Assembly: GCA_046482545.1 (NCBI GenBank)
Contig: JAWOEX010000010.1
Span: 160,001 to 224,000, forward strand
DNA length: 64,000 bases
DNA from: Candidatus Thorarchaeota archaeon
GTDB taxonomy: Archaea > Asgardarchaeota > Thorarchaeia > Thorarchaeales > Thorarchaeaceae
Direction of reading: 5' to 3'
In this document: positions 1 through 64,000 of the stretch, one piece after another
Layout of the letters: each line of letters begins with the position of its first letter
How positions within the stretch are numbered: the stretch's first letter is position 1
Position numbers and translations under genes: made by a program
Notes under the pieces: model-generated
Told to the model about the DNA's origin: nothing
Seen by the model: only the letters and a program-made list of their open reading frames with translations
Database searches by the model: none

Positions 1-265
1 GAGGCGTTATGCAATCTCTCGTTGTGGTTGCTATGGCAGCTACAACCGATTCAGCTCCGTATTCGTAGGCAGCTATCGCACGTTGCATGGTGTTTCCCGC
101 TGCCCTCCAGAAGGCCTCCGGAACCTGTTCATGCGTTTTCAACCTACGTGGCTTTGCAGGATATTCCTCGTAAGCCTTACTCAGTTCTCGCCCATCTTCA
201 TCCACAAGGACGGAACGAGCACCCGTAGTGCCGATATCAAAAACAGCAAAGACTCGATTGGTCAT
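1..265 (-). CDS. FGGY-family carbohydrate kinase (xylulokinase-like), N-terminal part, runs off the window
   Basis: Manual translation MTNRVFAVFDIGTTGARSVLVDEDGRELSKAYEEYP...HEQVPEAFW; contains the FGGY_N motif DIGTTGAR; not in the ORF track. Confidence 0.85.
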   Translation of the reverse strand, partial: MTNRVFAVFDIGTTGARSVLVDEDGRELSKAYEEYPAKPRRLKTHEQVPEAFWRAAGNTMQRAIAAYEYGAESVVAAIATTTRDCITP

Positions 266-343
266 GTAATCACCCATGTTGGAGAATACTACTACTTGAT
301 ACAGAGGTACAATAAGACTCCTTCGCCAGTAGTATTATGAGGG

Positions 344-1315
344 ATGGACATGCCAGAAAGCAAAATGAATGATAAAGCGGTCATGACCAAAATCTCAGAC
401 CATTTCTATTTGATTAGAGGAAAGAATCGGTCCCGTTTTCCGGAGGGAAACTGTGTACTTGTTGATGATGAGACTCTGACTCTAATCGATGCCGGAGCGT
501 CTATCGACAACATCAAGCGGAGTCTTATGGAGCTGGGTTATGATATTGAAGATATTGATAGGATAGTCTTGAGCCATTTTCACATCGATCACAAAGGATA
601 TGCTAATGAAATCAATGAGGTAGCGTCTTGTGAAGTAATGTGTCATCCACTAGCAGATAAGGGAGTTATGACCTTCGAGGGCATGGTTGACTACTACGGC
701 ATAGACGAGCATCGCTACTACGATGATTGGGCGGGCTTTTTGAAACAGAGATTGCCTCACGTAATTCGAGAATACGAAATAACCAGCCATTTTGAAGATA
801 ATATTCCCATCAACTGCGGTGAAACGCAAATCATACCGCTTTACACACCTGGTCATACTATCGACCACACGTGCTTCGGACTCAATGGCTATGACGATTT
901 GTTACTCGTTGATATTGACCTGACTGGGTTTGGGCCGTGGTATGGAAACAAAGTAAGCGATATAGATGACTTTAGAGCATCCATAAGACGCATAATAAAA
1001 CTCAATCCCAAGATGGTGGTAAGCGGTCATCTGCAGGATCCAATCGTTGAGGACATAGACGCAAAACTGAAGGCATACCTGAACAAAATCGACAAGCGCG
1101 ATGACAAGATATTGAGACTAGTGTCTGAAGGCTATAACACCGTCAAGGCACTAGCAAATCTCCCCACAATTTACCCGCGAATACCGAGAGACCTCTTTCT
1201 AGTTTTTGAGGAGTTCATGCTCAAGAAGCATGTTGACTCCCTAAAGCGGAAGGGTCTACTGAGTGTATCTGAAGAAGGGATTCTTGGAATTGAATCCCAG
1301 AATGACAGCAAGTAA
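344..1315 (+). CDS. Metallo-beta-lactamase fold hydrolase
   Basis: SHFHIDH motif, TPGHT, SGH. Confidence 0.9.
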   Translation: MDMPESKMNDKAVMTKISDHFYLIRGKNRSRFPEGNCVLVDDETLTLIDAGASIDNIKRSLMELGYDIEDIDRIVLSHFHIDHKGYANEINEVASCEVMCHPLADKGVMTFEGMVDYYGIDEHRYYDDWAGFLKQRLPHVIREYEITSHFEDNIPINCGETQIIPLYTPGHTIDHTCFGLNGYDDLLLVDIDLTGFGPWYGNKVSDIDDFRASIRRIIKLNPKMVVSGHLQDPIVEDIDAKLKAYLNKIDKRDDKILRLVSEGYNTVKALANLPTIYPRIPRDLFLVFEEFMLKKHVDSLKRKGLLSVSEEGILGIESQNDSK

Positions 1316-1326
1316 GAGACTAAGTA

Positions 1327-2112
1327 CTACTCATGCTGAAACTCTGGCTTGCGCTTTGAGAGAAAAGCGTCTACCCCTTCTTCCTGATCTTTGGTATCGA
1401 AAGTTTTGCAGAATGCATCCTTTTCGAATTCAAGATTCTCGTCAAGCGGATCGGTCCAGGCTCTGTTGAGTGAACGTTTTGCCAAATCGATTGCCACACC
1501 AGGTTTCTTTGCCAGCTTCTGAGCAAGAGCCTTGGCTGCTTCCTTAACCTGAGTGACCGAATCGAAGAGCATGTTCACAAGTCCGTGAGAACATGCATGG
1601 CTAGCATCAACATGATCGCCCGTGAAAATCATCTCTTTGGCAAGTCCCAGCCCCATAAGCCGAGGCAACCGAACAGTTCCACCAAAACCGGGAATAATCC
1701 CAAGGTTGATTTCTGGCTGGCCAAACTTCGCATTTTCAGATGCATAGCGGATATCGCATGCCATTGCGATTTCACAGCCGCCTCCAAGGGCAAACCCGTT
1801 AACCGCTGCGATTACCGGCTTGCTCATCGATTCGATGTACGTGCAGAGCTCTTGGCCATTTTTAGCTAGCTCTCGAACAGTCTCAGAATTTCTTCCTTGG
1901 AATTCACTGATATCGGCCCCAGCCGCAAAGGCCTTTTCACCTGCACCCGTCAGTACAACTGCCCTGATATCGTCATCGTTTTCTGTCTGCTCGAATAACT
2001 CGCGCATTCTAGAAACAACAGCTGAATTGAGTGCATTCAGCTTCTTGGGGCGATTGATTGTGATTGTCGCCACACCTTCATCAACCTCGTATAGAACATC
2101 CTCATCAGACAT
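1327..2112 (-). CDS. Enoyl-CoA hydratase (crotonase)
   Basis: AFAAGADI, ALGGGCEIAMACD, GQPEINLGIIPGFGG. Confidence 0.95.
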   Translation of the reverse strand: MSDEDVLYEVDEGVATITINRPKKLNALNSAVVSRMRELFEQTENDDDIRAVVLTGAGEKAFAAGADISEFQGRNSETVRELAKNGQELCTYIESMSKPVIAAVNGFALGGGCEIAMACDIRYASENAKFGQPEINLGIIPGFGGTVRLPRLMGLGLAKEMIFTGDHVDASHACSHGLVNMLFDSVTQVKEAAKALAQKLAKKPGVAIDLAKRSLNRAWTDPLDENLEFEKDAFCKTFDTKDQEEGVDAFLSKRKPEFQHE

Positions 2113-2278
2113 TACAATCCCTTTCCAAATGAAATCAGCATCTGACTAATAGGAACAATCATCCGGGTAATAAGCATCCGGGTCACCTTCCAGAAGGAAG
2201 GAACAGATTCCCAAGAAGGAAAAGCGGTTTGTTTATTCCAATAGCCTTTTGTACGCGATTAACTATAATTATTATTGA

Positions 2279-3493
2279 TTGGAAATGAAAAGAGCTTGGC
2301 GCATAGCATCCGAGGATGAAATCGAGGAAGGTAAAACCACGGATGTCTACTTCAATCGGACTGTTGAGATATTAGAAGGAGAGAATGTTAACCCAACAGT
2401 GCATGCAGAGTTCACTGTTTCAAGTATGCCAAATGACCATGAGTGGGGCGTGACAGCAGGAATAGATGATGCGCTCAAGCTGTTAGAAGGAAAAGGAGTG
2501 GATGTCTATGGCCTTCCTGAGGGAACGGTCTTCTGGGCAAGGGGGAAGAACGGTGTCCGAACACCAGTTCTTGCTGTAGAAGGGGCATATCGAGATTTCA
2601 CCATAATGGAGACTCCGATACTTGGGTTTCTATGTCATACTGCTGGCATGGTTACCAAGACAGCACACGTACGACTAGCTGCGGGTGACAAGCTCTTGCT
2701 ATCCTTCGGTGCCAGGAGAACCCACCCTGCCATCACTCCCCAAGTAGCGTACGCAGGATACATAGGAGGTTGCGATGGAGTATCATGCGTCTTGGGCGGT
2801 GAAATGCTAGGCATTGAACCATCAGGAACCATGCCTCATGCCCTGATTATCTCATTTCAGAATCATAGAAAAGCTTGGGAGAGTTATGATAAGCATGTTG
2901 ACAAAGATGCTGCAAGAGTTGCCCTCGTTGACACCTATTTGGATGAAGTAAAGGAATCCATAATGGCCGCTGAGACCATTCAAGACCTAGATGGTGTACG
3001 ATTGGACACACCAAGCAGTCGCAGAGGTAGTATGGAACGTATCCTGCAAGAAGTGAGATGGGAACTGAATGCACGCGGATTCGACAAAGTGAAAATTTTC
3101 GTAAGTGGGGGCCTTGATGCTGATTCTGTTCGTGCATTGAGAGAAATTGGAGCAGATGGTTTTGGTGTGGGAGGAGCAATAAGCAATGCTCCAGCAGTCG
3201 ACTTCGCAATGGATATAGTTTCCATGGTTTCAGACGGAGAATGGATTCCTGTAGCCAAGCGCGGCAAGTTCTCCGGGAGAAAACGGGCTTGGCGCTGCAG
3301 AAACTGCCTGCAAACACAATCAACTCTCATCGATTCAGAACCGGGTAATTGTCCAGTATGCGGGGGGAAAATGGGGGAACTAACAGTGAAATTAATGGAG
3401 AATGGCGAAATTCTCCATGAACCTAAATCGCCGAATGTAATCAGAGACTCAGTATTAGAACAAATTAGGAGGTTGGATCAAGTTGATAGATAA
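2279..3493 (+). CDS. pncB: Nicotinate phosphoribosyltransferase
   Basis: TDVYF, SFGARR, GTMPH, GVRLDTP, C-terminal Zn ribbon. Confidence 0.93.
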   Translation: MEMKRAWRIASEDEIEEGKTTDVYFNRTVEILEGENVNPTVHAEFTVSSMPNDHEWGVTAGIDDALKLLEGKGVDVYGLPEGTVFWARGKNGVRTPVLAVEGAYRDFTIMETPILGFLCHTAGMVTKTAHVRLAAGDKLLLSFGARRTHPAITPQVAYAGYIGGCDGVSCVLGGEMLGIEPSGTMPHALIISFQNHRKAWESYDKHVDKDAARVALVDTYLDEVKESIMAAETIQDLDGVRLDTPSSRRGSMERILQEVRWELNARGFDKVKIFVSGGLDADSVRALREIGADGFGVGGAISNAPAVDFAMDIVSMVSDGEWIPVAKRGKFSGRKRAWRCRNCLQTQSTLIDSEPGNCPVCGGKMGELTVKLMENGEILHEPKSPNVIRDSVLEQIRRLDQVDR

Positions 3494-4049
3494 GATAGAT
3501 GCAGAAAAAACCGCGGTAATCATTGTAGATATGCTCAACGACTTCGTGAGAGAGGACGGAGCTTTACCGGTACCAGGAGCCGAAAATCTGATTCCAAACC
3601 AACAAAGAATACTCGAGAAGGCTAGGGATGAGGGTCTCTTCGTTGTATACGTTGCAGATCACCACATGCCGGATGACGAAGAATTTGAGGTGTGGGGTGC
3701 GCATGCGGTTGAAGGCACAGAAGGCGCGCAGGTCATAGAAGAGATAGCCCCAGAGGGAAATGAAAAGGTGATTCCCAAACGAAGGTATTCAGGATTTTTT
3801 GGTACCGACTTGGACCTGACTCTTCGGGAACACGATATTGAGAAAGTCATCATCTTCGGTGTGCTGACAGATATTTGCGTCAACTATACATCTGCCGGAG
3901 CAACAGCTCGCGGATATGACGCAGTTGTTGTCAGCGACGCGGTGGCCAGTAACGATGAAGAAGATCACAAGTTTGCATTGAAGCACATGCAGAAAGTTCA
4001 TGATACTACGGTTGCTACAAGCAATGAAGTTCTAGCTGCTATGACCTAA
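3483..4049 (+). CDS. pncA: Nicotinamidase / isochorismatase-family cysteine hydrolase
   Basis: IVDMLNDF, KRRYSGF, GVLTDICV; overlaps pncB. Confidence 0.85.
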   Translation: MIDKIDAEKTAVIIVDMLNDFVREDGALPVPGAENLIPNQQRILEKARDEGLFVVYVADHHMPDDEEFEVWGAHAVEGTEGAQVIEEIAPEGNEKVIPKRRYSGFFGTDLDLTLREHDIEKVIIFGVLTDICVNYTSAGATARGYDAVVVSDAVASNDEEDHKFALKHMQKVHDTTVATSNEVLAAMT

Positions 4050-4158
4050 CCGAATGGCGCGGTTTGGGTAGAATTGGATACTCATCTTTGAGTATTGAAA
4101 AAGTTTTATGTATTGCAAGATTCTCAAATCATAGAGTATTCCGCAGGGCTGAACAGAA

Positions 4159-4488
4159 ATGAACATCGAGGCGTGGAAGAAATCATTGGAGTCAATGAAG
4201 TCTTCCGTAGTTCTCAACTTCCGTACACGTTCACTAGTTCTCCAAGAGTCAGCGGTAGACAAAGCCCGAAAGGAAGGGAAGGATGTCCAGTTCATCGGCT
4301 GGCATGAAAACGAGGGGCGCCGGCGCATTCAGGATATCAAAGAAATCATCGATGAGGCTCTGGCGAAGATTGATGGAACGGATTACAAATCAGCTGCGAG
4401 AGTTTACCACGATACTCTGCAAGACATTGCTCGTTTAACAAGATGGACTAAGCTGTTAGAAGAAACAGTAAAGCATTCAGGGAGTTAA
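4159..4488 (+). CDS. Hypothetical helical protein (109 aa)
   Basis: Protein-like ORF filling the gap between genes; no motif recognised. Confidence 0.7.
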   Translation: MNIEAWKKSLESMKSSVVLNFRTRSLVLQESAVDKARKEGKDVQFIGWHENEGRRRIQDIKEIIDEALAKIDGTDYKSAARVYHDTLQDIARLTRWTKLLEETVKHSGS

Positions 4489-4531
4489 ATAGGAGGGTTG
4501 GAGGGCATAGTGGCCCTCGCTTTGTTTTAAT

Positions 4532-4948
4532 TTACACTAGCCACTTGTACGTGACAAGTCGTTCGTCCACTTGGTCAAACGCCAGTTTTAGCGGCATCCC
4601 CACTTCAGGTACGCTCATCAGGTTCGTGATATGCGCTGTGAGGCGAAGACCAGAAGGGAATTCTCCAATACCAACTACGTACGGCGCCTTTGAAGCCAGA
4701 GATTCTGGCGCAAAGTCCACAATCGTGTACGTATAGAGCTCCGCCTCACGTTCCTCGAATTCCTCAAGTTCACATTTGCTCATGTCGTCTTGACAGTATT
4801 CCCTAGGAGGGAGGTACTCCCTTCCGCATTCTGTGCAGACACTCTTCATAAGGGTCTCTTCCGCAAGCGCGTCCAAGAACTTCCTGTAGAAAGGTGTCAC
4901 CGCTTCGTCAGTTGTGTAACCAAGATATACTTCGTCTGTTGCCGCCAT
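4532..4948 (-). CDS. DUF35 Zn-ribbon/OB-fold thiolase partner protein
   Basis: CTECG...PPR, YTYTIV...PYVVG; directly downstream of the thiolase. Confidence 0.92.
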   Translation of the reverse strand: MAATDEVYLGYTTDEAVTPFYRKFLDALAEETLMKSVCTECGREYLPPREYCQDDMSKCELEEFEEREAELYTYTIVDFAPESLASKAPYVVGIGEFPSGLRLTAHITNLMSVPEVGMPLKLAFDQVDERLVTYKWLV

Positions 4949-4949
4949 T

Positions 4950-6113
4950 TTAGCTACGCTCCAGAATAAAGACGTTCACAAATTGTCCGCTCTGTCCAAC
5001 ATTATGCGCTAGGCCATATTGGACATCATCAATCTGCCGTGATGGTTCTTTCGCATTACCGCGCATCTGATTGAGTATCTCATAAATCATTGAAACTCCG
5101 GTGGCTCCAAGTGGATGTCCCTTACTCTTCAATCCCCCATCACAGTTGACAGGAATAGATCCATCGTGGTAGACCTCTCTATTCTCGATGAGTTCACGAC
5201 CCTCGCCCGGTTCAGCAAAGCCTAGGTCCTCATAAGCGATGAGTTCTGCTATGGTAAAGCAATCATGTACCTGAGCCATATCGATATCCTCGGGGCCTAC
5301 ACCTGCCATGTCGTAAGCAGCTTTCGCAGCACTTTTCGCTCCAGGTATTGACGTGAGACTGTCACGGTCCTGAATCATCATACTGGATGCTCCTGCGCCA
5401 ATGCCCTTAATCCAAGCTGGTTCATCACTCAGTTCCTTCGCAGTTTCTTCCTCAGCTATCACAACAGCCGCAGCACCGTCAGAAATTAGAGAACAATCGT
5501 AGAGGTTCAAGGGGCGCGCTATCGGGACAGAATTGTGCGCTTCTTCCAATGAAACCTCTCTAGGCAGATGTGCGTAGGGATTTTGAGCACCGTAATGATG
5601 GCTCTTGACAGAAATCTTCGAAAGTACCTCGTGGGGCAGGTCATATTCGGCCATGTATCTCGAGGCCATAAGTGCATAGAACGCAGGGAAGCTGATACCG
5701 TATGGATACTCCCACCGCATGTCGCCAGCCTGAGACATATACTCGGTAGCTGTGGCAGAAGAAACCCTGTTCATCTGCTCTACTCCAAGTACCAGCATAG
5801 TATCATATAGTCCAGCTGAAACCATTCCCCATGCAGCTCTCAGAGATGCTGTCCCGGTAGTACAAGCAGACTCTACCCTGAGGTGGGGTTTGTCATGTAG
5901 CCCCAAGTAATCAGCAATCAGAGCAGAACCCGCTCCTTGTCCTGTGAACTGAGAAGCGGCATATGACAGGACGGTTGCATCAATCATGTCCTGAGTGATA
6001 CCCTCGTCATAAATGGGCTTATACGCCTCAGCACTGAGCTCTCTCATTGTCGCATCCAGCCGTTTGCCAAATTTCGCATGGCCGGCCGCGACTACACCAA
6101 CTTTTCTAGCCAT
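4950..6113 (-). CDS. Thiolase (archaeal acetyl-CoA acetyltransferase type)
   Basis: ESACTTG, HDCFTIAE, GHPLGATG. Confidence 0.95.
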   Translation of the reverse strand: MARKVGVVAAGHAKFGKRLDATMRELSAEAYKPIYDEGITQDMIDATVLSYAASQFTGQGAGSALIADYLGLHDKPHLRVESACTTGTASLRAAWGMVSAGLYDTMLVLGVEQMNRVSSATATEYMSQAGDMRWEYPYGISFPAFYALMASRYMAEYDLPHEVLSKISVKSHHYGAQNPYAHLPREVSLEEAHNSVPIARPLNLYDCSLISDGAAAVVIAEEETAKELSDEPAWIKGIGAGASSMMIQDRDSLTSIPGAKSAAKAAYDMAGVGPEDIDMAQVHDCFTIAELIAYEDLGFAEPGEGRELIENREVYHDGSIPVNCDGGLKSKGHPLGATGVSMIYEILNQMRGNAKEPSRQIDDVQYGLAHNVGQSGQFVNVFILERS

Positions 6114-6484
6114 CCTTGTAAACCTCTTTTTTCATTTATCTGGGTTGCGGAACATTATCGAGGGTAGTCTTAAGCTTGACGATTGGTTGAAAATGGGATT
6201 ATGCCAAAAAAGCACAGTAAACACTATCGTTCAATATCTCCATCCAGAGCTGCTTTGTGAGGTTAGTGTGCTTCTGTTTCACGTCTGTATTATTCTCACC
6301 GCGAGACGTGAGAATCATCCTGTATTCCTAGCATTCCCATACAGATGATTTCCATTTGCATATTTATGGGAACAAATCGGCAAATACAATATACTCGGAA
6401 TGGGCCTGCACCCTAAAGGATAATCCATCGGTTCCTGCAAAGGGTACAGACCTAACAGGCTAGACCCGATACGTTTACTCGTAT

Positions 6485-7297
6485 CTACTTGCCCTTGAAC
6501 TTGCCGCGTCTTTTCTCGAATACTGCTTGGATACCTTCTCCAAGATCCTCCGTCTGGAAGCATTCGTACGCAGCTTCAACCTGGAATTCCAGATTGTCTT
6601 CGTAGTCTTCTTCGAAGGCCATGTGCACAGCCTGCTTTGCGAGCTTGAGGGCAATTGGTGCATTTCCACCGAGTTTAGCTCCATACCACATCGCCTGACT
6701 CATGAGCTCTTCCTCTGATGTTGCCTTGCTGATGAGTCCGATTTCCAAGGCCTCTTCAGCACTCAGTTGTCCACCAGTTAGAATGAGTTCCATAGCCTTG
6801 CCCAAACCAACTATCCGAGGTAACCGGACACAACCCCCCCAAGCAGGAATAAGGCCGAGGCTTACTTCTGGAGTGCCAATCTTGGCAGTCTCGTCAGCAA
6901 TTCTGATATCACAGGCGAGAGCTATTTCCGTGCCACCTCCAAGACAGAGACCATGGATTGCCGCAATAACTGGCTTTTCTAGCGTGGCAATTTTATCAAG
7001 TGCCTGTTGCCCCTGAGAGACCAATTCCTTTACCTCTTCGGGAGTCTCAAGGAGACCTTGGGCCATTTTCAAGTCTGCCCCGGTGCAAAATACCTTCTCA
7101 TGTGCGGTTGCAAGTACCACCGAACGAACTTCTTCATCCTTCTCTGCTTCATCAAGTGCATCACTCAGATCTTGGATGAACTGGTCATTGATTGCGTTCA
7201 TAGCATCAATTCGATTGAACTTGATTACTGCAGTATTCTTTACAGGTGAAAGAAAACTGCCTTCTTTGCTATATAACATCGTTTCAAATTCTGGCAT
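6485..7297 (-). CDS. Enoyl-CoA hydratase/isomerase
   Basis: FCTGADL, LGGGTEIALACD, PEVSLGLIP. Confidence 0.93.
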   Translation of the reverse strand: MPEFETMLYSKEGSFLSPVKNTAVIKFNRIDAMNAINDQFIQDLSDALDEAEKDEEVRSVVLATAHEKVFCTGADLKMAQGLLETPEEVKELVSQGQQALDKIATLEKPVIAAIHGLCLGGGTEIALACDIRIADETAKIGTPEVSLGLIPAWGGCVRLPRIVGLGKAMELILTGGQLSAEEALEIGLISKATSEEELMSQAMWYGAKLGGNAPIALKLAKQAVHMAFEEDYEDNLEFQVEAAYECFQTEDLGEGIQAVFEKRRGKFKGK

Positions 7298-7384
7298 TCT
7301 TAACCCCTACGAATCGTTTTATCTTCCATAGAACGAATACTGACTTATAAAGTCGTTTCTGGTTGTTTTAGAATAAAATCACTG

Positions 7385-7426
7385 CAAAAGAAAGAGAAGA
7401 AGGACGACTGAACTATGAGTCGTCCT
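7385..7426 (-). terminator. Hairpin plus T-rich tract after the hydroxyacyl-CoA dehydrogenase gene
   Basis: aggacgact-N8-agtcgtcct stem; pyrimidine run follows on the minus strand. Confidence 0.55.
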
Positions 7427-7440
7427 CATCCCATACTGAA

Positions 7441-8565
7441 CTAGTTGAGCATATCAGGAACCGAGTAGCACCCACCATGCTCCTTTTCCAGTTTCTCCAA
7501 TTCTTCTTTTACTGTATCGCGTCCCATATCCTCGAGCATTTCGAACGGACCCTTAGGGAAATTCGCTCCCAATTTCATGGCTTTGTCGATATCATCCCTT
7601 GATGCTATGCCTTCATCCACAAGGATCATTGCTTCACGAATCACGGGAACAGCAATCCGCTTGACCAAGCGGTCGGGGTCAGCACCCTTTGGCGTGTCTT
7701 CCTCCTCTGTTTTACCAGAGTAGTCATAGAAACCCTGTTGTGTTTTAGTTCCCAAATGGCCTGCATCAACCAACTCTTTAAGACTCTCAGGCGGCTTGAA
7801 GCAATCCCCAAGCTCGCGATAGAGTGTATCCATCGTATGGTATGCGATGTCGAGGCCTACGAAGTCGCCCAGAGAGAACGGCCCAGCTGGAAACTTGCCT
7901 ATAGTTGTCATCGCATTGTCGATTTCTTCTTTCGTGGCGACACCATTTTCCTCCAAGAGGATGGCTTCCCGAAGTACTGGCATCAGTACGCGATTCACTA
8001 TGAAGCCCGGACTGTCTTTGGCAGTCACAGACTCTTTGCCCTGCTTCTTGCCGACTGCAATAGCTGTCTGAACAGTCTCGTCACTTGTTTCGTCACCAAC
8101 CACCACCTCCAAGAGTTTCATGGCTGCAACAGGTGAGAAATAATGCATACCAATGAACTTCTCTGGGCGATCTGTGGCAGTAGCCATCTCATTGATGCTC
8201 AGAGAAGAGGTATTTGTTGCTAAAATTGTGCGCTCTGGAGCCAGAGAATCGACCTTGGAAAAGACTTTCTTCTTGACCTCCATTTTCTCGAATATCGCCT
8301 CGATAACCAGATCTGCGTCCTTGACAGCCGTTTCGGTATCTGTGGTATAATCAATGCGACCCATCAAATCCTGGGCTTCCCCCAGCGAAAGCTTGCCCTT
8401 ATCGACACCTGTCATGACATCACTGCGAATACGTTCCATCGCCTTGTCAAGGGCTTCCTGTTCGATATCTACAAGGTGGACATCAAAGCCATGCCACGCC
8501 GACACATATGCAATACCGGAACCCATCAAACCTGAGCCGATTATTGCTATCTTGTTGACATTCAA
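7441..8565 (-). CDS. 3-hydroxyacyl-CoA dehydrogenase with a duplicated C-terminal domain
   Basis: GSGLMGSGIA, TNTSSLS, GMHYFSP, PGFIVNR; second DIDKAMKLGANFPKGPF repeat. Confidence 0.95.
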   Translation of the reverse strand: MNVNKIAIIGSGLMGSGIAYVSAWHGFDVHLVDIEQEALDKAMERIRSDVMTGVDKGKLSLGEAQDLMGRIDYTTDTETAVKDADLVIEAIFEKMEVKKKVFSKVDSLAPERTILATNTSSLSINEMATATDRPEKFIGMHYFSPVAAMKLLEVVVGDETSDETVQTAIAVGKKQGKESVTAKDSPGFIVNRVLMPVLREAILLEENGVATKEEIDNAMTTIGKFPAGPFSLGDFVGLDIAYHTMDTLYRELGDCFKPPESLKELVDAGHLGTKTQQGFYDYSGKTEEEDTPKGADPDRLVKRIAVPVIREAMILVDEGIASRDDIDKAMKLGANFPKGPFEMLEDMGRDTVKEELEKLEKEHGGCYSVPDMLN

Positions 8566-8577
8566 TGATGTGACCCC

Positions 8578-8943
8578 CTACATTGCACTCGTCATGGCTT
8601 CGAGAATTAGATTGGCCAACGGATCGCTTTCATGGGCATTGCCGATTACTTCGAGTCGCCCATCCTTCATCGCTTGCCTGAAGTCAACCTCACCTGTAAA
8701 GATGCCAAGCAAAATCTCCGCATCAGCCTTGTAAATAACGTCTGGACTTGGATACTCACCTTCACGAAGCTCCATACCATCCTTAGTGACAACAATGTAC
8801 TGTGCGCCGGCCTCGGGAGTATAGACCTGGAGTATTTTACCCTGATAGGGGCCAACCCACTCCTTCACTCGCTCCTTTAGGCTGTCCTTCTCATTCACTT
8901 GGTGGAGAAAGAATTTGAAGAATTCTTGTAGTCGTTCTGCCAT
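8578..8943 (-). CDS. SCP2 sterol/lipid-binding domain protein
   Basis: PDVIYKAD...GEVDFRQAMKDGRLEVIGN. Confidence 0.85.
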   Translation of the reverse strand: MAERLQEFFKFFLHQVNEKDSLKERVKEWVGPYQGKILQVYTPEAGAQYIVVTKDGMELREGEYPSPDVIYKADAEILLGIFTGEVDFRQAMKDGRLEVIGNAHESDPLANLILEAMTSAM

Positions 8944-8945
8944 GT

Positions 8946-9224
8946 TCAGTCCTCCTCCTCCTTAGCAATCCACTCATCTATGGCGTCATGCATCGCTTCA
9001 TGCACGGATGAGGCCCAGATGTCTCCTTTTCTTTCACGAACTGTTTCTAGGAATTTGTCATACTTTTCGCCTTTCATCAACACCACTACTCGTCCCTTGC
9101 GATCGTCGACGAAGGCCTGATGCGCCATCTTCTTGCTTCGCCAGTATTCATGTTCCACATCGTCTTTGTCGAGACGTGGATAGAACGGCCACTCTCCACT
9201 TGGATGATCTCTGTATTTCGCCAT
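8946..9224 (-). CDS. Small hypothetical protein with a ribbon-helix-helix-like C-terminus
   Basis: ATG overlaps the upstream stop (TAATG); KFLETVRERKG...HEAMHDAIDEWI. Confidence 0.65.
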   Translation of the reverse strand: MAKYRDHPSGEWPFYPRLDKDDVEHEYWRSKKMAHQAFVDDRKGRVVVLMKGEKYDKFLETVRERKGDIWASSVHEAMHDAIDEWIAKEEED

Positions 9225-9490
9225 TAGCTCAACCTCCATTTCTTTACTAAATCGCCTTCTGCTTCTATGAAACCTGGCATAAATGGCCATTGCACGACGT
9301 ATCTCATGCCTTTGACGCCATCAACTTCACCGCGTGACCATCTGCCAGTATAGACGCGTCCACCGGTACCAGAAACCCATCTACCCATGACAACCTCAAT
9401 AAGACCTTCTAGACTCAGATTGGCTTCTTCAGCTCGTTCTTTCAGTTTCTCCTTAATTTCTTTGTCAAAATCAACTTTCACGATTGTCAC
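9224..9490 (-). CDS. Small protein with an N-terminal ribbon-helix-helix-like segment
   Basis: VKVDFDKEIKEKLKERAEEANLSLEGLIEVVM; coupled to both neighbours. Confidence 0.65.
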   Translation of the reverse strand: MTIVKVDFDKEIKEKLKERAEEANLSLEGLIEVVMGRWVSGTGGRVYTGRWSRGEVDGVKGMRYVVQWPFMPGFIEAEGDLVKKWRLS

Positions 9491-10260
9491 TCCTCCCTGA
9501 AAGCTAGACGGGTATACGGATTACCCCAACGCTCTTCGTACATTACACCTTCAAGCGGGGGCCGACTGGGACCCAGTTCTCGCATTCTCTCAGGCACGCC
9601 CAAGCTGAAGGCAGTCAGTGGTTTCCATATAGGAGGTATACCAAGCCGATCCCTTACCAGCTCTGCATGTCTCGGATCTGAGCAGACAAGGGCGTCATAG
9701 GCACAACAATAACCTAGTTCGGTTGCAACCAACCACATATTCTGAACAGCCATTCCTGCCACCACAGAACCAAACAAATCCAGTGGATACGTATAATTCG
9801 CATCGTGCCAACTCTCACTGGCACAGACTACTATGGTTACATCGCTATCCTCAGGGTAACGGAATAACTCACCATCCCTTAGTCTGCTGTATACTGATGC
9901 CCGATATGGATCGTTGATAAACCAGTTTCTTCCACTTGTGAGCTCAAAAGGAGCTCCGCCAAAGGCGGTCTGCGCCATTTCCTGAGCAATATCAGCTAGG
10001 AATTCCTTTGTCTCTTGGTCATCTCGGATAACCACAAATCGAATCATAAGCATGTTCTCGGGGCTCGGGGCATGTCGAGCTGCATCCAATATCATCTCCA
10101 CATGCTCATCCGGGATTCGCTCTCCTGTCATTCGTCGAATAGATCGACGTTTTTTGATTAATTCAACAGCGCTGAGTTTCTCCATCGTTTCAGGAGATTC
10201 TTCCGACTCAGAGTCTGTTTCAAATTTCTCTGTTGCACTTCCTGCCATTCTTTTGCACAT
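9487..10260 (-). CDS. Nitroreductase family protein
   Basis: KRRSIRR, AARHAPS, AVQNMWLVATELG. Confidence 0.92.
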   Translation of the reverse strand: MCKRMAGSATEKFETDSESEESPETMEKLSAVELIKKRRSIRRMTGERIPDEHVEMILDAARHAPSPENMLMIRFVVIRDDQETKEFLADIAQEMAQTAFGGAPFELTSGRNWFINDPYRASVYSRLRDGELFRYPEDSDVTIVVCASESWHDANYTYPLDLFGSVVAGMAVQNMWLVATELGYCCAYDALVCSDPRHAELVRDRLGIPPIWKPLTAFSLGVPERMRELGPSRPPLEGVMYEERWGNPYTRLAFREE

Positions 10261-10680
10261 CCTGCTATGTAGTTCTTATCTTCCTCTATTGTCGTATGGC
10301 GGTTTAAATCTATTACGAGCGGCAAAAAAGAAATCACTTTCAAGCAAAAATGGACAATAGAATTATCTGCTCCTGTGCAAAAAGCCTAGAAGTCGTCATA
10401 CTAGGCTAAGATAACTGAATCAAATAGGTTTTCAAAGTGACTGTTAGCCGTGCAGTCAATCCAGCTGATGTCTCATGAATACACTGGTATGAAGTATTAG
10501 CTCAATTGTTCTGTGTGTATTTGCTAGATATTCGCCATACCATACAAGCTCACTTATGCCGCTCACGATTGTCCAAGATGAAGCGCTGGTATTCTCCCGG
10601 AACACACAGCGCTTCATGTGTTATAGAGAGGAGCGGTAACGCTCCTTCTCGCCTCTCTAGAAAATTAATCAACTCTCAAA

Positions 10681-11778
10681 CTAGAGACCAATACAATCGA
10701 GATTGATATTCTCGCCAATAATTTTCTCAACAGCGCGGATTTTCTTCTTGTTTTCTGTTGAGACTGTGCCAACCAAATCATCGACTATCTTGCCTGTTGT
10801 GTACGTATCATGAGCGGTCATCATGATAGGCACGCCTTTTTCTTTTGCCTTAGATATAGTCCGGATATCGGGTCCTAAACCTCCCGTTAGAATCAGCAGA
10901 TTTGTGTCAGTTTCCAGGGCCGCTAAGCAGATATCCGATCTATCGCCCCCAGCAATGACTGCCTTGTCTTTGGCACGCCTAAACCACTTCAATGCATGTT
11001 GGTAACCCATTGAACCAATCTGAAACTGATCGATGAGTATGTCCTCCTTGTCTTCACCAAAAAGCATCTCGCCATCAAGAGCCCGCTTTATCTGCCCGAG
11101 ACTGGGGCTGAAGAGTTCACGGTGCTTGTATACAACTCCACAGAATTCTACTCCTTGTTCTTGCAAGAAAGGTATGATATCTTCGGTCACAGCCGATTTC
11201 AGCATCGGGGGAACCATGTTTAGAACAACGCTGATAGAATCGATACCATGTTGTTTAAAGAGATCCCGCTGGAGGAACACATCATCGATAGCTGAGATAT
11301 CAGGAAAATTGACTAGACAAATCACGCGACAATTGAACTCTTTGGCAATCTGAGGCGTTGAAAGCCCAACGTGAAGCAGATGCCATGGAGCCTTCGTCCC
11401 TTCCAATAAGACATAGTCCTTGCCTTCCGCTGCTTGCTTGTAGCAACGCCGTATTTCATCTAGGAGTTTATCATGACCTATCCTGATCAATTCATCATAG
11501 CTGGAGTGAGTCCGTACGACTGGGCAGATGCAACCCAAATCAACAGAGAGTTCGAGAACATCCTTCATGACGACTGCGTCCTCGTCAACGTCGATATCAA
11601 GGGTGCGACTCTGCTCGAAACTCTTCTTACCAACTGGTTTGAAATAGCCAACTGAATTGCCTTTATCATGTAGATTTGACGCTAATGCTAAGGCAACCAT
11701 TGTTTTCCCAGTGAGAGTCTGGCCGCTAATCATGATGTTTTCTGCCATCTGATCACCCACTGATTGTGATTTTGACAT
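10681..11778 (-). CDS. Phosphotransacetylase-N-like protein (BioD-like AAA + DRTGG domains)
   Basis: TGKT, GYFKPVG, GGDRSDI...LTGG; real start is probably MAENI (11748). Confidence 0.88.
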   Translation of the reverse strand: MSKSQSVGDQMAENIMISGQTLTGKTMVALALASNLHDKGNSVGYFKPVGKKSFEQSRTLDIDVDEDAVVMKDVLELSVDLGCICPVVRTHSSYDELIRIGHDKLLDEIRRCYKQAAEGKDYVLLEGTKAPWHLLHVGLSTPQIAKEFNCRVICLVNFPDISAIDDVFLQRDLFKQHGIDSISVVLNMVPPMLKSAVTEDIIPFLQEQGVEFCGVVYKHRELFSPSLGQIKRALDGEMLFGEDKEDILIDQFQIGSMGYQHALKWFRRAKDKAVIAGGDRSDICLAALETDTNLLILTGGLGPDIRTISKAKEKGVPIMMTAHDTYTTGKIVDDLVGTVSTENKKKIRAVEKIIGENINLDCIGL

Positions 11779-13867
11779 CGACTGCTGTCACTCCTTCATT
11801 CTGTTCATAAGCAAAGACCGGATTGATATCTAGCTCCACGATATCATTGAAATCCGTTACCAGTTGGCTGATACGCAGAATTGTATCTTGAAGGGCTTTA
11901 ATATCACTTGGCGGCTCTCCCCTAACACCCTTGAGTAAAGTAGATATCTTTGTCTCGTCAATCAAAGCAGTGGCATCGGTTCGGGTCATCGGAGCCAGCC
12001 GGAAAGCCACATCCTCCAAGAAGTTGACATAGACACCTCCCGCACCAAACATAATAAGAGGGCCGAATTGAACATCCCTTGAGCAACCAACTATCAGCTC
12101 CCTACCCTCTTCAGCCATTTCCTGTACATCAACACCATAGATTATAGCTTTGGGTCTGCCTTCTCGAGCATTCTCGATAATCTCTAGGAAAGCTTCCTCG
12201 ACTTCCTCCGGTGTCTCAAGACCAACCTCGATACCACCAACATCGCTCTTGTGAACTATGTCAGGACTTGCAATCTTGAGTACTACTGGATAACCGAGTT
12301 CCTCAGCTATTTGCTTTGCTTCTTCCGGACTCGTTGCTAGCTTAATCCTAGCTACGGGGATTCCATATGCCTCTGCTATTGCATGCGCTTCATTTCCAAG
12401 AAGAACCCGTCTCTCATCTTCGCGTACTTTTCCAATTATCTCCTCAACAGTCTCTTTATCAACGTCGAATCTTGGTGAAGTTTCGTCCTTTAGGCTATCA
12501 CGAAGCACGGTGTAGTGATATAGCTCAGCGATTGCATTGACTGCCCGTTCAGGGAAATCAAATACTGGAATGCCAGCATCATTCAGAACAATTCTTGGAT
12601 AGACCATCGAATTCCCACCCATAAACACCGTTAGGATTGGCTTTTCAGGGAACTTCTTATGGGTCTCCACCACTGCCTGTGCTGTTTCCGCCTCCTTGGT
12701 CATGGCCTGCGGGGTCAGTAGAACAATGACTGAGTCAACATTGGGATCACGTAAAGCCGCTTCCATACATAAAGTGTAGTCCTCAGGTTGAGCAGTTCCT
12801 AGAGCATCAATTGGATTATACAGAGCAGCTGCTGGTGGCAGATGCTCTTTTAGAAAATCTATCGTTTCGGAAGAGAACTGAACAACATCCAGACCCATCG
12901 CTTCGCAAGCATCGGTAGTGATAATACCTGGACCCCCTGCATTGGTGATGATTGCAACTCGTTTACCTGCAGGCAAGCCCATGTCATCATACACATTTGC
13001 TATATCAAAAAGCTCGGACATGCTTTCGGCACGGATTACACCACACTGTTTGAAAGCTACAGTGTAAGCTGTATCACTTCCAGCAAGCGAACCTGTATGA
13101 GAAGATGCTGCTCGAGCACCAGCTTCACTAACACCAGATTTGACAACAAAGACTGGCTTCTTCTTTACTACTCCTTTTGCGACCTCCATAAAGCGCCGTC
13201 CGTCGACCACGTTTTCAATATACAGTAGAATAAAATGGGAATCCGGATCGTCACCGAAAGCTTCGAGGAAATCAGCTTCATCGAGCAGTGCTTTGTTCCC
13301 AAGACTCACAAATTTGGAAAAGCCAATCTTCTCCATTAATGAATAATCGAGAATCCCTGTCATGAGAGCACCAGACTGAGAAGCAAAAGCGATGATGCCC
13401 GTTTCAGGTGTCCCAGCAGCAAATGATGCATTATAGGGTTCACTGGTGTTAATAATACCCAAGCAGTTGGGACCCTGCAGCACCATGCCGTATTCCTTGG
13501 CAATCTCTACCATTTTCCGCTCAGCCTCTTGGCCTTCATGTCCCACTTCTTTGAAACCAGCGGTTATGACAACAAGAGCTTCAACGCCCTTTTCGCCACA
13601 TTCCTTAACGACTTCGAGCACGAAACGAGCCGGGATTACAATTACTGCAACATCCACATCGCCCGGTATATCGCCAACTGACCTGAAGACCTGCAAACCC
13701 AGTATTTCCCCGCCCTTTGGATTCACAGGATAGATGCGCCCCTCGTAGCCGCTGTCAAGTAGATTCTGCACAACGGAATTACCGAGTTTTCCCTTTGTAG
13801 CTGAAGCTCCAATAACAGCTATCGAATTAGGACGAAATAGAGTGTCAATACCTTCTTGCTTGTCCAT
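11753..13867 (-). CDS. ADP-forming acetate/acyl-CoA ligase, fused alpha-beta
   Basis: IAVIGAS, GPNCLG, SQSGA, SHTGSLAG, ATP-grasp HKSDVGG, ELDINP. Confidence 0.95.
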   Translation of the reverse strand: MDKQEGIDTLFRPNSIAVIGASATKGKLGNSVVQNLLDSGYEGRIYPVNPKGGEILGLQVFRSVGDIPGDVDVAVIVIPARFVLEVVKECGEKGVEALVVITAGFKEVGHEGQEAERKMVEIAKEYGMVLQGPNCLGIINTSEPYNASFAAGTPETGIIAFASQSGALMTGILDYSLMEKIGFSKFVSLGNKALLDEADFLEAFGDDPDSHFILLYIENVVDGRRFMEVAKGVVKKKPVFVVKSGVSEAGARAASSHTGSLAGSDTAYTVAFKQCGVIRAESMSELFDIANVYDDMGLPAGKRVAIITNAGGPGIITTDACEAMGLDVVQFSSETIDFLKEHLPPAAALYNPIDALGTAQPEDYTLCMEAALRDPNVDSVIVLLTPQAMTKEAETAQAVVETHKKFPEKPILTVFMGGNSMVYPRIVLNDAGIPVFDFPERAVNAIAELYHYTVLRDSLKDETSPRFDVDKETVEEIIGKVREDERRVLLGNEAHAIAEAYGIPVARIKLATSPEEAKQIAEELGYPVVLKIASPDIVHKSDVGGIEVGLETPEEVEEAFLEIIENAREGRPKAIIYGVDVQEMAEEGRELIVGCSRDVQFGPLIMFGAGGVYVNFLEDVAFRLAPMTRTDATALIDETKISTLLKGVRGEPPSDIKALQDTILRISQLVTDFNDIVELDINPVFAYEQNEGVTAVDVKITISG

Positions 13868-14015
13868 TGGTTTGAACCACCCACAGCGGTTTGATTCACA
13901 GATATTGGCTTTATGATTACAGTTATAGCTTATGCTATAGCTTCACATTACCAACCGTGTATTACTTACAGTCATATCCTAAGGATATCGTTGTGTGGTC
14001 TAGGTGAATACCAAC

Positions 14016-14156
14016 ATGAAGTTAGTAACTCTCCACGTACCCGAGACATACATAGCTGGTCTAGAGAAGTTGGTGGATAGTCAGCTTTATCCCAATAGGT
14101 CGGAAGCAATTCGAATCGCTATCCGAGATCTCCTCAAGCGCGAGCTTTGGGGTTAG
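14016..14156 (+). CDS. 46-aa CopG/ribbon-helix-helix regulator (CdrS-like)
   Basis: MKLVTLHVPETYIAGLEKLVDSQLYPNRSEAIRIAIRDLLKRELWG; GGTGA RBS; below the ORF-track cutoff. Confidence 0.88.
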   Translation: MKLVTLHVPETYIAGLEKLVDSQLYPNRSEAIRIAIRDLLKRELWG

Positions 14157-14260
14157 ACAACTCGCCTCTGGCCGTTCCTAGCAGCCAAGATGAAACGCCA
14201 ATAGATAGTGTAGTTCACATCTGTCCACATCAAAGAGCAACTCGTGCTTGAGACTATGAA

Positions 14261-14295
14261 GTCCTGGGCACAGACCCAGGATTACTACTTTTCTT
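14261..14295 (+). terminator. Hairpin plus T tract
   Basis: gtcctggg-cacaga-cccaggat followed by tactacttttcttt. Confidence 0.5.
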
Positions 14296-14317
14296 TGTGT
14301 GGAATAGTGACCAAAGG

Positions 14318-15231
14318 TACAAGATTTCTGGGAAGATTTCCTGTTAGATTCCATATCAAGTCTAATCAGTTAGCAAGAATGGAGTAATTGCCCCATTTCT
14401 TGTTTTCGAATAGTTATCTTTGCATAATCTTGGCTAATCTACCAGTCAATTCTAGTCGACAGTCCACATCTGGCCCGATAGTGAATCCTTGAGGTTACAT
14501 GGCATATACTGCTGGCTTTGTTGAAGAGGTGTCCTCTTTCTTGACCACCTAGTCAAACATTTTCGCTATGATGTCCATTTTCACAGATTTATTCTAATGC
14601 AATCGCCTTGTGAAGGTGGCAACTGGTGAATTCGTATACAAGAATATCTGAAGCGTTCTCATAGTTTCCCGCTGCAATTCCTGCAATTTGTATGGCCTTG
14701 GCAAGCATTGACTAAACGGATATTTCATTGTAATCCGTCAGGTCCCCTGATCCTATGTTACCTGCTCTAGGAGAGCCAATAGTCCGTTTTTCGGTCAGCT
14801 GATTCCCTCCAAAATAGCACTATGTACACCCGTACATAGTACACCAATCCAAAATAATCCACTCTGTGCTCTCTAAATAATGAACGAAAATAGCAATTAG
14901 CCAGTCTTGAAAAGCCACCGCTCTTCCATGAGAATACAGGGAATTGAATCCACAACATCGACAGTATTGCTCAGCGTACGCGTTTCATTATGAATAACGG
15001 ACGAAACCTAAGGTTTCTTATCCAAAGAGACACTTTCCGGCTTCTTTGTTGATGACAGAAGCAGGAAGCCAGAAGAGATACTCTCTTGATAAACATGTAC
15101 AAAGCCTCTGGTAACTCAAGGAGCAAGGGCACCCTTGAGGGCAGCGACCCTAGCACGGGAAGGGTGGAACATAGAAATTCTCCAATTTGCTTTCACTCAA
15201 GTATAATGAATAGGTCAGAAGAAATGTTATT
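14318..15231 (+). mobile_element. Degenerate, longer copy (C) of the non-coding repeat element
   Basis: aagatttcctgtta at 14333 matches the end motif at 30.9 kb; 15050-15231 aligns with the 3' part of the 21.3-22.4 kb copies (aaagcc...ctcaagg...ccttgag...gggaagggtggaaca...cactcaa). Confidence 0.6.
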
Positions 15232-15240
15232 ACAAGATAG

Positions 15241-16275
15241 TTGTTTGTTGAACGTGCGAAGCTTCAACAACTAGGAGCGTGTAGCTACATAGGTTCCGAT
15301 ATACCCAGTAAGTCTGATAAAATAGCTAAGCGGCTGGGAAGACGAAGTCAACCGGAATCTTTGGTGAGTGGTTGCCCCTGTTACAAAGAGTTTGGTGATG
15401 AGAGAGTTTGTTTAAACAACGATGATGTAGTTCAAATCAATCCCATCTCAGTTGCCACCTCATTTTTCCCCAGTATTGATTCATTCGAAAACTTGCAAGA
15501 CCTCAAGAGCGACAAAGATAACGTTTGCTACTTGCTGGTATACTTGGATGAGGACAAAGACAAAGCATATTGTGTCAGCCAAGGAAAGAAACTCGTAATC
15601 AATGGAAATGATGTTCGTGCAGATGATCTTCGAGATGCACTTAGATTCGTTAATCTAGGCAGGAAATCCACAGATGGGGAAATATGTTCAACCTGTATGT
15701 ACAAGTATCTCATCACGCTTGGAGATGTATTTGAGGATGTACTATCCGAAGATGAACGAACAGAAATCATTGCAGACTATATCGAGGATATAGCCAATAG
15801 AATGGCACAAGACATGACTGGTGGAGATTTGGAGGGGCAAGAAACTGCGGATCAGGAGGAGTTCATCCAGATGCGAATTACGCAACTGATGGAACAGAGG
15901 GCAGACTGGGAAGAGTTGATTCGTAAGAAAAGATCTGAGGGAGCAGATGAAAAGCAAATTCGCCTCTTGGATAATTACAGACGGCTGAACAGGCTGGAAG
16001 CGACGTTCCTTTCTCAAGTGCATACCATGATTGGAACTGAAATCACTACCCTCGCACTGAATGCCCTTCGCATGATGATAGCAGTGGCAAAAGAGACAAC
16101 TGAAACATGTAATAGAATACGCAGTCTGACACACACTCTCACGGACAGCCGCAAGATGCCTGCTGATTTCGATCATCTACTGGAACCACATGCTGAGAGG
16201 AGAAGAAAAATCGAACACAGATTCGACAGGGTCGAACGGGTGCTGAGTGAGATAGAAATCCAGCAACATCGTTGA
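15241..16275 (+). CDS. Cys-motif hypothetical protein, paralog 1 (start uncertain)
   Basis: GCPCYKEFGDERVC, NVCY, AYCVSQG, EICSTCMYK; helical C-terminus. Confidence 0.8.
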   Translation: MFVERAKLQQLGACSYIGSDIPSKSDKIAKRLGRRSQPESLVSGCPCYKEFGDERVCLNNDDVVQINPISVATSFFPSIDSFENLQDLKSDKDNVCYLLVYLDEDKDKAYCVSQGKKLVINGNDVRADDLRDALRFVNLGRKSTDGEICSTCMYKYLITLGDVFEDVLSEDERTEIIADYIEDIANRMAQDMTGGDLEGQETADQEEFIQMRITQLMEQRADWEELIRKKRSEGADEKQIRLLDNYRRLNRLEATFLSQVHTMIGTEITTLALNALRMMIAVAKETTETCNRIRSLTHTLTDSRKMPADFDHLLEPHAERRRKIEHRFDRVERVLSEIEIQQHR

Positions 16276-16360
16276 GGTTTGTCCATCAGGAAACAGAATA
16301 TATTATACGGATGGATAGTGTACAATTAGATGAATCTTAGATTATTAGGGGCAGTATAGG

Positions 16361-17329
16361 GTGGATTCCAAGCTAATCGTCGGAAAAAACAAGAAAGAGA
16401 TTCAGGTTGTAAGAGGATGTCCGTGCTACAAGGTGTTCGGCGATGAGAATCTCTGCGTCAACGACGACGAAATTCTAGAAGTTGAGGTAATTGAAGTCGA
16501 TCCTTCACTTTTCTCCTTGCATGAAACGAAAGAAGACATGGAAGAAGAAATCGTCCACGAAGACAACATATGCTACTGCTCAGTCTACATGAATCCGGAG
16601 GATAACCGAGTTTACTGTGTATCCCAAGGCTGGCCACTACGGATACACGGAAGGTATGTACCTGCTGATGAGATGAGAGACGCTTTTCGATTTCTCTCCA
16701 CAAAAGACCTTTCAGCCCCGGCAGAAATCTGCTCAGAATGTATCTACAAGTTTCTGTTGACACTGAGTGATACCTATTCAACCGATATGACGAAGCAAGA
16801 ACAGACTGATGAAATCAAGGGATATGTAGACAAGTTCTCGCTTATGATAGCTGTCAAGCTCAGCCAAATGGAAGGTATGCAAACCATCGGCACAGAAGAT
16901 GATATCGATAAAGGCGTGGATTACCTCGCATTTTTACGGGGGTATCTTGTACAGCTCCTCGAACAGCAGCAATTCTGGAGCGAATTGCGAACCTCTTTGA
17001 AGGATGAAGGGACCGAAGAATGGTTGCTGGATTTGGTTGAGAAACGAGAAAAACTGGCACGGCTTGAGTATCAGTTCTACTCGCAGACTTTACAGCTTCA
17101 TCATATCGATGATTTCAATCTACTGGTTCGAAACTTAGAATTCATTCTCAAGACTGCTGGAGGTATCCTTAGCCTGAATCAGGAAATCCATTCGAAAATC
17201 AGATCCGAAGAGTTTCTTGAGAAGGCAGAAGGTGACAAACGACTTGACAAACTCGTAGCTTACGGGGAAAAATGCAGGGCGATTGAGCACAACTTTGCCA
17301 ATATACTTCAGATATTGAACAAGCTGTGA
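16361..17329 (+). CDS. Cys-motif hypothetical protein, paralog 2
   Basis: GCPCYKVFGDENLC, NICY, VYCVSQG, EICSECIYK. Confidence 0.85.
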   Translation: MDSKLIVGKNKKEIQVVRGCPCYKVFGDENLCVNDDEILEVEVIEVDPSLFSLHETKEDMEEEIVHEDNICYCSVYMNPEDNRVYCVSQGWPLRIHGRYVPADEMRDAFRFLSTKDLSAPAEICSECIYKFLLTLSDTYSTDMTKQEQTDEIKGYVDKFSLMIAVKLSQMEGMQTIGTEDDIDKGVDYLAFLRGYLVQLLEQQQFWSELRTSLKDEGTEEWLLDLVEKREKLARLEYQFYSQTLQLHHIDDFNLLVRNLEFILKTAGGILSLNQEIHSKIRSEEFLEKAEGDKRLDKLVAYGEKCRAIEHNFANILQILNKL

Positions 17330-17404
17330 CAATCTGTATCTGAAACAGAGAGCAATACAGAGATGCTCAGCGGAGATTTCTTGCCATTAGCCTTTTGCTA
17401 GAAT

Positions 17405-18355
17405 CTACCCGATAGGGCCAAATGTCTCCTTCAGCCATTGAATGTACTCTTTCACTCCTTGTTCTAGTGGGATCTCTGGTTTCCATCCGTATGATTTGAG
17501 TAGGCTGATATCGATGTCCGTTATGACTACATCTCCAGACCATCCTCTTTTTGAGCCGGTATACTCAATCGAGGCATCAGGGACGCCCGCTGCTTCACAA
17601 ACCAGTTCGGCAATCCTAGCCACCTTCAATCGTTCACCAGATCCTACGTTGATAGGCTGATAACCCTCTTGCATCTTTTCTGCAAGAAGCATAGTGGCAG
17701 CAACAGTGTCACTGACATACATGTAGGACTTCTCTTGTTGGCCATCTCCCAAGACCTCAAGGCAAGTAGGGTCCCGTTTCAGTTTCATATAGAAATCATA
17801 CATCACACCATGAGTTGAACGTGGACCGATTATGTTGGCTAGCCGCATGCTCACGGAGTTGATTCCATACAGTTCAGCATAGGAAGATAGGTACATTTCA
17901 ACAGCGCCTTTCGCAGCACCATAGTTGCTAATCGGGCGGAAAGGTGTGTTTTCTGGTGTCGGGAATACGTCGATCTGTCCATATACTGTACCTCCTGAAG
18001 ATGCAAAGATGAATCGGTTGATGTCTCGCTCGCGCATGGCCTCAAGGATGTTGATAGTTCCAACCACATTGATTCTAAAATCGAGTAAGGGTTGGTCCAC
18101 ACTTAACCGAACATCTGGTTGAGCTGCTAAATGGAAGACTGTATCGACTCCTTCTAGGGCGGAATCAATGTCCTCCTCAATCGTTATGGATCCTTCAATA
18201 AAACGGAAGTGCTCTTTCTCCTCATGATGTACTATATTCCCGCGTTCTCCTCCAGAAAGGTCATCGAGCACTATCACCTCGTGTTCATCGATTAGACTGT
18301 CTACCAAGTGGCTACCAATGAACCCTGCACCGCCAGTAACTAGTACACGCTTCAA
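17405..18355 (-). CDS. NAD-dependent nucleotide-sugar epimerase (GalE-like)
   Basis: TGGAGFIGSH, HLAA, YGAAK. Confidence 0.92.
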   Translation of the reverse strand: MKRVLVTGGAGFIGSHLVDSLIDEHEVIVLDDLSGGERGNIVHHEEKEHFRFIEGSITIEEDIDSALEGVDTVFHLAAQPDVRLSVDQPLLDFRINVVGTINILEAMRERDINRFIFASSGGTVYGQIDVFPTPENTPFRPISNYGAAKGAVEMYLSSYAELYGINSVSMRLANIIGPRSTHGVMYDFYMKLKRDPTCLEVLGDGQQEKSYMYVSDTVAATMLLAEKMQEGYQPINVGSGERLKVARIAELVCEAAGVPDASIEYTGSKRGWSGDVVITDIDISLLKSYGWKPEIPLEQGVKEYIQWLKETFGPIG

Positions 18356-18403
18356 GTTTCATCACAACGATTCTGGTGGTCTCTATCCAAAGCATAAAGG
18401 TTC

Positions 18404-19027
18404 CTACACGCTGAACCGCGAGTCTGAAAGGACAGCCTCCAAGAATGATAGAGCCGTGGGGTCCTTTTCCGTCCTATTCCATTCCTTTATGAACTCCTTG
18501 AAAATCTCCATCTCTTCGGTAACGCGTTGGCCGAGTCTTTGTAGATGTGAGGCTTTCACGTAGTCTCCTTCCCCCAGTCCCGAGCATATATGCTTCATCG
18601 CATTCAATCCCCAAGCCAGTTCGCCATTCTTGCGACCGAAAACGAACGGGAATGATTTACATACACCGGGCCGATAGGGATAAATCATGCACTTGTTCTC
18701 TCTTAGGAAGATACAGCCAGTATCTTCGATTTTTTTCAGTGCAACATATGCTCGACCCTTTTCAGTTTCAACTGAGGGAATTTTTCTAAGGCCCCGTGGT
18801 ACACTTTCATTTTCACCAAGGATGTAAAAATCAATTGCCCTCAGGAGCTCCGTAGCGGTTAAATCCAGCAATTTCGCTATTCTTACAATATCTGTACCTG
18901 TCAATGTCACAAGCATGTTTTCCTGAGTACAACAGGCGGCACATCCCGTACATTCGAAACGTACATCGACAGTTGTAGAGTCATCGGTTTCTTGCTTGCT
19001 GGTTGACATCTCTAAGCTATAACTCAC
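18404..19027 (-). CDS. YkgJ/FliB-family cysteine-cluster protein
   Basis: FECTGCAACC, CIFL...CMIYPYRPGVCKSFPF. Confidence 0.9.
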   Translation of the reverse strand: MSYSLEMSTSKQETDDSTTVDVRFECTGCAACCTQENMLVTLTGTDIVRIAKLLDLTATELLRAIDFYILGENESVPRGLRKIPSVETEKGRAYVALKKIEDTGCIFLRENKCMIYPYRPGVCKSFPFVFGRKNGELAWGLNAMKHICSGLGEGDYVKASHLQRLGQRVTEEMEIFKEFIKEWNRTEKDPTALSFLEAVLSDSRFSV

Positions 19028-20190
19028 ATCAAGGTCTGTAAATATTTGTTTACCTTTGTAAGCCCTTCCTCAATAACGTCCATGCTAGTAGCAAAGCTGA
19101 AGCGTAGGTTGCTGTCGTAATCTGTTCCAAATACAGTCCCCGGAACCGAGGTGACGCCAGCTTTGAGAAGCAGCATCTCTGCGAGTGTTGCACTGCTTAT
19201 TCCATAATGTGAGAAATCAGGAAACACATAGAAAGCCCCTGCAGGATTCACGCAATCGACGCCCTCCATGGAATAGAAGATATCGATAATTCGGTCGCGT
19301 CTTTTCTGGTATTCCGCCCGCATCTGATCGATACCACTCTGATCGCCTTCCAATGCTTCAACTCCAGCATATTGTACGAACGATGCTGCGCATGAGGTAG
19401 TGTTCTGCTGAATTCGAACCATATTATCTATGGTCACAGCATTTCCAATAGCGTATCCGAGACGCCAACCGGTCATCGCGTAAGCCTTCGAGAAACCGTT
19501 GATTATGACAGTATGCTGAAGAGCGGGGTCAATTTCAAGCATCGAGGGTTGCTCGAAGCCATCAAAGACCAATTCTTCATAGATTTCGTCGCTAAATACG
19601 ACAATATCATGGTCTATTGCCAAATCATGGATAAAACGCAGGTCGTCCTTATTTATGACGCCTCCAGTCGGATTGTTCGGGCTGTTGATAACCAGGCCTC
19701 TAACATCCTTGTTCAGAGCTGTTTTGAGAGATTCTCTATCAAGGCGGTAATCAGAATCTGTTGACACATCAATAGGAATTCCACCGGCTGTTCTCGTCAA
19801 TACACGATAGGTTGGCCAAGCAGGAGCCAAAATCAGGACATCATCACCGCGGTCGATTGTAGATAATATGGCCCCGAAAAGAGCCATTTTCGCGCCTGGA
19901 GTAACAACCACTTGTTGCTCAGGATCAAAATCCATGCCACGGTCCGCGTACACATCTGCTATTGCCTTCCGAAGAGGGGGATGACCCCTCGCTGAAAGAT
20001 AGCGTGTATGTCCCGCGTCGAGTGCGTCTTTCGCAGCCTTGACAATATTGGCAGGCGTATCGAAATCAGGTTGGCCCACCTCGAAATGGTAGACTTTCTT
20101 GCCCTCAGCCTCCAACTTGTTTGCCAAGTCAAACATTTTCAGCGTTCCAGAAGCAGGAATACGCTCCATATGGTGCGATGGCCATGCCAT
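19024..20190 (-). CDS. Class I/II PLP aminotransferase (aspartate aminotransferase-like)
   Basis: GQPDF, NSPNNPTG, DEIYE, FSKAYAMTGWRLG. Confidence 0.95.
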   Translation of the reverse strand: MAWPSHHMERIPASGTLKMFDLANKLEAEGKKVYHFEVGQPDFDTPANIVKAAKDALDAGHTRYLSARGHPPLRKAIADVYADRGMDFDPEQQVVVTPGAKMALFGAILSTIDRGDDVLILAPAWPTYRVLTRTAGGIPIDVSTDSDYRLDRESLKTALNKDVRGLVINSPNNPTGGVINKDDLRFIHDLAIDHDIVVFSDEIYEELVFDGFEQPSMLEIDPALQHTVIINGFSKAYAMTGWRLGYAIGNAVTIDNMVRIQQNTTSCAASFVQYAGVEALEGDQSGIDQMRAEYQKRRDRIIDIFYSMEGVDCVNPAGAFYVFPDFSHYGISSATLAEMLLLKAGVTSVPGTVFGTDYDSNLRFSFATSMDVIEEGLTKVNKYLQTLM

Positions 20191-20257
20191 TATTGGTCAC
20201 CTTGCATTTAGTGCACTTAGGTAGTAGGAGGCGGTCATTGGTTCTTTATTACTATTT

Positions 20258-21103
20258 TCATGAGAACTTCGAAAAAACCTGCATCAACTGCTCTTTCTGA
20301 TAGTCTGTACCAAGAATCTGTATTCGGTCGAGCATGGCTTCGCCCAGACCTTCACGATAGGCACGGAGAATATGGTCAATAGCCAAAGGATCGATGCCAT
20401 ATAATCCAGCACAGAAAGCGTCAAGAGCCAGTATATCAAGGCCAAGGGCTACACCGCCCAAATGGCGAGTCTCTCTATTTTCTCTAGGTCCGATAATTAT
20501 TTCGGCTAAATCCATGACGGTGAGATCTGATTGATATGTACCAAGCAGGTCCATGAGTACATCGGTTATCTGGTCGTGGTATATCGATTTGTCTTCTTCA
20601 GGCAGCAAGCCGAAAAGGTTTTTGATGGCACCACTGTATGTGGAGATTTTGGGCTCAACCTTGGGAGTAGCAACATTGATGAAAAAGACGTTGCCATGCA
20701 GCAATTCGGGCATTTCTTTCTCTTCGAAATAGTTTCCGGGCATATCAACTGGAACCAATTCAGCCTCAGATAGATTGACAAGATTCACCCGATTGGACTC
20801 TAGTTCGTCATACCCGCATTTCGAGAATGCAGCCCAGGTGGTTCTTAGAGGGTTGTCACTCTCGACTATATAGACAGGTGCAACCTCTTCAAAAGAGTAC
20901 ACAATTGCCTTAAGTAGCTCCAATGAAGTGTTTCCGGGTAAATCAGGATCATAAATTGAGGGTTTGATTAAAATTCGGTCCAGAGGGCTCTGAAACGGAA
21001 GGGGTTCAGTCATCTTTGAAAGGGCCTTGTTGAGTGTCTCCCGTGGGTTTCTACGAACGGCAATGGCCACTTGCGACCCTGAAATCATACCTGCCTTTAG
21101 CAC
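20258..21103 (-). CDS. DUF362 family protein
   Basis: ILIKP, INVATPK, GAIKNLFGLLP, DILALDA. Confidence 0.8.
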   Translation of the reverse strand: MLKAGMISGSQVAIAVRRNPRETLNKALSKMTEPLPFQSPLDRILIKPSIYDPDLPGNTSLELLKAIVYSFEEVAPVYIVESDNPLRTTWAAFSKCGYDELESNRVNLVNLSEAELVPVDMPGNYFEEKEMPELLHGNVFFINVATPKVEPKISTYSGAIKNLFGLLPEEDKSIYHDQITDVLMDLLGTYQSDLTVMDLAEIIIGPRENRETRHLGGVALGLDILALDAFCAGLYGIDPLAIDHILRAYREGLGEAMLDRIQILGTDYQKEQLMQVFSKFS

Positions 21104-21319
21104 AGACTAACCCTTTAAGTTGATGTTTTGCAGGTTAGAATCGCCATGACTCTAAGTGGTGACGAACGAACCAGATACTCGAGAATGCTGCCACTGAGGC
21201 ATTTTGATGAGAGCAAGATGGAGTCCATCAAAGAAACAAAGAGTTGCAGTGGCTGGCACTGGCGGTTTGGGATGCAACTTGCGCAGACTGCTTACTTCGT
21301 TCGGATTCGGACATATCAA

Positions 21320-21878
21320 GATAACCCGTTTCTTACAGTTGAGTGAGTGGATCCAACTGAGGAAACTTCTGTGTTCCACCCTTCCCCTGCCAGCGTCACC
21401 GCCCCCAAGGTACCCGTAGGCCCTCGGGTCAGCAGGGGCTTTGTCCACGTTCACCGGAATAGGATTCCTCCCGCGGTCCTGGCTTCCTTCTCCTGTCGAA
21501 CTCCGGTACATCACTCCCGGCGACAGCGAGTTCTTCCACAGTTCTTACCACGGCGTGGTCATGATCACCCACCTCAGCCTTGTCGCCGTAGCTGAGGAGA
21601 TCCATCTGGACATGGTGAACAGCCGCGGACTCTCCAGGGTCTGATGGGACCCCTCGTTCGGAGAGTAAGGACTTCTGCTTAGAAGACGACGTCTTCCTCA
21701 CAGCCTTCGGGGCTGGGCGCTTCTCCCGTGGGGGAGTGGCTCACCGCCCTAGTCCTACTAGACCGGACTCCCGTACTAGGCCTAATAAACTCCCCTGCTT
21801 GAGAGAGAATCGTTACAGGAAATCTTACAGATATTTTACACTTTTCCACTCGGATTTTTTACGATTTTTGTAAAATTT
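21320..21878 (-). mobile_element. Non-coding structured repeat element, copy A
   Basis: Reverse complement aligns along its length with 21898-22441; many GC-rich hairpins. Confidence 0.8.
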
Positions 21879-21897
21879 ACCCTTTCAAGACCTTTGT

Positions 21898-22441
21898 AAA
21901 TCGTACAGAATCCTAAATAAATCAGCACAGTAGAGTGTAAGATTTCATCGAGCCCTTTTCGTGACCAAAAAGGAGTTTAGTAGACAGACAACCGTACTGG
22001 ATATCAGTAGGACCAGGCAAGTGGGCTAGCGCAGAAGCGCGAAGCACGCGGCTGAAAGATGTGAGGAAGTCCTGTGATTCTAAGCGGAAGTCCTTACTCT
22101 CCACAAAGAGAGCTTCATCGAACTCAGGAGGGTCCGCGGCTGTTCACCATGTCCAGATGGACCTTCTCATCTACGCTGACAAGGCTTATTCGGGTGATTG
22201 TGACCACGCCATGGTAAGAACTGTGGGAAACGTCGTTATCGCCGGAGTGACGACCCGGGATGACGACGGGAGGATGAAGCCAAGACCGCAGGAGGAATCC
22301 CAATCCGATGAACGTGTGCAAAGCCTCTGCTTGCTCAAGGACTGAGAAGTATCTTGGGGCGGCGACCTTAGCAGGGGAAGGATGGAACACAGGAGTTTCC
22401 TCAGTTGGATTCACTCACTCAACTGTAAGAAACATGTTATC
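21898..22441 (+). mobile_element. Non-coding structured repeat element, copy B
   Basis: Shares blocks such as gtccgcggctgttcaccatgtccagatgga and gtttcctcagttgga-n-n-cactcactcaactgtaagaaac with copy A. Confidence 0.8.
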
Positions 22442-22622
22442 CGGAGCTACTTCGAATCGTGACTGGAATTCAAGTGCGTGAAGCGGTACTGCTCGCTACA
22501 TCTCGCAAGACCGAGCATATGGAGGTGCTGATGACAGTAGACTTGACTTCGCTAACTGTTGATAGGTTTGAAATTGCAAAGGATGCCAACTGCAAGATTT
22601 GCTCTTGATTAAAGATACAATC

Positions 22623-23654
22623 CTATGCTCCGAAGAAGAGTCTTCTGGCTCTCTTTCTCCGCTCATCTTCGTCTTCTTCACCTTGGGGCGGTGGTGGTGG
22701 TGGAGGTTCGGAGCGATTTTGCTTCTTAGAAGATTCGTTTTGGTCAACCTTGCCTTCTTCGTCATGGACTTCTCTCTCAACTACACTTGTTGATTCATCT
22801 GATGCTTTCTCTTCAACTGAGGAGTCGTCCAATGGACTCCGGGTCTCTTCCTTTTCGGGGGGACTATCTGATTCCTTTTCGGAGGCTCCATATGGTGAAG
22901 CTACCCTAGGAGTCAATGCATCTTCATAGTCGTCCCAGCTAAAATCATCTTCCGTTTCTTCTTCTGATTCAGGTGCCATAGTATCTTCTGATGTTTCCAT
23001 TGAGGAGGGGACTTGATCGGAAGATTCGATTTCAGTTTCGGCTTCCTCAGTGGGTTGCTCATATTCATCCTCCTCGGCAGTTGATTTCATAGATTCTGGT
23101 TCAGCAAGGTGGAACTCCTTCGTGAAATCCTTGAAGGTTTCAGGCTCTGAAGGTTCTTCATCAGTGGATACGGACTTCTCGCCTTCTACGGGTTCAGCAA
23201 CATCTGATTCTGAGACCGAAGCAGATTCTTGTGTTTCGGAATCTTCTGGGAACAAATCCATTTCTGTGTCTAATCCTTTCTCCTCACTCACAACACTTGG
23301 TGCAACTGATTCTCCAGTTGGCATTTCGAAAGAGGGTTCTTCTAGCGATGCAGAGGGTGTTTCAGTCACGCTTTCATCGGTAGGAACCTCGTCGCTGAAA
23401 CTGGGCTCTTCAACCAACTCACTGGATGATTCTACTGGAAGACCTTCTTCATCATCACGAAAGTTAATACCCAAAGCATAGCTTAAGCATTCCTCGCAGC
23501 GTTTTGCAGCTGCAATGAGACCGTCATTGATGAAATCATCGAGACTTCTGGCTCGGTCAGGGTGGCGTTGAGACCACTTGAGAAAACTGTCTACCATACG
23601 CAAAGCGTCTCGGACTCCAAGCCAATATGATTCGTCCTTTTTATGTGAAGTCAA
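22623..23654 (-). CDS. Protein with a short globular N-terminus, long acidic disordered region and C-terminal poly-Pro/basic tail
   Basis: YWLGVRDAL...CEEC; E/S-rich middle; PPPPPPP...ERRKRARRLFFGA. Confidence 0.8.
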   Translation of the reverse strand: MTSHKKDESYWLGVRDALRMVDSFLKWSQRHPDRARSLDDFINDGLIAAAKRCEECLSYALGINFRDDEEGLPVESSSELVEEPSFSDEVPTDESVTETPSASLEEPSFEMPTGESVAPSVVSEEKGLDTEMDLFPEDSETQESASVSESDVAEPVEGEKSVSTDEEPSEPETFKDFTKEFHLAEPESMKSTAEEDEYEQPTEEAETEIESSDQVPSSMETSEDTMAPESEEETEDDFSWDDYEDALTPRVASPYGASEKESDSPPEKEETRSPLDDSSVEEKASDESTSVVEREVHDEEGKVDQNESSKKQNRSEPPPPPPPQGEEDEDERRKRARRLFFGA

Positions 23655-23713
23655 CTATTGCACCATCTCCACTTTAGACATGCTTATGAAAAAAGCCTTT
23701 GTATCACTGCTTG

Positions 23714-24181
23714 CTATTTCTCGTTTCCTGCTTGATTCCGAGCATCAAGAAGACGCCCGACCAGTTCATCAAGGGCGTATGCTATTTCATTCCGCGTGAA
23801 TTCATCCACGCGGGATGACTCGCAGATGATAACCTTAACAGGTGTTTCCTTCCCGATTTCGTCTTTAATTTCGTTTCTATAGACCTCTTCAATATCTGGA
23901 TCCTTTTCAGGCATTACAATGAGCGCGGCACTTGCGCCCCTGAATGTAACACCCAGAAGAACATCTAGAGCAGAGTGTTTGGGTGACATCAGTAGCATGC
24001 GTACATCGGAATCGTCAGTCTCTACCTGTGCGCTACTGATTCTGATTCCGTCCAGAGAGATGACCTGTTCGTTTAAGACCGAAAGAACATCCATAACTAG
24101 GTCGTCATCGGGGCCGACTACTGTTATCTTGAAAGCAAAGCTTCCCTTTTCGTCGACGCTATCAATATCTTCAGATTTCAA
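23714..24181 (-). CDS. Small-GTPase-fold protein with a degenerate P-loop (start inferred at TTG 24181)
   Basis: FKITVVG followed by no GKS/T; FRGASAALIV resembles the Rab YRGAxGALLV segment. Confidence 0.65.
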   Translation of the reverse strand: MKSEDIDSVDEKGSFAFKITVVGPDDDLVMDVLSVLNEQVISLDGIRISSAQVETDDSDVRMLLMSPKHSALDVLLGVTFRGASAALIVMPEKDPDIEEVYRNEIKDEIGKETPVKVIICESSRVDEFTRNEIAYALDELVGRLLDARNQAGNEK

Positions 24182-24296
24182 TAATCGGCATCCTCTTTCA
24201 AAAACTTCACTCACTTGGAAATAAGTCTTCTCAATGCACCTTTTGCATAAGCTAACGTTGATAAAGTCATCTTGTTGGGTTGAAGAGTGAGATTGA

Positions 24297-24650
24297 ATGA
24301 AATTGACTACAAGGCAAGAAGTATTTGAAGCGCTGGAACCCGTCAAGGATCCAGAGCACCCGGTATCAGTAACGGACGAGCGCATGGGTATTGTAAAAAA
24401 AGAATATATCGAAGTTGAAGACGAGAAAATTCGAGTTGACTTCAAGCCGACTGTACCCTATTGCCCCATGGGCGGACTGATTGGAGTCCTAATTCGCAAC
24501 AGGTTGGAAGAAGTCTATCCAGATATGGATATCGAAGTCCGAGTTTTGCCAGGTTCGCATTCCCAAGAATCAGCGGTTAACGAGATGGTCAGTAATGACG
24601 AAAAATACGAGAATGTGCTAGGCCAGATGAGAAGCAGAGGAATGATTTAA
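24297..24650 (+). CDS. DUF59/MIP18 (CIA2-like) Fe-S assembly protein
   Basis: DPEHP, FKPTVPYCPMGGLIG, PGSHSQESAVN. Confidence 0.88.
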   Translation: MKLTTRQEVFEALEPVKDPEHPVSVTDERMGIVKKEYIEVEDEKIRVDFKPTVPYCPMGGLIGVLIRNRLEEVYPDMDIEVRVLPGSHSQESAVNEMVSNDEKYENVLGQMRSRGMI

Positions 24651-24704
24651 TCGTCAGGCTAAAAGAAGACAAAGAATTCACTAGGTCTTTCAGAAGAACG
24701 AGGT

Positions 24705-25079
24705 GTGATCTCTATGGAATTCCCGGAGAAGCTCGTGATAACGGGTTTCATTTTGGTGACTCTGGGAATAGCTATCCTAGGTTTACTTGGGGCAAGCGAG
24801 GGAAATGGCTTCTTTGTCGTGTTCCCATTCTTCTTCTTTGGAAGTACTGATGACACAGCAATTCTTCCGTTTATTGTCATGCTTGTCATCAATGTTTTGA
24901 TTTTTGGATTGCTTCTATGCTGGGGTAACCGTCTTTGGAAGCAAAGTCGGGAAGGGAGCGAATGTGCATTGCTAGTTGAAGGAAAATGCAGATTTTGTGG
25001 CTCTCCAATCCCAAAAGGTTCGGAATATTGCCCAAGTTGTGGGAAAGCGATTAGATATATGGATGATGAAATCGCTTGA
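24705..25079 (+). CDS. Membrane protein with C-terminal zinc ribbon
   Basis: Hydrophobic segments; CRFCG...CPSCG. Confidence 0.8.
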   Translation: MISMEFPEKLVITGFILVTLGIAILGLLGASEGNGFFVVFPFFFFGSTDDTAILPFIVMLVINVLIFGLLLCWGNRLWKQSREGSECALLVEGKCRFCGSPIPKGSEYCPSCGKAIRYMDDEIA

Positions 25080-25105
25080 AAAGAGCGACTAGGAATCGAT
25101 GAATT

Positions 25106-25570
25106 ATGCCGTACATAAGGGAAGTATCCAAAGATGACCTCGAAGCGATAAAGGAAATCGAGACATCCTGCTTTCCAGTCCCTTGGAACCCTGAGGTTTT
25201 CGATATCCTAGCACGATGGGAGGGGACAATTCCATTGAAAGGTGAGCGAATACTACACATGAAGGTCCTTGAAGACGACGGCAGATTATGCGGCTATGTG
25301 GTGTGGGAAGAAAATAGCGAAGATTCTGAAGGACACCTCATGAATATCGCGATTGCCAATGATAGCCGGGGGCGGGGATTTGGAAAGAAGCTTCTGGAAC
25401 ATGTTCTCAAATCCCTGCGAGCTAGCGGTTCTACTGAATGCTGGCTTGAGGTAAGATCAGGAAATGAGAGCGCCAGATCCCTTTATGAAAGCATGGGGAT
25501 GAGGGCAAGTGAACGCATCCCCAATTATTACGACAACGAAGACGCCATAATATACCGAATTGATCTATGA
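25106..25570 (+). CDS. rimI: RimI/Ard1-type N-acetyltransferase
   Basis: HLMNIAI, RGRGFGKKLL, LEVRSGN, YYDNEDA. Confidence 0.88.
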   Translation: MPYIREVSKDDLEAIKEIETSCFPVPWNPEVFDILARWEGTIPLKGERILHMKVLEDDGRLCGYVVWEENSEDSEGHLMNIAIANDSRGRGFGKKLLEHVLKSLRASGSTECWLEVRSGNESARSLYESMGMRASERIPNYYDNEDAIIYRIDL

Positions 25571-28500
25571 CTCTTCGCGAATCCTGTTTTCTATAATACG
25601 TGGGCCTATGACATCATGGAAAAGCTGCAGGTACGCCTTATCCTGCGACACAAGAGCTATCGGAGGGCAGCTTTTGCGGGAACCAGCTAATAGTATCTCG
25701 CAGGAATCAATAGTCGCGAGCAAAGCTGGTGATCGCGTCCGCCAAATCCGCCAGCCTTCCATCTCCTCAAGTTCATGAGGTACATCCGCAGATTCTGGTA
25801 AGACAAGGATGCGTCTTCCGGGTGCTTTCACCTTGCTCAGCACTTCGGAATCTAATGAAGCGGGATTATCAACCGACACAAGAACAGACTCTTTTGCACG
25901 CCCAATCATGCCATGCAGGTAACCCTGAATCTCTTCATCACCGGAAACATACCAAGTCTTTTCGTTTGCTGGAACACTGAGCTTCTGGCCTGCTTCTGTA
26001 AGAGTTTCTAATCCATCTATTGCAGAGGATATCACATGGGTCATTCCCTCTATCGTCGTATCAAGGGATTGCCGCAATGAGTTGACCTGCTTCTCTCGTT
26101 CAGTTTGCCAACGTTTCGACTCTTTCTCTATTGAACTGGTCAGAGCATTGACAGCCTCGTTTCTTGCTCGACGAATATTCGATTTCTTCTTGTTTGCAGC
26201 ATTGTTGGCTTCAGTCACGCATTCAGTTATCTCGGTGTTAGTTTCAGCAATGTTAGACCTCACATCTTCCATCACACGATGATTCTCCTGACTCAGTTTT
26301 GTCTTGAGTTCAAGACCCAACGACTCAAATTTTCGTGATGCATACAGATTTGTCTCAATAAGACTCTCTAGCGCCTTATCAAATACCACACCCGATTTCT
26401 TGCTGGTCTGTTCGGTAGTTTGGTCTAGCAAATCGCGGTATTCTTTTATTGCCCTGTTCTTGGACGCATTCATCTGATTTTTCTCTTCACCCAGTTTTGT
26501 AAGAACAGTATCACATTGGGAATTAGTCTTATTCACCAAGCTGGTAAAGGACTCATCCACAATATTGGAAAGTTTCTGTGGCAGGTCATCAACCGTATTT
26601 CTGCTTTCGTTCAGTTTTGTTGAGGTCGTTGCCTCAAACTCAGTAGCGTGAGATCTCAAACTCTCTTTAGTCTCTTTCAGATGTTTGGTTCCAAGAGTTT
26701 CCAACTGATCTGCATGCTCATCACCCATCTCAGAAAGGCTCTTCCCGATATCGATTGCGGTTTCGCCCAGCTGTTCTTGAGTGGATTCAATTTCACCTGT
26801 AATATTCTCTTCAAGAGAGTTCAGAGATGATAACACCTTCGTAATTGAGGAGTCAATCTGAAGACCAGCGCCAGCTAATGCCGTTGATACTTCAGTCCTT
26901 CTTTGATTCATGCTGGAAAGAATTTCCTCTCCAAGTGCTCGCCTCTCTTTGAGTCCCTCCCTCTCTGCTTTTGCTAGAGATGATTCATAAGAGTCCATCC
27001 TCTCAGAAGATTTCTTTGTCATATCGGACGTAATTATATCCAGCTGCTTGCTCGCTTCTGTTAGGAGTCGTTGGTCTGAATCAGATTGCTGGTTAATGGC
27101 GGTTGCAAGTAGATTCTGTACCCGTTTAGAGCTCCGCTCAATCTCACTTGCAGTTGCTTCTGAAAGGTTTGCAACACGTTCTTCCACGTTGATGCCTGCC
27201 TGTTCAAGGGATTCACCGAACGTTCCAGAGAGAGTCTCTAATTCCTGATTGATTTGCACTATCGGTCCATCTCTCATCTCACGTAGAGACTGGACTGACT
27301 CGTCCATTGCGCTCTCGAGCTGCTGTACTGTCTCCTTGATATTCCGACTCATTTCTTGTTTTTTGCCCTGTGTGAACTCATCGAGCTTAGTTTGGATATC
27401 TGTAGGTAATTCTCGCACGAGATCGAGTCTCTGTCCAATTTCCGAAGAGTATTCTTGCTGCAGTTTCATAGAGGTCTCTTTGAGCCCAGTCATCTCACGC
27501 TTCAACGCAGTGTTGAACTCCGTGTGTGTTGATGACACAAAATCACGCGTCTCAATGACTTGACTGGTAACCAGTCCATTGAACGTTGTTTCTAGTCCTT
27601 CTGTAAGCGTGATGAATTGCTGTGTTATCTCGTCAAGCTGGCTGTGAAACTCATCCTTGATCCCCATCGCATGATTATCTATCCTAGAGATTTGGTCTTC
27701 AATGATAGATTCAATTTCACTCCGCGCCCTGCTTACATGCGAATTCATAGCTTGAACGGTCTCAGCCAGACGCTCATCCAGTTTTTGGTTTAGAATCTCG
27801 TACAGAACCTCGACTTCATCAACGTATTCTTGAGATGAGGTTGCAAATTGAGATGTAACCTCAGATATGTGTGTATGAAGATTGGATTCAAAACGTTGAG
27901 CAGTAGTATTGATATCAGTCAAGATTGCATCATTCTTGTTAGATGCATTGGTTACAACGGTGCCGAAAGTGGAGGTTATTTCATTCTGCGTTTTCTCAGT
28001 AAGGGTTTTCAGTTCGTTTTCTCTCGTTACAAGGACTTCACCCACTTGGTTAGCAGTTTCTGAGAGGCGTGTATCTATGGCCTCGGTTGTCTCAGCAACC
28101 ATTTCTTCCAAATCATCTTCAAGTTTGGCTCTGCCAGAATCCAGATTCTGACGACTTTCTTTCAATCGTTTCCGCAAGAATGATAGTAGCGTTGTCTTGG
28201 TTTCTTCAACGAATTCTGAGAAGTTAGTTTCAACAGCTGATGAAATCTCCTTCAAGTCTGTGTATTCTTCACCAACCACCGAATCGACTTTGTCCAGATG
28301 TCCTGAAATAGTAGTTTGAAGCGCATCAATGTAGTTCTTGTCGGCACTCTCCACTTTGTCAAGCTGTGCACGCATGGATCGGGATGCTGAATCCATGTAT
28401 GTGGCTACTTCCTCTCGCCAAGCTCCAAAAGCCTCATTCATAGCTCTGCTTTCACGTAGAGTAGATTGAATCTTGTCTCTCGCCAGTTGAGCATGCTCAT

Positions 28501-29464
28501 GAGTCATAGAGCGGGTGTCTATGACCAGTTTCGACAAGGCTTCCTGTGCTTCGTCATGCGCTATGGAGATGTCTCGATCCATTTTGTCAACCGTGTCATT
28601 CAAATCAGCAGAGGCACGGTTTATCCTTTCTACTACTTCTTGAGAGAGTTGAGTAGTATCGTTCGTCAGTTGTTCGGATGTTTTCTTGCTGGCCTTGCGG
28701 ATGATGTCAGTTGATTCCGATACAGCATCGGCAACAGCTGATTCCGCAATTTCCAGCAACCTGTCTGCATCTTCTCTGAACACCTTTACGGAATCTACTG
28801 CGGATGCTTTCCGTTCCTCAAGCTCTTGCTCCAATTCAGTCGATATACGTTCTACGTCTTGCTCTATTTCTTGTTGACCTTTGTCCAGCTCTGCGTGAAG
28901 TTGGCTCATATTGTCTCCGAGAGACTCCTCCATAGTCACGTCAATTTCCGACAAAGCAGACTCCATAGAATTGGAGAATTCCTCTAGAGAAGCACGCGCG
29001 ATTTCAGAGACAGTCTCAGTTTGAGATTTTACTGCCTCGAGCATTTCATCCTCACATGAGCTCAAATCGCTTTCAATTCGCTTGCTGCTCTTCTCTGCTT
29101 GCTTAACAACTGAGCTAGCAGTCTCTGAAGTCGCTTCGATATCGGTATCAAGCGATTCGTAAGAAGATTCAGCAAAACCGTTGACATCAGTTACTAGAGT
29201 TCCAAGGCGCTCAGAGAATGTCAAACCAAGGGGAACTGGTCGATAGATTGGAACTACGCCGTCAATCTTGGTGACTAAACCTTTCTTCTGAAGGCGGTTT
29301 AAAGCTCTCTCCACCTTCGTTATTGTCTCTTCAGAGACAAGAGCAACAGCCCCAGCGGTCATATTGCCGCCTAGAAAAACTGGTATTAGGACTTTGGCCT
29401 CTAGCTCTGTTACATCCAGATTAGCCCTTAATGCGGGTATTGTTTCTGTTATGGTATTACTCAA
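25565..29464 (-). CDS. Giant TrmB-like protein: N-terminal wHTH, about 1000-aa helical rod, C-terminal TrmB/PLD-like domain
   Basis: ALNRLQKKGLV wHTH; amphipathic helical middle; TWYVSG...IGRAKESVLV...IDSCEILL. Confidence 0.75.
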   Translation of the reverse strand: MSNTITETIPALRANLDVTELEAKVLIPVFLGGNMTAGAVALVSEETITKVERALNRLQKKGLVTKIDGVVPIYRPVPLGLTFSERLGTLVTDVNGFAESSYESLDTDIEATSETASSVVKQAEKSSKRIESDLSSCEDEMLEAVKSQTETVSEIARASLEEFSNSMESALSEIDVTMEESLGDNMSQLHAELDKGQQEIEQDVERISTELEQELEERKASAVDSVKVFREDADRLLEIAESAVADAVSESTDIIRKASKKTSEQLTNDTTQLSQEVVERINRASADLNDTVDKMDRDISIAHDEAQEALSKLVIDTRSMTHEHAQLARDKIQSTLRESRAMNEAFGAWREEVATYMDSASRSMRAQLDKVESADKNYIDALQTTISGHLDKVDSVVGEEYTDLKEISSAVETNFSEFVEETKTTLLSFLRKRLKESRQNLDSGRAKLEDDLEEMVAETTEAIDTRLSETANQVGEVLVTRENELKTLTEKTQNEITSTFGTVVTNASNKNDAILTDINTTAQRFESNLHTHISEVTSQFATSSQEYVDEVEVLYEILNQKLDERLAETVQAMNSHVSRARSEIESIIEDQISRIDNHAMGIKDEFHSQLDEITQQFITLTEGLETTFNGLVTSQVIETRDFVSSTHTEFNTALKREMTGLKETSMKLQQEYSSEIGQRLDLVRELPTDIQTKLDEFTQGKKQEMSRNIKETVQQLESAMDESVQSLREMRDGPIVQINQELETLSGTFGESLEQAGINVEERVANLSEATASEIERSSKRVQNLLATAINQQSDSDQRLLTEASKQLDIITSDMTKKSSERMDSYESSLAKAEREGLKERRALGEEILSSMNQRRTEVSTALAGAGLQIDSSITKVLSSLNSLEENITGEIESTQEQLGETAIDIGKSLSEMGDEHADQLETLGTKHLKETKESLRSHATEFEATTSTKLNESRNTVDDLPQKLSNIVDESFTSLVNKTNSQCDTVLTKLGEEKNQMNASKNRAIKEYRDLLDQTTEQTSKKSGVVFDKALESLIETNLYASRKFESLGLELKTKLSQENHRVMEDVRSNIAETNTEITECVTEANNAANKKKSNIRRARNEAVNALTSSIEKESKRWQTEREKQVNSLRQSLDTTIEGMTHVISSAIDGLETLTEAGQKLSVPANEKTWYVSGDEEIQGYLHGMIGRAKESVLVSVDNPASLDSEVLSKVKAPGRRILVLPESADVPHELEEMEGWRIWRTRSPALLATIDSCEILLAGSRKSCPPIALVSQDKAYLQLFHDVIGPRIIENRIREES

Positions 29465-29515
29465 ATTGCATCCCTCTGTTATACAACGGATATGTTACAA
29501 GATTACTCTTTATCT

Positions 29516-30337
29516 TCAGTCGATTTTATTTTCTTTCAATTCTAAAGCGAGATCGAAAACCCGCTTCAAGACATGCACCTCTATTGGAGAACAACCTGAA
29601 CCCGTCATAACCTCGACCGATATTTTAATCGAGTCTCTTGACGAGTTCACTTGAAAAGCTTCAAAGCTTGCCGGAATACTTTTTCGGAGTAAATCAACCT
29701 CCTTCTTGCTATACGCTCCCTCTGCTGCTATGGTTAAAATCCACCAGTTTAGAGTCATATCATCGATATTCGATTTCAAGCCAAAATGATCTGAAAGAAC
29801 AGAAGTATAGAGATTAAAAGTCTCAAAATCATCGATCTTATAGTGCGAGGGGTTTAGTATGACTAGGCTTCTTGAGTAATCAAAGTGGAATAGCAGGTCA
29901 TCACCAGCAACCAGCATAAGGTTGTTCTCTTGAGCTTCTGTGAATTTGCCCCACATTCTCCGGAATCTACTAGTGAAGTGCTTGATAGAGCTAACACGTA
30001 GGGTATCCAGAAAATCTTGAATAGGTAAACGTCTATCAGTCATTCGTTTACCTTTTCGCTCCAATATGTATCTTCGTACCTCATCGAGATACTGACGGTA
30101 GCAGAAACCCGGTAAATCTTGGGGGTCTACCCCTAAATCAATGAGCAGATTCAGAAAGCTACGGTCTTTGCAAGCGGGTCGTACGGTGCAAGTCAATCGA
30201 TCCTCTTGACAAGCAAGGCACTTCTCTTCAAACAGCTCCAAGAATTCCTTAGCAAGTACCTCATCAACTGCAGTATCAAGGATTTCAATCCTTTCTGCTA
30301 GCTTTTTGCTTTCTTTCTCTAAGGCTTTGTCGCTCAT
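29516..30337 (-). CDS. Hypothetical protein with CxxC-x6-C-x5-C...C cluster
   Basis: CLACQEDRLTCTVRPAC...GFC. Confidence 0.8.
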   Translation of the reverse strand: MSDKALEKESKKLAERIEILDTAVDEVLAKEFLELFEEKCLACQEDRLTCTVRPACKDRSFLNLLIDLGVDPQDLPGFCYRQYLDEVRRYILERKGKRMTDRRLPIQDFLDTLRVSSIKHFTSRFRRMWGKFTEAQENNLMLVAGDDLLFHFDYSRSLVILNPSHYKIDDFETFNLYTSVLSDHFGLKSNIDDMTLNWWILTIAAEGAYSKKEVDLLRKSIPASFEAFQVNSSRDSIKISVEVMTGSGCSPIEVHVLKRVFDLALELKENKID

Positions 30338-30453
30338 AATGTGGTGCCACCGAAATGAAGCCGACCCAGTGTTATGCCAAGAAGTGTCATTTACAAGGGG
30401 ATTGGTTCTCAGGAATCCAACATTAAACTATAAGAGATAAATCTATGGCCCTG

Positions 30454-30784
30454 AACGAGCCTTTTCAGCATCCAAAACTGGGAACTCAATCAGCAGTTTC
30501 CCGTCTATCCAGAAGACAGCACTCGCTGGAGAGCATGGTTTATCAAATTCGATTATGGAGAAACACTGCTGGGATTGGATGATACGCGGCTGAGCATCTA
30601 TGATGTCGGCCACCTGATCGAGAGCAGGCAGCTCTATGATAGTGACACCAAGAAGTTGCATTCAATGTATGTCATCTTGAACAAGGTCAAGGACTTCTCT
30701 ACCCAGGCTGACCTCTCGGAGTTCCCGCTGTTTGCAGAAAAACTCAGAAAGAGCACGGAGACCAAGCAACCCTCAAACAGCTGA
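30454..30784 (+). pseudogene. 5'-truncated protein fragment next to an element end
   Basis: Open protein-like frame FSIQNWELNQQFPVYP...LDDTRLSIYDVGHLIES... with no proper start, antisense to the flanking operon. Confidence 0.4.
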
Positions 30785-30920
30785 CCGGGTGGTGGGCGTG
30801 AATGCCGGAGATCTGTTAAGCTCATGACACAACCTACAATCCCAACGTAGGTTGCTAGATTCCTGACATACGGGTAGGATATCAACTTGGTGTATGCAGG
30901 ATGGTCTATCTCCCACATGA

Positions 30921-30979
30921 GGTAACAGGAAATCTTACACTTCTATGCGCCGATTTATTTAGGATTCTGTAAGATTTCC
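30921..30979 (-). repeat. Element end motif GGAAATCTTACA-N28-TGTAAGATTTCC (copy D)
   Basis: Perfect 12-bp inverted repeat with a 28-bp spacer; homologous to 21898-21945 and 21831-21878. Confidence 0.8.
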
Positions 30980-30981
30980 AC

Positions 30982-32250
30982 CTATCCAGAAATATGAGTA
31001 AGCTTCTCTCGCCATTCCCTGATCTCGCTATTCAGCCGAGCGATGTCATTCTCATTAAGAGTGGCTGTAGGGGGATACGATTTGAGCTCATTGGCTCGTT
31101 TGCCCAGTTTAAAAAGAATCGGAGTGTGAGTGTCGATAATGGTGGTGAGTTGATCTCTCACAGATTCTATTGCCACAGCCATTTCGTTGGCCTCGACATC
31201 AGCATCTACCATATCGAGCAGGTATTGCATCAGCGAATCAAGATCCTCTGGCATATCACTCTTGGGTGCAGCAGTTGTCTCTTCTTCAGTCTCCTTTTCA
31301 GAAATGGCTCTCGGTTTCATCTCTTGTCGTGTAATCGAGGTGCCCAGTTTATCGGTTGTTTCTTCAACCAGAGTAATGGCATTATCAACCTTCTCTAGGG
31401 TTTTATTGTATTTACGCTCAATATCATCCAGCTGTCTAACAATGATGCCGACAATTTCTTTTGTCTCAACAATAGAGGAATTCAGATCATGAAAGCGATC
31501 CTCGAGGGCCGATAGGTCCGCTATGTAGGTTTCAATGCTGTCAATCTTCTTCTGAATTACGTCAGATTCACTAGAATCCTTAATCTTGTTCATTGTATTA
31601 CCTAGACCGACAACTGAACCAAGAATATCCTCTATCTTCTGCCCGAAATCCTCCCTCCCGTCTTCAAGTCTTGAATCGATGGATTCCAGCTTGTCTACAA
31701 CATCCTCATCACTGGTTAGTTCTGAGAGCTGGTCTTGCAGGTCGCCAAACTTCTTGTCGGACACATTCTTTGAAGAATCGATTTCATCTTTGACATCTGT
31801 TAGCGAAAGCAGAATCTCATCAAGCTTCTTGAAAATGACTTCGGTCTCTTTCGATTCGTTCATTTCAGTAAGAAGCTCGTTCATCTTGCCAATTGTTTCA
31901 TTTGTTTCATCAAGTGTGGAAAGAGAGGAAAGATCCCCCCTTATGTCATCCATCTTTGAATTCAGAGAGTCGTGATGTTTTTCGAAATAGTCATTTATCT
32001 CATCCAGCTTCTTATGAAATGTAATTTCTTGCGAATCTACCTTCTTGGAAATATCAGGAATCTGTTCTACTTCACTGACTTGTTTTTCTATAGCAATGAG
32101 CTGCTCACTGAAGGCTTCAATATCCTCCAGCTTGGGCGTGGAGACGGAAAGCTGATTAATCTCATCACGAAGAGCGGCAACTTCGCTAAGAAGTTTGTCG
32201 AGACTCTTTTCCATTTTCTTGACACTTTCTTTGTCCTCTTTGGCGGGCAA
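30982..32250 (-). CDS. Coiled-coil protein with a small C-terminal helical domain
   Basis: Heptad-rich; internal repeat ESKETEVIFKKLD / DSSESDVIQKKID. Confidence 0.8.
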   Translation of the reverse strand: MPAKEDKESVKKMEKSLDKLLSEVAALRDEINQLSVSTPKLEDIEAFSEQLIAIEKQVSEVEQIPDISKKVDSQEITFHKKLDEINDYFEKHHDSLNSKMDDIRGDLSSLSTLDETNETIGKMNELLTEMNESKETEVIFKKLDEILLSLTDVKDEIDSSKNVSDKKFGDLQDQLSELTSDEDVVDKLESIDSRLEDGREDFGQKIEDILGSVVGLGNTMNKIKDSSESDVIQKKIDSIETYIADLSALEDRFHDLNSSIVETKEIVGIIVRQLDDIERKYNKTLEKVDNAITLVEETTDKLGTSITRQEMKPRAISEKETEEETTAAPKSDMPEDLDSLMQYLLDMVDADVEANEMAVAIESVRDQLTTIIDTHTPILFKLGKRANELKSYPPTATLNENDIARLNSEIREWREKLTHISG

Positions 32251-32366
32251 TTCAGTCCCCTACCTGGCACTTTCTGTTTGTTTCATTTCTATACTCAGTA
32301 TTTAGCCTTTCGGAACAATGGAGGTTTAGCTCTTGGTGGTCATTCTAGGTATTATTAGACTATCAA

Positions 32367-33191
32367 TCAGAAATCTCGGGCTCTTAGAAGTTCGATTCCC
32401 CGCTCTTCTAATATCGGCAGTAGATAATCTCGCTGGGTCGAATTCGTCCCTTTCCAATCGATAATCGCAGCCTTCACATGCTCTGTAGAACGCTCAGCCA
32501 TGAGGTCGATGACCTCGGGCGTCAGTCCGCTCAAAGCGTACTTGGGAGCTATGTGACCCATCGCAATATCCTCGGTCAATTCGAGTTTATTGAAGATACT
32601 TGCATAATGCGTACCACCGAAGCCAATGTAAGCACTATTCCCAATCGGTTCTTCAGCACATTTCATAACCGCTGCAGTTACAGCTTTCGCTCCACCTTCA
32701 TGACGCCAATACTCTTCATCGCTCCCAAGCTCAACAAAGAGCATAGGAACATCCATCTCTGTTGGCCCGTGATGTGTCACTTCGAGGGACACATCGAACT
32801 CGTCAAGACCCTTGGAATTACGCTGACTGTAAAGCTCCTTGAATGCAGTCCTAACGAGCGTAGCAGTAGAAACAGAGAGTCGATAAGGTTCTCCCCCGTA
32901 TTTTGCCTCTGGACCAAGATTACCAGTGCTATGAACTAGAAGAGAGGGTCTGCCCGATTTGGATTGATGGCGAGAACAGAAAATGAACACTTCCACATCA
33001 AAATGTTCTTCGAGATGATTCGTATAAATCAAGTCTCTCTCAGTCGTAATGAGTTTAAGTTGGTCATCCAAGGCGAAAACGGGATGGCCTTCGAAATCCT
33101 CTCCTGTCTTATCGAAGCCATAATCACTGAGAAGCACATCTTTGATGGTTTGAGATGCTATATCTTTCTCGGAGGTTACTAGAAGCCTCAA
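32367..33191 (-). CDS. dtdA: D-aminoacyl-tRNA deacylase (archaeal DTD2/GEK1)
   Basis: SRH, VHSTGN, EVTHHGPT, FVELGS, GFGGTHY. Confidence 0.93.
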   Translation of the reverse strand: MRLLVTSEKDIASQTIKDVLLSDYGFDKTGEDFEGHPVFALDDQLKLITTERDLIYTNHLEEHFDVEVFIFCSRHQSKSGRPSLLVHSTGNLGPEAKYGGEPYRLSVSTATLVRTAFKELYSQRNSKGLDEFDVSLEVTHHGPTEMDVPMLFVELGSDEEYWRHEGGAKAVTAAVMKCAEEPIGNSAYIGFGGTHYASIFNKLELTEDIAMGHIAPKYALSGLTPEVIDLMAERSTEHVKAAIIDWKGTNSTQRDYLLPILEERGIELLRARDF

Positions 33192-34429
33192 TCGGCATCA
33201 ACCCTGCATAGCTTTAGCAATGGTTCTAGTGTTGTTCCGACTTTGATTTCGACTTTCTCGCCAAAAGCTTTCCGGAGATCCTTCTCAATTCTAATTTTGT
33301 AGAGTTTGACCTTCTTGAGTTGTTTGATGATATCATCGCGCACCCGCAGCAAATCATTCTTGTGGTATTCCAAATTCTTCTTTGCTTCCTCGAGCTGTTC
33401 CTTCAGTTCGTCTCTACGAGCGTATACGTCTGAATCAGCGTATTCTCGCCGCTTTCGTTCAATTTCTTTTGCTTGTTCCTGAAACTCAAGAAGAGCACCA
33501 CCCTCGATTTTCTCTGCTTCCTCAACAGCCCGACGCATTAGCCGGTCTTTCAGAGGAAAGGCCTCTTTCTCAACCGCTGCTTTCAAGCCCTTCAAACCGG
33601 AGATGAGATGTGGGTATCCGTCGGGATCATTGACAATAGCTTCGTATGGGTCCTCGAAATAGTCATTGAGGGCTCTTTGGCCTTGAGGGGGAACTCGGAC
33701 CCCAGTATCATGTTGTAGAAACTTCTTCACAGGCTTCTTCAGGGTGTTGAGCTGCATTCTCAAGACTGTTGCTAGGTGTTGAGCATCGTCATCAAGGGTT
33801 AGTAGGTCTGCCACATTAGAACTTTCCTTAAATTCGTTGAACTCCTTCTCAGCATCTTCGTATTCTTCAGCCGCGGTTTTAATCTTGCTTCGCTTTAGAC
33901 GAATCTCCTTCTCAAACTTCTCACGGCTGTGGGATAAATCACGCAACGTACTAATGCGGTCACCGATTCGTTCAACGGCTCGCACCCACTTGTATTCGTA
34001 TAGCAACTTGCCTATCTTCTTGACTTCAACGGAGAGCTCTTTCATCATTCTATCTAGCTGCTTGATGATACCCTTGTAGCTTGTATCCATACGTTTAATC
34101 CATCTTGCTCCTGCGCCCCAGATGTCTTCGATTAGGTGGCGAATCTCTTCCTGCATCTCCTCAGTGCTTTCGTGTGTTATCTCCTCTTCGACATCAAAGT
34201 CAGCCACAACATCGTCTATTTTTCGAGCGAATCTGGTGGCTATAGCAGTGGATTCTTCATCATCATCTTCGCTCTCTTCCAGCAATTCTTCGGCAAGTAG
34301 TTCCATGTCTTTCAGGGTTCGGTCGACAGACTCGTAGCTCTTCTTGGCCTCTTCGCGGAAATCACTGGATTTCTCTGCAAGTTGTTCCCGATACCAATCA
34401 TCGAGCTCCCCTAAATCAAGTTTCTTCAT
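33188..34429 (-). CDS. Coiled-coil hypothetical protein
   Basis: Long charged helical ORF overlapping the dtdA start. Confidence 0.8.
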   Translation of the reverse strand: MKKLDLGELDDWYREQLAEKSSDFREEAKKSYESVDRTLKDMELLAEELLEESEDDDEESTAIATRFARKIDDVVADFDVEEEITHESTEEMQEEIRHLIEDIWGAGARWIKRMDTSYKGIIKQLDRMMKELSVEVKKIGKLLYEYKWVRAVERIGDRISTLRDLSHSREKFEKEIRLKRSKIKTAAEEYEDAEKEFNEFKESSNVADLLTLDDDAQHLATVLRMQLNTLKKPVKKFLQHDTGVRVPPQGQRALNDYFEDPYEAIVNDPDGYPHLISGLKGLKAAVEKEAFPLKDRLMRRAVEEAEKIEGGALLEFQEQAKEIERKRREYADSDVYARRDELKEQLEEAKKNLEYHKNDLLRVRDDIIKQLKKVKLYKIRIEKDLRKAFGEKVEIKVGTTLEPLLKLCRVDAD

Positions 34430-34599
34430 GCAGCTTACACCTAATCGAGTTAAGGGCCTTTGTGAAGTTTATCAACTTTGTGAAGGGCCAACGATTGTTG
34501 CAGATTCATGTGCCTTACATAGGGCAATATGAAGGGGATTAGTAACATAGACTTATATCGGCTCTCAGACAGCCGGTCTCAATGAATTAGTGATTAATC

Positions 34600-35406
34600 A
34601 TGTCTGAAACTCTGAAAACAGGAAATAAAGTCCCGCGACTGGACGTGGTCTACCGCGTCGAGTGCTCGTCATGAGGCAAAGGTCGCAGGGGGTTCTACGT
34701 TAAAGAGCTCAGCTTAGTAGATTCAGATGGGTCAGAGAATCAGCTACTACGGAATCCTGCTGGATACAAGAGCGGATTTTGGACTTCATTCATAGTGGGT
34801 GATACAACATCCATGACAGAATCGACAGAGGAGATGGATGTCTTCAAAATCGAGAAGATAGATGAAAAGGAAGGGTCAGTCAGAGTGCATCTGAAATATA
34901 CATCCGATGAAATGGAGGACCTTCACCTTGACTTCGAAGTGGATCTCTGGACCTTTGAAAAGACATTCATGCTCATGAGGTATACTACAACAAATAGGAG
35001 CTCTAAGACGCTGGAGGACTTCAAAATCTATTACTTCATGGATTTTGATGTAGGAGGACCAAAGAGCTACAAAGATGATATGGGCAAGTATGACGCAGAG
35101 AAGCAAGTGATGCATCTCTGGGATGAAAACCCTTTGCATGTAACTCTTAGCTCTTCCAGTGACCTGGATGGATGGGAAATTTCTTCGCCGACTAGGCTCA
35201 AGATACAAGAAGATAATCGAGACCTGAAGAAGAATACGACGCTCGGTCCCCGAGACATAGCAGGAGCTCTCCAATGGAATTTGGGTAGTTTAGAGACGAA
35301 TGAGAAACAATCTGTAGAAGCCCTTGTGACAGCAGCAAAGACCAAGGAAGAAGCCTTCAAGCGGATTTCTGAAGGATGGGACTGGATAAACCGGAACCTA
35401 CGATGA
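34600..35406 (+). CDS. Candidate novel selenoprotein (268 aa, CxxU at residues 22-25)
   Basis: ATG 34600 after GTGAT; MSETLKTGNKVPRLDVVYRVECSS[TGA 34672-34674]GKGRRGFYVKEL... continues in frame into ORF 34795-35406; SECIS follows. Confidence 0.85.
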
Positions 35407-35440
35407 CGCCGGTATGTAAAGCCTAGCAGTACCGGTGGAG
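35403..35440 (+). promoter_or_regulatory. Eukaryote-type SECIS element
   Basis: ATGA-CGCCGGTATGT-AAAGCCTA-GCAGTACCGGTG-GA-G: ATGA-N11-AA-N18-GA with a paired stem. Confidence 0.85.
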
Positions 35441-35512
35441 TACGGAGTTGCCCTCCGTTGTGTTCTGATTTGAAATAAAAAAGAGCAGAAGGGGTTAGGC
35501 CCCCTGTCTGCC

Positions 35513-35950
35513 TTAGTCTAAATGCTCAGCCAGCAACTTTGCGCTACCTGTAAGTCGGGCCGAAAGGCCCTTGTGCTCTGAGTTGCCGCCTTCTAGCAAG
35601 CCCATATCCATCAACGACCGAAGATTCCACTTGGCAGTCGAATATGGTACTTCTGTCTGTTCCGATAATAAATCAGCGAGACCAGTTACTGTTAGGTCAT
35701 GGTATCTCAATAAATCCGCACTCTTCTGGAGTACGTATTTCTGAGTGGCAGATAACCTCGCCTCTGCCAAATCACGGAATGCTTGTACCAAGCTGCGAAA
35801 AGTAGGCCTGTCGCTTTCCCTATGTTGAGGACAGGCTTCACAAGTGGTTGCGCAGCTGGAGAATGCACTCTCCTCGCGACTCGATTTCGTAGTCACCTTC
35901 TGCTGCGCCGACCTGACGCTGATGGGCAGGCAATGTAGACGTAGATTCAC
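35513..35950 (-). CDS. Small winged-helix protein (start uncertain)
   Basis: TVTGLADLLS...VPYSTAKWNLRSLMDMGLL. Confidence 0.7.
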   Translation of the reverse strand: MNLRLHCLPISVRSAQQKVTTKSSREESAFSSCATTCEACPQHRESDRPTFRSLVQAFRDLAEARLSATQKYVLQKSADLLRYHDLTVTGLADLLSEQTEVPYSTAKWNLRSLMDMGLLEGGNSEHKGLSARLTGSAKLLAEHLD

Positions 35951-36111
35951 TACCCATTTCGATTTGTCACCTCATGTTTCTATTAGATTAAGTCTCAATA
36001 GAATCTATCCGGTTATAAACTTAATCAGGGCGCGAATAAAGGAAAGTCCGTAGGATCAGTGACACAAAAAATATGGGCTCTGATAGCCGCCTTCGAGACC
36101 ATATCAGCTAA

Positions 36112-36606
36112 TCATCGCATCTCTTCGGGTATATGCCGACCCTGTTCACGTAACTTCCCAAATCCCTCGCTGTAGAGGCTCATGTGATGGCGTATATCTT
36201 CTTCAATCTCTGCAAGCTTTTCAAGGTGTATCTGAACCACCTCCAGACCCTCTTCATCATAATCGTCTATCATATGTGTGAAAACATCGCTCATTTGAAG
36301 CATGGATTCCTCAAGGCGAATACTCAGGTCAATCATTGATTGGACGGTGTGAATAGATTCCTCTTCAGATAACTGAGCCATAAAGTCCTCAAGCGCTATC
36401 CGGGCTTGTCGAGCACTATCGATTCTACCTGGTATAACCTCATTGCGCATGGTATGCATCCACCCCAAACGCTCACTGTGGGTAAGAGTCCGTAGCTCTT
36501 TGATTGAGAAATAGGTGGTCCATGGAGCGAACTCGGAACTCTCGTACTCTATCCAGTCTTCGAAAGCATCGATAACTAGTGCCCAACCATCTTCGGAAGC
36601 TGACAT
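36112..36606 (-). CDS. Hypothetical acidic helical protein
   Basis: Start moved to MSASEDGW to avoid overlap with the divergent gene. Confidence 0.75.
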   Translation of the reverse strand: MSASEDGWALVIDAFEDWIEYESSEFAPWTTYFSIKELRTLTHSERLGWMHTMRNEVIPGRIDSARQARIALEDFMAQLSEEESIHTVQSMIDLSIRLEESMLQMSDVFTHMIDDYDEEGLEVVQIHLEKLAEIEEDIRHHMSLYSEGFGKLREQGRHIPEEMR

Positions 36607-36670
36607 ATCACATCTGATACTTGGTGAACATCCAAGGTTATAAAACTGAACCCAAATCTTTGCCATACCA

Positions 36671-37360
36671 ATGAACCAGCAATCCACTGACATAATGCTT
36701 GACATTCTGGAGAAATGCAAGGAAGATGACCGCATTCCCAATCCAGAGGAGAATCATACTCGCTTTCTGATGGCAAATGGTATGGGTCAGAGAGAAGGAG
36801 AGGAATGGAAAATATCCAGAGAAGAGAGAATAGACATCGCAATGGCCTTGATGGCAGAGGGTGTTGACGCAGAGAAAGTTGTCCAGCACATGACTTGGAA
36901 AGACTTCGAAGGGCTTGTGGCTGGAATCCTTGAGCGGAATGGTTATCGGTGTACCGAAAGTTTCCGGCACGTTGGCAATGAAGATGTCAACGGCATGGAA
37001 ATTGATGTCATCGGAGTCAAGGGAAGAACAATCCTTTCCGTGGATGCTAAGATGTGGGGAATTCGAAAGGGGAAGGCTTCCGCCCTCAAATCGGCAGCGG
37101 AAAACCAGTTCAAACGAACTAAGCGTCTGAGAAATCAACTTGATGTTGTTTCTGAGAAAGTCGGAGGGTTGAAGTCAGGGAACTATGAGTTAACACCTGT
37201 ACTAGTGACATGGTTCGTAGAGGAGATTCGGTTCCATGAAGGTATACCGATGGTTCCTGTGTTCAAGCTCAACTCTTTCGTGTTGGAATTGGACAGATAT
37301 CACAGCCTTATCAAGCACATGGAGTCATCCTTTGCTGGTGATCAGCAGACACTCCAATGA
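36671..37360 (+). CDS. PD-(D/E)XK restriction-endonuclease-like (Mrr-cat/NERD-like) protein
   Basis: WKDFEGLVAGILERNGY, EIDVIG, VDAKMW. Confidence 0.8.
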   Translation: MNQQSTDIMLDILEKCKEDDRIPNPEENHTRFLMANGMGQREGEEWKISREERIDIAMALMAEGVDAEKVVQHMTWKDFEGLVAGILERNGYRCTESFRHVGNEDVNGMEIDVIGVKGRTILSVDAKMWGIRKGKASALKSAAENQFKRTKRLRNQLDVVSEKVGGLKSGNYELTPVLVTWFVEEIRFHEGIPMVPVFKLNSFVLELDRYHSLIKHMESSFAGDQQTLQ

Positions 37361-37486
37361 TTCAGGGGAAAATAGCGGGCATAATCAATTACCCGGGCGG
37401 TTCTACTGCTAGCAGTGAGCTTCACCTTTTTATGGTGACATGTTCCCCCATCAGATAGTACTAACGGAAGAAATGAGGTAAAGCCA

Positions 37487-38383
37487 ATGGCGAGAAAGAA
37501 GTTCGGCCTAGTCTATCACGAGAACGTGAATAACTGGGCTACACGAAGTCTGAAAGAGAAGATAGAAGAGAAGGGACATGAAGCAAAGCCATTTCGACTA
37601 ACCGATGTTGCGGCGCAGGTACCCAATCGATTCACCTACTTAGACGAGGAAGACATCTCCGATATGGATGGAATCGTGCTTAGAACTGTCGGCTTTGGTA
37701 CAGGCGACCAAATCACCTTCCGAATCAGCCTCTTAGAACACTTTGAGGATGCTGGCATCTATGTGATGAATCCAGCGTACGCGTTCCGCCGAGCCAAGGA
37801 TAAATATGCTACGTTGACAGCTCTCCACAAGGCCGAGGTACCTGTTCCACGAACGTATATCGGAGAGAATCTGGAAGCAGCTATCGATTTTGCTGAAGAA
37901 GTTGGCGACGTAATCATCAAGCCACTTATTGGAGCCCGAGGCTTGGGGGCAATCAGATCAGAGAATACTGCATTGGCATACCGTGCGATGAAATTCGTTC
38001 ATCAACTTGGACAGGTTCTCTATGTACAGGAAACCATCCAGAAACCTGGTCGGGATATACGAGCCTTTGTCATAGGAGATGAAGTAGTAGGAGCTATGTA
38101 TCGCTACCTGCCGGAGAATAAGGAAGACGAGTGGAGAACTAATGTTCATACGGGGGGGAGAGCAGAGGAAACGGAGCTGAGTGAGGAATATGAAGAATGT
38201 GCAATCAATGCAGCTCATGTTTTGGGGCTCGACTACACAGGGGTGGACATCTTGGAATCTCCCGATGGACCCTATGTCATAGAAGCGAATGCTGCTCCGT
38301 CATGGAGTGCACTATCCAGAGTCACAGGATTGGATGTTGCAGATATGATAATCGACAAATTGATTGAGAAGGCGAGCAAGTAA
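37487..38383 (+). CDS. RimK-family ATP-grasp amino-acid ligase
   Basis: IIKPLIGARG, DIRAFVIG, WRTNVHTGG, GVDI, IEAN. Confidence 0.92.
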   Translation: MARKKFGLVYHENVNNWATRSLKEKIEEKGHEAKPFRLTDVAAQVPNRFTYLDEEDISDMDGIVLRTVGFGTGDQITFRISLLEHFEDAGIYVMNPAYAFRRAKDKYATLTALHKAEVPVPRTYIGENLEAAIDFAEEVGDVIIKPLIGARGLGAIRSENTALAYRAMKFVHQLGQVLYVQETIQKPGRDIRAFVIGDEVVGAMYRYLPENKEDEWRTNVHTGGRAEETELSEEYEECAINAAHVLGLDYTGVDILESPDGPYVIEANAAPSWSALSRVTGLDVADMIIDKLIEKASK

Positions 38384-38570
38384 TTCGGTTTTAATCAAGT
38401 GTAGTTTAACCCTCGTGACGCAATCACCAATTGCTGGACTGTGAATATTCCAGCGGAAATATGTATCTTTAAAAATCACTTTCATTGCCTAGAAATCCCG
38501 CTGCGAGTACGCCGAAGCATAGCAAGTCCAACAATCACATCGATTAGTACGACCAATCTGAGGACTTTCC

Positions 38571-38909
38571 ATGACCAAACATGCGGCAACACGGCATCAT
38601 GAGAACTGTGCAACCTGTGACCAAAGCTATTGTATTAGATTTTACAAAAGCGAAAAATGCCCCTTTTGTGATATGGCTGAACAAATTCTCATCGAGAGTA
38701 TAGCGGACTATGGTATCATAAGAGAGCAAATCTTAGAAGTTGATCTGGACGAACACGTGAATGATGAGAAGTATGATTTTCCTGGTCTGCCGGCCATAGA
38801 AATCTGCGATTCATACATATTTGGTATCCCGCAGACAGATAATATCGACGATTTGGTAAGCCGCATGTTGCACAAAGTCTGTTTTGCGAAACCAAAAAAC
38901 CCGCGCTAA
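38571..38909 (+). CDS. Thioredoxin/glutaredoxin-like protein
   Basis: CPFC, GLPAIEI; extra N-terminal CATC. Confidence 0.75.
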   Translation: MTKHAATRHHENCATCDQSYCIRFYKSEKCPFCDMAEQILIESIADYGIIREQILEVDLDEHVNDEKYDFPGLPAIEICDSYIFGIPQTDNIDDLVSRMLHKVCFAKPKNPR

Positions 38910-39652
38910 TTCGCAGTCATTTTCGTAAGAATTTTCTCGATTTCATCTTCTTTGAGAAGCGTGAATTGTCGGTCATCCACATTGATACGACCAATATCGA
39001 TTGTTTCAGCCTTTTCTTTGGGGTCGATTTCTGCTTCTTCTCCTTCGGCTCTAAGTAGTCCTTCCAGAGCCAGTTCCTGGACAGCATCCAAGTCCATATT
39101 TGGCTCGTACTGCTCATTGAAGAAATCGCGAATGACATCGGATTCCTTGCCTATAGCTGTTGCCTTCCAACCCCAGAAAGAACCTGAGGGGTCAGTTGTG
39201 TAAAGCTGTGGTCCATGAAAGTCAACTCCTCCAACTAGCAGAGAAACGCCAAATGGTCGAACGCCACCATACTGGGTATGCATTTGCTTAGTATCACAAA
39301 TATTAACGACCAAAGAGTGCACGGATATGGGTTCTTCATAGCTGAGGCGGTTCACTTGAGCTTGAACCCGGGCTTGGTCTATCAGTTTTCTAGCGTCAGC
39401 GTGTAACCCTGCTATTGCTGTTCCAACATGATCATCAATCAGCAATATCTTCTTCAAAGTCTTCAAATCAACGAGGCTATGCGGTAATCTTTTTTCACCC
39501 GCAAGTACTACACCGTCTTCTCCTTTTACACCGACGGCCAAAGGACCATGTCTGACGGCCTCAGTAGCGTACTCAACCTGATAGAGGCGGCCTTCTGGAC
39601 TGAAGACTGTTATTGCCCTGTCGTAACCCATACTTCCTTGCTGTGGGAACAT
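38906..39652 (-). CDS. psmA: Proteasome subunit alpha
   Basis: GYDRAITVFSPEGRLYQVEYA, GGVRPFGVSLL. Confidence 0.97.
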   Translation of the reverse strand: MFPQQGSMGYDRAITVFSPEGRLYQVEYATEAVRHGPLAVGVKGEDGVVLAGEKRLPHSLVDLKTLKKILLIDDHVGTAIAGLHADARKLIDQARVQAQVNRLSYEEPISVHSLVVNICDTKQMHTQYGGVRPFGVSLLVGGVDFHGPQLYTTDPSGSFWGWKATAIGKESDVIRDFFNEQYEPNMDLDAVQELALEGLLRAEGEEAEIDPKEKAETIDIGRINVDDRQFTLLKEDEIEKILTKMTAN

Positions 39653-39751
39653 GTTTTGATAACACTCCGAAATTGTAAGATACTAACCAGTAATTGTCTG
39701 GACAATTGGACGCATCAGGCTGGCAATATAGGTATTTCTATACGATAAACG

Positions 39752-40447
39752 TTATCTCCATTGGTACTTTAGCTCTATCCCACTGGGCATTTTATCCTCG
39801 ATACCGGCTAAGTCGTCCAAATCAGGCTCTTCCAGGCCTTCAGCTTCATCTTCACGTATACCTGCGGATGCAACGTAATTCTGTACCAGATAGTCTCCAG
39901 AGTATCCAAGAGCGTCAAGGGTCTCTCCAATGCAAACTAAATCGTCGGGAGTCATCAATCCACCGACGTATGTAGTACGCGGCCACAGCTCAACATCAGA
40001 ATCTAGAACAATTTTAATGCTCTCTGCAACCTTTGGCCACCAATCCGTCTTGGTTCTCGTTACAGCTTGGTATGTGTCTGGGGAACTTTTTACATCCAGC
40101 CAGACAGAATCCAAGCAGGATATGCACTCCTGAAGGGTTTTTGGAACAGAACCTTGCGTATTTAGATTAATGTGGCCACCAGGTCCTTCCTTTAGAGCCC
40201 TAGTCAAGTCAACAAGCCCTTTCTGAATTGTTGGTTCACCACCAGTAATGCAAAACCCGTCGATTAGATTCCCTTCTGTGGAAGATACAATCTCTTGCAC
40301 AGACATTTTCTTTCCAGAATCTAGCGGAAGAAGCTCAGCGTTATGGCAATAAGGGCAGTCGAAGTTACAGCCCGCTGTGAATATCACAGAGACAGGAATC
40401 TTTGGCACATCTACTAGGCTTAAGTCAAGAATAGAACCAATCCGCAT
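39752..40447 (-). CDS. Radical SAM glycyl-radical activase (NrdG-like)
   Basis: GCNFDCPYCHN, ITGGEPT. Confidence 0.85.
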   Translation of the reverse strand: MRIGSILDLSLVDVPKIPVSVIFTAGCNFDCPYCHNAELLPLDSGKKMSVQEIVSSTEGNLIDGFCITGGEPTIQKGLVDLTRALKEGPGGHINLNTQGSVPKTLQECISCLDSVWLDVKSSPDTYQAVTRTKTDWWPKVAESIKIVLDSDVELWPRTTYVGGLMTPDDLVCIGETLDALGYSGDYLVQNYVASAGIREDEAEGLEEPDLDDLAGIEDKMPSGIELKYQWR

Positions 40448-40596
40448 TGTAAGATTGCCTCATCTGGAGCAGACTATACCCAATTATATCTATGTTCATA
40501 ATGAAGAATGAAAACTGTGGGTAATTGGTGGAGAACTTTTTCTAGAACATTAATATATCATATTCAATCATCAGAGGGCATGGGGACACATTAGGA

Positions 40597-40878
40597 ATGG
40601 AAACACAAGCTGCATTAGAACACTCAGAAATACTAGATGGTACATTATTTCATATCCAGGTCAATCACTGCCAATATATTGACGACTTCCCGGAGGAGGT
40701 CGCTAATGTCTTCAAGGAGAATATGAGTGGTCATCTCGTCAAAGACTTTGACACAATCAAGGATGACCTCAAAAAAATCGACACGAACTTCTTCAAAATT
40801 AACAAAAGCCGAATCAACAAGAATGAATTCTACAAATCACTTTATGAAAGGATAACCAAGCGTGCTAAAAGGGCATAA
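40597..40878 (+). CDS. Hypothetical protein (93 aa)
   Basis: ORF in an intergenic gap with an AT-rich upstream region. Confidence 0.6.
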   Translation: METQAALEHSEILDGTLFHIQVNHCQYIDDFPEEVANVFKENMSGHLVKDFDTIKDDLKKIDTNFFKINKSRINKNEFYKSLYERITKRAKRA

Positions 40879-40926
40879 TGCAAATCTGCCCGAGATTCGT
40901 ACCATAAATGGCCTACCTATAGGGAT

Positions 40927-42354
40927 TTAACTCTCGACCAGAGGTAGTGTCAAGACGAACTTGGCCCCCTCTGTGACCTTGCCAGGAACTCGATCCTCTA
41001 TGCAGATGCTACCACCATGTTTCTTTATCATCTGAGAAACGAGCATCAGGCCAACACCCCTTCTGCGTTTGTTAGTATCGAGAATCTCCTCCTTTCGAGG
41101 GTCGCTGATTCCAGGACCATTATCAGCTACTGCTATCTCGACAGAACCATCAGTTACCTCAACTTCAATCCATATCTTTTTCTCTGGCTTGGGATTGTGA
41201 TAGACGGCATTCTCAAGGATATTCCATAGCATGTCACCCAGTAAATCATCAGCAAGCACTTGAATCTCTTTATCCAACCCCTTAGTGATTACTTCGACAC
41301 AATGGACGCGTTTGAGAACTTGCGTTCGATATGCAATCACGTCAGTAAGATTCACCTCATGCCGCGGCAAATCTCTAAGCTGACTTATACGCTTGACTTT
41401 CGTTATGAGACGATTACAAAGTTCGACTGATTCCAGAATGTCATCCCTAGCTTCACGAACATAATATCGGGGTAAATCACAGTCGACCAAACCGGCTGCT
41501 GTCATGATAACCTGAAGCTGATTGGCTATGTCGTGGGTAAGCAAATCGAGATAGAAGCGCTGAGTCTGCTCCATCTCTTTGAGTGAGCTTACATCAGTCA
41601 CCACTGCAAAGGATCCAACGTAATCGCCATTTTGACCGAAGTAGGGTGTTGCCGATATAATAGTAGGCACCTCTTCCCCCTGACTGTTCAGCCAAGTGAC
41701 CTCATAACGGCCCTTCTTTCCCTTTCTTCTCTTCTTCGCTCTTCTAAGGGCCATTTCTTTGTCTTGGTCTTGTGTGAACTTCATCCACTTCTTGCCCATG
41801 ATATCTTCTCTATCATAACCAAGCATATCACAGAAAGAATCATTTGCAAATATAATCCGGTCATCATCATCGTTCATAATGATGCCTTCATTCATTGTCT
41901 CGACCAGTATTCTATTCCGTCTCTGGGCTTCTCTTAAGGCTCGCTTGTCCGTTTCCTGCTGAGTAACATCAAGAACATGGGCAATGCTCTTCAGATTTCC
42001 TTGACTATCTTGTGCGAGTTCCACACGTGCCTCAAGTGTAACAGGAGATTGATTCTTACGCTTCAGACGAAATTTGTAGACGGAAGGGGGACTACCACCC
42101 TGCCTGCGAATCTCAAAGCGTTTCGATACAAGATCTCTGTCTTCGTCGACAACTAATGGCCTGAAATCGTGGCCAACGAGATCCTCCTTCGTGCCCCCGA
42201 AAATTCTGCACGCTTCTCTGTTTGCGTATTCAATCTCATAAGATGAGTTGATGATTACAATACCATCATGGGAGTTATCTATCATTGCTTTCAATACTTC
42301 ATCCTCAGGCGAAAAATCACCGATTTCTTCTGAGGCTTCCTCATCTTTGGTCAT
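40927..42354 (-). CDS. PAS-PAS sensor histidine kinase
   Basis: Two PAS domains; THDIANQL H-box; NILENA, DNGPGI, GVGL. Confidence 0.93.
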   Translation of the reverse strand: MTKDEEASEEIGDFSPEDEVLKAMIDNSHDGIVIINSSYEIEYANREACRIFGGTKEDLVGHDFRPLVVDEDRDLVSKRFEIRRQGGSPPSVYKFRLKRKNQSPVTLEARVELAQDSQGNLKSIAHVLDVTQQETDKRALREAQRRNRILVETMNEGIIMNDDDDRIIFANDSFCDMLGYDREDIMGKKWMKFTQDQDKEMALRRAKKRRKGKKGRYEVTWLNSQGEEVPTIISATPYFGQNGDYVGSFAVVTDVSSLKEMEQTQRFYLDLLTHDIANQLQVIMTAAGLVDCDLPRYYVREARDDILESVELCNRLITKVKRISQLRDLPRHEVNLTDVIAYRTQVLKRVHCVEVITKGLDKEIQVLADDLLGDMLWNILENAVYHNPKPEKKIWIEVEVTDGSVEIAVADNGPGISDPRKEEILDTNKRRRGVGLMLVSQMIKKHGGSICIEDRVPGKVTEGAKFVLTLPLVES

Positions 42355-42606
42355 AACATCAGAGCACTCCTCTGAATCATTTGCTTCACGAATTGACTCT
42401 CGCTCATCACAAGTATTATTTGCATGTAGACGCGGCTCAAGACTATGCTTCCATTGCGGGCTATACGAAGCAATGATGCCTTAATAGGCTTGTGAGTTCA
42501 TGTGAAACACGAAGTATACAACCCCAACAGATTAACTTTTCTAAGGCACGTGCATTCCCATTATCCAAGCAGTATGCTCTCAAACAGGGGCATATAGCAA
42601 ACTAGG

Positions 42607-44211
42607 TTGGTGTCCAAGACGAAAAATGCCCTAGTAGTTTTCGAACCAACAGGCCTACGAATCTCCAGTCCAGAAGAGGCTAGCATACTTCAGGCAGCCC
42701 GGTCAGGAGGACTTCATATTCCTTCTGAATGTGGGGGAAAAGGCACATGCGGCAGCTGCAAAGTGATAATGCACCCGGTTCCCAGTCCAAAACCAAGTGA
42801 CCTTCAATGCTTGAGCAAAGAAGAAATCGTACAAGGGTATCGTCTCGCCTGTCAGCACAACCCGGTTAACGGTATGAGAGTGGTTATTCCACAAACTGTA
42901 ACTGAAGCGAAAATCCTGACGGATACCAAGCCCAGTTCCAGAGAAATAACACCCGACCCAAATCTCGAAGGGAAGGTAGGATTCGCTGTTGATATAGGGA
43001 CAACTACGATAGTTGTGTATATGATGGACCTTGGGAATGGGGCCCAGATAGCACAAGCTGCAGCCCTCAATCCCCAAATCGCATTTGGCGAAGACGTAAT
43101 GTCGCGTATAACCTATGCTATGGAAAATGAAGAAGGTCTAGCAACACTGAGAGAGAAGGTAGTTACTCGCGTGGAAAAACTGATCTCTGAGCTGTGCGAA
43201 GCACAATCTGTTGAGAGCGCGAAAGTACTCAGATATTCAATAGTTGGCAATACAGCTATGCATCATCTGTTCCTAGGGCTTGAAGTATCAAATCTTGGTC
43301 TATCTCCATATCGCCCCACAATCAGCAAAGCACTCACCAAGACTGCTCAGGATGTTGGACTAACCTCAACAGGTCAAGCAGAAGTGTACTTGGCTCCTAA
43401 TCTGGCTGGATTTGTTGGAGGTGACACGGTTGGTTTTATTTTATCTCAGGAGCTATACCAAAGCGATACGGTCAGTCTTGGCATAGATGTCGGCACCAAC
43501 GGTGAAATTGTCATATCAAAGAAAGGACAGATCTTCTGCTGTTCTGCTGCGGCAGGGTCAGCCTTCGAAGGTGCGACTATTCGCTATGGCATGAGAGGGC
43601 AGAAAGGAGCAATAGAGTATGTTTCCATAACATCTCCGAATGAACCGCCAGAGCTGACGGTGATAGGTGATACAACGCCAAAAGGAATTTGTGGATCGGC
43701 TATAGTAGATATCGTTGTCGAGCTAAAGGAAAATGGGCTTTTGGATTCGGGTGGACGGTTAATGAGTGGGAATCGAATAGAAGAACATGAAGATATCGGA
43801 AGGCTGTATGTGGTTGTAGAAGAGGGGGAATTGGGCGCTACTCGAAGAATTGTATTCACTCAGAAGGATGTCCGGCAGGTTCAGCTCGCCAAGGCTGCAA
43901 TCAGGGCAGGTACCCAGATTCTCATGCAAGAAGCAGAAATTGAGATAGAGGAGTTGTCGGTGCTTTACCTCGCAGGCGCGTTTGGAAACTACATCCGTCC
44001 GTCAAGCGCACTGAAACTGGGACTTCTTCCACCTGTGGGTAAATCAAGGGTGGTACCAGTAGGTAATGCCGCAGGGGATGGGGCAAAACGATTGCTCCTT
44101 TCCAAAGATGAGAGAAGAAAGGCAGAGCGATTTGCGCAGCGAGTAAAATATATCGAGCTAGCAAAGCATCAAGATTTTACCGAGAATTTCACTAGTGCCA
44201 TCTCACTTTAG
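42607..44211 (+). CDS. 2Fe-2S/ASKHA corrinoid reductive activase (RamA/RACo-like)
   Basis: CGGKGTCGSC, RLACQ, DIGTTT, DVGTNGEI, AGAFG. Confidence 0.92.
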   Translation: MVSKTKNALVVFEPTGLRISSPEEASILQAARSGGLHIPSECGGKGTCGSCKVIMHPVPSPKPSDLQCLSKEEIVQGYRLACQHNPVNGMRVVIPQTVTEAKILTDTKPSSREITPDPNLEGKVGFAVDIGTTTIVVYMMDLGNGAQIAQAAALNPQIAFGEDVMSRITYAMENEEGLATLREKVVTRVEKLISELCEAQSVESAKVLRYSIVGNTAMHHLFLGLEVSNLGLSPYRPTISKALTKTAQDVGLTSTGQAEVYLAPNLAGFVGGDTVGFILSQELYQSDTVSLGIDVGTNGEIVISKKGQIFCCSAAAGSAFEGATIRYGMRGQKGAIEYVSITSPNEPPELTVIGDTTPKGICGSAIVDIVVELKENGLLDSGGRLMSGNRIEEHEDIGRLYVVVEEGELGATRRIVFTQKDVRQVQLAKAAIRAGTQILMQEAEIEIEELSVLYLAGAFGNYIRPSSALKLGLLPPVGKSRVVPVGNAAGDGAKRLLLSKDERRKAERFAQRVKYIELAKHQDFTENFTSAISL

Positions 44212-44294
44212 TATAGGTGACAAAGATATTGTGAGAGAAGCACACCATTTATCGATTGCACTGAATCTAGTAGGGAGGGACACTTGCAAACCAT

Positions 44295-44966
44295 TCAATC
44301 GGTATTGAACTCTTCCAGTATCTGAACCACTTCTTCATCGGTCAAATCATGCCAATCTCTATATGCGTTAGCGACAGCAAATACAAATCCTGTCTCGATT
44401 CTCGGACAAATAAACTCATCAACAACTGACTCCACGCGGTTCGCAGCACTATCTGATGCAGTAGGGACCAAGACAGTAATAGACTCAGGATGTTGCTCTC
44501 GAACCGAGCGGACAGCTGCAAGCATGGTATATCCTGAAGCTAGACCATCATCAACCAGTACAACATGAAGGGTTTCGGGATCAATATCCTTGAGATACTG
44601 AGCGTAAGTGTTGCGCCGCCGCTCAATCTGTTGTTCTGTTCTCTCCTTAGCGTGTTCTATTTTCTCGTCAGAAAGGTTTAGTCTCGCCAACAACTGATTA
44701 TTGAGAATCATGGTTCCAAAAGAGGTTAGTGCTCCAAATCCAGCTTCGGGGTTGTATGGAATCTGCATTTTTCTGACTATGATGAGACTCAACGACGCAC
44801 CTGTCTCCTGTGCGATTGGGGCAGCAACCGCAATCCCTCCGTTGGGAATGGCTAGTATCACACTTGCTTCGTCAATTCCCGCTTCAACTGCCTTTTCCGC
44901 GAGTACCTCGCCCGCATCTTTTCTGTTCACATAGTCCCAGCTCATATGGGAATACCGCTTGGACAA
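44295..44966 (-). CDS. Type I phosphoribosyltransferase
   Basis: VDDGLASGYT. Confidence 0.9.
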   Translation of the reverse strand: MSKRYSHMSWDYVNRKDAGEVLAEKAVEAGIDEASVILAIPNGGIAVAAPIAQETGASLSLIIVRKMQIPYNPEAGFGALTSFGTMILNNQLLARLNLSDEKIEHAKERTEQQIERRRNTYAQYLKDIDPETLHVVLVDDGLASGYTMLAAVRSVREQHPESITVLVPTASDSAANRVESVVDEFICPRIETGFVFAVANAYRDWHDLTDEEVVQILEEFNTD

Positions 44967-45005
44967 TGATGAATTCCATCTTATGGTTTCTGGGGTAGCG
45001 AGTTT

Positions 45006-46082
45006 TCACAGTCCGTGAATTGGATAAATCAAGTCCTTTAGTCGAGAGACACGTTGTTTGACAATGTCCCAGGTCTCTTTGTTGTCTTCAAAGGGCGCCT
45101 GTTGTGAGGGAGGAGTATACGAATGACCAGAAAGCTCGGAAAAGACGACGCCTAAACCCCATCGATAAGCGTCAGGATCATAGCCTCCTGCACCTAGAGC
45201 AACAAGATTTCCATCAGCGAAATTATGCGCTGTCTTGTGGAGATAGCCTGCAATATGCTCCACAGGTCGTGTCGTGAGAACCATGTGGGTCAATGGATCC
45301 AAATAATGGTTATCAAATCCAGGTAAGTAGAGTATCGCCTGTGGATTGAATGCCCCAATCAATGCAGGCACCAAGTTCTCGAAAGCATAGAGGTACACTT
45401 CATCGCCAGAATCCATCGGGAAAGGCATATTGATATTGTAGCCCTTCCCCTCCCCTCGGCCGATGTCTTTGATGTAACCATCGTGGGGGTACATCCACTC
45501 TGGATCTTCATGAAATGAAATTTGCATCACTGATGGATCATCATAGAAATATTCCTGTGTGCCATTGCCATGATGAGCGTCAAAATCGGCAATCAGAATC
45601 CTCTCCTTTCCTGAATTCTTGAGAACCTGCACAGCAGCAGCAACATCATTGAAAATGCAGAATCCACCACCCTTGTGGTACTTGGCATGATGAAATCCTC
45701 CTGTAGGCGAGATGCAATGGGTGAAATCTCCTTCGACAACTGCATCTACTGCCAGTACGGTTGCACCACACTGAATGCGCGCATTATCGTAAATCCCCTT
45801 GAAACCAGGTGTATCTATATCGATGTCCCCCTCACCGGTTTCCGATACCTCTTGCACGAATGAAATATACTCTTGCGAATGGATTCTAGCAAGCAATTCT
45901 TCAGAGATGGGGTCTGGGTTCAGCAGGGCAATTTGAGGGGCATCTAAGAATCCTTGTTTCAGAAGGAAATCATGTGCTTCAAAGAATCGACCTTTGCGCA
46001 ATGGATGCTTCCGCCCGTAATCGAATTCCTCGAAAAGTGGGCTCCACATGAAGCCTACTTTGCACGAGGGGGAAGATGACAT
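45006..46082 (-). CDS. Histone deacetylase/AcuC family protein
   Basis: GGFHHA, GFCIFND, DFDAHHGNG. Confidence 0.93.
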   Translation of the reverse strand: MSSSPSCKVGFMWSPLFEEFDYGRKHPLRKGRFFEAHDFLLKQGFLDAPQIALLNPDPISEELLARIHSQEYISFVQEVSETGEGDIDIDTPGFKGIYDNARIQCGATVLAVDAVVEGDFTHCISPTGGFHHAKYHKGGGFCIFNDVAAAVQVLKNSGKERILIADFDAHHGNGTQEYFYDDPSVMQISFHEDPEWMYPHDGYIKDIGRGEGKGYNINMPFPMDSGDEVYLYAFENLVPALIGAFNPQAILYLPGFDNHYLDPLTHMVLTTRPVEHIAGYLHKTAHNFADGNLVALGAGGYDPDAYRWGLGVVFSELSGHSYTPPSQQAPFEDNKETWDIVKQRVSRLKDLIYPIHGL

Positions 46083-46225
46083 GGTAATCTGTATTAGTGG
46101 AAGTGACGGTCCACTTAAAGTGCCATCATCGAGGAAAAAACAAGTTAATCATAAGCGAACTCACATTAAGCCTCGCTACATAGTGAATTCAAGGATCGCC
46201 ACCATTTAGCAAGACCCAAAGAGAG

Positions 46226-47032
46226 GTGCTATTGATGAAGGAGAAAACTCAAGCGAAGTTCAACCAAGTTCGGGGCATACTACGTGATAGGAACGTGCTT
46301 GTAGCCGTAAGTGGTGGTGTTGATAGCTCTGTACTTGCAGCTCTTGCTGTTGATAGTGCAAAGAAGGTGGTCCTTCTTACGATTGACAGCAGCATAGTGA
46401 CTTCTACAGATCGGAAAGGACTCGACGATCTTGCTGAGAAGTTTGATGTGGAACCGGTTGTCGTTGAATTCGACTGGATTGGACATGACAAGCTTGCTAA
46501 GAACCCGCCTGAACGTTGCTACAACTGTAAGAAGGAACTTGCAGCCCTCTGGAAGAAGGAAGCAGAAAGGAGGGGACTTGACATGGTTGTAGAAGGAACC
46601 AATGCCTCCGATTTGGGTAAAGACAGGCCTGGCATCAAAGCCCTGAAAGAACTGGGCATAAGGTCGCCCCTTGCGGAAGCGGGGATTACAAAGCGTGAAA
46701 TCAGGGAGTATGCAGCTGAACGTGACCTTCCGAGTGCGCATATCCCCTCCAGCACGTGCTTAGCGACTCGCTTCCAGTCAGGTACACAAATAACTGAGGA
46801 AAGGCTAGACAAAATCGCAGCCGCAGAGGAAATCGTGAGAAGCCTATTTGGTATTCAGTGTGTTAGGGCGCGGTATCATGGAAATTTAGTCAGGGTTGAG
46901 GTTGGCAATGATGAAAGAAAAAATCTCTTCGATTTACAGAAGCTGGACAATCTCCACAGAGAACTGAAGGATCTTGGTTTTGACTATGTTACAATAGATG
47001 TGTACGGCTACCAATCCGGTTCAATGGGGTAA
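46226..47032 (+). CDS. larE: LarE-like ATP-dependent sulfur transferase
   Basis: SGGVDS, RCYNCK, CLATRF. Confidence 0.88.
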   Translation: MLLMKEKTQAKFNQVRGILRDRNVLVAVSGGVDSSVLAALAVDSAKKVVLLTIDSSIVTSTDRKGLDDLAEKFDVEPVVVEFDWIGHDKLAKNPPERCYNCKKELAALWKKEAERRGLDMVVEGTNASDLGKDRPGIKALKELGIRSPLAEAGITKREIREYAAERDLPSAHIPSSTCLATRFQSGTQITEERLDKIAAAEEIVRSLFGIQCVRARYHGNLVRVEVGNDERKNLFDLQKLDNLHRELKDLGFDYVTIDVYGYQSGSMG

Positions 47033-47084
47033 TACAGATACTGAATGTTGGGTGGAGACGCCCATAGAACGCTCTCTTCCGAAA

Positions 47085-47231
47085 CTACTTCTCTTCTGTC
47101 CACCTTCGTACCAAGCGGTATAGATGGGTTGTCTGCTCTTCTGTGAGATCCTTCAGTCTTGCATTGATGAATTTGCGCATCATCTTAAGGCTTACAAATC
47201 GCTCTGCTAGTTCCTTAGCCTTATTCGGCAT
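47085..47231 (-). CDS. Small basic protein (48 aa)
   Basis: MPNKAKELAERFVSLKMMRKF...; purine-rich RBS-like sequence upstream. Confidence 0.5.
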   Translation of the reverse strand: MPNKAKELAERFVSLKMMRKFINARLKDLTEEQTTHLYRLVRRWTEEK

Positions 47232-47287
47232 TGGTCTTCTCTGTCTCCTAAAGCCTGCTTTGGTGTTGTAAGAGCGCAGATAAAGAT

Positions 47288-48472
47288 TCACTCTATGCAA
47301 ATGAGCTCCTCTTGCGGCATTGATAGGAATTCACACCCATCATCAGTCACCACAACATCTTCTTCTAGACTCAGCTGGCCGTAATCTTCTGTTCTAACAT
47401 ATAACTCAAGGGTGAACACATTGCCCACCTCCACTTCCCCTTTTGGACTATCTCCATAGCGATCCCATAGTGGCCCAAGAAGGATTCCTCCATCATGAGC
47501 TGCCCGACCAACCTGGTGGCCTAGTGCATGTTGATATTCCTCGTAACCTCTCTCCTTGACATAGTCGCGAGCAATGGTATCGACTTCGTGCCCCTTCACG
47601 CCTGGTTTCAAATGCTGTGAAGATTTCTGTATAGCCCCATAGACTGTATCAAACGCATCCTGAATCTGTTCAGGAATTTCAGTTGGCGAGCCAAAGTAGA
47701 ACATCCGTTGTATATCAGAACAGTATCCCTCTTTCTTAACGCCAAAATCGAAATGGAGCAAATGGCCGGATTTAGTCTTATTCTCTGTCGGACCCGAATG
47801 CCCAAATTCCTTGTTCGGACCAGCATCAACAGCCGGATTATGCTCTGGGTCCCAAGCATCCCCCACATTATAGTCAGACATTCTCTGTTTGAAAAATTCG
47901 TAGATTTCTATCTCGGAGAGTCCAGGCCTAACGAAGGCCTCGGCATCGTTGTAGATGGTTTCTGTGATGCGGACTGCATTTCTAATCCTCTCAATCTCCG
48001 ATGATGTTTTCCTCCCTCTCAAACTGCCTATTACATGCTCCGCACTCACTAACCTGTCTTGATAGGGAGTGCCTTCCAGATACTCCTGCAATAGGAGATG
48101 CATACCTACTGTCAATCCATCTGCGGCCACATCATTTTTGCTGAAGTTTATTGCAATCTTGTTCGGATTAATCTTCTCAAGAACAGTGATGAGTTGGTCT
48201 CTGATTCCCTCCGTGTAAGGAACAACTTCATCGAAAATTCCTGCTTGCTCAATTCCGTCTGCGTCAAAATTGCCAACAATCGCGGTCCTTATTCCGTCTT
48301 TTGAATAGACTAACGCAGATTGCCAGACTAGGTCTCTGCCCAAGATGATCGGAAGCACAGGATCTGCCATTTGAGAGGTCTCGCGCACCCAAATCAACCA
48401 TGCATCCAAATCAAATTCGTCAAGTATTTCACATGCTTGGGCGCTCTTCTCCAATTCCAAGTTCTTACTCAA
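47288..48472 (-). CDS. Xaa-Pro aminopeptidase (M24)
   Basis: DFGV...YCSD, HALGHQVG...HD, EEDVVVT. Confidence 0.93.
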   Translation of the reverse strand: MSKNLELEKSAQACEILDEFDLDAWLIWVRETSQMADPVLPIILGRDLVWQSALVYSKDGIRTAIVGNFDADGIEQAGIFDEVVPYTEGIRDQLITVLEKINPNKIAINFSKNDVAADGLTVGMHLLLQEYLEGTPYQDRLVSAEHVIGSLRGRKTSSEIERIRNAVRITETIYNDAEAFVRPGLSEIEIYEFFKQRMSDYNVGDAWDPEHNPAVDAGPNKEFGHSGPTENKTKSGHLLHFDFGVKKEGYCSDIQRMFYFGSPTEIPEQIQDAFDTVYGAIQKSSQHLKPGVKGHEVDTIARDYVKERGYEEYQHALGHQVGRAAHDGGILLGPLWDRYGDSPKGEVEVGNVFTLELYVRTEDYGQLSLEEDVVVTDDGCEFLSMPQEELICIE

Positions 48473-48584
48473 GGGACATCCTCCAGACTCTGGAAGACAG
48501 AGGGTAGGTTATAATCTGAACGGAATGAAGGGGAAGTCTTATTCGATGCTTAACTTTGTTCTAGTTCGAGTAAGGGTATGCGAA

Positions 48585-48995
48585 ATGTTCACCATGGAAA
48601 TTGGGGAAGTACAGCCCAGTCAGCTATACATAAGCCAGAAGAAACTCGACTTGGTGCAAAAGCATTTCGGGAAAGGAAATCAATCAGAACTTGAGCCTAT
48701 ACCCGTGAAAAGGCTTGATGACGACATAGTTGCCACAGATGGGCATACACGAGGGCTCGCCTGGTTCCTGAACGGTCACTTGGATCTACCGTTGATTTGG
48801 GAAGATGAGGAATTGGATTGGGAAGCTTACAGGATCTGTGTTCAATGGTGTAAGGATGAAGGAATATCGTCTATGGCGGACCTAAAGACGCGGATTGTTC
48901 CACACGACGAATATGAGGAAATATGGCTAGACAGATGCAGGGTGATGCAGGGTGAACTAGCTGAGAAGCGCAGCGAAAGGAAGCAACCTGAATGA
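48585..48995 (+). CDS. ParB/sulfiredoxin-like small protein
   Basis: VQPSQLYIS, PIPV...TDGHTR. Confidence 0.7.
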   Translation: MFTMEIGEVQPSQLYISQKKLDLVQKHFGKGNQSELEPIPVKRLDDDIVATDGHTRGLAWFLNGHLDLPLIWEDEELDWEAYRICVQWCKDEGISSMADLKTRIVPHDEYEEIWLDRCRVMQGELAEKRSERKQPE

Positions 48996-49044
48996 TTCTG
49001 TTGAAATGGTATAAAAGCCGTCTCAGTCCATACTTCTTGGGAAA

Positions 49045-50004
49045 CTAATAGTAGGGAGACTTGTAGAGCAGATATCTCCGTACTAGCGGACGGAAGAGTC
49101 TGACCAGCATCCTCTTTTTACCCATCTCGTCCTTGAAATCCTCCAAGAATTTCTCAAAAGACCTAGTTTGATATCCTAAGAGCTCCTGAGCCTCTTTGCT
49201 ATCCATCCAATCAGTATGAAAATAATCCTCTTCAGTTTCAGGAGTGATAAACGCCTCATCGGGCAGCATACCAATACCCAGCGCATCAAGCATTGACGCC
49301 AGAAAGTCTCTATAATACATTCGACAATCTTTTCCCCCACCAAGAAGCAATACTTTACCCACGGTATCAGCCGGAACGCCCTTTGCAAGAGCTAGGCCGA
49401 TATCCTTGGTGTGCACGAACTCTATCCGCTGATCGAGAGGTATCTCGAACATAATCGAATCAATGTCCATGCTAAGTCGAAGCGGCGTTACGACTCCGAA
49501 CCGCATGATTGTCCACGGAAGTCCACTTTCCTTCACGATGTGTTCGCTCTCAATCTTGTGTGCAGTATACGCATCAGTTGCCACTTGTGGGTCACCAGCT
49601 TTTCTAGGCGGACCGTCTCCCGTACAATGGCCGTAGGTGGCAATTGAACTCGCGTATACGAATCGGGGATTCTTCTCGGATTGCAATGCAGCATCAACAA
49701 GATTCTTCGTACCGCCGACATTGACTTCCTTGGCAAGCTGGGGATTTCTGTCTGCTTGAGGCGGAATGATTGCTGCTAGGTGAATAACAGCATCCTTACC
49801 ACCTAAAGCCTGCGACACCTCGGAATAATCCCTTATGTCTCCCCAAAAAATGTCAAACTCAAATTCCATGCAGAGTTTTTCAGCCCTTTGGCGGTTCCTC
49901 TTGTTTGGGAGATCAAAACAGCATATATCATGGCCATGATAGTGAAGAGACTCCAAAGTACTCTCACCAACGTTACCAAAGGCTCCAGTTAGCAGTACTT
50001 TCAT
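49045..50004 (-). CDS. Extended SDR NAD(P)-dependent oxidoreductase
   Basis: TGAFGNVG, HLAA, YTAHK. Confidence 0.9.
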   Translation of the reverse strand: MKVLLTGAFGNVGESTLESLHYHGHDICCFDLPNKRNRQRAEKLCMEFEFDIFWGDIRDYSEVSQALGGKDAVIHLAAIIPPQADRNPQLAKEVNVGGTKNLVDAALQSEKNPRFVYASSIATYGHCTGDGPPRKAGDPQVATDAYTAHKIESEHIVKESGLPWTIMRFGVVTPLRLSMDIDSIMFEIPLDQRIEFVHTKDIGLALAKGVPADTVGKVLLLGGGKDCRMYYRDFLASMLDALGIGMLPDEAFITPETEEDYFHTDWMDSKEAQELLGYQTRSFEKFLEDFKDEMGKKRMLVRLFRPLVRRYLLYKSPYY

Positions 50005-50176
50005 GACAGCATATATTCGCATGGATAGCAGATTAACCTTTGCAGTACCGAATAAAGCATACAAGTCAGGCAAATCAGAGGGCTAAGTGGCTATAGAGTC
50101 CTAGAAGGGTCGTTTTCGGAACTCTAACATCGGGAGATTTTATCCTAGAGAGAAGATACACTTGGTTTGATGTGTT

Positions 50177-50351
50177 ATGACAAACTGCCATGAAATGTAC
50201 AAGGGTCAGATACACGTCTGTAAGGAATTGTGGACTTGAACTCCAATTTGTTGCTGAGTGTGAATCTTGCGGCACAGACCCGAATCAGTGTGCCTGCGAT
50301 GAACCCCGTACCTTCTGCTGCTATAGCGAAGAACTTACCCTAAAAGATTAG
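50177..50351 (+). pseudogene. Frameshifted small Cys-rich metal-binding protein
   Basis: MTNCHEMYKGQIHVCK/NCGLELQFVAECESCGTDPNQCACDEPRTFCCYSEELTLKD; one extra base near 50225. Confidence 0.65.
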
Positions 50352-50477
50352 GCTCATTAACTCCTATTCATTCCTCGCTTTCTTCTTCGTGTTGATAGTA
50401 CATTCTGAAATCCGGTGCTTAGCTTGGTAATTGTTTCTTTACAAAAACTTAATAGGAACTCTTAACTATATTGAAGT

Positions 50478-51347
50478 ATGATTGATAAGGAACCATACGG
50501 ACATGGCGAGCTGAAGTGGGTATCAACAGATTGGCTGGAAGATCATATGGACGAAGTAAAAGTCGTCGATACACAGCCAGATGTGCATGATTATTTCACA
50601 GCACATATTCCTGGAGCTGTATATCTTGCAGGGAAGACTTTCAGAGCTCCGTTGAACGGATTACCAGCTCAATACGTAACTCCGCGACACATTGAAGGGT
50701 TGTTCGGAAGAATCGGACTCAGCGAGGACACACCCGTTGTTGTCTATACTGGTAAAGGAAGGCACAAGGGATGGGGTGATGGACTGGGACAGCCTATGAT
50801 GGCCTACACTCTCTTGAGGCATGGTGCCAAGGAGGTGTATCTGCTTGATGGCGGTATCGACAAGTGGATAGATGAAGGAAAAGAGATCAGCCAAGAATTC
50901 CCAGATGTAGTTGCTGATGTCTTCGAAGCAGAAGTCAACGAAGACGTATACATTACTCTTGATGAAGTCAAAGAACAGAAAGACAAAGACGACGTTATTC
51001 TCCTAGACGCTAGGCCGCCCAAATTCTATACGGGAGAAGAATCCCCCTGGATCAAAGACGGGCATATTCCAGGAGCTGTCAACCTTCCATGGTCAATGCT
51101 CATGACCGACGACAACAAGACCGAGCTCAAATCGTTAGAAGAGATAAAAAGTCTGGCAGAAGAAGTAGGAGCAACCAAAGATAAGCTAATCATCTGCAGC
51201 TGTGGAACAGGAAGAGAAGCAACAGCAGAGTATACAATCTTCAAACATCTATTGGGATATCCAAAGGTCAAACTCTTCGAGGGTAGTTTCACAGAATGGT
51301 CAGCTGATCCTAGCAGAGAGATTGTGAAAGGTAAAGACCCGTACTAA
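50478..51347 (+). CDS. Tandem-domain rhodanese sulfurtransferase
   Basis: HIPGAV twice, CSCGTGREA, FEGSFTEWS. Confidence 0.93.
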   Translation: MIDKEPYGHGELKWVSTDWLEDHMDEVKVVDTQPDVHDYFTAHIPGAVYLAGKTFRAPLNGLPAQYVTPRHIEGLFGRIGLSEDTPVVVYTGKGRHKGWGDGLGQPMMAYTLLRHGAKEVYLLDGGIDKWIDEGKEISQEFPDVVADVFEAEVNEDVYITLDEVKEQKDKDDVILLDARPPKFYTGEESPWIKDGHIPGAVNLPWSMLMTDDNKTELKSLEEIKSLAEEVGATKDKLIICSCGTGREATAEYTIFKHLLGYPKVKLFEGSFTEWSADPSREIVKGKDPY

Positions 51348-51417
51348 TCAGACCAATTGACATTCAACCTTAACCAATCCCAAACAATCTACAGCATACC
51401 CACAGAATAGTTTACAG

Positions 51418-51465
51418 GTGCGCCCAGACAGTAATTCAAGGGCGCACATACTTCTTTCTTTTCTT
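51418..51465 (+). terminator. Hairpin plus T tract
   Basis: gtgcgccc-N14-gggcgcac followed by cttctttcttttctt. Confidence 0.55.
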
Positions 51466-51569
51466 GTATTACTTGACAGGTCACTGGAGCCTATATGCAG
51501 GTACACCTACGTGAGTGATACACAAAATCAATAACACGGAAATTGTGGATTACCTTGACCACTGTGTGA

Positions 51570-52283
51570 TTGAGCATGGAAACACAAACTAACAATGGTA
51601 TTGGCACTCTATCAGAGACCACTCTCCATGCTCAGCTCAAGGAAATCTACGCCGGAAAAACAGGACAAATGGAAGTGCCTATAGATGGATTTGTAGCAGA
51701 TGTTTTGAAAGATGAGCGAATAGTTGAGATACAAACTGCTAATTTCTCGGGAATTCGGGATAAGCTTCGAAGACTCATAAGAAACCACGAGGTTCTTCTT
51801 GTCTATCCAGTTGCGGCAGAAAAGTGGATCATAAAGGAGACGAACACATTCGGCGAAGAAATACAGAGGAGGAAATCACCCAAGCACGGAGGATTTGAGC
51901 AGGTCTTCTATGAGCTTGTCAGTATGCCTCATCTGATAAACAGCAGCAACTTCTCGATTGAAGTTGTGTTGACCGAAGAGGAAGATATCCGCAGGAAGAG
52001 TGATGATGCAAGCTGGAGAAGAAGAGGATGGAAGACAGTCAATCGCAAACTTCTAAGAATCATTGACAAGTCGTTATTCGAACAACCAGGTGATTTTCTT
52101 GCTTTCTTACCCCCATCATTGGACACGCCATTTACAAACAAGGAACTTGCAACAGCCACGGGATATACCAAGAGATTAGCCCAGAAAGTTACTTACTGCC
52201 TCAGGAAAATGGGGGTTCTTGAAGTACCGAAGAAGAGAGGCAGAGCATACCTCCATGACATTCTAGAAGAGATCCGCCACTAG
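51570..52283 (+). CDS. PD-(D/E)XK nuclease-like protein with C-terminal wHTH
   Basis: LHAQLK, VADV...VEIQT; LAQKVTYCLRKMG. Confidence 0.7.
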   Translation: MSMETQTNNGIGTLSETTLHAQLKEIYAGKTGQMEVPIDGFVADVLKDERIVEIQTANFSGIRDKLRRLIRNHEVLLVYPVAAEKWIIKETNTFGEEIQRRKSPKHGGFEQVFYELVSMPHLINSSNFSIEVVLTEEEDIRRKSDDASWRRRGWKTVNRKLLRIIDKSLFEQPGDFLAFLPPSLDTPFTNKELATATGYTKRLAQKVTYCLRKMGVLEVPKKRGRAYLHDILEEIRH

Positions 52284-52340
52284 GAAAACATCGGAACCGT
52301 CATATAGTCATCCTTTTTAGGGTGTTTTATATTAACTATA

Positions 52341-52595
52341 GTGAAATATATAATGAGCAATGCGCTGAAACCATCCAAAACCATTGATTGTGTAGGTCTC
52401 TACTGTCCTCAGCCGCTCTTCCAAACCCGTGAAGCCATGGATGAGTTAGAATCAGGGGAAATCCTCGAAGTTCTAGCAGATGATCCCGGTGCAGAAAGCG
52501 ATCTGAACAGCTTTGCCAGACGGACCGGAAATCAAATTGTTCTAACGGAAAGATTAAGCGAGGGAGTAATGCGATTTCTCATAGAGAAAGAATAA
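52341..52595 (+). CDS. tusA: TusA-family sulfur carrier
   Basis: IDCVGLYCPQP, ILEVLADD. Confidence 0.92.
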   Translation: MKYIMSNALKPSKTIDCVGLYCPQPLFQTREAMDELESGEILEVLADDPGAESDLNSFARRTGNQIVLTERLSEGVMRFLIEKE

Positions 52596-52600
52596 ACAAA

Positions 52601-53794
52601 ATGTGGAGAATGCCAAGAAAAATGAAGCATGCTTATCTTGATTATCAGTCGGCAAAACCGGTTGACCCTAGAGTGGTCGATGCAATGCTCCCCTATTTCA
52701 CAGAGAAATTTGGCAACCCATCAGCACTCCACGAAATCGGCGATGAGGCAACTGAAGCTCTGGAGAATAGCAGAAAACAGATTAAAGAGTTCATCAATGG
52801 TGGAGAGGAAAATATCGTCTTCACCTCAGGAGCAACGGAATCAATCAATTTGGGAATCATTGGCTATGCTCGTCGCAACCGAAGGAAAGGAAAACACATA
52901 GTCATCTCAGAAGTGGAGCATATATCAATTCGGAACATAGCCAAGTACCTGGAGAGGGAAGGGTTCACCGTATCTAGAGTTCCCGTCGATCAGTATGGGA
53001 TGATTCAGCTGGAGAAACTCGAGCGTAGACTCAGGGATGATACTATCCTTGTATCAATTGGTTATGCAAACAACGAGATAGGCACTATCCAACCGATGGA
53101 AGAAATCGGAAAAATGACAAGTGAACAAGGCATTGCCCTGCATACGGATGCGGTCGCTGCAGAAAGCCTTGTTCATCTCGATGTTGAACGAGATAACATC
53201 GACCTTATGACAATGTCCTCCAACGATATCTACGGGCCAAGAGGAGCAGGCATACTCTACTACAGAAGCCGTTCAAGACCCAACCCCGTTATGTTGGGAG
53301 GCGGACAAGAAGGCGGTCTGCGATCTGGCACTGAGAATCTGCCAGCAATAGTTGGAATGAGTGAAGCTGCGAAAATCATGGAACACGAAATGGATTCAGA
53401 GGTGAAAGAACTAGAGAGCTTCCGTGACAAACTCATAGACGGAGTCCTCAACACCGTACCTGATTCACACCTAAACGGTCATCCGACACAGCGTTTGGCC
53501 AATAACGCTCATTTCAGATTCGATGGTGTTGAAGGAGAAGCAATACTTCTCTCATTCAAGGATAAAGGAATCTCAGTATCAACAGGGTCTGCATGTACGT
53601 CTAGAACACTTCAGCCCTCACACACACTTATTGCTACAGGTCTCTTGCATGAGGAAGCACATGGTTCATTACAATTCACAGTAGGAAGATTCACAGAAGA
53701 TAACGATGTGGAGCGTGCTCTTGAGGCTACACCCGATATCATTAGAAGACTAAGAGAAATGTCGCCAATTTACAAAAGAAAGGAAGGTGCATAG
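52601..53794 (+). CDS. iscS: IscS-type cysteine desulfurase homolog (PLP Lys replaced by Asp)
   Basis: FGNPS, FTSGATES, SSNDIYGP, STGSAC. Confidence 0.92.
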   Translation: MWRMPRKMKHAYLDYQSAKPVDPRVVDAMLPYFTEKFGNPSALHEIGDEATEALENSRKQIKEFINGGEENIVFTSGATESINLGIIGYARRNRRKGKHIVISEVEHISIRNIAKYLEREGFTVSRVPVDQYGMIQLEKLERRLRDDTILVSIGYANNEIGTIQPMEEIGKMTSEQGIALHTDAVAAESLVHLDVERDNIDLMTMSSNDIYGPRGAGILYYRSRSRPNPVMLGGGQEGGLRSGTENLPAIVGMSEAAKIMEHEMDSEVKELESFRDKLIDGVLNTVPDSHLNGHPTQRLANNAHFRFDGVEGEAILLSFKDKGISVSTGSACTSRTLQPSHTLIATGLLHEEAHGSLQFTVGRFTEDNDVERALEATPDIIRRLREMSPIYKRKEGA

Positions 53795-53797
53795 AAG

Positions 53798-54571
53798 ATG
53801 AAATCAACGCAGTATTCAGACAAAGTCATGGATCACTTCCAGAACCCTAGGAATGTTGGAACACTAGAAGGAAAAAATGTTGCCGTGGGGAGAGTAGGTA
53901 ATCCTACGTGCGGTGATCTGATGGAGATGTTTGTTAGAATAGAAGATGACCGTATTGAGGATATCAAATTCCGTACCTTCGGTTGTGGTTCGGCAATTGC
54001 AACTAGCAGCATGATTACTGAAATGGTAAAGGGAAAAACAATCGAAGAAGCAATGAAAATAACCCGACAAGATGTCGCAGACGAGCTTGACGGGTTGCCA
54101 GCCATAAAGATGCATTGTTCCAATTTGGCATCAAGAGCCTTACACGAGGCGATACGGCAGTATCAAAAAGGAGAGGGAGAAGAGATAGAGTCAGAACTGG
54201 AACCCTGTCAGAAGGATAAGATTGAGGGGCTGGAGGAATTCATCGGAAAGGGCCTCTATCGAGAGGTAGAGAACCTAGAGGATTTGAAAGACAAGAGAAT
54301 CCTCATCGTTCACAGAAACGATTCATCAATAGAAATGGCAATCAAACTCACTGGTTACTCTAATCGTGTTGTTCTCATGACGTGCACAAAGAGCTTCGAG
54401 ACAACCAAGGACTTGGAGAAAGCTCTCGAAGAGTCCTCGGTAAAGCTTCTCAAGGAATCTCAGCTTCTAGGTGTCTCTGGTGAATTGGAAGTTGAAAAAG
54501 CTCGGATCCGTGATTTGGACGATCATGATGAATACGAACTGTTTACTGATGCTGTTGTGATTGGCAAGTAA
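53798..54571 (+). CDS. iscU: IscU/NifU-N scaffold with an extra C-terminal Rossmann-like domain
   Basis: NPTCGD, FGCGSAIA, KMHCSNLA; about 130 extra residues. Confidence 0.9.
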   Translation: MKSTQYSDKVMDHFQNPRNVGTLEGKNVAVGRVGNPTCGDLMEMFVRIEDDRIEDIKFRTFGCGSAIATSSMITEMVKGKTIEEAMKITRQDVADELDGLPAIKMHCSNLASRALHEAIRQYQKGEGEEIESELEPCQKDKIEGLEEFIGKGLYREVENLEDLKDKRILIVHRNDSSIEMAIKLTGYSNRVVLMTCTKSFETTKDLEKALEESSVKLLKESQLLGVSGELEVEKARIRDLDDHDEYELFTDAVVIGK

Positions 54572-54615
54572 GGATTGAAGCTAGTCCCATTGGGGCTGGC
54601 CATTTCCATCAGACT

Positions 54616-55290
54616 TCATTCCACACCAAAGTTCTCTGCAATAGAGCGGTCATACGGAGCTCTTCTGCCAATGCATTTTTCGCGCTCACAGATTTGACAG
54701 CTGTAGAAAGGCTCTTCGCTCTTGAAGTAAAGACCTGATATCGATTTTCTTGGATACATTATCAGGTTCTCCTGCAACTTCACGCCAATCCGCTCTCGAA
54801 CATCGCCCAACAGTCGAAACAAGTCTCGCTGCCCTTCTAGTTTGAAATCGTCAACTGAACCAGGGTTGTACCACGATAAGGTGGAGCTTCCTGAGAGGAG
54901 TTGCAGATGCTGCTGTAATCGTTGTGATGCCTGCAATAAGACGAAATCGCCGAGATATTCATAACAATACTGTTGGAGAGAATCATCAACTCGCCTAGCT
55001 CTTTTCTCAACAGCGTCACCGATGGTCATCACGAAAGGAAAAACTGAATCCGATTCCGAAAGCACGCGTGCAAGTACATTGCTTTGGAAACGTGAACCGT
55101 CTATTACTACGACTCCTTCACCTACTTCTTGAACATGGCAATGCTCCCAGACAGCTTTCGGTTCTGCAATGCTCTGAACTTCTTCCAGTATTGAAGTGAA
55201 ATCAGCTTCTCTTGTTTGTTCTTCAGTCAAATGGAGCTTGTCTGCGGCAATCTCTAAGCGAATGTCAACCTCTATCTTGAAAACCGGCAA
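54616..55290 (-). CDS. Methionine-synthase activation-domain-like protein
   Basis: FVMTIG, NPGS..DF, MYPRKSISG, C-terminal CQICEREKC. Confidence 0.8.
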   Translation of the reverse strand: MPVFKIEVDIRLEIAADKLHLTEEQTREADFTSILEEVQSIAEPKAVWEHCHVQEVGEGVVVIDGSRFQSNVLARVLSESDSVFPFVMTIGDAVEKRARRVDDSLQQYCYEYLGDFVLLQASQRLQQHLQLLSGSSTLSWYNPGSVDDFKLEGQRDLFRLLGDVRERIGVKLQENLIMYPRKSISGLYFKSEEPFYSCQICEREKCIGRRAPYDRSIAENFGVE

Positions 55291-55535
55291 TGAAGTTCCC
55301 CGAAAAACTATGTACTTACAAAGAAAAAACCATTGTCATGTAGGAGTTATCCGAATTTGAGAGCAATACGAATCGACAGAAATACAAAATAGCAGAAAGC
55401 GGTTAGGAATGTATCTCAATAATCATCTACATCAGCTTAGAATCTCGACTGACTGCCCAAAAGACAGCTTATATGTACGTTATAATGTATACATAATAAT
55501 GTATATTAATTCGTTCTCAAGAACAAAATCTGAAG

Positions 55536-55841
55536 ATGATTCAATCGGAGAATGGATCTAATGGCTCGCGAATCGGACTTCCCGAAGCCATGGACAGAGT
55601 GCTAGACGCCTTGAGTGAAGATGTTTCGTATTCTATCTCAAAGCTGTCAAGGAAAACAGGCCTTGATAGAAGAACAGTCGACAAAGTCATCGACATAATT
55701 CTTGAGATGCAGAAGACACTGAGATCGAAGACTCTGACGAAGAAGAGAGCAGGGCGCAGCTATGTCATTCAATTGCGGGATAGAATCAAGAAAGCAAAAG
55801 AACGCGTGTCGGGCTTGAGGAAGAAATCAAAGGAGGCGTAA
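55536..55841 (+). CDS. Small HTH protein
   Basis: SISKLSRKTGLDRRTVDKVI. Confidence 0.75.
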   Translation: MIQSENGSNGSRIGLPEAMDRVLDALSEDVSYSISKLSRKTGLDRRTVDKVIDIILEMQKTLRSKTLTKKRAGRSYVIQLRDRIKKAKERVSGLRKKSKEA

Positions 55842-55846
55842 TTCTG

Positions 55847-56371
55847 ATGTCTGTCAGAAATGGAGTCATTATGACTGCGTGTATGGTGTTTTTAGGGTCC
55901 GCAACTACCCATATGCTGTATCAGTCCCATGGGGTAGGTGTGGGTATACAAATAATGGTGACGCTCACCGTTGCAACTATTGGTGAGCACTACGTATCTA
56001 GTGAAGGGTACTATCATTATACCTCCATGAACGGTATTTTCGTAGGTCGCGTTCCTATATGGATTCCATTCATGTGGCTGGTGATTGTGCAGTCAGCCTA
56101 TTTGATACCCTCAGTACTAGGAATGTCGGGTATAACCAGCATCATCTCAGCTGGCATCATCGGTCTGCTTTGTGACATGGCGTTCATTGAGCCAGTCCTT
56201 TGCAGGATAGGAGGCTTATGGAAGTGGACACCTGTTTCCAATGGATACTTCAGCTTCGTACCTTCTATGCTGAATCGCCTGATAGCACCGTTTGGTAATT
56301 ACTTTGTTTGGTTTGTTTTCCCCGTGCTCATGGCTACAATCCTTGAAATCAGTCTTGTAATCACCGCCTAA
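55847..56371 (+). CDS. CruF/DUF422-like membrane protein
   Basis: GYYHY...VPIWIPFMW, CDMAFIEP, GLWKW, PFGNYFVW. Confidence 0.7.
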   Translation: MSVRNGVIMTACMVFLGSATTHMLYQSHGVGVGIQIMVTLTVATIGEHYVSSEGYYHYTSMNGIFVGRVPIWIPFMWLVIVQSAYLIPSVLGMSGITSIISAGIIGLLCDMAFIEPVLCRIGGLWKWTPVSNGYFSFVPSMLNRLIAPFGNYFVWFVFPVLMATILEISLVITA

Positions 56372-56413
56372 GCCGCTCACAATTTCTGCAGGAAGACACT
56401 CCATCAATGGACG

Positions 56414-57268
56414 CTAGACCAATGTATCGTGTGAAACTGATTTGAGCCAATTCAATGCTTGGAGGAAATTCGGCCAGCTTTCTTCATCAATCCCCCCTTC
56501 AGGTTCCAGGGTTAGGGGTCCATCGTACCCCCATCTCCGAACGACTAGTTCAATGGCATCTTGAAAGCTAAACGGTGCTTCAGGTAACTCCCATCTCCCA
56601 CCTTGAAGATATCCACGGACATGAATATTGGCAATTCTGTCCATTAGTCGCTCAAACTTGGACAACTCATCATACATCGCTGCCCATCTGGTATCAAGCG
56701 TAATCCAATCGAATTGTTCAACCAGTGCTACTGGGGTAAGATCTGGAAGATGTGTAGGTACGTTTTCAACAGATGCAACTATACCAGGAAAATGGCTACC
56801 TTCTTCACTCAATATCGCTTCTAGTTGATCAATGTTGAAAGACTTGCTATACGTGTCCCAGGCATGGAAGACTGCAATATTGGCTCCTACTCTTTCTGCA
56901 AGCTCCAGCGTATCATGTATCATTTTGCGGCCATACTGGATTTCTGCATCGTTGCCACAGAGATAGATGCCAACATCCCTGTTTGCATGCACGGAAAGAA
57001 TGGGTACACCGGAATCCGTAAGAATCTTCGCTAGCGAATCCACATCATAACCCGAGCTTTCTTTCCAAGGTTCCCTTCGAATCCCGGGACTACTTTCTAC
57101 CTTAGGGGGAAACTTTTTCTCCCACTCTGCTAGCCACTGAAACTCAAAGCCGTTTACAACTGATTCATCACATAGCTTCTGCATCACACACAGAGTTGCA
57201 TCCACATCATAGTACGTGCGTCCTACTAAAGCCGGTAATGGAGCGGAAGTCACAGAGAGTCTGTTCAA
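56414..57268 (-). CDS. Sugar-phosphate isomerase/AP-endonuclease-2 TIM barrel protein
   Basis: SVHA, VENVP, TLD, NIHV, TLEP. Confidence 0.8.
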   Translation of the reverse strand: MNRLSVTSAPLPALVGRTYYDVDATLCVMQKLCDESVVNGFEFQWLAEWEKKFPPKVESSPGIRREPWKESSGYDVDSLAKILTDSGVPILSVHANRDVGIYLCGNDAEIQYGRKMIHDTLELAERVGANIAVFHAWDTYSKSFNIDQLEAILSEEGSHFPGIVASVENVPTHLPDLTPVALVEQFDWITLDTRWAAMYDELSKFERLMDRIANIHVRGYLQGGRWELPEAPFSFQDAIELVVRRWGYDGPLTLEPEGGIDEESWPNFLQALNWLKSVSHDTLV

Positions 57269-57476
57269 ACTGTCATGCCTCGATGTCCAGAAAGTCGTTC
57301 TGAATTCGCTGTTGTCTTGAGTGTATTAAGTACTGAGGCTGGCTCAATACTCAGAAAATTTGAAGCAATAATCGTTTTTTCTTTTCAAAAGAGTAGTAAG
57401 CAACCAAAGCATATATGTCAATGGAATTTGCCAACTGTTGAATGGCGAATACCTCGTAAAGTGAGGTTCGATTGAT

Positions 57477-57752
57477 ATGCCTTTGACTAACAGCACATTG
57501 CTAGTACTCGGACAACTTCTGAAGAGAGGCCCGATGCCCCCTAAGGAAATCTCGAAGAAAGCAGGTGTCGCGCCGCGTACTGTCTCAAATGCTCTTCGTG
57601 AGCTCAGAAATAGGAACCTCTGTGCAAAGATGCCAAACTTACAAGATATGCGCAGTCCACTGTATTATGCCAACAAAGACAGAATCAGAGAGATCTACGG
57701 AAAGCCCGATGTCTGGTTATCCCAGCTGACATCAAGAATGAAGAATATGTAA
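57477..57752 (+). CDS. Small wHTH regulator, paralog 1
   Basis: GPMPPKEI...RTVSNALREL...PNLQDMRSPLY. Confidence 0.85.
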   Translation: MPLTNSTLLVLGQLLKRGPMPPKEISKKAGVAPRTVSNALRELRNRNLCAKMPNLQDMRSPLYYANKDRIREIYGKPDVWLSQLTSRMKNM

Positions 57753-57811
57753 CAAAAGGCCCATTAGCACCTGTCTATGGCTGCACAACCAAGCTTGAGA
57801 AAGGGTGTCAT

Positions 57812-58369
57812 TTGACTGAAAGACTAACCGAGAAGGAAATAGTCAGAATAGGCAAATTCATGGCTTACCTCTTGCGTCATCACCCCGAGGCACAGGGCCT
57901 TGAAATAGACCGAGAGGGGGGATGGGTTTCTGTTGACAAAATGCTGCGAATCCTAGATATCTCCCTAGTACAGCTTGAGCAAATTGTTAGAAGAGATAGC
58001 AAAGGCCGCTTTTCTTTCGAAGATGATTCACATCAAAGAATCCGAGCAAATTACGGTCACAGCATAGACATAGAGTTGGATCTGGAGGAAATCGAACCAC
58101 CCGATTTGCTTTACCATGGAACTGCTGAGCGCAAGTTGAGCCACATTCTCAAGAAGGGCATCAAAAAGATGAATCGACGCTATGTTCATCTTTCCAAAGA
58201 GTTTGAAACAGCGGTAACGGTTGGGCGGAGACATGGGAAGGCTACTGTTATTGTTATCAATGCCAAAATGATGCATAACCATGGAAAGAAATTCTTCCTG
58301 TCAGGTGATGAGACCTTTCTTACAGAATTTGTGCATCCGCGATACTTCAAACGGGTAGAGAAACCATAG
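57812..58369 (+). CDS. kptA: RNA 2'-phosphotransferase (Tpt1/KptA)
   Basis: LLRH, IRANYGHS, LYHGT, YVHLS. Confidence 0.93.
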   Translation: MTERLTEKEIVRIGKFMAYLLRHHPEAQGLEIDREGGWVSVDKMLRILDISLVQLEQIVRRDSKGRFSFEDDSHQRIRANYGHSIDIELDLEEIEPPDLLYHGTAERKLSHILKKGIKKMNRRYVHLSKEFETAVTVGRRHGKATVIVINAKMMHNHGKKFFLSGDETFLTEFVHPRYFKRVEKP

Positions 58370-58391
58370 CTAGATGGTTGGGATTTCGGAA

Positions 58392-59531
58392 TCATTGGGC
58401 AGATAAGGAACGAATCAAGTCCAAGGAGTCATCAACGGGTATCACCCATGTGTTCTTCTCGGAATCAAAAAGGTCAAAGACACTTTCATGTTCACCGCTC
58501 TTCCTCCTGAGAAGTGCTTGGTATTGGAGAAAATAGGATTTCAAGTAGGGTCGTAGGACATGGAATCGATCCATAAAATGCTTGAAAATTCCACTTGAGA
58601 TTCCGATTTTAAGGCAGTACTTGTTCAATGATTCAGCAGAGATTCCGATAAGGAACGGCAACTCAGAAATCTTGGCCAAAACGGCCCACGGATTCTTTGC
58701 TATCTCGATATAGAGAGCAACATGAATCCGTTCGCCCCCGGGAGTGTATGCAGGTTTATACCCCTTGATGATGCCTTCATTCTCCATGCGTCGTATTCTA
58801 GCCGATACAGATCCTTCAGAAAGCTCGAGCTCCTTTGCTAGCTTCCGTTGTGTAATCTTGCTATTCTGAATCATCTTTTCAAGTATCAAGACATCTTGAT
58901 GGTCAAATTGAGCTACTCCGGTTCCTTTACTAAAGTTAAGATCCAGCGGAATATCTTCTGGGTTGATACTGGTAAAGTCTCCAGGCCAACTCTGCCAATC
59001 CCAGTTCAAACTGTTATCAGGTTGTATCCGATGGAAGTCGGTTGTCTTCAGTTCATAGTCAACGATATCCAAAATATGATAGTCACTAATGAGACCAACA
59101 TCCCGCATCTCTTCCAGCAGCATTCGGTCTAAATTCGGCATTGTCAGGGGATACATGGCATGCACTTCGTATCCATTATACTTCCCATAAACGGCGGTCC
59201 ACCAGTAAAAGCTAGGAATGGCCTCGATGATCCGGAGAAGCCGTTTGGTTTCGCTCGGAATCTCTTCAATCTCGATTATGTGTTCTCCCAACCCCATTTT
59301 CCGTTCATGAGTCATAATCCGTGGTGAATGGAGCAATTCCTTTTCGTAAAGCTTGTTGAGCCTATACCTGATTGTCCTTGGTTTTGGCAAGTCAGTCGTA
59401 GATTTGGTATCCCCTTTTTCATACGCTTTTTTGAGGTGATTGTAAATCTCCCTCGCCGATGTTTTAGCCCCCAACTGGTCCAATGCAGCCATGATATGAA
59501 GGTCTGTTTGGTCAATGTCAAGTCTGCTCAT
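58392..59531 (-). CDS. Double Lrp/AsnC-type HTH regulator, paralog 1
   Basis: PRTIRYRLNKL; ITQRKLAKELELSEGSVSARIRRMENEGIIKGY. Confidence 0.85.
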   Translation of the reverse strand: MSRLDIDQTDLHIMAALDQLGAKTSAREIYNHLKKAYEKGDTKSTTDLPKPRTIRYRLNKLYEKELLHSPRIMTHERKMGLGEHIIEIEEIPSETKRLLRIIEAIPSFYWWTAVYGKYNGYEVHAMYPLTMPNLDRMLLEEMRDVGLISDYHILDIVDYELKTTDFHRIQPDNSLNWDWQSWPGDFTSINPEDIPLDLNFSKGTGVAQFDHQDVLILEKMIQNSKITQRKLAKELELSEGSVSARIRRMENEGIIKGYKPAYTPGGERIHVALYIEIAKNPWAVLAKISELPFLIGISAESLNKYCLKIGISSGIFKHFMDRFHVLRPYLKSYFLQYQALLRRKSGEHESVFDLFDSEKNTWVIPVDDSLDLIRSLSAQ

Positions 59532-59534
59532 GCA

Positions 59535-59810
59535 ATGATCTCTACGCATTTCTGTCGGTCAATCAACGCATTCCCACATATAGTGTCAGCTTGCCCACAG
59601 AGCGAGTACGGTAATGTGGTTACGTATTTGGCAAGCCAAGGTCCTGCATGTCCCAAAGAGATTGCAGATAAACTAGACATAGCTCCAAGAACCGTTAGTT
59701 TCGCCCTGCGAAAGCTCCGTAAAAGAATCCCCAACTTCCATGATATGCGTAAACCCAAGTACCTTGCAAACAAAGAAAAACTCCAGGAACTTGAGGCAAA
59801 AAATCGATGA
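59535..59810 (+). CDS. Small wHTH regulator, paralog 2 (probably degenerate)
   Basis: GPACPKEI...RTVSFALRKL...PNFHDMRKPKY; 5-aa deletion relative to its paralogs. Confidence 0.6.
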   Translation: MISTHFCRSINAFPHIVSACPQSEYGNVVTYLASQGPACPKEIADKLDIAPRTVSFALRKLRKRIPNFHDMRKPKYLANKEKLQELEAKNR

Positions 59811-59998
59811 GTGGCGTGCCCAGCTGAATGTACAGCTCGAGGTGCTCTAGCGGTATTCAACCAAATCAAACGTGACTAAACGTCCCCTGCAAATCAGGGT
59901 CGATATCTCTCCATCTCCTCAGAAGGATAGACGGGCACATAACAAGAAGGAGATTTCCCTCTTTCTCTCACACAATCCGTTTGATGTTTCAGCAGTGG

Positions 59999-61090
59999 TT
60001 ACCTCGTATCAGCGAATTCGTCGATAACCTGAATGCATCTGGCCTTCATGGACTGCCAGCTGTTCTTCTCTTCATCATATAGGTCGTAGGCACGATAGGT
60101 CGGCACCAATGACGGATCGTGTTGGGTTTGAAAGAAGAAAGATTCAAGGTGAGGGCGCAGTTCATCGAATGCCTGAAGGAAATCCTTGGTCTCTTCCATC
60201 GGGAGTCCAAATCTAATGCAGAACTCAGTTGGAGATTGCATCATGACATACAATGGAAAGGGCAATTGATAGAAACAACTCAGAACTGAGTCGTAGGGGC
60301 GCAGAAGCTGAATGAAACATGAAACGAGTAATTCCTGGCCGAATTCACCAATGACACATTTGTACCCCTTGATGACCCCTTCCTGTTCCAAGTGATTTAT
60401 TCTCCTGTTGATTTGTGTCTCCGATAGATTGAGGATATCACCGAGATCCTTGAGCGTCATGTCAGCATTCCGCGTTAGATATCGCAGCAGTCTAATATCC
60501 TTTGAATTGAAGGAAACAGGATGAGGATCCTGTGTGATAGGAGGATGGAATTCATCTTTCATTAGGCATTTTTCCACGATATCGGGCCATCGTGACCAAT
60601 CCCAAATCCATCTGTCTTCGTGACAATAATGGCTGAAATCAACAGGCTTGACATGAAAATCAACCATGTCAAACAGGTAATAGTCAGAAATCAGGTTATG
60701 CTTCTTCATCTGATATAGAATCTGCTCGTTCACTTCGGAGTCAGAAAGAGGATAGACCGAATGGACTACATACCCATTGTATTTCCCATAGGTGGGACTG
60801 AACCAGTAGAAAGGGGGCATGGCTTTTATCAATCGGTCAAGCCCTAGTTTGCTCGGATTCTTTTGATTCATTATCAGAATATGCTCGCCCAAACCAAGTT
60901 TCCGTTCGTATGTCATTGCATAGGGAGAAAGAAGGATTTTGTTTTCCTTCATTTTGGATAGGCGATATCGGATTGTTCTTGCGGGTATGCCCAGTATGTT
61001 TTCAAGCTCTTCTGTGGACTTCTTCGCGCCATGTTTTTCCAGCGCATTGAGTATGCGTATGTCCTTATCATCGAGCTCATATTCAGCCAT
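59999..61090 (-). CDS. Double Lrp/AsnC-type HTH regulator, paralog 2
   Basis: ARTIRYRLSKM; MTLKDLGDILNLSETQINRRINHLEQEGVIKGY. Confidence 0.85.
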   Translation of the reverse strand: MAEYELDDKDIRILNALEKHGAKKSTEELENILGIPARTIRYRLSKMKENKILLSPYAMTYERKLGLGEHILIMNQKNPSKLGLDRLIKAMPPFYWFSPTYGKYNGYVVHSVYPLSDSEVNEQILYQMKKHNLISDYYLFDMVDFHVKPVDFSHYCHEDRWIWDWSRWPDIVEKCLMKDEFHPPITQDPHPVSFNSKDIRLLRYLTRNADMTLKDLGDILNLSETQINRRINHLEQEGVIKGYKCVIGEFGQELLVSCFIQLLRPYDSVLSCFYQLPFPLYVMMQSPTEFCIRFGLPMEETKDFLQAFDELRPHLESFFFQTQHDPSLVPTYRAYDLYDEEKNSWQSMKARCIQVIDEFADTR

Positions 61091-61302
61091 TGCATCTCCA
61101 GCCTTGAAAGTTTACGGCGTTCTGCAAATCAAAAGGCGCTCTAGTAGGCACCAGAGCTTATCTTCTTCCTAGTTGGTCGTAGGACAAACATGGCAAAACC
61201 CTTAATAACGTATTTGCCAAAAGTAACATTGCTATGGGAAAAACGGCAATATTCTGATATTAGTTTGCCATCTTTCTCATTCAAAATTTGGAGAAAAAGC
61301 AG

Positions 61303-61599
61303 ATGGCTGGTGGCAATGCTGTTCCGAATTTCACCGCGAGTACAGTAGAAGTGCTCAAGCATCTGGCTAGCGAGGGTCCGATGTGTCCAAAAGATATCTC
61401 CAAAGAAACAGGAGTTTCACTTCGAACCGTTTCTTTTGCCCTACGTGAGCTTCGCCAAGAAAATCTGTGCCGGAGGATTCCCAACCTCCAAGATATGCGA
61501 AAGCCGCTTTACTCGGCTAATAAAGAGAACCTGCGACATCTTCAAAACAAAATCGATACTTGGCGTGCACTGATTCGGTCTCGCATGAAAGAAATGTAA
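61303..61599 (+). CDS. Small wHTH regulator, paralog 3
   Basis: GPMCPKDI...RTVSFALREL...PNLQDMRKPLY. Confidence 0.85.
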   Translation: MAGGNAVPNFTASTVEVLKHLASEGPMCPKDISKETGVSLRTVSFALRELRQENLCRRIPNLQDMRKPLYSANKENLRHLQNKIDTWRALIRSRMKEM

Positions 61600-61699
61600 G
61601 ACCCACCCACTTCTGGGCGGGATTCTCGCTCTCACGTAGTGTTGTATGCGTTTGACAGTTGCTTGTACGATTCTCTCTGGCAGGTTGACTGCCTCTATA

Positions 61700-62173
61700 T
61701 TAGCCTGGAACCGGGGGCCAGCTACCTTGGATTTTGCGATTAGCAACAATTTGACCGATGTGATATGAGTTGTGCAATTCAAGAATCATGAAGGCTCGAG
61801 CAGCAGGCATATCTCGCCATCGATGAAGAGGTGTATCAGCATCTATATTCTCAATGACTCGCTCCGCTTCTTCAATTCCGTGCTCGAATTTGTCCACTAG
61901 TTCGTCCCACGAATGAGCTTCTTGCTCTTCGTAAGATGGCCAATCCGATTCCGCTGCTTCTTCCCAATTAACAGGTTTTCCTCTGATTGCATCAAGTATA
62001 CGTTCCTGCCAATACACAGTATGGTAGAGTAACTCCCAAGAAGAAAACTGATCTGGATTGAGTTCCTGAGCAGCTTTCTTGTGGCTGAGACCGCTCAATG
62101 CTTCAACAGGGTCAACATGTGAAAGGTCCGCGGTTAATCCGTTAGTCAATATTTCTCTGATTACGCCTTCCAT
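61700..62173 (-). CDS. DinB family protein
   Basis: SSWELLYHTVYW, HNSYHIGQI. Confidence 0.88.
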   Translation of the reverse strand: MEGVIREILTNGLTADLSHVDPVEALSGLSHKKAAQELNPDQFSSWELLYHTVYWQERILDAIRGKPVNWEEAAESDWPSYEEQEAHSWDELVDKFEHGIEEAERVIENIDADTPLHRWRDMPAARAFMILELHNSYHIGQIVANRKIQGSWPPVPG

Positions 62174-62257
62174 GATTTCCTCCTCTGAAAAGATCGATTT
62201 CTTGTATATTGTTAAGATATGATAGGTTTCAAGGTTTGCCTTTCCGAACCTCCGAGA

Positions 62258-63463
62258 TTAGAAGAGCATTTTGAGACCGGTGAGAGCATGCCGGCTCAGC
62301 ACCCGCCACATCAACGATTTGCGCAAGTCGGTATAGGACCTGAGCCCTCCAATAAGATCAGTCATGTGACTGCGCATGACCTCGTCTCGCGAAGCCATCT
62401 GAATAATGCGTTCCATGTTTTCTTCGGAGTTGAACAACAAATTGGCCAAGAAATTGGCAGCATCCATGTCCTTTCCAATTCCTTCTTTCCATCTCCTCTG
62501 ATACTCACGAGTACCATCCACATTTCCTTTAAGAGTTCCAGCAACAACCTCAGCGGCTATATGACCCGTATCTATAGCGTAGTAAATACCTTCTCCCGTA
62601 GCAGGTGAGACAAAACCAGCGGCATCACCAACCAGCATGATTCTGTTGGATATCGTGTTCTCGATTGGGCCAGCTAGAGGGACACGCCATGCCGTCTCTC
62701 TGCTCAAATCCAAATCTACTGAATACATGTCTTCGAATTCGAAAACAAACTCACTCCAAGCATCCTTGAGATTTTTTGCAAACGGCATCAAACATCCCAT
62801 CCCCAGTGAGATTTCGCCCCTCTTCGGAAAGCACCAAGCATACCCATGCTCCAGACCGCCAAAGTAGATTTGGATGCAGATCCTTCCTGATTCATAGGGA
62901 GCCAATGTTATTCTCTCAATTTCTTCGTCATCCATCGGGATTGGGGCCTCCATACAGAGACCAATCGCTTCCTGCTCCCAGCGTTTCATGATACCGGAAG
63001 TTCGAGCTACCTTACTGTTGACTCCGTCTGCACCAACTAGATACTTGCCAGTAAAGCGATCACCATCTTGAGTGTAGGCTTCAACTTGGTTGGTGGCCTC
63101 AATGACATCAACGACTTCCATGTTTTGTTGAACTTCAGCCCCAGCCCCAATCGCCTTGTCCAGAAGCAGTTTATCGAAGACCTCCCGTTTCACAGTGTAC
63201 CCAGTTATTTCATCATTGGTACACACAACTTTCGTTCTCGAAGGCGAGAATAGATGGGAGCCACTACTTTCGCGGTCGATTGCGGAAGATATATCGAAAT
63301 CCAGTAGGTCGGGTAATCCTGCTCTGAACCCACCTCCGCAAGCCTTCCTTCGTGGGTGTTCCTCCTTCTCGAGAAGAAGGACATCCAATCCTTCTTGGGC
63401 TGCTCTTCGCGCACATGATGCACCAGCGGGGCCGCCGCCAACAACTATCAAGTCACGGGTCAA
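62258..63463 (-). CDS. Geranylgeranyl reductase family flavoprotein
   Basis: GGGPAG, KACGG, GYAWCFPK, VGDAAG...TGEGI. Confidence 0.92.
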   Translation of the reverse strand: MTRDLIVVGGGPAGASCARRAAQEGLDVLLLEKEEHPRRKACGGGFRAGLPDLLDFDISSAIDRESSGSHLFSPSRTKVVCTNDEITGYTVKREVFDKLLLDKAIGAGAEVQQNMEVVDVIEATNQVEAYTQDGDRFTGKYLVGADGVNSKVARTSGIMKRWEQEAIGLCMEAPIPMDDEEIERITLAPYESGRICIQIYFGGLEHGYAWCFPKRGEISLGMGCLMPFAKNLKDAWSEFVFEFEDMYSVDLDLSRETAWRVPLAGPIENTISNRIMLVGDAAGFVSPATGEGIYYAIDTGHIAAEVVAGTLKGNVDGTREYQRRWKEGIGKDMDAANFLANLLFNSEENMERIIQMASRDEVMRSHMTDLIGGLRSYTDLRKSLMWRVLSRHALTGLKMLF

Positions 63464-63602
63464 CGTATCATATCTCCAACTTGATAGGTCAATCTAGAGC
63501 CGCGCTACTTATCTGTTTTCGATAGAATGCTAAGCAGATTACGTCAAAACATGAATATTACAGTCTGATGGCGGCATACTGAAAGATTCTGAATTAACAG
63601 CA

Positions 63603-64000
63603 TCAATACGATCTGAAGCCTTTTGGCAATTCACTTAGATACTCCTTGAAGCCGTCAGGCCATTTCTCTGAATCAAGTCCGTTCTGTGCGAGAAATACGA
63701 CAGCCCAACGCTCAAGTCCGATTCCACTGCATCCTGACCAGAGATCGCCCTTCTGGGTCTTTATTGTAAATGCATCGGTGAATTTGTCACCTGCAATAGT
63801 CAGGTTCTGGAATTCAAGCCAGCTATCATTATCGGAATTGTCACCACGGTACGGAAGAAATGCCTCAAAATCGATGGTTCCCAGAATATGCTCTGTTTCA
63901 TCTTCAACACCATCTTGTCCCGATTGCTGCATATACCAGGGTGTGACCCAAGCCATCCGCCAATTAATCTCAAGAATATCATCGAAAACATGATGGAAAC
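63603..64000 (-). CDS. serS: Seryl-tRNA synthetase, methanogen-type, C-terminal part (starts outside the window)
   Basis: AWVTPWY, TIDFEA, WLEFQN, WSGCSGIGLERW; frame is open to the window edge. Confidence 0.88.
   Translation of the reverse strand, partial: FHHVFDDILEINWRMAWVTPWYMQQSGQDGVEDETEHILGTIDFEAFLPYRGDNSDNDSWLEFQNLTIAGDKFTDAFTIKTQKGDLWSGCSGIGLERWAVVFLAQNGLDSEKWPDGFKEYLSELPKGFRSY

Follow-up and report, generated by a model that had tools for sequence, protein, structure and literature searches.

Two gene-less elements in a Thorarchaeota genome as probable derivatives of an aCas1-TnpB transposon that keep its ends and a predicted omegaRNA scaffold

Background

The locus described here raises the question of what kind of mobile element carries a large structured RNA, and which enzyme such an RNA would serve. 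In a stretch of 64,000 nucleotides from a Candidatus Thorarchaeota archaeon (assembly GCA_046482545.1, contig JAWOEX010000010.1, positions 160,001 to 224,000; hereafter the window), an earlier note pointed to two diverged copies of an element of ~470 nt that was taken to be non-coding, in which changes between the copies often keep pairing. The proposal was that a non-autonomous mobile element carries a large structured RNA, possibly the guide or scaffold of an unrecognised RNA-associated transposase or recombinase.

A candidate for the system behind such an element has been described in Asgard archaea, namely the aCas1-TnpB loci (Cas1H-Asgard-1 and -2) that are reported by Altae-Tran et al. 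2023 (PMC10691335), citing Makarova et al. 2020 CRISPR J. We argue that the two copies, A and B, are internal-deletion, non-autonomous derivatives (MITE- or PATE-like) of a Thorarchaeota aCas1-TnpB transposon, a reading to which we assign a probability of about 0.85. Since A and B would then consist of the ends and the scaffold of a computationally described transposon, the structured RNA, itself real, would be of a known kind.

Results

Copies A and B within a ThiF/MoeB-family gene

Copy A (21322-21884, minus strand) is a complete mini-element that comprises a left end, a TATA-like box, an RNA region and a right end, and copy B (21891-22439, plus strand) is a more decayed mini-element in which the cores at the two ends differ. 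They are indeed diverged homologs (79.8% identity over 391 nt, E 3e-91), although the size first given was too small: A measures 563 bp and B 549 bp, and conservation reaches ~90 bp upstream of the start originally assigned, via a left end with TTACA/TGTAA motifs, down to a conserved 3' limit of the form CTGTAAG...GGTTA. In A the left end (21823-21884, minus strand) holds an outer TTACA motif, which is inverted relative to the right-end CTGTAAG, and two inner TGTAA motifs; the left end of B lies at 21891-21942 (plus strand). These left-end motifs are probable transposase binding sites.

The two left ends stand back to back on a single common core, TCAAGA (21885-21890). At the right end of A the 6-bp core (21316-21321, TCTTGA in element orientation) is the same single hexamer that is present in the intact ortholog, and the host gene resumes at the core TCCGGA at the right end of B (22440-22445, plus strand). 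That host gene belongs to the ThiF/MoeB family; its N-terminal piece (21146-21321, plus strand) is also frameshifted and its C-terminal piece follows at 22441-22608 (plus strand). In two related genomes, G001 and G002, the orthologous site is an intact ThiF-family gene, and A and B together occupy the place of ~398 bp of its sequence. The simplest reading is that of two insertions followed by an end-mediated deletion: A and B would have inserted ~400 bp apart, after which the deletion would have joined their left ends on one core.

The third copy noted at 15.1 kb is present as a decayed 3' fragment (15050-15217, plus strand). Further along the window, 30506-30990 (minus strand) is a remnant of a full-length parent element, made up of an orphan left end (30928-30990) of this family and, on the opposite strand, a piece from the C-terminal part of the giant aCas1 gene discussed below (30506-30781). 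The window also contains a small 46-codon ORF, too short to appear in the ORF list, that, read by eye, resembles a ribbon-helix-helix protein (14016-14156).

Parent elements with tnpB and a giant gene

That the element is multicopy was borne out by a profile search, which gave 93 matches in the 3.05-Mb genome (G000), ~44 of them near full length; 17 of 24 genomes of the same family had a match, and homologs of the proteins linked to the element are from Thorarchaeota. A typical mini-element consists of a left end, a ~435-nt RNA region and a right end, with a 6-bp TCNNGA repeat on both sides. The longer, ORF-bearing copies that the earlier note had suggested looking for exist: two parents of 8.2 and 8.3 kb share the ends of the mini-elements, have duplicated identical TCNNGA cores and run from the left end through the oppositely oriented giant aCas1 gene, tnpB and the RNA region to the right end. 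Of this the mini-elements retain only the ends and the RNA region and none of the protein genes, in line with the proposal of a structured RNA on a non-autonomous element.

The giant gene, divergent from tnpB, encodes 1410 or 1655 aa in the two parents and, among the 29 metagenome loci where the upstream sequence extends to 3 kb or more, adjoins tnpB in 19. Searches against Pfam, NCBIfam, ESM Atlas and PDB sequences placed the protein in no family and Foldseek by itself was weak (best E 0.006), so that its identification as Cas1-like comes from fold comparison: for a model of the N-terminal part (pLDDT 91) the top 12 chains were all Cas1 or casposase (Z 13.4-8.7, the next at 6.7). The N-terminal domain is thus predicted to have the Cas1 catalytic fold. 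Residues E79, H174 and D184 are invariant, and we take them to be the counterpart of the Cas1 triad. Past this domain lie a PD-(D/E)xK-like motif (read by eye) and a RecA/KaiC fold. No other recognisable transposase was found in either complete parent, which leaves aCas1 as the sole recognisable integrase.

The accompanying TnpB (~560 aa) matches PF07282 and NCBIfam guided_TnpB, below cut-off in both cases. It has the aspartates of RuvC-I and RuvC-III (D242 and D437), an E-to-G change at RuvC-II and an invariant alternative E403 before the zinc finger, and so, judged by its sequence, retains a nuclease triad despite the RuvC-II change. A rearranged RuvC-II site is reported to be active in TvTnpB (PMC10530073), and TnpB proteins with such a rearrangement are described in PMC10691335. 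The parents are members of the aCas1-TnpB group of Asgard archaea published there, with which they share the Asgard host, a Cas1-fold giant protein beside tnpB, a hypervariable stretch that lies, together with the GTTCACTCA motif, downstream of tnpB, and flanking repeats. The latter are probably represented by partial direct copies of the RNA region or right end beyond the giant gene (L033:8199-8270, L044:20261-20498, L052:18884-18940 and L059:16842-16913). The window differs in that it holds gene-less derivatives, and in that the hypervariable stretch behaves here as a hairpin arm.

Several other tnpB contexts were observed. One subgroup with a 560-aa TnpB abuts the 3' end of tRNA-Gly(TCC) (L016:2170-2244, L059, L087, L113, L121 and L131); in these loci, one of which is in this genome (C23), the hairpin arm mostly begins with CC. 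In another locus (L020:7203-12176; G000 C34), where a radical-SAM gene and an AbiEi/AbiEii toxin-antitoxin pair lie immediately upstream, tnpB and the RNA occur with no giant gene. In L013 (G000 C28:236398-237306) a 302-codon ORF is an in-frame fusion that combines a start which by eye is Lrp/AsnC-like HTH with the RuvC half of TnpB.

An RNA region derived from the tail of tnpB

The origin of the RNA region is not non-coding, as had been supposed. The tnpB ORF runs ~100-116 codons into the 'non-coding' body, so that the first ~330 nt of the RNA region are its C-terminal tail; the RNA region overlaps the last ~110 codons and reaches the right end, and the zinc-finger end of tnpB precedes seven of the copies. 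In A the remnant of this tail (21432-21755, minus strand) is 85% identical over 80 aa, with an early stop after 5 codons and with neither a start nor the catalytic part; in B (22010-22246, plus strand) it is 62% identical over 79 aa. In most mini-elements the reading frame is lost.

Among 56 distinct tnpB loci the three codon positions have entropies of 0.73/0.52/1.45 in the core of the gene versus 0.70/0.64/0.84 in the tail, and dS falls fourfold, from 1.54 to 0.38; the flat codon-position entropy and the drop in dS imply constraint at the nucleotide level. The number of open frames (54 of 56) is circular, since the loci had been filtered on tail length. A decayed transposase ORF with codon-periodic substitutions, which had been named as grounds for rejecting the RNA, is thus half of what was found: the region does descend from the coding sequence of tnpB, yet its substitutions, held in check by RNA structure, show no codon periodicity. 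A decayed ORF without RNA constraint is dismissed by the low dS of the tail and by covariation.

The claim that changes keep pairing holds across the family, with covariation above chance. A tree-aware G-test of our own (R-scape-like, not R-scape itself) gave six pairs at E<0.05, all canonical, and RNAalifold predicted 90 pairs, 51 of which show two-sided change. In the named structure, which was derived from the same alignment on which it was scored, two-sided change is seen in 67 of 115 pairs, compared with 41.7 for shuffled and 33-37 for slid controls; its helix 17 is mis-registered (22% paired) and should be disregarded. Folding A and B individually gives weak evidence (z -2.25 and -1.20, respectively). 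Every stem listed by the earlier note is present in the sequence. The gggtc/gaccc versus gagct/aactc comparison does contain two compensatory pairs, along with one C-A mismatch in the stem of B; the sequences gcc[UACG]ggt and act[GAGA]agt are likewise there, but the supposed tetraloop swap is anecdotal, because this loop region varies freely across the family.

The predicted omegaRNA scaffold spans ~435 nt and ~20 helices in A (21322-21756, minus strand) and ~431 nt in B (22009-22439, plus strand). At its 3' side a pseudoknot (helix 12) pairs an internal TGACC with the terminal GGT(C/T)A; it is 91% paired, with two-sided change in three of five pairs, none of them among the six pairs significant in the G-test. 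In A its 5' strand TGACC lies at 21557-21561 (minus strand) and its partner is the terminal GGTTA (21322-21326); in B the 5' strand lies at 22201-22205 (plus strand) and the partner at 22435-22439, with one pair broken. A second long-range pairing, CATCA/TGATG, is 96% paired. Within ~10 nt of the scaffold end stands a subterminal hairpin with a conserved CACTCA loop in A (21328-21366, minus strand), the 5' arm of which is the published 'hypervariable region'; in B it lies at 22395-22433 (plus strand). Rfam at gathering and E-value thresholds gave no meaningful match; this covers group I/II introns, RNase P, SRP and HEARO, none of which the earlier note could recognise either, and the sot families.

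By analogy with TnpB omegaRNAs and archaeal sotRNAs (PMC10278001, PMC12558985), with which it shares the overlap with the 3' end of tnpB, the subterminal hairpin and the terminal-motif pseudoknot, the RNA region is very probably TnpB's omegaRNA scaffold. Here it differs by its second long-range pairing and by the missing match to Rfam sot families; its ~435 nt are near the top of the 79-466 nt reported for such scaffolds (PMC12558985, PMC10278001). Of the idea of a guide or scaffold for an unrecognised enzyme, the first half is thereby supported by analogy and the second falls away, the partner being TnpB.

Ends, core and insertion sites

Insertion takes place at TCNNGA and leaves a hexamer copy at each end of the element, i.e. 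a 6-bp duplication. The two cores of a copy are the same in 18 of 30 paired cases versus six expected, a count in which a few cores were mis-parsed (~six left cores in a separate parse of the ends); a pattern search gave 25 elements with the same core at both ends, both 8-kb parents among them, a search that selects identical cores by design. In G001 the ortholog of the site of the C34 copy has a single hexamer and no gap. Two further insertions compared with putative empty sites yielded no informative empty allele; the corresponding site for the 8.3-kb parent aligns collinearly, but the sequences have diverged too far at the core. An ORF is restored across the junctions clearly in 3 of 15 cases. 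The left flank is biased to R-A-W, with T never at -3 in a sample that includes related copies, whereas the element's own right end has a T there, as a TAM would require; the bias would fit a candidate TAM.

Nested or end-to-end insertions into other copies were also seen (G000 C22:202862-204537, C9:359458-359777, C41:25041-25602 and C38:28554-29093), and the left-end lineage of B, GCTTTGT, frequently has mismatched cores.

Discussion

How the element would move and persist

We propose that the omegaRNA scaffold ends at the pseudoknotted GGTTA and that the guide would be the host DNA immediately after it. With such a guide, TnpB supplied in trans would cut the empty allele and repair would restore the element, so that TnpB and the RNA would favour retention of the element, an effect demonstrated in IS200/IS605 elements and suggested in the case of PATEs (PMC10055086). 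Movement of parents and mini-elements alike by aCas1 acting in trans, through binding of the TTACA/TGTAA motifs of the ends, is the reading that we favour, with some reserve. In a sister aCas1 group the giant gene is carried by IS607 elements that encode a serine recombinase of their own, so the transposase may be a protein other than aCas1, and the link between core and lineage discussed below is not predicted by a plain staggered-cut Cas1 integrase.

Is the RNA of the mini-elements used?

The mini-elements may instead be inert DNA debris whose structure is merely inherited from the parents and whose RNA is unused, which of all alternatives we find the least easy to set aside, while considering it on balance doubtful. 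Copy A, nearly intact with 4 of 99 pairs broken, shares 93% identity with a copy that carries tnpB. Copy B, with 17 broken pairs, is decaying, which agrees with the observation that some of its stems are broken; several copies have 17-21 broken pairs and many are fragments. Changes shared by at least three mini-element copies keep pairing in 39 of 53 cases, and may have been inherited from tnpB-bearing parents instead of reflecting selection on the mini-elements, whereas private changes mostly break pairs (33 of 136 keep pairing) and look neutral. Debris does not readily explain that the whole scaffold is kept by independent deletion derivatives, nor that a TATA-like box ~30 nt before the first helix is present in 21 of 38 mini-elements and in none of the 56 tnpB loci. 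In A this box, a putative promoter element, reads TTTATTA (21783-21789, minus strand), and in B it is degenerate (21976-21982, plus strand); we put the chances that a mini-element's own TATA box drives transcription of its RNA at about even. For B and the 15-kb fragment the debris reading probably holds, and less so for spreading lineages.

Which enzyme moves the element?

The same element and RNA could also be moved by a core-exchanging recombinase acting in trans (an IS607-type serine or a tyrosine recombinase), with aCas1 as a passenger or helper. The central NN of the core tracks the left-end lineage (38 of 54 pairs versus 8.4 expected; nine changes on the left-end tree versus 12.5), the terminal bases of the left end are not conserved while its subterminal motifs are repeated, and in some ten loci of relatives an IS607 tnpA stands tail-to-tail with the giant gene. 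Those IS607 elements, however, differ in their TnpB (mostly 710-770 aa, with a short tail), have GG-type ends and lack this RNA; IS607 uses GG and makes no duplication (PMC6188088); tnpA is absent from both complete parents; and neither a Resolvase or Phage_integrase match in G000 nor a tnpA homolog in G000-G002 was found in these assemblies, which are not closed. As that of G000 consists of 45 contigs, a missing transposase is possible. We consider a recombinase rather unlikely, and discard the IS607 serine recombinase in particular as the mover, since its association belongs to the sister aCas1 group with different TnpB and ends. In that group (L201, L204, L206, L207, L210, L212 and L036) an IS607 serine recombinase with a GG-type left end is followed by the giant gene on the opposite strand and then by a gene for a TnpB-like protein of 712-766 aa with a short tail, with none of this RNA. 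A PF00589 tyrosine recombinase match is lacking in G000 while 14 of 14 control genomes have one, which may be a miss of search or assembly. Movement by a Y1 TnpA was rejected, the genome's only Y1 gene being an unlinked truncated remnant; at L170:1474-2214 (G000 C24) a truncated IS200-type Y1 transposase runs into an unrelated gene.

A further possibility, which we regard as improbable, is an RNA-guided Cas1 transposon, in which an omegaRNA across the circle junction (guide = core plus left-end bases) and TnpB would choose and mark the target for aCas1, insertion would take place at sites matching a hexamer inherited from the donor, and gene-less copies would carry their own promoter and guide scaffold. 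The lineage-inherited core and the one-sided TAM-like bias are in its favour, as is the identity between left-end spacer and the right flank of the target, which extends modestly past the core (p 0.009-0.03; p 0.02-0.09 in another test); NN inheritance and this extension are more readily reconciled with core exchange through a circle or with junction-derived guiding than with a newly made staggered cut. Against it, 14 of 24 sites have no extension beyond the core, the TnpB keeps a nuclease triad, and a junction guide would match all integrated left ends of its own lineage. Right flanks of sibling copies are no more alike than chance, which also speaks against RNA-guided integration and excludes guiding by the donor's right flank.

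Least likely, in our view, is that the guide is, as suggested in PMC10691335, the internal stretch upstream of GTTCACTCA, with GTTCACTCA as a CRISPR-like processing site: although the stretch, between a conserved T and a highly conserved GTTCACTCA downstream of tnpB, is hypervariable in ~80 loci, it pairs with its own downstream sequence (-9.1 versus -7.2 +/- 0.3 kcal/mol for shuffled partners, ~six SD, and likewise outside the commonest class), the pseudoknot forms downstream of it, and a subterminal hairpin at most 10 nt from the scaffold end is a general omegaRNA feature (PMC10278001). By these folding energies the published 'hypervariable guide' behaves as a hairpin arm, and it is from this self-pairing that we place the guide in the flank after GGTTA.

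Relation to known systems

As derivatives of an aCas1-TnpB transposon, A and B resemble PATEs, the protein-less derivatives of IS200/IS605 (Meers et al. 2023, PMC10055086), in keeping both ends and an omegaRNA, in lacking protein genes and in depending on enzymes in trans, yet they have subterminal inverted motifs and a 6-bp duplication whereas PATEs have Y1-type ends without duplication. With casposons (PMC8464041) the family shares a Cas1-family protein, inverted end motifs and a target duplication; it differs by the absence of PolB, a duplication of 6 bp instead of 13-14 bp, unconserved terminal bases and the presence of TnpB. IS607 (PMC6188088) likewise has repeated short end motifs and tnpB at the right end, and the sister aCas1 group is IS607-borne; here, by contrast, there is no serine recombinase, the core is TCNNGA and not GG, and the motifs are inverted at the two ends. 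In the accessible text of PMC10691335 we found no description of the ends, the 6-bp core, the RNA structure or the mini-elements. Likewise, the literature consulted gave no RNA structure model, no hairpin-arm reading, no left-end-linked TCNNGA core and no TATA-like box in mini-elements, and a search for Thorarchaeota together with TnpB found none.

Conclusions

A system of known kind accounts for what was first presented as an RNA serving an unknown enzyme. The aCas1-TnpB elements are known from computation only, and the mini-copies supply their exact ends, the insertion core, the boundaries of the RNA, a structure model and a candidate TAM, with a placement of the guide that differs from the published one. 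The RNA region alone makes up ~1% of a Thorarchaeota genome, in which the element disrupts host genes. If aCas1 moves the mini-elements, it would be a Cas1 transposase outside the casposons, which would bear on the origin of CRISPR spacer acquisition, and the lineage-linked core suggests a chemistry or targeting unlike that of known Cas1 integrases.

What the first reader, a model, noticed from the sequence alone, without database searches (positions are those of the whole stretch)
35395..35450. Eukaryote-type SECIS whose core UGA is the gene's own stop codon
Seen: A-TGA-CGCCGGTATGT-AAA-GCCTA-GCAGTACCGGTG-GA-G. ATGA is followed by 11 nt, then AA, then 18 nt, then GA. CGCCGGTA pairs with TACCGGTG and the stem extends by TGT/GCA. 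Established: this fits the eukaryotic SECIS pattern (AUGA-N11-12-AA-N18-27-GA, tandem G.A kink-turn core), which was also described in Lokiarchaeota and differs from the methanogen SECIS. Unusual: the TGA of the core (35404-35406) is the termination codon. Inference: a terminating ribosome would melt the SECIS, so the distant UGA25 could be recoded while the terminal UGA is not. Read-through would add Sec plus 23 aa before the TAA.
Basis: partly seen in the sequence, partly recalled or inferred. Interest (0 to 1): 0.85.

Follow-up and report, generated by a model that had tools for sequence, protein, structure and literature searches.

The report
Asgard SECIS containing its gene's stop
The hairpin is a real, conserved selenocysteine-insertion signal of the eukaryote-like type already published for Asgard archaea, including the stop codon sitting in its core; what I did not find described is the protein family it serves.

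Summary

**The element.** Window 35403-35439 reads AUGA, a 9-bp helix, a 13-nt loop starting GUAAA, then GA. The UGA at 35404-35406 ends a 268-aa gene (34600-35406) that has one in-frame UGA at codon 25, in the motif ECSSUG.

**Orthologues.**
- Of 47 genes (the window's plus 46 orthologues, mostly Thorarchaeota MAGs), 46 keep that UGA and one has Cys.
- All 47 end on a UGA inside A/GUGA.
- All eight consensus helix pairs show compensatory changes.

**Model tests.**
- A covariance model built without the window scores the window element at 54 bits.
- A model built only from the elements of two other gene families scores it at 34 bits (E about 6e-6). It is the only hit in the window.

**The same genome.** It carries tRNA-Sec, SepSecS and EFSec. 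Its known selenoprotein gene vhuU has the same three-armed element and also stops on the core UGA, as do 20 of 20 vhuU genes in relatives.

**Novelty.** Mariotti 2016 and Huang 2024 already report stop codons overlapping the AUGA core. Earlier follow-ups in this scan reached the same verdict on other genomes. I did not find two things described:
- this CxxU protein family;
- the conserved third arm of the element.

The parts
34600..35406 (+). Selenoprotein gene served by the element: 268 aa, C22-S-S-U25, with no Pfam or NCBIfam family. The predicted fold is a galactose-mutarotase-like beta supersandwich.
   Evidence: Translation. N-terminus and frame conserved through the TGA in 46 related loci. 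No family match. AF2 pLDDT 90 and fold matches.
34672..34674 (+). UGA25, the codon read as selenocysteine. It lies 732 nt upstream of the core UGA.
   Evidence: TGA in 46 of 47 genes and TGT (Cys) in L028. Conserved residues lie on both sides, and there is no start codon before codon 66.
35392..35467 (+). Whole three-armed SECIS element: helix I, core, helix II with apical loop, hairpin 2, and the 3' strand of helix I.
   Evidence: Fold. The three-helix structure has 83% of cells paired, against 43-51% when partners are slid, and 0 of 500 shuffles reach it. RNAalifold predicts the same architecture for 20 vhuU genes.
35392..35397 (+). Helix I, 5' strand (CGGAAC). It lies within the last four sense codons of the gene and pairs with 35462-35467.
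   Evidence: The orthologues have AAGAAGA / UCUUCU or GGAAGAU / AUCUUCC at the same place.
35403..35406 (+). AUGA, the 5' half of the core. Its UGA (35404-35406) is the stop codon of the gene.
   Evidence: T, G and A are invariant in all 47 sequences. The preceding base is A in 45 and G in 2. The last sense codon is CGA, CAA, CGG or CCA.
35408..35415 (+). Helix II, 5' strand. It pairs with 35429-35436.
   Evidence: All 8 consensus pairs have compensatory changes.
35416..35428 (+). Apical loop GUAAAGCCUAGCA, with A-rich start GUAAA.
   Evidence: Loop consensus GUAAAGCnnnGCA. G[U/G]AAA is reported for Thorarchaeia frhA elements (PMC11227280).
35429..35436 (+). Helix II, 3' strand.
35438..35440 (+). 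GAG. The GA is the 3' half of the core and would form the tandem G.A pairs with G35405 and A35406.
   Evidence: A and the following G are invariant, and the first G is present in at least 90% of sequences. The non-canonical pairing itself is inferred.
35442..35458 (+). Hairpin 2, the third arm: ACGGAG / UUGCC / CUCCGU.
   Evidence: The hairpin is kept in the orthologues (GGGnAGCACCC, 86% of cells paired), in vhuU (loop GCAA) and in the small membrane-protein family. A consensus scan also flags it as terminator-like.
35462..35467 (+). Helix I, 3' strand (GUUCUG).

Best explanation
This is the selenocysteine insertion element of an Asgard (Thorarchaeia-type) selenoprotein mRNA.

Folded, it presents a kink-turn-like AUGA/GA core, a 9-bp helix and a GUAAA loop. 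These are flanked by a lower helix made from the last four codons and by a third hairpin. In that state it directs EFSec with Sec-tRNA(Sec) to read UGA25, 732 nt upstream, as selenocysteine.

The UGA of the core is in frame, so it is the gene's stop codon. A ribosome that reaches it has already unwound helix I and covers the 5' strand of helix II. No element is then left to recode it, and release factor ends the protein.

Shown: the sequence, its conservation and covariation, its likeness to the elements of other selenoprotein genes, and the presence of the Sec machinery. Inferred: kink-turn geometry, the factor that binds it, actual Sec insertion, and the reason the terminal UGA escapes recoding.
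For: - Motif and frame.
- 46 of 47 genes keep TGA at codon 25, with conserved flanks; one has Cys.
- 47 of 47 stop on the core TGA.
- Helix II: 8 of 8 pairs have compensatory changes. The full three-helix structure stands far above shuffled and slid controls.
- Model R1, built without the window, scores 54.1 bits with E = 1.3e-8 over the whole genome.
- Model R3, built from vhuU and a third family with no member of this family, scores 33.9 bits with E = 5.8e-6. The next hit in the window scores 10.7 bits. Genome-wide, R3 finds only this element and vhuU as plausible hits.
- The genome has tRNA-Sec, SepSecS, EFSec and SelD.
- Its vhuU gene (C34:77745-77894, minus strand) has the same design with the stop in the core. 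So do 20 of 20 vhuU genes in relatives, with the same three arms.
- Read-through tails range from 0 to 88 codons, so no extension is conserved.
- The published description fits: PMC4989117 and PMC11227280.
Against: - There is no experimental evidence of Sec insertion in any Thorarchaeote.
- Rfam's SECIS families give no hit.
- Model R2, built from vhuU elements alone with their gene-specific flanks, does not find the window element. R3's success therefore leans on the third family, whose selenoprotein status is itself only inferred.
- The one Cys orthologue (L028) still has ATGA, a hairpin and GA, though it has lost the GUAAAGC loop. It scores 14.5 bits, about as low as the weakest Sec orthologues.
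- Helix I is missing in one subgroup of orthologues.
Confidence: 0.9

Rival explanations
1. The core UGA is leaky. Part of the time it is itself read as Sec, giving a second, C-terminally extended protein (Sec plus 23 residues in this genome).
For: It is a UGA in a Sec-using cell, and a folded element on a neighbouring mRNA could in principle act in trans. The frame stays open for 23 codons here.
Against: The extension ranges from 0 to 88 codons among the 47 genes, so no tail is conserved. The region downstream is constrained as RNA helices, not as codons. In 13 genes the next in-frame stop is the UGA formed by the 3' half of the core.
Confidence: 0.06
2. The hairpins are a transcription terminator or mRNA-stability structure unrelated to selenocysteine, and the ATGA and GA are incidental.
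For: The element lies at a gene end. A consensus scan flags hairpin 2 with its T-rich tail as terminator-like.
Against: - Helix II is not followed by a T run.
- ATGA, GUAAA and GA are near-invariant while the stem covaries.
- The same element occurs behind three unrelated gene families that share only a conserved in-frame TGA.
- The T/C-rich tail pairs with the coding strand and covaries with it. In vhuU that strand is G/C-rich.
Confidence: 0.03
3. UGA25 is a true stop. A conserved 24-codon upstream ORF is followed by a separate protein, and no selenocysteine is involved.
For: Gene callers annotate the homologues as 229-241 aa proteins that start after the TGA.
Against: - The frame and residues are conserved across the TGA in 46 loci, and one has Cys there.
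- This genome has no start codon between codon 26 and codon 66, although residues 26-65 are conserved.
- In the model, strands 13-22 and 29-40 flank the site.
- The Sec machinery is present.
Confidence: 0.02

Closest known systems
lokiSECIS of Lokiarchaeota, especially VhuU.1 (Mariotti et al. 2016, PMC4989117)
   Same: AUGA before a 9-bp stem, an apical loop with A's at its start, and GA after the stem. The element lies at the very end of the gene. In VhuU.1 the AUGA supplies the UGA stop codon. Mariotti et al. argue that a UGA so close to the element cannot be recoded.
   Different: The loop is 13 nt and starts GUAAA, not 11 nt with AAAAA and a final G. The gene is not one of the Loki selenoprotein families. 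That paper does not mention a lower helix reaching into the coding sequence or a third hairpin.
Asgard eSECIS-like type I model and the Thorarchaeia frhA/vhuU elements (Huang, Xiao & Zhang 2024, PMC11227280)
   Same: It meets every term of their model: GA_[G/A]A core, upper stem of 7-15 bp, loop of 8-20 nt. It carries the G[U/G]AAA loop start that they report for Thorarchaeia frhA. They state that UGA stops often overlap the AUGA motif.
   Different: Their search was by homology to known selenoprotein families. It lists seven families for Asgard archaea, and this one is not among them. They describe a short lower stem next to the core, not a three-way junction.
Eukaryotic SECIS (Rfam RF00031; bound by SBP2)
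   Same: AUGA_GA quartet, unpaired A's at the top of helix II, action at a distance on an upstream UGA, and a lower helix I.
   Different: Rfam's model gives no match. Helix II is shorter. The element overlaps the coding sequence, and a hairpin is inserted between the 3' GA and helix I. The papers read here report no SBP2 in archaea.
Euryarchaeal SECIS of Methanococcales and Methanopyrus (GAA_A bulge)
   Same: Position at the 3' end of an archaeal selenoprotein gene, and the same Sec machinery.
   Different: There is no GAA_A bulge between G/C-rich stems. The core is AUGA_GA.
k-junction, a kink-turn built into a three-way junction (Wang et al. 2014, cited in PMC11227280; its content recalled from memory)
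   Same: Tandem G.A core at the foot of one helix, with a third helix inserted where the canonical helix would follow.
   Different: This is only a topological likeness. No 3D evidence exists, and it was not tested.

Membership tests
Asgard eSECIS-like element, type I (Huang 2024) | Core 5'-(A/G)UGA ... (G/A)A-3' flanking the upper stem | tested here: met
   AUGA at 35403-35406 and GA at 35438-35439. UGA and the 3' A are invariant in all 47 sequences, and the 3' G is present in at least 90%.
Asgard eSECIS-like element, type I (Huang 2024) | Upper stem of 7-15 bp with at most 2 mismatches, and an apical loop of 8-20 nt | tested here: met
   Nine pairs (35407/35408-35415 with 35429-35436/35437) and a 13-nt loop. 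All 8 consensus pairs have compensatory changes.
Asgard eSECIS-like element, type I (Huang 2024) | Unpaired adenines at the start of the apical loop (G[U/G]AAA in Thorarchaeia frhA) | tested here: met
   The loop starts GUAAA. The three A's are invariant or nearly so.
Asgard eSECIS-like element, type I (Huang 2024) | Lies at or just after the 3' end of a gene with a conserved in-frame UGA, in a genome with Sec machinery | tested here: met
   UGA25 is kept in 46 of 47 genes. tRNA-Sec, SepSecS, EFSec and SelD are present.
Asgard eSECIS-like element, type I (Huang 2024) | Resembles the elements of accepted selenoprotein genes of the same clade | tested here: inconclusive
   The model from vhuU plus a third family scores 33.9 bits, E = 5.8e-6. 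The model from vhuU alone, with its flanks, finds nothing. The architecture matches vhuU of the same genome.
Asgard eSECIS-like element, type I (Huang 2024) | Directs Sec insertion at the upstream UGA | not testable with these tools
   Needs a reporter assay, 75Se labelling or proteomics.
Eukaryotic SECIS (Rfam RF00031) | Match to the curated covariance model | tested here: not met
   No Rfam hit at gathering score in the window. No SECIS hit at E up to 10 in 35300-35560. Mariotti 2016 report the same failure for Loki elements.
Eukaryotic SECIS (Rfam RF00031) | Recognition by SBP2 | not testable with these tools
   The papers read here report no SBP2 homologue in Asgard archaea. I did not search this genome.
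Euryarchaeal SECIS | GAA_A asymmetric bulge between a G/C-rich lower stem and a 3-bp G/C upper stem | tested here: not met
   Helix II is uninterrupted and has no GAA_A bulge.
Kink-turn / k-junction | Tandem sheared G.A pairs with a sharp kink, bound by L7Ae-type proteins | not testable with these tools
   The sequence permits G35405.A35439 and A35406.G35438. The geometry and any binding are inferred.

The most novel reading that the evidence does not exclude
The Thorarchaeial SECIS is a k-junction rather than a simple kink-turn. On this reading the conserved third arm (hairpin 2, with a GC-containing loop), together with a lower helix made of coding sequence, is an obligatory part of the signal and the docking site for the still-unknown archaeal SECIS-binding factor. 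Placing the stop codon in the core is then selected, not incidental: every terminating ribosome strips and resets the complex.
Probability: 0.2. Interest if true: 0.6.

Novelty: new member of a known kind. Interest (0 to 1): 0.35.

Why it matters
The element itself confirms published knowledge and adds numbers to it. The stop-in-core layout is universal in two gene families of this clade: 47 of 47 and 20 of 20.

It is the strongest single piece of evidence that the 268-aa CxxU protein is a true selenoprotein. That family has no Pfam or NCBIfam model and is absent from the published Asgard lists. Annotators truncate it everywhere.

The conserved three-armed shape gives a concrete RNA bait for the open question of what binds archaeal SECIS elements.

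Tried and rejected
- Rfam, at gathering score and at a relaxed threshold: no SECIS hit.
- First loose descriptor scans of the genome gave 79 and 94 mostly chance hits. Only the strict GUAAA version was informative.
  - SelD is a NifS-SelD fusion with Cys.
  - All 8 MvhD/FlpD copies lack stops, as do the listed copies in 37 genomes of the family.
  - The [NiFe] large subunits have Cys or end early.
  - Only vhuU served as a comparator.
- I did not examine hdrA directly.
- The vhuU-only model R2 failed on the window.
- The weak third R3 hit, at C22:85297-85366, lies inside an ABC-transporter binding-protein gene. I rejected it.
- The weak R1 hit at C10:36018 (15 bits) was not pursued.
- The Cys-orthologue test is undecided, with only one such orthologue.
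- Liu et al. 2018 on Thorarchaeota is not held in the library.

Full report
**What is in the sequence**

The finding's description holds base for base. ATGA lies at 35403-35406. Eleven bases follow, then AAA at 35418-35420, then eighteen bases, then GA at 35438-35439. CGCCGGTA pairs with TACCGGTG.

The frame that ends on TGA 35404-35406 opens at the ATG at 34600. It contains one other TGA, at codon 25 (34672-34674), inside ECSSUG. Reading through the terminal TGA would add 23 residues before a TAA. The 96-nt region folds better than all 200 shuffles, with z = -2.7.

**The gene is a real selenoprotein gene**

The genome is 3.05 Mb and 99% complete. The window is C20:160001-224000. The Sec machinery is present:
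- tRNA-Sec at 60 bits, above Rfam's threshold.
- SepSecS next to it.
- EFSec/SelB in the same cluster.
- SelD.

Database homologues are annotated as 229-241 aa proteins that begin just after the TGA position. This is the usual sign of a miscalled selenoprotein.

In 46 loci fetched from species-representative genomes, mostly Thorarchaeota MAGs, the N-terminal 24 codons and the frame are conserved straight through the TGA. Forty-five of the 46 have TGA there, and one (L028) has TGT, which is Cys.

The protein has no Pfam or NCBIfam family. It is predicted with confidence (pLDDT 90) as a galactose-mutarotase-like beta supersandwich.

**The hairpin is conserved, covaries, and always holds the stop**

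All 47 genes, the window's included, end on TGA. It is preceded by A in 45 and by G in 2. The last sense codon is CGA, CAA, CGG or CCA.

In the alignment the UGA, the loop A's and the 3' A-G are invariant or nearly so, while the stem changes freely. RNAalifold recovers helix II, and all eight of its pairs have compensatory changes.

Its parts are:
- A lower helix I. Its 5' strand is the last few codons (35392-35397 here) and its 3' strand lies at 35462-35467.
- The core.
- Helix II with the loop.
- A second hairpin (35442-35458) inserted between the 3' GA and helix I.

For this three-helix structure 83% of cells pair. When partners are slid by one to three columns, 43-51% pair. No shuffle out of 500 reaches the observed values on four of the five measures, and one reaches it on the fifth, further pair types. 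One subgroup of orthologues lacks helix I.

**Is it the SECIS type of the clade?**

A covariance model built from the 45 Sec-type orthologues, with the window left out, finds the window element at 54.1 bits (E = 1.3e-8). It is the only good hit in the whole genome.

Among 60 relatives, the model hits 26 of 36 genomes of the same family and none of 24 outside it.

The extra hits in relatives lie behind a different gene. This is a small membrane-anchored protein with a conserved in-frame TGA in ...PDNRTU(E/D)(E/D)YEYID....

A strict descriptor finds two sites in the window's genome. One is this element. The other lies at C34:77709-77745 (minus strand), behind a 50-aa ORF with RCYDCULSCGAH. That ORF is vhuU, the C-terminal piece of the [NiFeSe] hydrogenase large subunit and an accepted selenoprotein family:
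- It is kept with exactly one TGA across the family.
- It weakly matches the C-termini of full-length large subunits.
- Its stop is also the UGA of the AUGA core. This holds in all 20 vhuU loci I examined.
- Single-sequence folds and RNAalifold both give the same three arms, with a long helix I made from the last ~25 coding bases.

A model built from vhuU alone, with its gene-specific flanks, misses the window element. A model trimmed to the core and built from vhuU plus the membrane-protein family contains no member of the window's family. It scores the window element at 33.9 bits (E = 5.8e-6), and the next hit in 64 kb scores 10.7 bits. Over the whole genome that model finds vhuU, this element, and one weak hit inside an ordinary coding region, which I reject.

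By this test the genome has two such elements, and both contain their gene's stop.

**Mechanism**

Shown:
- The element is a conserved RNA structure.
- It has the defining features of the published Asgard SECIS.
- It sits on a gene with a conserved UGA, in a genome equipped for Sec.

Inferred:
- G35405.A35439 and A35406.G35438 form the kink-turn core.
- The folded element recruits EFSec with Sec-tRNA(Sec) to ribosomes at UGA25, 732 nt upstream. The binding factor is unknown, and the papers read here report no SBP2 in archaea.
- A ribosome with the core UGA in its A site has already unwound helix I and covers the 5' strand of helix II. The signal no longer exists, and release factor acts.

No conserved read-through tail exists. 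The extensions run from 0 to 88 codons. In vhuU the Sec codon is only 72 nt from the core, so the element can serve a UGA that close but not the one inside itself.

**Rivals**

- A terminator or stability hairpin is unlikely. Helix II has no T run. The motif positions are fixed while the stem covaries. Three unrelated gene families share the element, and they have only an in-frame TGA in common. A consensus scan does flag hairpin 2 with its T-rich tail, but that tail pairs with the coding strand.
- A true stop at codon 25 is contradicted by conservation across it, by the Cys orthologue, and by the lack of any start codon before codon 66.
- Partial Sec insertion at the core UGA cannot be excluded, but it has no support.

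The one Cys orthologue keeps ATGA, a hairpin and GA but has lost the GUAAAGC...GCAG loop. It scores 14.5 bits, near the bottom of the range.

**Comparison with what is known**

- Mariotti et al. 2016 describe the lokiSECIS as AUGA, a 9-bp stem, an A-rich loop, then GA. [quoted passage not shown] They also argue that nearby UGAs cannot be recoded.
- Huang et al. 2024 state that UGA stops of Lokiarchaeia selenoprotein genes often overlap the AUGA motif. They give the type I model that this element meets, and they report G[U/G]AAA loops for Thorarchaeia frhA.
- Their search was by homology to known families and lists seven families. A 2026 review adds none for archaea. The family in this window is in neither.
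- Neither paper's text mentions a three-way junction.
- Rfam's eukaryotic model does not match, so 'eukaryote-like' is a likeness, not membership.

**Earlier notes of this scan**

I consulted these after my own analysis. They show that follow-ups on other genomes reached the same verdict, both for vhuU and for what appears to be this same family.

**Verdict**

The layout is already known. This is a new member of a known kind, serving a protein family I did not find described.

Noticed in passing
window 34600-35406: The served protein appears to be an undescribed selenoprotein family. It has CxxU on an N-terminal beta-hairpin of a galactose-mutarotase-like supersandwich (pLDDT 90; matches to GH94 and GH116 N-domains and to GalM). 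Sec is kept in 46 of 47 genes. Gene callers truncate it in every database entry I saw.
   Followed up: partly
L093 (-), L095 (-), L141-L144 (+), about 100-250 nt upstream of the model hits: Relatives carry a small single-pass membrane protein with a conserved in-frame TGA in ...PDNRTU(E/D)(E/D)YEYID... A SECIS of the same type and loop (GUAAAGCnnnGCAG) lies in its 3' UTR. It is a candidate second new selenoprotein family. The models found no copy in the window's own genome.
   Followed up: partly
G000 C34:77705-77894 (-), locus L146/L147: This is vhuU of the same genome: 50 aa, RCYDCULSCGAH, with its own three-armed SECIS and the stop in the core. The Sec codon lies only 72 nt from the core UGA. 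EFSec, SepSecS and tRNA-Sec form a cluster at C34:57358-60905.
   Followed up: yes
G000 C7:33975-36200 (-), locus L004: SelD is fused to a NifS-like cysteine desulfurase and has Cys (GLGCACK) where many Asgard SelD proteins have Sec. All listed MvhD/FlpD copies in 37 genomes of this family lack in-frame stops. The selenoproteome of known families here seems limited to vhuU. I did not examine hdrA or the Prx-like protein.
   Followed up: partly
alignment A2, columns 57-59 (window 35437-35439): When the base before the 3' GA is U, the 3' half of the core forms a second in-frame UGA 11 codons after the stop. In 13 of the 47 genes this is the next stop. It is probably a by-product of the 31-nt spacing.
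   Followed up: no
window 35486-35506 (-): GGGGCCTAACCCC followed by a T run on the minus strand looks like the terminator of the convergent 145-aa gene (35513-35950). It is separate from the SECIS.
   Followed up: no
window 4991-5029 (-): ATGA, a perfect 10-bp stem, the loop GGCCTAGCGCATA, then GA. It shares GCCTAGC with the SECIS loop but has no A-rich loop start, and model R3 did not report it at E up to 10. It is probably chance.
   Followed up: partly
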